Source: a virus (Duplodnaviria > Heunggongvirae > Uroviricota > Caudoviricetes). Taken from it: 14,406 nt of DNA. Shown here piece by piece: positions 1 through 14,406 of this stretch. The translations under genes and the position numbers were made by a program. Below the pieces are notes generated by a model, which was not told the DNA's origin, ran no database searches, and saw only the letters and a program-made list of their open reading frames with translations. The first letter of the stretch is position 1. Each line of letters begins with the position of its first letter. The DNA lies in IMG/VR virus record IMGVR_UViG_2711768040_000007, positions 1 through 14,406 of that record; one strand, written 5' to 3'.

Positions 1-653
1 TGTCACGACGAGTCACGACAGATAAAGATACAGATAAAGATACAGATCAAGAAGATCAAAACACTATGGTCCATGGCGTAAAAAACGCCACGAACCAGGC
101 AGGGGATGTTCAGACCGTCAATCCTGGTCAGCCAGCAGGCACGACACCGGAAGCCGATTCAGCGTATGCGCTGAAAGCCGATTCGGGCGCTGTGCAGCAG
201 GTGATGACCGCAAGGCCGGAGCAATCACACCAACTGCAGCAGCCTGAAGCCGATTCCGCCATTCAGCGGGAAGCCGATCGGGTAGTCCCGGAAAGCACCG
301 GGCAGTCTGTGGGACGAGTGGATTATCCGGATGTGTTCGAACAGGTCTGGCGGGAGTACCCGTTGCGTGCCGGAGCAAACCCGAAGAAATCCGCTTTCAG
401 TGCCTGGAAGGCCAGATTACGCGAGGGGGTGCCACCAGAGGCCATGCTGGATGGCGTGAGGCGTTACGCAAGATACTTGGCGGCTACCGGGAAAACGGGA
501 ACGGAATTTGTTCAGCGAGCGACGACGTTTTTTGGACCGGACCGGAATTTTGAGAACCCCTGGTTGCTCCCGGTAAGCGGCACGAACAACCAGCGTTGTG
601 TGAATCATATTTCTGAGCCGGATACCGAAATTCCGCCGGGCTTCAGGGGGTAA
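1..653 (+). CDS. Early-region protein, C-terminal part; possibly a replication-initiator (O-like) C-terminal domain. 5' end lies outside the window.
   Basis: The reading frame of ORF 66..653 stays open back to the window edge, so the gene probably starts upstream (ATG at 66 is an alternative start). Position immediately upstream of a nin-like region fits a replication module. No motif identifies the product. Confidence 0.4.
   Translation, partial: SRRVTTDKDTDKDTDQEDQNTMVHGVKNATNQAGDVQTVNPGQPAGTTPEADSAYALKADSGAVQQVMTARPEQSHQLQQPEADSAIQREADRVVPESTGQSVGRVDYPDVFEQVWREYPLRAGANPKKSAFSAWKARLREGVPPEAMLDGVRRYARYLAATGKTGTEFVQRATTFFGPDRNFENPWLLPVSGTNNQRCVNHISEPDTEIPPGFRG
18..47 (+). repeat. Short tandem direct repeat, 12-bp unit ACAGATAAAGAT in about 2.5 copies, next to a duplicated GTCACGAC octamer (2..9 and 12..19)
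   Basis: Seen directly in the sequence. It lies inside the open frame of the first ORF, where it would encode a D/K/T-rich linker. Confidence 0.5.
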
Positions 654-693
654 GTGTTAATTTCTGGTCATGAGGTAATTTTCAGGAGGGCTT

Positions 694-1116
694 GTGGCAA
701 AAGTTTTTACACAAGAAGAGCGGGAAAAAATTAAAGGACAGGTTGTTGAACTCGTACGCCAGAGTGGGCGCGAGACGTTACGACAACTGGAAGCTAAAAC
801 TGGGGCAACAAGATATCTGATGAGCGTTCTTGCCAGAGAACTGGTAGCCAGTGGCGATGTATACAACTCCGGCTGCGGGTTATTCCCGTCTGAACAGGCC
901 CGTAAGGACTGGCAAAACGCCCGCAAAAAACTCTCAAGGGCAAAGGTGAAGAAAACGGCTGTGGTTGATCCGGACCTTATCAGGTCATTACCTGACGGAG
1001 AAATACGCCGCTACGACAGGCGTCAGAACATAATCTGTCGCGAGTGCCGGAAGAGCGAAGTTATGCAGCGCATATTGTCGTTTTATCAGGGTAATTTTCA
1101 GGAGGTGATGGCGTGA
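694..1116 (+). CDS. Hypothetical protein, 140 aa, with a C-terminal CxxC pair
   Basis: ORF with GTG start 4 nt downstream of an AGGAGG Shine-Dalgarno; its stop overlaps the start of the next gene (GTGA). Confidence 0.45.
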   Translation: MAKVFTQEEREKIKGQVVELVRQSGRETLRQLEAKTGATRYLMSVLARELVASGDVYNSGCGLFPSEQARKDWQNARKKLSRAKVKKTAVVDPDLIRSLPDGEIRRYDRRQNIICRECRKSEVMQRILSFYQGNFQEVMA

Positions 1117-1418
1117 GGGTGAGAGTCTATATCGCCGGTCCAATGACCGGGTATAAAAATTTCAACCGTGAGGCATTTCACGAGGCGGAAGAGAAGCTGA
1201 AACAGAAAGGGTGCACGGTGTTGAATCCGGCAGTGCTTCCTGGTGGGCTGACACAGGCGCAGTACATGGATATTTGTACGGCGATGCTCCGCTGTGTGGA
1301 TACGATTTACATGCTGAAAGGCTGGCATCGGTCGGCAGGCGCTAAGGCAGAACTGGCGCTGGCGGCGAAACTGGGGCATGAGGTTGTATTTCAGGAGGTA
1401 AGCAGTGAGAAAAATTAA
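1113..1418 (+). CDS. DUF4406 / nucleoside 2-deoxyribosyltransferase-like protein, 101 aa
   Basis: N-terminal RVYIAGPMTG resembles the conserved YxAGP motif of this fold. GTG start 7 nt after AGGAGG, overlapping the upstream stop. Confidence 0.5.
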   Translation: MRVRVYIAGPMTGYKNFNREAFHEAEEKLKQKGCTVLNPAVLPGGLTQAQYMDICTAMLRCVDTIYMLKGWHRSAGAKAELALAAKLGHEVVFQEVSSEKN

Positions 1419-2073
1419 TTATCAGGCGCTACGTGAGATAGCAAAACTGGCAACACAGGGCGAATGGGTCGCATTCATTTCGCCGGGCACTGATACATAT
1501 GCGGTGCATACGCCGGGGGATGAACGTTGCGGAGACATTATCAAATGGCCTGGCTTTGACGACCAGAAAAATGCAGAGAACAACGCAGAATTTATCGCAG
1601 CTTTCAACCCTAAAGTAGTGCAGGCACTGCTGGATGAACGGGAAAGAAACCAGCAATATATCAAACGCCGCGACCAGGAGAACGAGGACATTGCGCTAAC
1701 GGTAGGGAAGCTGCGTGTTGAGCTTGAGGAGACAAAATCAAAACTCAACGAGCAGCGTGAGTATTACGAGGGAGTAATCGCGGATGGAAGTAAGCGCATA
1801 GCAGAACTGGAAGCACGGGAAATAAAACCAGCCAAAGGCGAAGTTCTTGTCGTTGTATCTGGTTTTACTGGTTGCGGAAAAAGCGCCATTGCCGGGGAAA
1901 TAGAAATCGCGATGAAGGCTATTGGTGTACCGGTTAAGTGGACTAATGGCGATGCAGAAAAGCGCATGACTGGCGCTGACTGGCTGACAGCGATTGAGAT
2001 GTACAAACCAACAGTGCACATCGTGGAAGTTAATGTGCCACGCGCCGCTGGCATTCGCATCAAAGGAGAGTGA
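1405..2073 (+). CDS. Ea22-like prophage protein with a coiled-coil middle and a C-terminal P-loop-like motif, 222 aa
   Basis: N-terminal region resembles ead/Ea22-like prophage proteins; charged heptad-like central segment; VLVVVSGFTGCGKS fits the GxxxxGK[ST] pattern. GTG start 7 nt after AGGAGG. Confidence 0.5.
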   Translation: MRKINYQALREIAKLATQGEWVAFISPGTDTYAVHTPGDERCGDIIKWPGFDDQKNAENNAEFIAAFNPKVVQALLDERERNQQYIKRRDQENEDIALTVGKLRVELEETKSKLNEQREYYEGVIADGSKRIAELEAREIKPAKGEVLVVVSGFTGCGKSAIAGEIEIAMKAIGVPVKWTNGDAEKRMTGADWLTAIEMYKPTVHIVEVNVPRAAGIRIKGE

Positions 2074-2074
2074 T

Positions 2075-2431
2075 ATGGAAATAAAACCAGAAGATGAGTT
2101 AAGTAATATTGTTTTATTTCCGGTAAAAGAGGATGACCCACGTAATCAGGTTAATTTTCTTTATGAGCCATCGGAAAGACCATATTGCCATCACGCCTCT
2201 GTCCGGGTTGACGAAAAAGAGCGTCAGGTCCGCTGTAAAATCTGCGGTGCAGTTGTGGAGCCATTTGACTGGATGCTCTCTGTGGCGAAAAGAGAAACCA
2301 GACTGGCAGATGATGTAAGGCTCTTGCGCCAGGAGGAGCGGGAAAGGCGAAAAAATATAGAAAAGCTAATCCAGATTGAGCGTAATGCGAAAGCGCGGAT
2401 ACGCAGGGTGACAAAATATAGCCCCGAATAA
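2075..2431 (+). CDS. Hypothetical zinc-ribbon-like protein, 118 aa
   Basis: ATG at 2075 sits 1 nt after the upstream stop with AAAGGAGAG upstream. Contains CHH...CKICG, then a basic/acidic helical tail. The track's longer 1994 start is an upstream extension. Confidence 0.45.
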   Translation: MEIKPEDELSNIVLFPVKEDDPRNQVNFLYEPSERPYCHHASVRVDEKERQVRCKICGAVVEPFDWMLSVAKRETRLADDVRLLRQEERERRKNIEKLIQIERNAKARIRRVTKYSPE

Positions 2432-2519
2432 TCAAGGTTATTTCTGGAAGTCAAGTCGTGAGTGATGAGGACTAACAAATACGGTGAACTCGATAAAGAG
2501 ATTCAGGACGAACTGGAGG

Positions 2520-2645
2520 CCAGGAATGATTGACAAATCACCAAGTGAGTTCAGCTACAAAGATTTATTGTCATAACGGGTTATGAGATCGACTTGGTGC
2601 GTGATATTCTTCGGGCCAGTTTGCTATGCGCCACCATGAGATGTT
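2520..2645 (+). promoter_or_regulatory. Candidate promoter/regulatory region upstream of the methyltransferase gene
   Basis: Perfect TTGACA hexamer at about 2530..2535 but no convincing -10. Inverted repeat CATAAC-gg-GTTATG at about 2572..2585. Intergenic and AT-rich. Confidence 0.25.
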
Positions 2646-4478
2646 ATGGCCCGCATGTTTGATACATTAGGATTTTACATTATGAATGTGCAACATTTTG
2701 ATTTTTTTACAGATAATGAGTTTTCTAATCTGGAAAGATATCAAACTTGTAAAGCCATGGCCAAAGGTTATGCGGGCAATTACAAAACCGGGCAGTCAAG
2801 GTTGATGCATGCCCGCTCATACTGCTTCAGCATCGTAGCTGCATATTGGGATACCCTTGCAAAAAAGCAAAAAAGCAGCATTAAAATGAGGGCAGTACCG
2901 CACACTGTTTACATAGAAGACATTCCATGTGATGCACGCGAGCTCGCTGAACGAACAGGTGAGCTTATTGCTCAATTTCCGGCGGAGGACGCTGGATATC
3001 TGATTGGGTCAATTTATACGGTAATGCTGCCATCCGCTTACCGTTCGGAATTGGGGGCTTACTATACCCCCCCACCTTTGGTAGCGCGTCTCTTGGACCT
3101 GGCTGAAAAGTCTGGTGTTGATTTTTCTCATGCATCGGTTATTGATCCTGCGTGTGGTGGCGGTGCATTTTTGGCACCAGTAGCCATTCGAATGTTAAAA
3201 AAAGACAAGGGGTCTTCCCCTGAATGGATGTTGAGGAGAATCAGTCGTCGTTTAAAGGGGATAGAAATCGATCCATTTGCGGCTTGGATGAGTTTGGTAT
3301 TGCTCGAATCTGTACTAATGCCACTATGTGTAAAGGTAAAACGTAGATTGCCTGAAGATACAATTATTGTTGCTGATGCGCTTCAGCAAGATAAAATTTC
3401 TGGTTATGATCTTGTGGTAGGGAATCCGCCTTACGGACGTGTCACTCTCGATATTAAAACGAGAGAAAAATATTCTCGTTCGTTATTTGGTCATGCAAAT
3501 CTATATGGATTGTTCACCGACTTAGCTGTTCGCATGGTTAAAGAGAAAACAGGAGTTATTGCATTTCTTACGCCAACTTCTTTTCTTGGTGGGCAGTATT
3601 TCACCGCGCTGCGAACCCTTTTGACCGAAAAAACTACTCCGTATGCCCTTGATTTCGTCGCTGACAGGGATGGGGTCTTTGACGATGTTCTCCAGGAAAC
3701 AATGTTGACAGCATTCAAGGCGGGAGAACATAAAGTTCGGGCCCAGGTATCCTCACTTGTCCCTAAGGGGTTGAACAAAGCAAAAATTGAGAAAATAGGT
3801 AATGTTGATATAGAAAAAGGTGGAGCAACGTGGCTTTTGCCACGAGTTAAAGATGATGCTTGTTTTCTTAATGTATTAAAACAGATGTCTACGCGTTTAG
3901 CTGATCTGGGATACTCAGTCTCTACAGGTCAGTTAGTCTGGAATCGATTTAAGTCGCAGTTGCGTACGACGAAAGGAAAAAATAGCTATCCATTAGTCTG
4001 GGCGGAATCAATAACTTCAGCTGGTTTCCGTTTTAGCGCAGACAGAAAAAATCATGTTCCCTATATCGATATAACCCCACAACAGGGTTTCCTTGTGACA
4101 AAATCTGAATGTGTGCTTGTTCAGCGGACAACATCGAAGGAGCAGGACAGAAGGATTTTAGCTGCGATTTTACCTCAGGGATTTATAGATGAAACTGGTG
4201 GCGTAGTAGTTGAAAACCATATTAATATTGTGTATTCAAACGGATTGTTCTCTGCGGTTCGCCCTGATGTTATTGATATGCTACTTAATTCGCATGTTGT
4301 CGATCGGGCGTTCAGGTGTATAAGCGGAAGTGTTGCTGTTTCGGCCTATGAATTGAATTCAATCCCGTTGCCTTCTCTGGAGCAGGTGATGGAGATTCAA
4401 TCGTTAATTGATGCCGGCGTCCACAGACGGATTATTGAGAGAACTATCGCTGGTTTCTATGGAGTGATGATTGCATGA
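2646..4478 (+). CDS. Gamma-class N6-adenine DNA methyltransferase (Eco57I/PstI-like family)
   Basis: Motif order GAYYTPP (X), IDPACGGGAFL (I, AdoMet binding), VVGNPPYG (IV, catalytic NPPY), followed by a long C-terminal region consistent with a target-recognition domain. An alternative start at ATG 2682 has a better SD (AGGA about 9 nt upstream). Region is conspicuously AT-rich. Confidence 0.8.
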   Translation: MARMFDTLGFYIMNVQHFDFFTDNEFSNLERYQTCKAMAKGYAGNYKTGQSRLMHARSYCFSIVAAYWDTLAKKQKSSIKMRAVPHTVYIEDIPCDARELAERTGELIAQFPAEDAGYLIGSIYTVMLPSAYRSELGAYYTPPPLVARLLDLAEKSGVDFSHASVIDPACGGGAFLAPVAIRMLKKDKGSSPEWMLRRISRRLKGIEIDPFAAWMSLVLLESVLMPLCVKVKRRLPEDTIIVADALQQDKISGYDLVVGNPPYGRVTLDIKTREKYSRSLFGHANLYGLFTDLAVRMVKEKTGVIAFLTPTSFLGGQYFTALRTLLTEKTTPYALDFVADRDGVFDDVLQETMLTAFKAGEHKVRAQVSSLVPKGLNKAKIEKIGNVDIEKGGATWLLPRVKDDACFLNVLKQMSTRLADLGYSVSTGQLVWNRFKSQLRTTKGKNSYPLVWAESITSAGFRFSADRKNHVPYIDITPQQGFLVTKSECVLVQRTTSKEQDRRILAAILPQGFIDETGGVVVENHINIVYSNGLFSAVRPDVIDMLLNSHVVDRAFRCISGSVAVSAYELNSIPLPSLEQVMEIQSLIDAGVHRRIIERTIAGFYGVMIA

Positions 4479-5557
4479 ATCTGCCTGTTGTTCCCCCATT
4501 GAATGTTATCCGGGAAAGATTACCATTAATTTTCCCTGAAGGGACTGAGAATCGTGGATATTTAATTCGGGAAATAGCTGCAAAAACAATTTTTGTCATG
4601 TTTTATGCTGGTGCGGTTGAGGGGCTGGGGCGATGGATAAGGCCCAGCCAGGTTGTAAGTATGGGAGATTCACAGGCTGCTCTTACTGATGATGCGTCCA
4701 GAGAAAGTTGGGTAAAGATGACTTTCTCTAAACAAAAGATAAGGCCTGCTGATGCATGGTATGCGGAAAATACGCGTGAGCCAATACGTGATGAAACTAT
4801 AAAAAATGGCCTAATACCTTGCAATGCAATTGTTGAGCGTAAAGGTATACCCACCACATCCTCTCATCCTCGTTACAGTTTGAATCGCTCTTTTGCAGCA
4901 CTCTTTGATGCCGGGCTTGAAGGAGATTCGCTGCTGAGTGCAATAAGTTCCTGGCAGGAAAATCATTTGAACAAAGCCGCTCTTGCTAGATTGCGTTTAT
5001 TGAAATCAGGGGCAGTGATTGCTGCTGATGCCGTAGTCGTCACTTTCCCAAATGGAGAGAAGAGAACTTTAGCTCCGGGCCCGTCAAGTACAATAGCTAA
5101 GGCCGTCATCGAAGTTTTTGCTCCTAATTTTCTTAAGAATCCAACTGTGCTCTGGTTGTCTGAATCTGGGAATAAAGTTGTTGCTCAGGATGATGTATTG
5201 GCAAAAGCATTGGGGCTGAATATTGATGCCTCAAAAGCACTTCCAGATATTATTTTGATTGATTTGGGAGAGGACCGAACGGGTTCGGATATGCTTGTAG
5301 TTTTCACTGAGGTAGTTGCGACAGATGGGCCTATAAACAGGGAACGAAAAGTTACTCTCACTCATTTGGCTATTGACGCTGGGTTCAGCGAGAAAAATCT
5401 TGCATTCCTTACGGCATTTATTGACAGAAGTGCTCTGCCTTTTAAAAAGGCAATACCAGAATTGGCGTGGGGATCTTATGCATGGTTTGCTTCTGAACCG
5501 GAGCACTTAATTGATCTTCGGGATGGTTATCCGGTAAAGATCAGCCAGAGAAAATGA
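4475..5557 (+). CDS. Putative type II restriction endonuclease partner (possibly BsuBI/PstI-like)
   Basis: Start overlaps the methyltransferase stop (ATGA), implying translational coupling. Same AT-rich composition. PDIILIDLGED...FTEVV is loosely PD-(D/E)xK-like. Family assignment is from memory, not a search. Confidence 0.5.
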   Translation: MNLPVVPPLNVIRERLPLIFPEGTENRGYLIREIAAKTIFVMFYAGAVEGLGRWIRPSQVVSMGDSQAALTDDASRESWVKMTFSKQKIRPADAWYAENTREPIRDETIKNGLIPCNAIVERKGIPTTSSHPRYSLNRSFAALFDAGLEGDSLLSAISSWQENHLNKAALARLRLLKSGAVIAADAVVVTFPNGEKRTLAPGPSSTIAKAVIEVFAPNFLKNPTVLWLSESGNKVVAQDDVLAKALGLNIDASKALPDIILIDLGEDRTGSDMLVVFTEVVATDGPINRERKVTLTHLAIDAGFSEKNLAFLTAFIDRSALPFKKAIPELAWGSYAWFASEPEHLIDLRDGYPVKISQRK

Positions 5558-5909
5558 ACAAAGTTTGATATCCGCCACGCCCTGAAGGATGAGGGTTTTG
5601 CGGTGCACTGGATAAAAAATCGGTTTCATAGATTTGCCCACCGTGGTATACGCCTGCGATAAAAACTTTATTGTCATCAACGGCAAAAGCAATAATCGTT
5701 CTGTGGCGGAAATGAGTTACCCGCATCCCCTGGCGAATATCATCGCGTTTATTGCCCCGATGCGGGAATGTAGAAAACCCATCAAGATAATCAAGAAGTG
5801 CATTGGCATAATTGTCAGCAATGACGTTCCCTGCTTTCTCAGTTATATATCTGTGCAGGTTGATTATTTGTTGTTCGGCCTCAGGAGTAATGATGACTTC
5901 ATATGTCAT
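5541..5909 (-). CDS. ParE/RelE-family type II toxin with a C-terminal extension
   Basis: Length and sequence character fit ParE-like toxins. It starts 5 nt downstream of the antitoxin stop. Its 3' end overlaps the convergent endonuclease gene by 17 bp. Confidence 0.65.
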   Translation of the reverse strand: MTYEVIITPEAEQQIINLHRYITEKAGNVIADNYANALLDYLDGFSTFPHRGNKRDDIRQGMRVTHFRHRTIIAFAVDDNKVFIAGVYHGGQIYETDFLSSAPQNPHPSGRGGYQTLFIFSG

Positions 5910-5914
5910 GCAGA

Positions 5915-6172
5915 TTACTTCCCGGATCGAATCGCGGCGCGAACCTGTGAAATGGAGCGTCCGTTGTTTGGGTTTTCGCGGATAGAATCAAGAGAGGGGG
6001 CGGCTGAATGCGTTAACCATGCTTCGATTGCTTTATCGCGCTCATTCAGTGCGCGAAGCCCTTCACGAATGACCTCGCTTTCTGAAGCATAGGCACCGGA
6101 AGCCACACGGGCGCGCACCATGTCAGCCATCTCGTTAGTTAATGTAATGCTGAATTGTTGGGTTGTACGCAT
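5915..6172 (-). CDS. ParD-like ribbon-helix-helix antitoxin, 85 aa
   Basis: Internal ATG (MRTTQQFSITLTNEMADMVRARV...) preceded by GAGG. RHH-like N-terminus with SESEVIREGLRAL. The track's 5915..6235 version is an N-terminally extended TTG-start reading. Confidence 0.65.
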   Translation of the reverse strand: MRTTQQFSITLTNEMADMVRARVASGAYASESEVIREGLRALNERDKAIEAWLTHSAAPSLDSIRENPNNGRSISQVRAAIRSGK

Positions 6173-6307
6173 GGTAAACCTCACAGAGTAGGATAGAACA
6201 CTATTCGATGATAGCACGCTGCCTGTTGACGACAACAGAAATCAGAGACAATATTGCCGCACGCCAGCCTGAACAACTGGCACCTGCTGCGTCAGCAGAG
6301 AAAACTG
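6173..6307. promoter_or_regulatory. Divergent intergenic region with candidate promoters for parDE (- strand) and the downstream + strand genes
   Basis: Minus-strand TTGTCG, 16 nt, TATCAT upstream of parD, followed by the palindrome ATAG-tgtt-CTAT in its leader. Plus-strand TTGACG with an AT-rich -10-like element. Confidence 0.3.
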
Positions 6308-6586
6308 ATGGCGCACGATACCAAATTACACAATTCTGATAATTCAGCCGTCTTTGCCAGCAGGCACGGGCGGCGTACTCACGCATTCAAATCAGACTGG
6401 TTCCAGCATCCTCCATGCACTGAAGAGCAGGCGGAATGGATAATTCAGTGTTACCGCAGGCGCGGATACGAGGTTAAGAAAGCTCTTAGCCTCGACTACC
6501 GTCACTGGATAATCTCAGTCAGACTCCCTTACTCCGAACGCCCACCGCGTTCATCCCGCACATACCAGCAACGAATCTGGAGGTAA
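6308..6586 (+). CDS. Hypothetical protein, 92 aa
   Basis: ORF between the divergent promoter region and the DUF968-like gene; the start is uncertain (track gives 6254, first ATG is 6308). No recognisable motif. Confidence 0.35.
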   Translation: MAHDTKLHNSDNSAVFASRHGRRTHAFKSDWFQHPPCTEEQAEWIIQCYRRRGYEVKKALSLDYRHWIISVRLPYSERPPRSSRTYQQRIWR

Positions 6587-6587
6587 C

Positions 6588-7652
6588 GTGCGGGTATTAC
6601 TTAGACCTGTTCTGGTGCCGGAACTCGGGCTGGTGGTCCTTAAGCCAGGTCGTGAATCCATGCAGGTATTTCACAATCCTCGAGTGCTCGTGGAGCCGGA
6701 ACCGAAAAGCATGTGCGGCCTGCCATCCGGAGTCGTCCCTGCCGTTCGCCAGCCGCTGGCGGAGGATAAATCATTACTGCCATTTTTCAGCGATGATCGG
6801 GTGATTCGTGCTGCTGGCGGCGCTGGGGCACTGTCTGACTGGCTGTTGCGTCATGTCAAATCCTGCCAGTGGCCTCATGGTGACTATCATCACAGTGAAA
6901 TCGTCATACATCGTTATGGTATCGGTGCGATGGTGTTGTGCTGGCACTGCGACAACCAGCTGCGTGACCAGACCTCCGAATCACTCGGGCAACTTGCTCA
7001 TCAAAACCTGTCAGCATGGATGATTGACGTCATACGCCATGCAGTGAATGGCACGCAGGAGCGGGAGTTATCGCTGGCTGAATTATCCTGGTGGGCAGTC
7101 TGCAATCAGGTAGCGGACGCACTGCCGGAGGCAGTATTACGTCGCTCTCTGGGGGTACGAGCAGAAAAAATCCGCTCAATATACCGCGAGAGCGACATCA
7201 TACCGGGAGAACAGACAGCCACCAGCATACTGAAGCAGCGCACAAAAAATATTGCGCTACCGCCTCACGTCCACCAGCACCAGCAACAGAACCCACCACA
7301 GGAAAAGACGGTGGTCAGCATTGCCGTTGATCCGGAATCTCCGGCTCAGTATCTCCAGCGCCAGAAACCACAACGGGAAGAGATGCCTGTATACACGCGC
7401 TGGGTAAAAACGCAGAAATGCATGACGTGTGGCAATCAGGCAGATGATCCGCATCACATCATTGGTCATGGACTGGGAGGGATGGGAACAAAGGCTGACG
7501 ATTTGTTTGTTATTCCGCTGTGTCGTAAATGCCATAACGAACTACACGCCGGGGTAAAAGATTTTGAAGAAAAACACGGTAGTCAGTTGTTGTTGCTGAT
7601 TCGTTTTTTAATGCACGCGAGAAATTCGGGTGTTCTGAAGTGGAAAGCATAA
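6588..7652 (+). CDS. DUF968 (YdfU-like) prophage protein with two HNH-like zinc-binding motifs
   Basis: GTG start 6 nt after GGAGG. CMTCGNQADDPHHIIGHG...PLCRKCHNELH near the C-terminus and HHSEIVIHRYG...CWHCDN earlier. Position just upstream of rusA and Q is typical. Confidence 0.6.
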   Translation: MRVLLRPVLVPELGLVVLKPGRESMQVFHNPRVLVEPEPKSMCGLPSGVVPAVRQPLAEDKSLLPFFSDDRVIRAAGGAGALSDWLLRHVKSCQWPHGDYHHSEIVIHRYGIGAMVLCWHCDNQLRDQTSESLGQLAHQNLSAWMIDVIRHAVNGTQERELSLAELSWWAVCNQVADALPEAVLRRSLGVRAEKIRSIYRESDIIPGEQTATSILKQRTKNIALPPHVHQHQQQNPPQEKTVVSIAVDPESPAQYLQRQKPQREEMPVYTRWVKTQKCMTCGNQADDPHHIIGHGLGGMGTKADDLFVIPLCRKCHNELHAGVKDFEEKHGSQLLLLIRFLMHARNSGVLKWKA

Positions 7653-8018
7653 ATGACCGAACGCATAGAATTTGTTTTGCCTTACCCGCCAACGGTGAAC
7701 ACCTACTGGCGACGTCGTGGCAGCACATATTTTGTATCAAAAGCCGGTGAGCGTTATCGCCGTGATGTGGCGCTCATTGTTCGCCAGCAGCGGCTGAAGT
7801 TAAACCTGTCCGGAAGGCTGGCGATAAAGATTATTGCAGAGCCACCGGATAAGCGCCGTCGTGACCTGGACAATATTCTGAAAGCACCACTGGATGCACT
7901 GACACATGCGGGGTTGCTTATCGACGACGAGCAGTTTGATGAAATTAATATTGTGCGCGGACTGCCTGTTCCTGGTGGTCGGTTGGGCGTGAAGATTTAC
8001 AAAATTGAAAGTGAGTGA
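7653..8018 (+). CDS. rusA: Holliday-junction resolvase RusA
   Basis: About 120 aa with a PPDKRRRDLDN acidic catalytic-core region resembling RusA. ATG directly abuts the upstream stop. Confidence 0.8.
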   Translation: MTERIEFVLPYPPTVNTYWRRRGSTYFVSKAGERYRRDVALIVRQQRLKLNLSGRLAIKIIAEPPDKRRRDLDNILKAPLDALTHAGLLIDDEQFDEINIVRGLPVPGGRLGVKIYKIESE

Positions 8019-8026
8019 GCGTAAAT

Positions 8027-8569
8027 ATGATATACCCGGAAATTACAGGCAAAAGCGGCGAGCATTTACGTCTAAAAACGCTGGAAGCCGTCTGGATCCA
8101 GGGGAAATTACGGATGTGGGGGCGTTGGTCGTATATAGGTGGTGGCAAAACAGGAAATATGTTCAATCAGTTGCTGGCATCCAAAAAACTGACAAAAACC
8201 GCGATCAATGAAGCCCTGCGTAGAATCAGGGAGTCAGGGATTGACAAACCAGAGCTGGAAGCATTCTTGCGAGAGATGATCGCTGGCAGACAGAAGAGCT
8301 GGTTGTCTCACTGTACTGATGCAGAGGCGTTACGCATTGATGGGGTGATAAGTAAAGCGCTTGCACGTTATCCTGGATTGATTGATATCCTGCGGCAAAG
8401 GTACGAAGGGCGGGGGATGAGTAAACGCAAAATGGCTGAATTGTTGAATGAGGTTCACCCTGAGTGGTGCTATGCAACATGCCGCAATCGTATAGATATG
8501 TGGCTGAGAATAGCTGAGTTTATTCTGTATCCACTGATGCGAGATGCATTTTCTTTTACTGACGCTTAG
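8027..8569 (+). CDS. Late-gene antiterminator, Q-like
   Basis: Position directly downstream of rusA and upstream of a promoter/terminator region, as expected for Q. Start taken as ATG 8027 rather than the track's GTG 8015. Confidence 0.65.
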   Translation: MIYPEITGKSGEHLRLKTLEAVWIQGKLRMWGRWSYIGGGKTGNMFNQLLASKKLTKTAINEALRRIRESGIDKPELEAFLREMIAGRQKSWLSHCTDAEALRIDGVISKALARYPGLIDILRQRYEGRGMSKRKMAELLNEVHPEWCYATCRNRIDMWLRIAEFILYPLMRDAFSFTDA

Positions 8570-8589
8570 AATCTGGAGGGCGTTTGTTG

Positions 8590-8680
8590 TTGCACGAAGA
8601 GGATTTTTGGCTGGTAGTAAGGTTTATGCAGTTTTAGAAAAAAAGCTTGTATTTTTAGCCATAAACTGTTTCAATCCAGC
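8590..8680 (+). promoter_or_regulatory. Candidate late promoter (PR'-like) and Q-utilisation region
   Basis: Two candidate promoters: TTGCAC plus a weak TAGTAA, and TTGTAT, 17 nt, TTCAAT. Located between Q and the terminator, as in lambda. Confidence 0.35.
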
Positions 8681-8734
8681 TACGCTTCGCAAAGCTGTAC
8701 CGCGAGGCGAATAGCAGACATGGACACCTGAAAG

Positions 8735-8759
8735 AACCCGCTTTATGCGGGTTTTTTTA
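8735..8759 (+). terminator. Intrinsic terminator, tR'-like
   Basis: Stem AACCCGC / GCGGGTT with a 5-nt loop, followed by a run of seven T. Confidence 0.6.
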
Positions 8760-8881
8760 TGCCTGAAAAACGGCACAGAACATTAAACGCGCTGGTAGTT
8801 GTGAATACTGGTCTTTCAGCTTGCTGGCTTTTTCGACAAGAGGTATTAGTATGTCACGTTAACCGAAAAAGGGAAAAAGGC

Positions 8882-9079
8882 ATGCTAAAACAGCAGGATA
8901 TGACCGAAATCGCCAGAGTGGTGTTTAATGAATTAAGCGTCACCGAACCGGCGACCGTCGGGGAAATTGCGCAGAATACTTACCTTTCACGCGAACGCTG
9001 CCAGTTAATACTGACTCAGCTTGTTATGGCGGGTCTGGCAGATTATCAGTTCGGTTGTTACAGACGCCTTCCTCAGTGA
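8882..9079 (+). CDS. Small hypothetical protein with helix-turn-helix-like character, 65 aa
   Basis: ATG preceded by GGGAAAAAGG. The track's 8759 start abuts the terminator T-run with no SD, so the shorter form is preferred. Confidence 0.35.
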   Translation: MLKQQDMTEIARVVFNELSVTEPATVGEIAQNTYLSRERCQLILTQLVMAGLADYQFGCYRRLPQ

Positions 9080-9229
9080 AGGTTTTTTAATTTGTGGTAA
9101 TGGGCGGCTGGTGGGTGTTAGCGGCACCTGCCAGCCATCTGCTCATGCGTTGGGGTCACAAGCAAACCTCAGGCCCATCTGCTTTGCGCAAAAGCGGTAT
9201 GAGCCTATCAGAGAAGTGCTTATTGATCT

Positions 9230-10279
9230 ATGGCCAATACTGTAAAAATATCCAGTTGTGAGTTAATCAACGCTGATTGCCTGGAATTTATCCAGACCTT
9301 ACCGGAAAATTCTGTCGATCTGATAGTCACAGACCCGCCATACTTTAAAGTGAAGCCCGAGGGCTGGGATAACCAGTGGGAGGGCGACGATGATTACCTG
9401 AAATGGCTGGACCAGTGTCTGGCGCAGTTCTGGCGGGTACTGAAGCCTGCCGGAAGTCTTTACCTGTTCTGTGGTCATCGCCTGGCATCTGACACCGAAA
9501 TCATGATGCGTGAGCGCTTTAATGTGCTGAACCACATTATCTGGGCGAAGCCGTCCGGACGCTGGAACGGGTGCAATAAGGAAAGTCTGCGGGCGTATTT
9601 TCCGGCAACAGAGCGCATTCTGTTTGCAGAACATTATCAGGGACCGTATCGCCCGAAAGATGATGGCTATGTGGAGCAGGGGCGCGAGCTAAAACAGCAC
9701 GTCATGGCCCCGCTGATTTCTTACTTTCGTGATGCGCGTAAATCACTGGGAATAACGTCAAAACAGATAGCGGAAGCCACCGGAAAGAAAAACATGGCTT
9801 CGCACTGGTTTGGTACCAGTCAGTGGCAGTTACCGAACGAGGGTGATTACAACAAATTGCAGGCGTTGTTTGCGCGTGTTGCAGCAGAAAAACATCAGCG
9901 CGGGGAACTGGAAAAGCCACACCACCAGCTGGTCAGCACATACAGTGAGCTGAACCGGCAGTATACGGAACTGCTGAGTGAATATAAAAATTTGCGGCGG
10001 TATTTCGGTGTGACGGCGCAGGTTCCGTACACCGATGTCTGGACGCATAAACCGGTGCAGTACTATCCAGGGAAACATCCGTGCGAAAAACCGGCAGAAA
10101 TGCTGCAGCAGATAATCAACGCGAGCAGTCGTCCGGGAGACCTGGTTGCAGATTTTTTTATGGGTTCAGGTTCAACGGTAAAAGCGGCGATGGCACTGGG
10201 GCGTTGTGCGATTGGTGTTGAGCTGGAGACCGGTCGTTTTGAACAGACAGTCAGGGAAGTTCAGGATTTAATCGTTTGA
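9230..10279 (+). CDS. Beta-class DNA amino-methyltransferase (N6-adenine or N4-cytosine), apparently orphan
   Basis: Motif IV LIVTDPPYF near the N-terminus and motif I DLVADFFMGSGST near the C-terminus. No adjacent endonuclease gene. Confidence 0.8.
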   Translation: MANTVKISSCELINADCLEFIQTLPENSVDLIVTDPPYFKVKPEGWDNQWEGDDDYLKWLDQCLAQFWRVLKPAGSLYLFCGHRLASDTEIMMRERFNVLNHIIWAKPSGRWNGCNKESLRAYFPATERILFAEHYQGPYRPKDDGYVEQGRELKQHVMAPLISYFRDARKSLGITSKQIAEATGKKNMASHWFGTSQWQLPNEGDYNKLQALFARVAAEKHQRGELEKPHHQLVSTYSELNRQYTELLSEYKNLRRYFGVTAQVPYTDVWTHKPVQYYPGKHPCEKPAEMLQQIINASSRPGDLVADFFMGSGSTVKAAMALGRCAIGVELETGRFEQTVREVQDLIV

Positions 10280-10328
10280 AACGGATGAGATTGCAGAATT
10301 AATTACGCACCATTATTATTCTGCTCCC

Positions 10329-10404
10329 GGCCCTTTAGCTCAGTGGTGAGAGCGAGCGACTCATAATCGCCAGGTCGCTGGTTCAAATCCAGCAAGGGCC
10401 ACCA
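10329..10404 (+). tRNA. ileZ: tRNA with CAU anticodon (Ile2/lysidine type or Met)
   Basis: Perfect 7-bp acceptor stem GGCCCTT/AAGGGCC, D-arm GCTC...GAGC, anticodon loop CUCAUAA, T-loop TTCAAAT, encoded CCA. Symbol is by analogy with the tRNA cluster of Stx phages. Confidence 0.8.
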
Positions 10405-10411
10405 TCACATA

Positions 10412-10488
10412 CCGCCATTAGCTCATCGGCAGAGAGCGTCAGCTTTCGAAACTGGCTGTGTGGAGCTCGGGTCCCCGATGGCAATCCA
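10412..10488 (+). tRNA. tRNA-like gene, apparent anticodon UCG (Arg), non-canonical and possibly degenerate
   Basis: Good D-arm and encoded CCA end, anticodon loop TTTCGAA, but two mismatches at the acceptor-stem end and an atypical T-loop (CTCGGGT). Confidence 0.45.
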
Positions 10489-10501
10489 TTATCTGCATTA
10501 T

Positions 10502-10578
10502 GCGTTGTTAGCTCAGCCGGACAGAGCAATTGCCTTCTAAGCAATCGGTCACTGGTTCGAATCCAGTACAACGCGCCA
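10502..10578 (+). tRNA. argO: tRNA-Arg, anticodon UCU
   Basis: Perfect acceptor stem GCGTTGT/ACAACGC, anticodon loop CTTCTAA, T-loop TTCGAAT, encoded CCA. Symbol by analogy with Stx-phage tRNA clusters. Confidence 0.8.
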
Positions 10579-10590
10579 CGCTTATTTTTC

Positions 10591-10616
10591 CAGGCTCGCT
10601 TCGGCGGGCCTTTTTC
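10591..10616 (+). terminator. Intrinsic terminator downstream of the tRNA cluster
   Basis: Stem GGCTCGC / GCGGGCC (one G.U pair) around a TTCG tetraloop, followed by TTTTT. Confidence 0.5.
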
Positions 10617-10753
10617 ATATCCGCGCCACGCCCGGCGCACATCAAAAAACCACAGAGCCTTTCAGGGGTGAGCTTACGGGATGGTCAGTGTGACTTTCTC
10701 TGTGGGCTGGTCACCCCCGGGCGCAGGCTCACCCACTAAAAGGAAAAGTCACG

Positions 10754-11179
10754 ATGTTTGGTATTTTCAAAAAGAAAACCCGCAAGGCCATTACCGAAGT
10801 GAAGAAGATGGAGAACCGCGATGCGGTGGAAGCGACTGTCTGGGGCGCATATTCCATTGCATACGCTGACGGTACCTGTGACGCAAAAGAAATTGCGGTG
10901 CTGGAAAAAACCATTGCAGCACTTCCGGCTTTTGCGCCGTTCTCGGGTGAGATTGCACAAATGAGTGCAAATATCCGCGCCCGTTATGAAGCGTCACCTC
11001 GTAGTGCGAATGCTCAGGCTTTGCGTGAACTGGCTGACGTGGCAGGAACCGCCGAAGCGGTTGATGTGCTGTGCCTGTGTCTTGATATTGCTGACCAGGA
11101 TGGCATTGGTCCGGATGAAGAAGCACAGCTCAAGAAAATTGCTCAGGCGCTGCAGTTGCCGCTGGAGCAGTACCTGTGA
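10754..11179 (+). CDS. TerB-like (tellurite-resistance TerB / DjlA N-terminal-like) protein, 141 aa
   Basis: ATG after AAAGGAAAAG. Acidic helical protein with paired ADG/D...E motifs typical of TerB-like domains. Confidence 0.55.
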   Translation: MFGIFKKKTRKAITEVKKMENRDAVEATVWGAYSIAYADGTCDAKEIAVLEKTIAALPAFAPFSGEIAQMSANIRARYEASPRSANAQALRELADVAGTAEAVDVLCLCLDIADQDGIGPDEEAQLKKIAQALQLPLEQYL

Positions 11180-11328
11180 AAAGTGCGCGCCTTGTGCTGG
11201 CTGCCATCCTGCTGTTTCTGGTAGTGGCGGTGGATTTTACCGGGCACCTGATGTCGATACTGGCAGATGGTGTACTGGTGGCCGGAGTGGTTGCACTGCT
11301 CTGGCCTTTACTGCGCAAATCTGAATAA
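11176..11328 (+). CDS. Small membrane protein, 50 aa, two hydrophobic segments; not in the ORF track because it is short
   Basis: GTG start overlapping the TerB-like stop (GTGA) with GGAG 8 nt upstream. Translation VKSARLVLAAILLFLVVAV...VLVAGVVALLWPLLRKSE. Confidence 0.35.
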   Translation: MKSARLVLAAILLFLVVAVDFTGHLMSILADGVLVAGVVALLWPLLRKSE

Positions 11329-11337
11329 CACCACACA

Positions 11338-11402
11338 AAAGGCATCTGCGGGTGCCTTTGACAGGGTGTTGTTTTTTACGGGCCGCTGGTGGCCCTTTTT
11401 TA
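11338..11402 (+). terminator. Tandem intrinsic terminators
   Basis: Hairpin AAAGGCA-8 nt-TGCCTTT followed by a T-run, then hairpin GGGCC-6 nt-GGCCC followed by TTTTTTATTT. Confidence 0.5.
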
Positions 11403-11419
11403 TTTACAGGAGAAAAGGT

Positions 11420-11809
11420 ATGTCTGAACCCTTATCCGGGACGGGTACGGCTGCGGCGCTTGGAGGGGCGACGGCATTCGGTGTGTTCACCGGTACGGAT
11501 TTTGGGATAGTGTTTGGCGCATTTGCCGGGGCGCTGTTTGTGGCCACGATGCCACAGGCGCTTTCAGCATGGAGGATTGCGGGCCATTTTGTGGTGTCTT
11601 TCATCATCGGCGTGCTGGGGGCAAAGGCGCTGGCGTCATATCTTGCAACGAAAACAGGTTATGACGGTGCCTCTGCTGAAGCATTGTGTGCGGTGCTGGT
11701 GTCGGTGTTGTCAGTGAAGATTCTCTCGTTTATCCATCAGCAGGATATCGGTTCGTTGATATCGGGCCTGTTTTCCCGGCTGCGTGGGGGAGGTGGCAAT
11801 GGCCGGTAA
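11420..11809 (+). CDS. Putative holin or membrane lysis protein, 129 aa
   Basis: ATG after ACAGGAGAAAAGG. Gly/Ala-rich hydrophobic segments. Position at the head of the lysis cassette. Confidence 0.5.
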   Translation: MSEPLSGTGTAAALGGATAFGVFTGTDFGIVFGAFAGALFVATMPQALSAWRIAGHFVVSFIIGVLGAKALASYLATKTGYDGASAEALCAVLVSVLSVKILSFIHQQDIGSLISGLFSRLRGGGGNGR

Positions 11810-12074
11810 TATTCCAGGACTGCTGAATGTGGCGCTATGTACAGTTATCGTGCTGGCGCTTTTTTTCTACCGCCGAAAAGATGCCACGCATAAACCGCTG
11901 GTGTCGTGGTTGGCCTGGCTGCTGATGCTTGTCTATGCGGTCGCGCCGCTCAGTTTTCTGTGCGGTCGTCCTCTTCCCGGTAACTGGGCGGTGGTGCTGG
12001 CTAATCTGTTGTTCTGTGTGCTGGTGGTATGGGCGCGCGGGAATGTGTCAAAAATCCTTTCATTACTGAGGTAA
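11799..12074 (+). CDS. Putative holin or antiholin, 91 aa, about three transmembrane segments
   Basis: Overlaps the upstream gene by 11 nt. Hydrophobic segments with a charged loop. Immediately precedes the endolysin. Confidence 0.45.
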   Translation: MAGNIPGLLNVALCTVIVLALFFYRRKDATHKPLVSWLAWLLMLVYAVAPLSFLCGRPLPGNWAVVLANLLFCVLVVWARGNVSKILSLLR

Positions 12075-12076
12075 GT

Positions 12077-12472
12077 ATGTCGGGAAAATTCATATTTAGT
12101 CGTCGCAGTGAAAAGAATCTGGAAGGCGTTAAGCCGCAACTGGTGGCGGTAGTGCGTCGCGCTCTGGAACTAACGGAAGTTGATTTTGGTATCACCGAAG
12201 GCCTTCGCAGTAAATACCGTCAGAAACAACTGGTCGCCGCAGGCAAAAGCCAGACGATGAACAGCCGGCACCTGACTGGTGAAGCGGTTGATGTATTACC
12301 GGTTGGTGCTGACTGGAATGATTACAAATGCTGGCTACCTGTATTGAGGGCATTTTACCAGGCTGGCAATGAGCTGGGCGTGAAACTTCGCTTTGGTATC
12401 ACCTGGACATCAAATCCTGATGATAAGCCAGCACGTTTTCTTGATGCTCCGCATATTGAACTGGGGTCGTGA
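12077..12472 (+). CDS. Endolysin, peptidase M15 family (L-alanyl-D-glutamate peptidase type)
   Basis: SRHLTGEAVDV zinc-binding motif. GAGG SD embedded in the end of the upstream gene. Confidence 0.8.
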   Translation: MSGKFIFSRRSEKNLEGVKPQLVAVVRRALELTEVDFGITEGLRSKYRQKQLVAAGKSQTMNSRHLTGEAVDVLPVGADWNDYKCWLPVLRAFYQAGNELGVKLRFGITWTSNPDDKPARFLDAPHIELGS

Positions 12473-12960
12473 TGAAAGATATTCCAGGTTTTGGTGGTAA
12501 ATATAAAATATCTGATTCTGGTGAGGTGGTTGGGCCATCAGGAAGGATTCTGAAACCCAGGCGTGATAAAGATGGATATTTGCGGCTCAATATGATGCAC
12601 CCTAAAAAAGGGCGAGACACCTACCTTATTCATCGCCTGGTAATGCTGACATATAGAGGGGAAACACCAGAGGGTTACTGCATTGATCATATAGACGGAA
12701 ATAAGAGAAATAATTATATAGGGAATCTCCGTTTTGCGCGCCCATGTCAAAATGCATGGAATTCCCGTCGACGCAAAGGTAGCTCAGGAGTGATTGGTGT
12801 GCACAAAAACAAAGGTAAATTCCAGGCCAGAATATCTGTCAACAAAAAAAGAATTTATCTTGGGCGGTTTAATTCTCCAGAGGTTGCTGCAGTTGCTCGT
12901 GATTCGGCTGCAAGGCTGTTTCATGGAGAGTTTGCTTTATGTAATTCTCCCACCGGTTGA
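12472..12960 (+). CDS. HNH homing endonuclease with NUMOD4-like N-terminus and AP2 DNA-binding domain
   Basis: IPGFGGKYKISDSGEV (NUMOD4-like), CIDHIDGNKRNN (HNH), GVIGVHKNKGKFQARISVNKKRIYLGRF...AA (AP2-like). Start overlaps the endolysin stop; GTG 12469 is an alternative start. Confidence 0.8.
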   Translation: MKDIPGFGGKYKISDSGEVVGPSGRILKPRRDKDGYLRLNMMHPKKGRDTYLIHRLVMLTYRGETPEGYCIDHIDGNKRNNYIGNLRFARPCQNAWNSRRRKGSSGVIGVHKNKGKFQARISVNKKRIYLGRFNSPEVAAVARDSAARLFHGEFALCNSPTG

Positions 12961-12964
12961 CGAT

Positions 12965-13147
12965 ATGAGTCGTAAACACTGGACACACAGAATGCCGCGA
13001 ACGGCGGCGAAATGGGTACTGGTAGCGATACTGGTGCCTTTTTTATTGGTGGGGTGCGTCAGCCTGGATAAGGCGCGCCAGCTTTTCGATACCGCGTCTC
13101 AGGTCTGTGAAATTGTCGACGGTGTTCGGCAGTGTCTGCAGAACTGA
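12965..13147 (+). CDS. Small lipoprotein, candidate outer-membrane spanin-like or moron lipoprotein
   Basis: Signal peptide KWVLVAILVPFLLVGC with lipobox LVGC. Mature part about 30 aa with two further Cys. Weak SD; ATG 12992 is an alternative start. Confidence 0.45.
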   Translation: MSRKHWTHRMPRTAAKWVLVAILVPFLLVGCVSLDKARQLFDTASQVCEIVDGVRQCLQN

Positions 13148-13321
13148 TCGCCTGTAAGAGCAGAATATTTTGCTGAAAAAAGAAGGATGCGTCAGCGTCC
13201 GGTAAGCATGAAATTCTGTGTTTGTGGCTACTCAATAAAATAAATTCTTTCTGTCTCCGCGAATACTCAAATGTTGATCAGCGCCCGGGGCGGTGACGGG
13301 CTTCGATATCAGGAGAAGATA

Positions 13322-13714
13322 ATGGCAAAGAAAGAAGACAAACCAATGGTAATTGGTGCTGTGGCTGTTCCGTTTAAGTTTGAACTGTCACAACTGGTGG
13401 AGATGCGCATCAGTGATGAATGGGGTGAGGTTAAAGCTCGCGCGCAGTATGTGGATGGCGAAAACCAGTACTTGATCCACTACAAGGCTGCTGATGGTCG
13501 CGCCACAACGGCGTGGTTTGGTGAGTCAATGCTGGAAGCAACAGAAGATGATCGCCATCCGGGCTGTCCGGTATTTGCCGGTATGAAATTACCGGAAGGT
13601 GCAGTTGAACTGCAGCCGGGTGAGGTGTTCGTAATGACAGACATCATTGATGGTAATCCGCAGTATTCTCGTATTGAAATGAATAGTAAGAGTGCTCGCC
13701 TGATTCGTGAGTAA
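13322..13714 (+). CDS. Hypothetical protein, 130 aa
   Basis: ATG after CAGGAGAAG. No recognisable motifs. Sits between the lysis cassette and cos, where lambda carries accessory genes such as bor. Confidence 0.5.
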   Translation: MAKKEDKPMVIGAVAVPFKFELSQLVEMRISDEWGEVKARAQYVDGENQYLIHYKAADGRATTAWFGESMLEATEDDRHPGCPVFAGMKLPEGAVELQPGEVFVMTDIIDGNPQYSRIEMNSKSARLIRE

Positions 13715-13718
13715 CAGG

Positions 13719-13757
13719 CATTACAGCAGCCCTTCACTCTAAGGGGGTGCTGTAATG
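13719..13757. other. Extended imperfect hairpin (10-bp outer stem plus 5-bp inner stem) just after the stop of the preceding gene
   Basis: CATTACAGCA pairs with TGCTGTAATG; inner CCCTT pairs with AAGGG. No T-run follows on either strand. Confidence 0.4.
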
Positions 13758-14110
13758 TGAGAAATAAAAAATCGGTCACAGGGAGCAGCTACACAGAACC
13801 GGCCGGCGAAGACCGCCAATACCACCCATGCATTGATGCAACATACTAATGACAATAGCCGCTATTGATGTAAATGCAATGTTATGCATCGACGAAAATA
13901 AAAAACCGGCAGGGGAAATCCATTGAAGATTTGCCGGTGGCAAAAGAGGGCCATGTTTTTAACCTTAGTCGCAGAGTTACGGAGTGCAACTACGAATGCT
14001 GCCGGTATATGGCTGAATGGCGTTTCAATGATGTACGTCATCTTATCTGTAAATGTTAATGACAAACGCTCTCATTTGTGCGGGTCCTTCCGGTGGGGTG
14101 GCCTGCCACG

Positions 14111-14122
14111 GGGCGGCGACCT
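14111..14122. other. cosN, the lambda-type 12-nt cohesive-end sequence GGGCGGCGACCT
   Basis: Exact match to the lambda cohesive end as I remember it, with lambda-like flanks (GGGTCCTT..CCGGTG upstream). Confidence 0.75.
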
Positions 14123-14290
14123 CTCGGGTTTTCGCTATTTATGAAAATTTTCCGGTTTAAGGCGTTTCCGTTCTTCTTCGTCGTAACTTAATGTTTTTAT
14201 TTAAAACACCCCCTGAAAAGAAAGGAAACGACAGGTGCTGAAAACGGGCTTTTTGGCCTCTGTCGTTTCCTTTCTCTGTTTTTGTCCGTG
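14123..14290. promoter_or_regulatory. cosB-like terminase-binding region (R3, an AT-rich IHF-like segment, R2, R1)
   Basis: CGTTTCCGTTCTTCTTCG, AT-rich AACTTAATGTTTTTATTTAAAA, AAAGGAAACGACAG and its inverted copy CTGTCGTTTCCTTTCTCTG, arranged as in lambda. Confidence 0.6.
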
Positions 14291-14299
14291 GAATGAACA

Positions 14300-14406
14300 A
14301 TGGAAGTCAACAAAAAGCAGCTGGCTGACATTTTCGGCGCGAGTATCCGTACCATTCAGAACTGGCAGGAGCAGGGAATGCCCGTTCTGCGGGGTGGTGG
14401 GAAGGG
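14300..14406 (+). CDS. nu1: Terminase small subunit Nu1, N-terminal part (3' end outside the window)
   Basis: Translation MEVNKKQLADIFGASIRTIQNWQEQGMPVLRGGGKG matches the N-terminus of lambda Nu1 as I recall it. Positioned just after cosB. Confidence 0.85.
   Translation, partial: MEVNKKQLADIFGASIRTIQNWQEQGMPVLRGGGK

Follow-up and report, generated by a model that had tools for sequence, protein, structure and literature searches.

A predicted PstI/BsuBI-family restriction-modification system of two genes as swapped-in cargo in a lambda-like prophage

Restriction-modification (RM) systems borne by prophages change which phages and plasmids a lysogen accepts and can reshape its methylome and transcriptome, as has reportedly been shown for EcoGIII in E. 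coli O104:H4. EcoGIII resides on Stx2-converting lambdoid phages and is found in E. coli O104:H4, O111 and O145. Experiments have demonstrated that it methylates CTGCAG, cleaves at this sequence and restricts lambda-like phage (PMC6602927). This M.EcoGIII/R.EcoGIII pair of Stx2 phages is the closest characterised relative of the locus described here. In the literature we found short PstI-type systems directed at CTGCAG (EcoGIII, Psy9853I and an Acinetobacter BsuBI homologue) and no characterised system of the 598/360-aa type reported below.

In this study, we analysed a stretch of 14,406 nt (the window) from a lambda-like prophage, which is predicted to carry a complete two-gene RM system of the PstI/BsuBI family as swapped-in cargo (Table 1). 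It is most likely (probability of about 0.85) that the region is an intact and selectively maintained type IIP RM operon, representing a distinct deep branch of the PstI/BsuBI/SdaI lineage with a 598-aa methyltransferase (M) and a 360-aa endonuclease (R), and that leader, M and R together constitute a self-contained moron cassette in a variable slot of the lambdoid prophage. A system of this kind, an ordinary phage "moron", is known, and nothing about it is conceptually unexpected.

Table 1. Positions in the window of the cassette, its parts and the adjoining genes
Feature	Positions	Strand	Evidence
Swapped-in cargo module (leader, M, R)	2432..5611	.	Homology breaks, GC, genome distribution
Conserved non-coding leader travelling with the cassette (promoter predicted)	2573..2681	+	Conservation among cassettes
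Gamma-class N6-adenine DNA methyltransferase M, 598 aa	2682..4478	+	Pfam, PADLOC, motifs, AF2 model, homologue lengths, dN/dS
M-R junction: GGAG 4461-4464, ATGA stop/start overlap 4475-4478	4461..4478	+	Sequence read directly
BsuBI/PstI-family type II restriction endonuclease R, 360 aa	4475..5557	+	Pfam, SdaI match, AF2 model, invariant residues, dN/dS
ParE toxin (5598-5909) and ParD antitoxin (5915-6172)	5598..6172	-	Pfam, RefSeq annotation in two loci (L001/L002)

The 360-aa protein is, by all comparisons made, clearly assignable to the BsuBI/PstI family of restriction endonucleases. The initial annotation had considered this assignment its weak point, and it proved to be the strongest part of the case, with agreement among both Pfam domains, PADLOC and the sequence and fold of SdaI. 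A profile search against restriction-enzyme families, proposed earlier as a check, matched both BsuBI/PstI domains, PF17728 (2.1e-30, 105.8 bits) and PF06616 (1.5e-44, 151.5 bits), each above the Pfam gathering cut-off of 27 bits; the PADLOC REase_II model PDLC03589 (364 positions) was matched over its full length with 429 bits. SdaI (2ixs) was the sole significant match in the PDB by sequence (3.2e-16) as well as the sole significant Foldseek match (6.5e-16, probability 1.00) of the AF2 model (pLDDT 82.5), followed by a weak tail of other PD-(D/E)XK nucleases such as McrC, Bse634I, MspJI and MunI. R has the SdaI-like two-domain fold, in which an N-terminal DNA-binding domain precedes a C-terminal nuclease domain of the PD-(D/E)XK type. 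The alternative suggestion of a methyltransferase with a novel partner is superfluous.

The putative catalytic motif of R comprises PD at residues 257-258 (nt 5243) and E279 (nt 5309). Across 57 subfamily members P257, D258, E279, V281 and K234 never vary, and the EcoGIII-type enzyme has them too; G285 and P286 are further invariant residues that the EcoGIII-type enzyme retains. Over the 57 homologues 85 columns are invariant, PD258 and E279 among them. Where SdaI has EAVK, R has EVVA and thus lacks the lysine at this place, and the active EcoGIII-type enzyme (ESVT) likewise lacks it. R is under strong purifying selection, with a dN/dS of 0.049-0.061 at dS > 1.

The product of the upstream gene had been described as a gamma-class N6-adenine methyltransferase, and this is borne out by motif order, Pfam and the folds of gamma enzymes. 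Motif I (DPACGGGAF, aa 155-163 of the 598-aa form, nt 3144) is followed by motif IV (NPPY, aa 248-251, nt 3423) and then by a C-terminal domain of ~300 aa; this succession of motif I, motif IV and C-terminal target-recognition domain is the gamma order. The protein matched the Pfam families Eco57I (3.6e-13) and N6_Mtase (6e-09) and, over the full length, the PADLOC MTase_II model PDLC03338 (994 bits), and its AF2 model (pLDDT 87.8) had its best fold matches in the gamma enzymes CamA, M.BseCI and M.TaqI. Strong purifying selection acts on M as well (dN/dS 0.055-0.069, dS > 1).

Mechanically, two long ORFs are read on one strand, 2646-4478 (610 aa from the first ATG) and 4475-5557 (360 aa). The true start of M is most likely the ATG at 2682 rather than that at 2646, because the latter is out of frame in three of four close homologues owing to indels of 1-2 nt, the length of M is 596-598 aa in all homologues examined, and a TAGGA Shine-Dalgarno sequence is conserved before the later start in all examined homologues of 61-92% R identity. 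We also considered the upstream peptide from ATG 2646 as a conserved element and rejected it, since close homologues have either lost it or carry frameshifts in it.

As expected of type II systems, M and R are separate adjacent genes on one strand, with an overlap of 4 nt. The ATGA overlap reported earlier is real: in TTGCATGAATC the ATG of R occupies 4475-4477 and the TGA of M 4476-4478. A conserved GGAG sits ~10 nt upstream of the R start. The homologues from Kluyvera, Citrobacter and Serratia have the same GGAG-N10-ATGA arrangement, and so does phage phi191 in its EcoGIII-type operon, whereas M and R abut without overlap in the homologues from Klebsiella and Burkholderia. Translational coupling of the two genes is plausible, and it would be non-obligatory, because R has its own conserved GGAG and the Klebsiella and Burkholderia genes merely abut. 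The claim that no nuclease can be produced unless the methylase is produced too was thus overstated.

With the window as blastn query, homology to two RM-less prophages (L004 and L005) stops at 2431/2435 and restarts at 5612, which delimits a module of 3.18 kb. Position 2432, previously given as the start of the pair, is the first base past the stop codon of the upstream gene; it does not mark the start of M, and it coincides with the point where the swapped-in module begins on the left. The GC content of the module is 43.7%, compared with 51.1% in the left and 50.1% in the right flank, and the lowest-GC 3.18-kb segment of the whole sequence begins at 2351, nearly coincident with the module, so that the pair is indeed more AT-rich than its flanks, though modestly. 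Horizontal acquisition, which had been suggested from this composition, is supported because of the exact breakpoints relative to prophages without the pair and the presence of the same cassette in other genera. The slot has replication/Ea22 genes on one side and the DUF968-RusA-Q late-control genes on the other, and related E. coli prophages contain ~1.2 kb of unrelated small genes there instead of the module. Next to the cassette and convergent with R lies a ParE/ParD module (Pfam ParE_toxin 4e-10, ParD_antitoxin 2e-07). It was rejected as a part of the cassette, since it is also found in RM-less prophages, outside the homology break, and it is common prophage backbone. A prophage orphan methyltransferase is encoded at 9230-10279 of the same window.

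Identical DNA of the module was present in 2 of 5,426 complete E. coli genomes, whereas its flanks are shared by thousands of genomes of this species. RefSeq PGAP names the identical E. coli genes HsdM-family methyltransferase and BsuBI/PstI family type II restriction endonuclease. In Kluyvera and Citrobacter, lambdoid prophages carry the same cassette in the same slot at 79-83% nucleotide identity, and more distant relatives were identified in Serratia (a P2-like prophage), Klebsiella (a defence island) and Burkholderia (conjugative plasmids). Relatives also occur on the Burkholderia chromosome and on 24 IMG/VR viral contigs, and the family is found on SGI1-type islands as well. The pairing of M with R was kept in all homologous loci examined. 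By megablast, DNA-level similarity was absent against all 50,697 phage records.

The leader in front of M probably provides the cassette with its own promoter, 5'UTR and ribosome-binding site, the promoter being predicted from conservation. Among five cassettes 74% of the leader columns are invariant, compared with 24% (M) and 19% (R) of third codon positions, and homology with the Kluyvera and Citrobacter cassettes starts at 2523 and 2573. The leader contains the TAGGA sequence (2668-2672) and a candidate extended -10 element (TGaTATTCT, 2602-2610), as read from the conserved block alone, with a predicted transcript start near 2617; a simple sigma-70 consensus scan returned no + strand promoter in the leader, and a terminator scan returned neither a terminator after R nor a terminator-like + strand site before the cassette. 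A regulatory RNA in the leader was rejected, its fold stability being no higher than that of shuffled sequence (z = 0.10). In early M coding sequence, an 18-nt inverted repeat (2697-2745) was dropped because it coincides with conserved codons (RYQT) and is lost in distant homologues. We found no C-protein gene in the conserved leader: the only ORF of at least 20 aa is a TTG-initiated one of 22 aa (2594-2662), which is too short for a helix-turn-helix controller, and the remaining small ORFs precede the leader. A 78-aa HTH-like ORF was seen upstream of the Burkholderia homologue only.

Our leading guess for the recognition sequence is CTGCAG or a site with that core, to which we would give about even odds. 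To our knowledge, all characterised members of the BsuBI/PstI family recognise CTGCAG or a site containing it, and the N-domain motif YAxx(S/T)RExxR of R is common to the EcoGIII-type enzyme and SdaI. CTGCAG was undepleted both in 0.89 Mb flanking 80 homologues (O/E 0.93, rank 55 of 64 palindromes) and in the window (6 sites versus 4.4 expected), in uncontrolled counts of low power. The most depleted palindromes around the 80 homologues were CTCGAG, GGGCCC and GGATCC, which, in a comparison made without control genomes, looks like generic avoidance in GC-rich genomes. Tentatively, this branch might recognise a site other than CTGCAG, as a new type II prototype, and/or be controlled without a C protein via the unusually conserved 110-nt leader and the 5' end of the M coding sequence. 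Such control could work, for example, by a promoter that is methylation-sensitive or autoregulated by M. If true, leader-based control would explain safe establishment in new hosts via lambdoid phages, P2-like phages and plasmids.

Under the reading of the region as a defence cassette, the lysogen would transcribe the cassette from a promoter of its own within the conserved leader, and during lytic growth the cassette would probably also be read through from the early-right transcript. M, as a gamma-class m6A enzyme, would be translated first, and R would start at the GGAG-ATGA junction inside the end of M; we propose that the output of R is therefore tied to that of M and lags behind it. M would methylate the adenine of a short palindrome on host and prophage DNA, and R, which combines an N-terminal DNA-binding domain with a C-terminal PD...E nuclease core, would cut that palindrome wherever incoming phage or plasmid DNA carries it unmethylated. 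In this way the lysogen would gain defence against superinfection, and cells that lose the prophage would also suffer post-segregational restriction.

It could be argued that the chief selective role is this stabilisation of the prophage and not defence, in that methylation dilutes after loss and residual R kills the segregant, alongside ParDE. The family resides on many mobile elements (lambdoid and P2-like prophages, conjugative plasmids and SGI1-type islands), and selfish type II RM systems are typically spread over mobile elements in this way. The directly adjoining ParE/ParD module points the same way; however, its adjacency looks incidental, because ParDE is widespread backbone that is present without RM in thousands of genomes. 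Moreover, the related EcoGIII system restricts incoming lambda-like phage (PMC6602927), and addiction is compatible with defence, the two not being mutually exclusive. We therefore regard stabilisation as the chief role as rather doubtful. We consider it unlikely that the cassette serves the lytic cycle, with early-right expression, degradation of unmethylated host DNA by R and pre-methylation of progeny by M against hosts with isospecific RM. Its embedding in the early-right gene string, on the same strand between the replication genes and Q and with no terminator-like + strand site on either side, would suit such a role, but the strongly conserved leader accompanies the cassette even in non-phage contexts (the Klebsiella island and the Burkholderia chromosome and plasmids), which favours autonomous expression, and host DNA in a lysogen would be methylated beforehand.

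Very improbable, finally, is an inactive R that would in effect make M an orphan methyltransferase, serving epigenetic or regulatory purposes. Orphan methyltransferases are common in prophages and the same window has one, and the canonical PD-(D/E)XK lysine is missing from its expected place in R. On the other hand, the active EcoGIII type has the same non-canonical motif, R is of full length with a dN/dS of ~0.05 and with PD258 and E279 among its invariant columns, and the pairing of M and R is conserved in every context examined. An intact operon, maintained as a pair, is the reading that we prefer. This cassette is rare in E. coli yet mobile across Proteobacteria on lambdoid and P2-like prophages, islands and plasmids, and thus neatly illustrates the exchange of a defence moron at a fixed variable slot. 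It also marks a branch of the PstI family that is widespread and whose specificity a single methylome could reveal.

Like EcoGIII, the present system is a two-gene operon in M-then-R order on a lambdoid prophage, with a gamma-type m6A methyltransferase, a BsuBI/PstI-family endonuclease and the same type of junction. Compared with the EcoGIII-type pair of phi191, M and R show ~26% identity each, over 355 and 276 aa (6e-27 and 2e-21), and the identity to any characterised enzyme is only ~20-27%. M is longer (598 versus 489 aa) and differs in its N-terminal half, R is 360 versus 317 aa, and the phi191 pair lies beside the cI/cro immunity region, whereas the cassette here lies between Ea22 and the DUF968/RusA/Q region. 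Given the 26% identity, the absence of a megablast match and the separate PADLOC models, we rejected an orthologue of EcoGIII or PstI, that is, the same enzyme with the same specificity. PstI, BsuBI and AplI (CTGCAG), the founders of PF06616/PF17728, share the two-domain endonuclease family with R. The 317-aa REase_II model PDLC03420, which we take to represent the PstI/BsuBI/AplI group, gave R 96 bits; R matches the separate longer model PDLC03589, and its partner methyltransferase has ~600 aa compared with ~500 aa in M.PstI and M.BsuBI.

SdaI (PDB 2ixs; CCTGCAGG), the sole solved structure matched by R, shares with it the order of DNA-binding and nuclease domains and the motifs Y-A-x-x-(S/T)-R-E-x-x-R, G-x-K, P-D and E-x-V. 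The two are ~19% identical in structural alignment, with a global TM of 0.40-0.45 that is low because of domain orientation; SdaI recognises 8 bp and has EAVK in place of EVVA. YenI-type enzymes are M-R fusions (PADLOC PDLC03359, 840 positions; PHROG 1639, 838 positions), and M matches this type with 94 bits and R with 47 bits. Here, M and R are separate polypeptides that match the two halves of the fused YenI-type model.

The initial annotation had read 2432-5557 as an AT-rich restriction-modification (RM) pair carried as cargo in the early region, a methyltransferase gene (M) followed by an endonuclease gene (R), with the endonuclease assignment as its weak point. Our analysis supported the feature as real and its RM interpretation, and the nuclease is now the firmest part. 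A profile search matched the R product to the BsuBI/PstI endonuclease family in both of its domains (PF17728, 2.1e-30; PF06616, 1.5e-44), and the match to the PADLOC REase_II model was full-length (429 bits). SdaI was the sole PDB match by sequence (2ixs, 3.2e-16) as well as the sole significant fold match of the R model (pLDDT 82.5; Foldseek 6.5e-16, probability 1.00). Residues K234, P257, D258, E279, V281, G285 and P286 do not vary within the subfamily, and all of them recur in the EcoGIII-type enzyme, which belongs to the PstI-like RM pair of Stx2-converting lambdoid phages (phi191 copy compared here). On the other hand, the lysine of SdaI EAVK is Ala in R. The EcoGIII type, an active enzyme, has Thr at this position, which makes the loss of the lysine a characteristic of the family rather than evidence of decay.

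M is a gamma-class N6-adenine methyltransferase, as proposed, on the evidence of Pfam (Eco57I, 3.6e-13; N6_Mtase, 6e-09), motif order (DPACGGGAF, motif I, before NPPY, followed by a domain of ~300 aa), a full-length match to the PADLOC type II methyltransferase model (994 bits) and a confident AlphaFold model (pLDDT 87.8, pTM 0.86) whose best matches were CamA, M.BseCI and M.TaqI. Translation very probably starts at the ATG at 2682 (598 aa), because homologues are 596-598 aa long, a TAGGA ribosome-binding site ahead of 2682 is kept in all examined homologues of 61-92% R identity, and three cassettes (that of Kluyvera and two from viral contigs) carry indels of 1-2 nt between 2646 and 2682. The two ORFs overlap by ATGA as described, and GGAG lies 10 nt ahead of the R ATG. 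This junction is common to the Kluyvera, Citrobacter and Serratia copies and the EcoGIII-type operon; in the Klebsiella and Burkholderia copies M and R merely abut. Compared with the Kluyvera and Citrobacter copies, M and R showed dN/dS of 0.05-0.07 at dS of ~1.0-1.7.

Horizontal acquisition was supported by homology breaks relative to pair-less prophages and by the same cassette in other genera. The GC dip is also real: the module (2432-5611, leader plus M and R) has 43.7% GC versus 50-51% on either side, and the 3.18-kb stretch with the lowest GC in the entire sequence starts at 2351. Homology to related E. coli prophages without the pair breaks at 2431/2435, just past the stop codon of the preceding gene, and picks up again at 5612, which lies 14 nt within parE at its 3' end; between these points those prophages have ~1.2 kb of different small genes. 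Thousands of E. coli genomes contain the flanks, ParDE among them, and 2 of 5,426 contain the module (VL7S7 and FDAARGOS_943, with an identity of at least 99.3%). ParE/ParD is thus common prophage backbone and not part of the RM cassette.

One IMG/VR proviral contig shows 99.9% identity. Kluyvera and Citrobacter carry the same cassette (window 2515/2573 to 5562, 79-83% nucleotide identity) in the corresponding slot of lambdoid prophages that otherwise differ. More distant members have R identities of 61-76%. One of them, an M-R pair of Serratia marcescens whose R is 75% identical (L012, 4208-7083), lies in a P2-like prophage, with the gpA replication gene on one side and the portal/terminase genes on the other; two unrelated temperate phage types therefore carry this RM subfamily as cargo. 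The Klebsiella relative adjoins an IS3 element in a defence island, and other distant carriers include the Burkholderia chromosome, B. glumae conjugative plasmids and 24 viral contigs. The R family comprises 995 representative clusters at E <=1e-3. Gene pairs of the same family type by description, a BsuBI/PstI-type endonuclease with an N-6 DNA methylase, have been reported in SGI1-type islands (PMC9035990).

The window comes from a lambdoid prophage and spans its early-right, late-control and lysis genes, almost all of which lie on the plus strand. Its layout agrees with that annotated by RefSeq in near-identical E. coli prophages. Given the orphan methyltransferase, the prophage encodes two methyltransferases. 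The Met-CAT tRNA is probably of the Ile-lysidine type, because RefSeq names its homologue tRNA-Ile. The tRNA/TerB position, between Q and holin, is where Stx phages carry stx.

Features of the window in gene order
Feature	Coordinates	Strand	Remarks
Replisome-organiser fragment
DUF977
DUF4406
Ead/Ea22-like gene
Small phage gene			PHROG 1621
Near-palindrome	2571-2586		TCATAACGGGTTATGA
Leader	2573-2681		109 nt
Direct repeat	2583 and 2636		ATGAGAT
Possible extended -10	2602-2610		TGaTATTCT
M	2682-4478	+	mechanical ORF from 2646
ATGA overlap	4475-4478
R	4475-5557	+	360 aa
ParE toxin/ParD antitoxin	5598-6172	-	convergent with R
DUF968 protein	6588-7652		C-terminus also matches putative HNH nuclease domain (HNHc_6, 1.4e-07)
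RusA
Q-like DUF1133 protein
Orphan DNA methyltransferase	9230-10279		Pfam N6_N4_Mtase 1.9e-44; PADLOC MTase_II 527 bits
Three tRNAs, then TerB-like moron	10329-11179		Met-CAT, Arg-TCG, Arg-TCT; 'tellurite resistance', PHROG 632
Holin
M15 endolysin	12029-12472
HNH_3 + NUMOD4 homing-endonuclease-like ORF	12469-12960		inserted in lysis cassette; start overlaps endolysin end

The leader travels with the cassette, and 74% of it is invariant among five cassettes versus 19-24% of synonymous sites; over 2573-2762, which adds the first ~80 nt of the M coding region, 74-83% of columns are invariant. We propose that it contains the cassette's own promoter, with the candidate extended -10 recognisable in the Klebsiella copy too. 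This assignment remains a proposal because a consensus scan called no promoter in the leader. With such a promoter the cassette could be expressed in a repressed lysogen. M would be made first, with R partly coupled to it, and M would methylate a palindromic site whose unmodified copies on incoming DNA would be cut by R. No controller (C) gene was found in the window's cassette. In a Burkholderia cepacia locus (L016, 3965-4201), a 78-aa helix-turn-helix-like ORF, absent from the enterobacterial prophage cassette, ends 4 nt ahead of the homologous methyltransferase gene and may encode a C protein.

As to the recognition sequence, the characterised members found (EcoGIII, Psy9853I, BsuBI, PstI and AplI) all recognise CTGCAG or CCTGCAGG, as do YenI and SdaI. 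Homology of both M and R to the EcoGIII-type pair extends along most of each protein (26% identity), and the N-domain motif YAxx(S/T)RExxR is common to R, the EcoGIII type and SdaI. On these grounds a site with a CTGCAG core is our best guess, at roughly even odds, because the identity is too low for certainty and crude site-avoidance tests gave no support for this core.

In conclusion, the pair belongs to, and probably works like, the PstI/BsuBI/SdaI endonuclease family with a gamma m6A methyltransferase, and the identical E. coli genes are already correctly annotated in RefSeq. It is not orthologous to any characterised enzyme and constitutes a distinct, longer subfamily, for which PADLOC has models of its own. 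Its closest biological precedent, EcoGIII of the Stx2 phages, is likewise a lambdoid-prophage moron.

Follow-up and report, generated by a model that had tools for sequence, protein, structure and literature searches.

The tciA-tciB gene pair as an optional cassette in the Shiga-toxin slot of a phiP27-like lambdoid prophage

What is the gene pair that fills, in this prophage, the slot taken by stx in Shiga-toxin phages, and in which phase of the phage life cycle would it be expressed? The pair, identified below as tciA and tciB (tciAB), is among the commonest unexplained cargoes of that slot, and an earlier note had read it as an independently transcribed moron of possible benefit to the lysogen. 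The window, by which we mean the whole stretch of DNA analysed (14,406 nucleotides of IMG/VR virus record IMGVR_UViG_2711768040_000007), is part of a lambdoid prophage with a phiP27-like backbone. The gene order given in the earlier note (Q, methyltransferase, tRNAs, cargo, lysis genes) is borne out by domain and PHROG matches, and the backbone features on either side of the cargo are as follows.

2646-5557, PstI-like restriction-modification pair
Between the restriction-modification pair and Q, a DUF968 protein followed by RusA
8015-8569, plus strand, late antiterminator Q of the DUF1133 type (Pfam DUF1133, E 5.6e-102; Phage_antitermQ, E 2.6e-6; PHROG 753)
Between Q and the methyltransferase, a small TrmB-like ORF
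9230-10279, plus strand, N6/N4 DNA methyltransferase (Pfam N6_N4_Mtase, E 1.9e-44)
10329-10578, plus strand, three tRNA genes: CAT 'Met', Arg-TCG and Arg-TCT (ARAGORN; Rfam tRNA)
11420-12472, plus strand, lysis cassette: holin (Phage_holin_8), holin (Phage_holin_3_7) and M15-type endolysin
3′ of the endolysin gene, after the lysis cassette, an HNH gene

The methyltransferase region is backbone that is common to phiP27 and the Stx2 phages, and the CAT 'Met' tRNA is labelled ileZ in annotations of Stx and P27 phages. Homology between the window and the Stx2 phages takes in the 3′ end of the methylase gene, the tRNAs and the terminator behind them, and stops at ~10627-10640, a point that lies ~40-50 nt before stxA in the Stx2 phages. 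The closest sequenced phage is phiP27, which matches positions 8747-10627 of the window at 89.9% and positions 11234-12294 at 79.6%, and which has stx2e A/B plus one small ORF between these two blocks. In phiP27, stx2e replaces tciA and the 5′ part of tciB; since the right-hand block starts inside tciB, the phage retains a frameshifted remnant, the last ~95 nt of the gene, which is followed by the same tandem terminators as in the window. Both comparisons agree with the earlier proposal that the pair sits at the Stx locus. The stx2 and stx2e operons (of 933W-like phages and phiP27, respectively) and tciAB thus occupy the same slot, lying immediately behind the tRNA-block terminator and ahead of the lysis genes, and presumably have Q-mediated read-through in common, whereas the encoded proteins are unrelated.

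In two relatives, E. coli KKo009 and E. coli W, the site is empty: hardly any sequence separates the upstream terminator and a small hairpin from the tandem terminators, behind which come the same holin genes. Comparison of the window with these two strains, by blastn and at the level of the sequence, defined the limits of the cassette and of its parts.

10592-10616, plus strand, Rho-independent terminator of the tRNA block (hairpin at 10592-10611, then a T-run)
10623-10638, plus strand, small hairpin GCGCC-acgccc-GGCGC (RNAalifold and pair counts; two pairs changed on both sides)
10644-11324, plus strand, cassette proper of 681 nt (A-run, long leader, tciA and tciB), absent from empty-site relatives
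10650-10743, plus strand, conserved 5′ leader of ~100 nt (RNAalifold and pair counts)
10754-11179, plus strand, tciA, encoding a cytoplasmic TerB-family protein of 141 aa with six helices
11176-11328, plus strand, tciB, encoding a DUF3927 protein of 50 aa, with a GTG start and coupled to tciA
11325-11401, plus strand, tandem terminators (compound hairpin at 11325-11372 plus U-run; hairpin at 11380-11395 plus U-run)

The tciAB cassette thus comes as an all-or-none unit of 681 nt, with occupied and empty sites in two backbone variants. The small hairpin at 10623-10638 belongs to the backbone, as it is also found in the tciAB-free KKo009 and E. coli W. The exact boundaries of the cassette (10644-11324) and a conserved leader without an Rfam match are what the present work adds to the record.

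The genes themselves are not new. By megablast and annotation, they correspond to the genes named tciA and tciB in the record of phage P1 (NC_005856), which makes them a known and long-annotated pair. P1 tciA has 82% DNA identity and 87% protein identity to tciA of the window, and P1 tciB has 51%; the two elements are also alike in gene order, in having coupled or abutting genes, and in the presence of nearby tRNA genes. We count dispensability as a further likeness: tciA/B/C of P1 were non-essential in a CRISPRi screen (PMC10695390), and the tci operon counts among the regions that vary between P1-like elements, about half of P1 subgroup 1 being without it (PMC9603915). The two settings differ in that P1 has a third small gene, tciC, with no homologue in the window, and in that the P1 genes lie in the early ban region under the C1 repressor, whereas the pair in the window is next to the lysis genes in what would be a Q-dependent late operon. 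Both exact protein sequences from the window are already in NCBI, and the PGAP labels for the pair, in many prophages of E. coli, read 'tellurite resistance TerB family protein' and 'DUF3927 family protein'. The pairing had been thought not to match any described system, and the 50-aa ORF to be unannotated. Neither statement survives: the pair is P1 tciA/tciB, its products fall into PHROG 632 and PHROG 1470, and the smaller one is covered by Pfam DUF3927, is annotated routinely by PGAP and appears in RefSeq as a 'DUF3927 family protein'. Related DNA was found in 1,114 of 5,426 complete E. coli genomes (about a fifth), with at least 80% of the 841-nt query covered in 165 E. coli genomes. The searchable literature yielded no experimental study of TciA or TciB.

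The earlier assignment of the first protein to the TerB family holds in both profile searches and fold comparison. TciA matches Pfam TerB (PF05099) with an E-value of 1.7e-7 (32 bits, against a curated cutoff of 24.4) and PHROG 632 over its full length (E 1.9e-65). From 1.84 billion representative proteins, searched exhaustively, a family profile of 103 relatives was obtained, 102 of which are matched by PF05099; the more distant full-length members are only ~30-40% identical to TciA. This profile matched the solved Klebsiella TerB (2jxu) with an E-value of 7e-28 over residues 8-143, which is essentially full length. A profile was required here, as a search of the PDB with the single TciA sequence gave nothing meaningful. 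The AlphaFold2 (AF2) model built from the 103-sequence alignment is an all-helical bundle of six helices (pLDDT 90.5), and was used in place of the single-sequence model, which was unusable (pLDDT 57). With the alignment-based model, the best fold match retrieved from the PDB by Foldseek was the TerB-like 2h5n (probability 1.0, TM 0.52-0.57, E-value only 0.02); the NMR structure of TerB, 2jxu, was not retrieved by this route, and the match of TciA to the NCBIfam DjlA model was insignificant (E 0.094). Taken together, these comparisons establish TciA as a full-length TerB-fold protein. It resembles the TerB of terZABCDE (2jxu) in full-length homology, in its helical fold and in the possession of two ADGxxxxxE motifs, which in TciA are found at residues 38-46 and 113-122; G40, E46, G117 and E122 are nearly invariant across the 103 family sequences. 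Duplicated acidic 'aDGxxxxxE' motifs of this kind were reportedly proposed by Anantharaman et al. in 2012 to form a metal-binding site.

Given the database names and the homology to TerB, the literal interpretation of the annotation would be that the cassette is a tellurite or colicin resistance determinant. We consider this very improbable. Tellurite resistance needs terCDE, while terZAB, which includes terB, is dispensable (PMC4633105), and TerC-TerD is reported as the minimal unit in work cited by a later study (PMC12054061). The scanned ORFs of the window contain no homologue of TerC, TerD, TerE or TerZ. As resistance depends on terCDE and terZAB gives filamentation, the label 'tellurite resistance' is unlikely to fit TciA, and for these phage genes it is probably misleading.

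The second gene is as closely tied to the first as had been described: the coordinates of both ORFs, the GTGA overlap between them and the GGAG Shine-Dalgarno sequence, 8 nt 5′ of the tciB GTG, were all confirmed exactly. TciB matches Pfam DUF3927 (PF13064) over residues 4-48 of 50 (E 3.8e-16; 59.3 bits, cutoff 25) and PHROG 1470 ('TciB-like') with an E-value of 2.9e-24. It has hydrophobic segments at approximately residues 6-19 and 25-46, basic termini and a conserved core, DFT(G/S)..MS.LADGVLV..WP. The earlier description of a small two-segment membrane partner is consequently a sound one, and this partner is conserved and coupled to tciA across relatives. A TciB homologue lies directly 3′ of TciA in all 15 of the scanned loci that hold downstream DNA (17 tciA loci were examined), including one in which TciA is only 45% identical; at a locus with a 40%-identical TciA, the tciB ORF is there though it was never called as a gene. 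A tciB ORF also follows tciA in 91 of the 93 viral loci with enough sequence. Of 14 loci, 11 keep the overlap between the tciB start and the tciA stop, while three have the two genes abutting. One natural TciA-TciB fusion (P0061) comes from a single contig in which an assembly error is possible, and is weak evidence. Relative to the window copies, dN/dS is 0.01-0.08 for tciA (close relatives) and 0.2-0.47 for tciB. These values indicate that purifying selection acts on both genes, and the conservation of their arrangement indicates that the pairing is real and old.

A clue to what the pair might do comes from other TerB-type proteins that work at a membrane. In the ter operon, terC directly follows terB and encodes a large polytopic membrane protein. 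The terZABCDE operon and tciAB are thus alike in that a TerB-type gene is followed by a membrane-protein gene (terC there, tciB here); they differ in that the window has no TerC, TerD, TerE, TerZ or TerA, and in that the partner is a 50-aa hairpin and not the large TerC. TerB acts with TerC in a TerC-TerB complex (PMC12054061, PMC11003894), and in DjlA a TerB-like domain comes after a membrane helix (bioRxiv 2024.08.29.610257). By analogy with TerB-TerC and with the membrane helix of DjlA, TciB probably anchors TciA. TciB, with both ends probably cytoplasmic, would hold the acidic TciA against the membrane from the inside, and a TerB-type domain would thus lie on the cytoplasmic side of the inner membrane, as it does in DjlA. 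The DjlA arrangement differs, however, in that the tether is part of the same polypeptide and in that its J domain provides an output by recruiting DnaK, whereas TciA is without an output domain.

The cassette also carries a conserved sequence in front of tciA. Approximately 110 nt 5′ of the gene are conserved across lambdoid-type cassettes, even where TciA is only 40-45% identical, and one lineage shows 82.9% identity in the leader as against 62.0% in the DNA of tciA. A DNA pattern taken from the leader was found in at least 119 viral contigs, of which 105 extend far enough downstream, and 104 of these have tciA ~20 nt 3′ of it; the sample is biased to leader-bearing loci by the way in which it was collected. 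The leader is absent from P1, and so it is not required for the tciA-tciB pair. Its predicted long stem pairs 10658-10674 with 10726-10743, and includes the Shine-Dalgarno sequence of tciA, AAAGG (10739-10743). Among 16 representative sequences, which represent few independent lineages and were collected with a search pattern that fixed part of this stem, 95.6% of cells pair and four pairs change on both sides, a result reached by 0 of 500 shuffles; pairing fell to 36-47% in controls in which the 3′ partners were shifted by 1 to 3 columns. Similar support exists for a second helix, formed by 10650-10657 and 10698-10705, that crosses the long stem; the leader is thus a pseudoknot or else alternates between two folds. 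By concealing the Shine-Dalgarno sequence in its modelled stem, the leader probably controls the translation of tciA.

The TerB connection brings one known class of leader to mind, as the yybP-ykoY Mn riboswitch controls TerC-family genes, its classic targets. Rfam 15 gave no match at E ≤ 1 in 10612-10753, yybP-ykoY included, and a riboswitch identity was set aside, there being neither an Rfam match nor ligand evidence. We offer more tentatively, and as an unlikely rather than an expected outcome, the idea that the leader is an undescribed cis-regulatory RNA, for example a translational switch, which senses an ion, temperature or a protein and gates a membrane-tethered TerB module late in infection. 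If true, a metal-responsive leader before a phage TerB gene would link lytic development to the metal or membrane state of the host.

When the cassette is transcribed depends on the signals that surround it, and two further terminators between Q and the methyltransferase enter the argument at this point.

8737-8758, plus strand, tR′-like hairpin and T-run 3′ of Q, read from the sequence as cccgctttatgcggg + ttttttt
9066-9083, terminator 3′ of Q

A sub-threshold match to Rfam isrK covers 8684-8757, and we infer only a weak candidate pR′ at ~8633-8675. At the cassette itself, the upstream terminator and the downstream tandem terminators described in the earlier note are present, and related loci have kept them; of 119 such loci, 117 show a T-run before the leader. 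The tandem-terminator region folds with a z-score of -3.1 (0 of 200 shuffles fold as well). Across 8500-13000 there are nine terminator-like sites compared with 5.0 +/- 2.6 in shuffles, which is no clear excess. The bracketing terminators are nevertheless not those of the cassette. The terminator of the tRNA block is a backbone feature that is common to Stx2 phages and empty sites, and the tandem terminators belong to the holin junction and are kept in phages without tciAB. A scan for the sigma-70 consensus alone found no sigma-70-like promoter on the plus strand in 8500-13000, and inspection by eye of 10612-10753 found only hexamers that match at 3 of 6 positions. The bracketing terminators adjoin each other in empty sites and the scan found no promoter, and the notion of an independent transcription unit is therefore not supported. 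A moron was reportedly defined by Juhala et al. in 2000 as an additional block of genes that brings a promoter and a terminator of its own. With respect to that term, the part of the earlier description that stands is the discrete optional block, seen in occupied and empty sites; the part that falls is the promoter and terminator of its own, since neither was found and the terminators stay behind in empty sites.

In lambda, and for stx2 in Stx phages, Q-modified RNA polymerase reads through terminators to reach the lysis genes. The lysis genes of the window are reachable only by transcription through the cassette, and the late transcript must therefore cross tciAB. Since the cassette appears to have neither a promoter nor a terminator of its own, it would be transcribed mainly within this Q-antiterminated late transcript. 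Late, Q-dependent expression of tciAB consequently appears more likely, from the arrangement of the sequence, than expression in the repressed lysogen. The earlier claim of expression in the lysogen is disfavoured by the same facts: no promoter was found, the flanking terminators are backbone, and the downstream lysis genes need Q antitermination through the cassette. P1 offers a parallel. There, tciABC lies 3′ of the C1-repressed Pban promoters and 5′ of ban (NC_005856), and so it probably belongs to that operon; transcripts of tciA, tciB and tciC have been measured during lytic infection by P1vir (P1 preprint).

These observations bear on the idea that the pair is a lysogenic-conversion moron, expressed from the repressed prophage and benefiting the host by excluding superinfecting phages, aborting infection or sensing membrane stress. 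Operons of the ter type, TerB included, inhibit phages and confer resistance to colicins, and deletion of terC lowers phage resistance (PMC12054061), but these phenotypes map to terC, terD, terZ and terA and not to terB (PMC12054061). The cargo slot is one in which stx and other genes are found as well; the cassette forms a discrete, optional block there and is widespread in prophages, with a match in 1,114 of the 5,426 E. coli genomes. An upstream tRNA promoter, annotated in Stx phages, could provide read-through, and a weak or alternative-sigma promoter, or read-through from this tRNA promoter in the lysogen, may be compatible with the null result of the scan. Against this, there is no promoter-like site between the terminator and tciA, and an efficient-looking terminator lies just 5′ of the cassette in nearly all loci. 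Searches against the PADLOC-DB 2.0 defence models gave no match at E ≤ 1 for TciA or TciB, and this null result, together with the position of the P1 genes behind C1-controlled promoters, leans against expression in the repressed state. We therefore regard a role in the lysogen as possible but doubtful.

Our preferred reading, to which we give about an even chance (a probability of roughly 0.5), is that tciA-tciB is an accessory cassette of enterobacterial temperate phages that resides in a variable cargo slot and acts as a late, leader-gated, TciB-tethered membrane module of the lytic phase. The cassette would be transcribed mainly in the Q-antiterminated late transcript en route to the holin genes, like stx2. 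In the repressed prophage, four terminators between the candidate pR′ and the end of the cassette (the tR′-like hairpin at 8737-8758, the terminator at 9066-9083, the terminator of the tRNA block and the tandem pair) would keep it largely silent. Once transcribed, the long stem of the leader, through its pairing with the Shine-Dalgarno sequence, would gate the translation of tciA, and tciB would then be made by translational coupling to tciA. As to function, our guess is a dispensable membrane, ion or envelope-stress module that is active in lytic growth, and it is plausible that the benefit would be to protect membrane energisation and so the timing of lysis, or to exclude competing phages or colicins. 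With modest confidence, we place a role in the membrane or envelope during the lytic phase ahead of exclusion, lysis timing and division inhibition, which are further candidates.

An accessory role in lysis timing, in which TciAB would modulate the triggering of the adjacent holins in the manner of an antiholin, is suggested by the position of the cassette directly 5′ of the holin genes in the window. A homologue of the Phage_holin_8 type is also found downstream in 43 of the 93 related loci with enough sequence, and a small membrane-located protein would be made from the same late transcript. However, the same cassette of two holins and an endolysin, with the same terminators 5′ of it, works without tciAB in phiP27 and in the E. 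coli W and KKo009 relatives, some loci have a nanS-p-like esterase gene between tciB and the lysis genes, and the tci genes of P1 do not adjoin lysis genes at all. We therefore hold this to be improbable.

Many temperate phages carry division inhibitors that are expressed on induction, and 'inhibition of cell division' is part of the tci name, so that the pair might inhibit host cell division in lytic growth. Expression of terZAB, and not of terCDE, leads to filamentation in Yersinia and E. coli, but that work did not attribute filamentation to terB by itself, and it mapped lethality to terZA (PMC4633105). The grouping of tciA/B/C with icd and kilA in the P1 preprint is by annotation only. Division inhibition accordingly has, in our estimation, a slim chance of being correct, and a membrane module of the lytic phase remains the reading that we prefer.

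The natural empty sites provide ready controls for a study of the cassette. The presence in phiP27 of stx2e in place of most of tciAB, with a remnant of tciB, bears on the route by which the toxin cassette came into the phiP27 backbone. The two kinds of cargo also occur together: the STEC308 prophage carries both stx2e and tciAB, in successive tRNA-adjacent positions.

In phiP27, the 3′ ~95 nt of tciB are retained as a frameshifted remnant and the tandem terminators are kept too, from which it follows that the stx2e cassette stands in for tciA together with the 5′ part of tciB. This locus and three others are as follows.

phiP27 (NC_003356, locus L018), 4895-5037, equivalent to window 11234-11401: tciB remnant and tandem terminators, directly 5′ of the phiP27 holin
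E. coli KKo009 (locus L140), 2943-3096: natural empty site
E. coli W (locus L139), about 2960-3100: natural empty site
JGI metagenome contig (locus L019), 3428-3973: tandem TerB arrangement in a distant lambdoid locus, 3′ of NinG and Q

In both empty sites the tandem terminators adjoin the upstream terminator and small hairpin, the KKo009 junction containing a 7-nt filler. Between Q and this junction KKo009 carries a pair of genes, both 'hypothetical' and unannotated, whose products have 347 and 170 aa; they are alternative cargo in the same interval. The metagenome locus encodes a TerB protein 40% identical to TciA, then an uncalled 46-aa TciB-like ORF and a divergent second TerB-like gene (134 aa).

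Four features lie in the window itself.

2646-5557: prophage-borne type II restriction-modification pair in the nin-like region
8633-8758: candidate pR′ (weak hexamers) followed by a tR′-like terminator
10650-10743: conserved leader 5′ of tciA, also present in related loci L002-L137
12469-12960: HNH/NUMOD4/AP2-like homing-endonuclease-type gene, overlapping the endolysin stop

The leader was seen in at least 119 viral contigs, nearly always immediately 5′ of tciA, and had no match in Rfam. Its predicted pairing places the tciA Shine-Dalgarno sequence inside a long stem that is crossed by a second helix, with a few compensatory changes in each. Same-strand tRNA genes lie within 800 nt 5′ of the leader in 65 of 113 cassettes from viral contigs L020-L138, and the sets vary (Met/Ile-Arg-Arg, Met-Arg, Thr-Gly, Asn-Gly and Val). 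The tciABC locus of phage P1 is also flanked by tRNA genes and lacks the leader.

Judged from sequence, the candidate pR′ and tR′-like terminator would yield a short leader transcript. The tR′-like hairpin is missing from the terminator-scan output, yet is clearly legible by eye, and the region overlaps sub-threshold Rfam matches to isrK and AgrB (21.6 and 27.1 bits). In the lysis region, 12295-12960, which includes the HNH gene, looks like an insertion because a counterpart is absent from phiP27, pPE4, STEC308 and a Citrobacter braakii relative.

The record for pPE4 (PP818812.1, 'Actinobacillus phage vB_Apl-pPE4') is 84-94% identical to Escherichia-type lambdoid sequence, counting aligned blocks only, and these blocks include tciAB and the lysis genes. 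Such similarity would be surprising in a phage of a Pasteurellaceae host, and the host assignment may therefore be in doubt. Finally, the restriction-modification pair is likely to be defence cargo of the lysogen; its first gene encodes an N6-adenine methylase (610 aa, Eco57I/N6_Mtase domains) and its second a 360-aa endonuclease of the BsuBI/PstI family.

What the first reader, a model, noticed from the sequence alone, without database searches (positions are those of the whole stretch)
12472..12960. HNH-AP2 homing endonuclease inserted into the lysis cassette where a spanin gene is expected
Clear NUMOD4-like, HNH and AP2 motifs, start overlapping the endolysin stop. No i-spanin-like gene (N-terminal transmembrane segment plus periplasmic coiled coil) is recognisable in the cassette. 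The intron-less homing endonuclease may have displaced or disrupted it, and is itself a mobile element that could drive exchange of the flanking lysis genes.
Basis: partly seen in the sequence, partly recalled or inferred. Interest (0 to 1): 0.5.

Follow-up and report, generated by a model that had tools for sequence, protein, structure and literature searches.

The report
Homing endonuclease gene beside phage endolysin
A selfish HNH homing-endonuclease gene sits between the endolysin gene and the last lysis gene of an E. coli-type prophage; it arrived with a foreign 3' part of the endolysin gene and did not knock out a spanin, so it is a clear but ordinary example of a known kind of mobile element.

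Summary
The ORF is real: ATG 12472 to TGA 12960, 162 aa, start overlapping the endolysin stop (TGATG). It has NUMOD4 and HNH_3 domains above Pfam thresholds. Its C-terminal AP2 domain is below Pfam's threshold but is confirmed against PDB sequences and by a predicted fold. The closest solved structure is I-HmuI.

It is a free-standing homing endonuclease gene, but it did not displace a spanin. Sister cassettes without the HNH gene (E. coli SE11 and 36 of 50 viral contigs with this endolysin type) start a 60-aa lipoprotein gene 14 nt after the endolysin stop. None has an i-spanin. In the window that lipoprotein gene is intact, 4 nt after the HNH stop. Its phiP27 homolog has been published as an o-spanin.

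What was replaced is the 3' 40% of the endolysin gene. Window 12296-12963 (Serratia/Yersinia-type endolysin C-half plus HNH, low GC) is about 99.4% identical in three prophages whose flanks are about 80% (left) and 92-96% (right) identical. The closest HNH relatives (58-65%) all lie between an endolysin gene and an intact i-spanin gene.

Verdict: a new member of a known kind, of modest interest. The lipoprotein-only, i-spanin-less cassette is the more intriguing side issue.

The parts
11420..11809 (+). Holin, first gene of the lysis cassette
   Evidence: Pfam Phage_holin_8 E 2.9e-22; phrog_198 holin E 1e-39.
11799..12074 (+). Second holin-family membrane protein
   Evidence: Pfam Phage_holin_3_7 E 3.3e-18; phrog_217 holin.
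12077..12472 (+). Chimeric M15 endolysin (L-alanyl-D-glutamate peptidase type), 131 aa
   Evidence: phrog_465 endolysin E 1e-56. PDB T5 endolysin 2MXZ E 1e-25. The N-half (residues 1-73) is 93-95% identical to the E. coli/phiP27 type. The C-half (74-131) is 79% identical to the Serratia/Yersinia type and only 29% to the E. coli type. The H65/D72 and D123/H126 motifs are retained (read from the sequence).
12296..12963 (+). Imported mobile block: foreign 3' part of the endolysin gene plus the HNH gene. It replaces about 170 nt of the HNH-less allele.
   Evidence: About 99.4% identical (4 SNPs each) to E. coli PSJ-22 and metagenome contig L011. The left flank is about 80% identical and the right flank 92-96%. 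The last upstream difference is at 12289. Homology to HNH-less SE11 ends after the codons SRHLTG-AVDV and resumes at 12964. GC is 0.41-0.44 against 0.52-0.57 in the flanks.
12472..12960 (+). Free-standing HNH homing endonuclease gene (NUMOD4 - HNH - AP2), 162 aa
   Evidence: Pfam hits. I-HmuI by sequence, E 1.9e-16, and by fold, E 2.8e-8. AP2 fold match at rmsd 1.0-1.5 A. The HNH-clade invariant residues D72, H73, N85 and N94 are present.
12965..13147 (+). 60-aa outer-membrane-type lipoprotein, last gene of the cassette; homolog of the published phiP27 'o-spanin'
   Evidence: Lipobox LLVG|C with Val at +2 (sequence). phrog_7528, unknown function, E 1.7e-38. C31, C48 and C57 are invariant in homologs. 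It follows holin8 > holin3_7 > endolysin in 67 of 67 IMG/VR loci. Its phiP27 homolog is listed as a separated o-spanin at 20706-20861.

Best explanation
Window 12472-12960 encodes an intact I-HmuI-like HNH endonuclease. It has an N-terminal NUMOD4 DNA-binding module, an HNH beta-beta-alpha-metal core and a C-terminal AP2 DNA-binding domain. It is a free-standing homing endonuclease gene wedged between the endolysin gene and the terminal lipoprotein gene of a phiP27-type lysis cassette (holin, holin, M15 endolysin, lipoprotein).

Shown: the gene came in as a roughly 670-nt block (12296-12963) that also carries a foreign, Serratia/Yersinia-type 3' 40% of the endolysin gene. This block replaced the resident 3' part of the endolysin gene plus a 14-nt spacer and produced a chimeric endolysin that keeps its catalytic motifs. 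No spanin gene was lost, because the empty-site allele has none.

Inferred: the enzyme is made late, translationally coupled to the endolysin through the TGATG overlap. When an HNH-carrying and an HNH-less cassette meet in one cell, it nicks or cuts the HNH-less allele within or next to the segment that is replaced in its own genome, which makes its own genome immune. Repair from the HNH-carrying copy then transfers the block. The crossovers fall in the last stretch of shared sequence (the codons for the Zn-binding H-x6-D motif) and at the start of the lipoprotein gene.
For: Domains and fold.

Sporadic presence: this HNH occurs in 1 of 5426 complete E. coli genomes, whereas sequence from the lipoprotein gene and its downstream flank matches in 397 genomes. 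It occurs in 0 of 67 IMG/VR lipoprotein cassettes.

Empty site: in SE11 and in 36 of 50 loci the lipoprotein gene starts 14 nt after the endolysin stop.

Identity block: 12290-12950 is about 100% identical to PSJ-22 and L011, against about 80% upstream and 92-96% downstream. PSJ-22 and L011 share the cassette but have different neighbouring modules.

Other evidence: chimeric endolysin and a low-GC block. The closest relatives (58-65% identity) all lie between an endolysin gene and an i-spanin gene, in cassettes with two different endolysin families. The matched pair L009 (with HNH) and L099 (without) shows a clean presence/absence difference, with an altered 5' end of the i-spanin gene. In L010 the HNH ORF ends with NDWKTLKDGPHFQL. 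This comes from 38 nt that match the 3' end of the E. coli-type endolysin gene at 32 of 38 positions, a fossil of an earlier landing inside such a gene. No intron was found. HEGs at the boundaries of exchanged segments, and co-conversion of their flanks, are established phenomena (PMC10448857 and PMC2790892, abstracts seen).
Against: No cleavage site or enzyme activity is known, so homing is inferred from comparative patterns only. Only two independent cassette backgrounds carry the identical block (the window, and PSJ-22/L011). Block edges that coincide with the edges of the heterology would also arise from ordinary homologous recombination. The element is very rare: 1 of 5426 E. coli genomes, and none of 185,579 GTDB representative genomes. 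That does not look like an efficient drive. The original donor of the block is not in any database searched; the best match to the endolysin C-half is 72% at the DNA level and 79% at the protein level.
Confidence: 0.78

Rival explanations
1. One reading: the HNH gene inserted into or displaced an i-spanin gene, leaving the cassette without a spanin.
For: No i-spanin-like ORF exists in the window. A sister cassette in E. coli KFu019, with the same two holins and the standard M15 endolysin, does carry embedded Rz/Rz1.
Against: HNH-less cassettes of the same type go directly from endolysin to lipoprotein, with a 14-nt spacer and no i-spanin. None of 67 lipoprotein-type loci has Rz/Rz1. No Rz remnant is visible in 12296-12963; homology to SE11 stops inside the endolysin gene and resumes at the lipoprotein start. 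Relatives of the HNH leave the adjacent i-spanins intact.
Confidence: 0.04
2. The HNH gene is passive cargo, inactive or irrelevant. The shared block reflects ordinary mosaic recombination between lambdoid prophages rather than endonuclease-driven homing.
For: Lambdoid prophages are highly mosaic; the window matches thousands of E. coli records piecewise. Crossovers next to a heterologous segment are expected for any homologous exchange. The element is rare.
Against: The ORF is intact, with all HNH-clade invariant residues. Both block edges abut the heterology within about 7 nt on the left and about 25 nt on the right. An entire clade of relatives occupies the same endolysin/spanin junction across unrelated cassettes, and one carries an endolysin fossil.
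Confidence: 0.13
3. The HNH is a domesticated phage function, for example a packaging-associated HNH or a weapon against competing prophages, rather than a purely selfish element.
For: HNH proteins next to terminase genes are required for cos cleavage in HK97/phiP27-type phages (established knowledge). Such a gene lies downstream in phiP27 and L011.
Against: The packaging HNHs belong to a different family (PF01844/HNH_5) and are separately present in L011. The window phage has a lambda Nu1-type small terminase starting at 14300, read from the sequence. The NUMOD4-HNH_3-AP2 architecture and the I-HmuI similarity are typical of homing enzymes. Nearly all sister phages lack the gene.
Confidence: 0.05

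Closest known systems
I-HmuI (Bacillus phage SPO1 intron-encoded HNH homing endonuclease, PDB 1U3E)
   Same: Best solved-structure match by sequence (E 1.9e-16, residues 2-103) and by fold (E 2.8e-8). It shares the N-terminal beta-strand DNA-binding module and the HNH core, with the D-H and Asn residues aligned.
   Different: I-HmuI is encoded inside a group I intron and has a C-terminal helix-turn-helix domain. Here there is no intron, and the C-terminal domain is AP2-like.
Free-standing phage homing endonucleases such as T4 MobE and the Seg proteins, and the HEGs at recombination boundaries in ICP1-type phages (PMC2790892, PMC10448857)
   Same: An intergenic, sporadically present nuclease gene. 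The flanking host-gene sequence travels with it (co-conversion). It sits at the edge of an identity block between related phages.
   Different: Those cases are in virulent phages and have experimentally mapped cleavage sites. This one is in temperate lambdoid prophages, has no mapped site, and carries a highly divergent half-gene rather than a few co-converted SNPs.
AP2-domain HNH endonucleases of phages and cyanobacteria (recalled from the literature on the origin of plant AP2/ERF factors; not checked here)
   Same: The same HNH plus AP2 domain combination.
   Different: No specific relationship was tested beyond the PDB AP2 matches.
phiP27 'separated two-component spanin' (Kongari et al. 2018, PMC6139136)
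   Same: The gene just downstream of the HNH (12965-13147) is the homolog of the phiP27 o-spanin call (20706-20861). It has the same lipobox and the same 30-aa mature part.
   Different: The phiP27 i-spanin call is a 64-aa TTG ORF at 20348-20542. It lies antisense to a 90-aa ORF that has its own PHROG family. That region is present in only 3 of 67 related loci and is absent from the window and from SE11.

Membership tests
HNH homing endonuclease, I-HmuI-like (Pfam HNH_3 + NUMOD4) | HNH beta-beta-alpha-metal core with the catalytic His and the metal-binding Asn | tested here: met
   HNH_3 scores 46 bits against a cut-off of 24.8. D72, H73, N85 and N94 are invariant across the clade and align to the I-HmuI DH and N residues. 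Foldseek top hit is 1U3E.
HNH homing endonuclease, I-HmuI-like (Pfam HNH_3 + NUMOD4) | N-terminal NUMOD4-type DNA-binding module | tested here: met
   NUMOD4 scores 32.4 bits against a cut-off of 23.4.
   Pfam AP2 is below threshold at 14.6 bits against 33.3. However, phmmer against PDB gives WRI1 at E 3.4e-7 and TEM1 at 7e-4, and the predicted fold superposes on 1GCC/7ET4 at 1.0-1.5 A with 37-42% identity.
Homing endonuclease gene (as a mobile element) | Presence/absence polymorphism at one site among close relatives, with a definable empty site | tested here: met
   Present in the window, PSJ-22 and L011. Absent from SE11, phiP27 and 67 IMG/VR loci. L009 (with HNH) and L099 (without) form a matched pair.
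Homing endonuclease gene (as a mobile element) | Transfer together with flanking sequence (co-conversion), seen as an identity block | tested here: inconclusive
   A block of about 99.4% identity against flanks of 80-96%, plus a chimeric endolysin. The pattern fits, but ordinary recombination is not excluded.
Homing endonuclease gene (as a mobile element) | Site-specific cleavage of the allele that lacks the gene | not testable with these tools
   Needs a biochemical assay or a genetic cross.
Intron-encoded homing endonuclease | ORF embedded in a group I or group II intron | tested here: not met
   No Rfam intron family is hit anywhere in the window. The ORF abuts both neighbouring genes. It is therefore free-standing.
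Two-component spanin (Rz/Rz1 type) | i-spanin: an N-terminal transmembrane segment plus a periplasmic helical or coiled-coil domain, encoded in the lysis cassette | tested here: not met
   No such ORF in the whole window. No Phage_lysis, DUF2570 or DUF2514 hit.
Two-component spanin (Rz/Rz1 type) | o-spanin: a small outer-membrane lipoprotein encoded in the lysis cassette | tested here: met
   12965-13147 has the lipobox LLVG|C, Val at +2 and a 30-aa mature part (sequence). It is the homolog of the phiP27 o-spanin call. There is no Pfam Rz1 or LysC similarity, even at E 10.
Unimolecular spanin (T1 gp11 type) | An N-terminal lipobox and a C-terminal transmembrane anchor in one protein | tested here: not met
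   The lipobox is present, but the mature 30 residues contain no hydrophobic segment (sequence; alignment).
M15 L-alanyl-D-glutamate peptidase endolysin (T5 type) | Zn-binding H-x6-D and D-x-x-H motifs within an M15 fold | tested here: met
   PDB 2MXZ E 1e-25, 8Q2G E 3.7e-28. H65/D72 and D123/H126 are present in the chimera (sequence).

The most novel reading that the evidence does not exclude
The phiP27-type lysis cassette (Phage_holin_8, Phage_holin_3_7, endolysin, 60-aa lipoprotein) has no i-spanin at all. On this reading the small helical, two-cysteine outer-membrane lipoprotein at 12965-13147 disrupts the outer membrane alone or with a host partner. That would be a third route, besides spanins and the phiKT-type cationic peptide. 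The published phiP27 'two-component spanin', the shortest on record at 62 periplasmic residues, would then be a mis-call. The HNH element simply homes to the junction in front of this gene.
Probability: 0.25. Interest if true: 0.65.

Novelty: new member of a known kind. Interest (0 to 1): 0.3.

Why it matters
The locus is a tidy natural example of how a homing endonuclease gene reshuffles essential phage genes. It created a working hybrid endolysin from two lineages whose C-terminal halves are only about 29% identical, and it marks a recombination hotspot at the endolysin/spanin junction of temperate enterobacterial phages. Practically, it warns annotators that an HNH gene in a lysis cassette does not mean a lost spanin. 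The comparison also shows that a common E. coli prophage lysis cassette, the phiP27 type that includes Stx2e phages, lacks any conserved i-spanin. That makes the 60-aa lipoprotein a concrete candidate for experiments on spanin-independent outer-membrane disruption.

Tried and rejected
- A scan of GTDB representative genomes for the HNH clade found no relative.
- IMG/VR returned only the contig already known as L009.
- The plasmid collection gave only a 72% match to the endolysin part. The donor lineage of the block therefore remains unknown.
- NCBIfam gave nothing useful for the HNH, the lipoprotein or the downstream ORF.
- Pfam at E up to 10 shows no Rz1, LysC or colicin-lysis-protein similarity for the lipoprotein. 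A bacteriocin-release-protein-like identity, considered because of the similar size, has no sequence support.
- An exhaustive profile search with the lipoprotein found only 23 clusters. The alignable ones inspected are short lipoproteins, and the few long hits match only part of the profile, so there is no link to larger spanins.
- Rfam found no intron.
- The promoter scan found no sigma-70-like site in 10600-14406. The terminator-like hits inside the cassette lie within coding sequence and were not pursued.
- Literature searches for 'spanin' plus 'P27', and for an HNH in lysis cassettes, gave nothing specific apart from Kongari et al. 2018.
- The more distant HNH homolog in phage Kapi1 (37% identity) lies at a different genomic site. 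Site fidelity therefore holds only for the close clade.
- A packaging-HNH role was considered and rejected, because that is a different family and the window phage has a Nu1-type terminase.

Full report
OBSERVATION. It runs from ATG 12472 (an in-frame GTG lies at 12469) to TGA 12958-12960 and encodes 162 aa. The endolysin stop codon (12470-12472) and the HNH start share one base (TGATG). Pfam places HNH_3 (46 bits, cut-off 24.8) and NUMOD4 (32.4 bits, cut-off 23.4) on it. AP2 reaches only 14.6 bits against a cut-off of 33.3, so on Pfam alone that part of the claim would be weak.

Three other results confirm the AP2 domain. A phmmer search of PDB sequences gives I-HmuI at E 1.9e-16 for residues 2-103, and plant AP2 domains (WRI1 3.4e-7, TEM1 7e-4, ERF1 5e-3) for residues 102-160. 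An AlphaFold2 model built on 17 homologs is confident (mean pLDDT 89). Foldseek then returns I-HmuI (1U3E) first, followed by AP2/ERF domains that superpose on the C-terminal strand-strand-strand-helix unit at 1.0-1.5 A. The D-H, N and N residues that are invariant in the clade are present. Rfam finds no intron, so the gene is free-standing.

CONTEXT. The window is the late region of a mosaic lambdoid prophage of the E. coli kind. Its gene order is as follows:
- Ead/Ea22
- a methyltransferase plus a BsuBI/PstI-type restriction pair
- ParDE
- DUF968, RusA and Q
- a DNA methylase
- three tRNA genes
- TerB and DUF3927
- the lysis cassette
- a Nu1-type small terminase starting at 14300

The lysis cassette consists of Phage_holin_8 (11420-11809), Phage_holin_3_7 (11799-12074), an M15 endolysin (12077-12472), the HNH gene, and a 60-aa protein (12965-13147) with a lipoprotein signal peptide (…FLLVG|C, Val at +2). 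The endolysin is related to the T5 L-Ala-D-Glu peptidase (2MXZ, E 1e-25).

DID IT DISPLACE A SPANIN? No. The HNH-less counterpart of this cassette is common.
- Sequence from the lipoprotein gene and its downstream flank matches in 397 of 5426 complete E. coli genomes.
- In 67 of 67 IMG/VR loci with enough upstream sequence, the lipoprotein gene follows holin8 > holin3_7 > endolysin (standard M15 or GH108), with zero to two tiny membrane ORFs in between. None of these loci has Rz/Rz1 or this HNH.
- In E. coli SE11, and in 36 of 50 loci with the M15 endolysin, the lipoprotein start lies 14 nt after the endolysin stop. That is the empty site, and it contains no i-spanin.
- A hydropathy scan of every ORF in the window found no protein with a single N-terminal TMD followed by at least 40 residues, apart from out-of-frame or antisense shadows.

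That absence is a trait of the cassette lineage, not a consequence of the insertion.

WHAT WAS REPLACED. Alignment with SE11, ETEC-2264, phiP27 and PSJ-22 shows that homology to HNH-less cassettes runs through the endolysin codons …NSRHLTG(D/E)AVDV and stops at about 12295. It resumes at 12964, one base before the lipoprotein ATG. The 668 nt in between replace about 170 nt of the empty-site allele. They encode a different endolysin C-terminal half plus the HNH.

The resulting endolysin is a chimera. Residues 1-73 are 93-95% identical to the E. coli/phiP27 type. Residues 74-131 are 79% identical to the 130-132-aa type of Serratia/Yersinia prophages and only 29% identical to the E. coli type. 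Both metal-binding and catalytic motifs survive (H65/D72 before the junction, D123/H126 after it). The block has 41-44% GC against 52-57% in the flanks.

EVIDENCE FOR RECENT MOBILITY. The only complete E. coli genome with this HNH is PSJ-22. A metagenomic contig (L011) is a third carrier. Against both, the window is about 100% identical from about 12290 to about 12950, with four SNPs each. It is only about 80% identical over the holins and the endolysin 5' half, and 92-96% over the lipoprotein gene. The last upstream difference is at 12289, 6-7 nt before the heterology begins. PSJ-22 and L011 share the whole cassette but have different Q-region and packaging modules. The same block therefore sits in at least two diverged cassette backgrounds and three prophage contexts.

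THE HNH CLADE. Only three further relatives above 50% identity exist in the 5.8-billion-protein collection, and none in the 185,579 GTDB representative genomes. All three lie between an endolysin gene and an i-spanin gene, with overlapping start and stop codons and an intact o-spanin:
- L007: after a Phage_lysozyme endolysin and before DUF2570.
- L008/L009: after a Serratia/Yersinia-type M15 endolysin and before DUF2570.
- L010: after the same M15 type and before DUF2514.

HNH-less Serratia and Yersinia cassettes have the i-spanin start overlapping the endolysin stop. Aligning L009 with Y. pseudotuberculosis L099 shows a clean presence/absence difference, in which the first ~115 nt of the i-spanin gene are also replaced. 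In L010 the HNH ORF ends with …NDWKTLKDGPHFQL. This is encoded by 38 nt that match the 3' end of the E. coli-type endolysin gene at 32 of 38 positions. It is a fossil showing that an ancestor of the clade landed inside such a gene. A more distant homolog (Kapi1, 37% identity) sits elsewhere in its genome.

MECHANISM (inferred). The enzyme is probably produced late, coupled to the endolysin. It probably nicks or cuts HNH-less cassettes in or next to the segment that is replaced in its own genome. Repair from the HNH-carrying copy would then import the block. The crossovers would fall in the last conserved stretch, the codons of the H-x6-D Zn-binding motif, and at the start of the lipoprotein gene.

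This matches what is known for free-standing phage HEGs: mobilisation of the gene together with flanking DNA (PMC2790892) and nuclease genes at the boundaries of genetic exchange (PMC10448857), both seen. There are caveats. No cleavage site is known. Only two independent backgrounds were found. Junctions at the edges of a heterology can also arise from ordinary recombination. The element is very rare.

THE SPANIN QUESTION. Kongari et al. 2018 list phiP27 as having a 'separated' two-component spanin, the shortest in their survey at 62 periplasmic residues. Their o-spanin (20706-20861) is the homolog of window 12965-13147.

Their i-spanin (20348-20542) is a 64-aa TTG ORF. It lies antisense to a 90-aa ORF that has its own PHROG family, while the 64-aa ORF has none. 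That region occurs in 3 of 67 related loci and is absent from the window and from SE11. In KFu019 the same holins and endolysin are followed by canonical embedded Rz/Rz1 in place of the lipoprotein. The two are therefore positional alternatives.

The lipoprotein family is small (23 clusters at 50% identity). The members examined in detail are short (51-71 aa), with an invariant lipobox and two conserved cysteines in a predicted helical 30-aa mature part. It shows no similarity to the Rz1, LysC or colicin lysis protein families. Whether it acts alone is an open and testable question.

VERDICT. It is a new member of a known kind, and interest is modest at 0.3. The i-spanin-less lipoprotein cassette is the most novel reading left open.

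Noticed in passing
window 12965-13147: A 60-aa lipoprotein (lipobox LLVG|C; invariant C31, C48, C57; strongly conserved N-terminal MxRKHWTHRxPR). It is the constant last gene of holin8/holin3_7/endolysin cassettes and has no conserved i-spanin partner. Its phiP27 homolog is published as an o-spanin, but it may be a stand-alone outer-membrane disruptor.
   Followed up: partly
L001 (phiP27) 3158-3352 (+) versus 3142-3414 (-): The published phiP27 i-spanin call is a 64-aa TTG ORF with no PHROG family. It lies antisense to a 90-aa ORF that matches phrog_36812 (E 5e-20). The region is present in only 3 of 67 related loci, so the i-spanin call looks doubtful.
   Followed up: partly
L010 902-940 (3' end of the HNH ORF): The HNH ORF is fused in frame to 13 codons (DWKTLKDGPHFQL) of an E. 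coli-type M15 endolysin C-terminus. L009 keeps a shortened version of the tail (THFQLSHKEYQS). This is a molecular fossil of an earlier insertion into an endolysin gene.
   Followed up: yes
L003 4196-4309; L004 2889-3002; L006 2665-2847 and 2865-2999: In many sister cassettes, tiny C-terminally anchored membrane ORFs (37-60 aa, phrog_4493/1115; 44 aa, phrog_4906) lie between the endolysin gene and the lipoprotein gene or Rz/Rz1. They are absent from the window, and their function is unknown.
   Followed up: partly
window 2646-5557: A restriction-modification pair inside the prophage: a 610-aa Eco57I/N6_Mtase-type methyltransferase and a 360-aa BsuBI/PstI-family restriction endonuclease.
   Followed up: partly
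window 5541-6235 (- strand): A ParE toxin / ParD antitoxin pair on the opposite strand, next to the R-M genes.
   Followed up: partly
window 6588-7652: The DUF968 protein carries a C-terminal HNHc_6-type nuclease motif. This is a second, unrelated HNH-like protein in the window.
   Followed up: no
window 10329-10578: Three tRNA genes (Met-CAT, Arg-TCG, Arg-TCT) lie between the DNA methylase gene and the TerB/DUF3927 genes, upstream of the lysis cassette. Rfam calls only two of them.
   Followed up: no
window 10754-11328: TerB-like (141 aa) and DUF3927/TciB-like (50 aa) moron genes lie directly upstream of the holin. They are conserved in PSJ-22, SE11 and STEC313.
   Followed up: no
window 12958-12967: The insertion removed the native Shine-Dalgarno sequence of the lipoprotein gene (AGGTG in SE11). 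The gene now starts 4 nt after the HNH stop with only a weak GG upstream, so its expression may depend on coupling to HNH translation.
   Followed up: no
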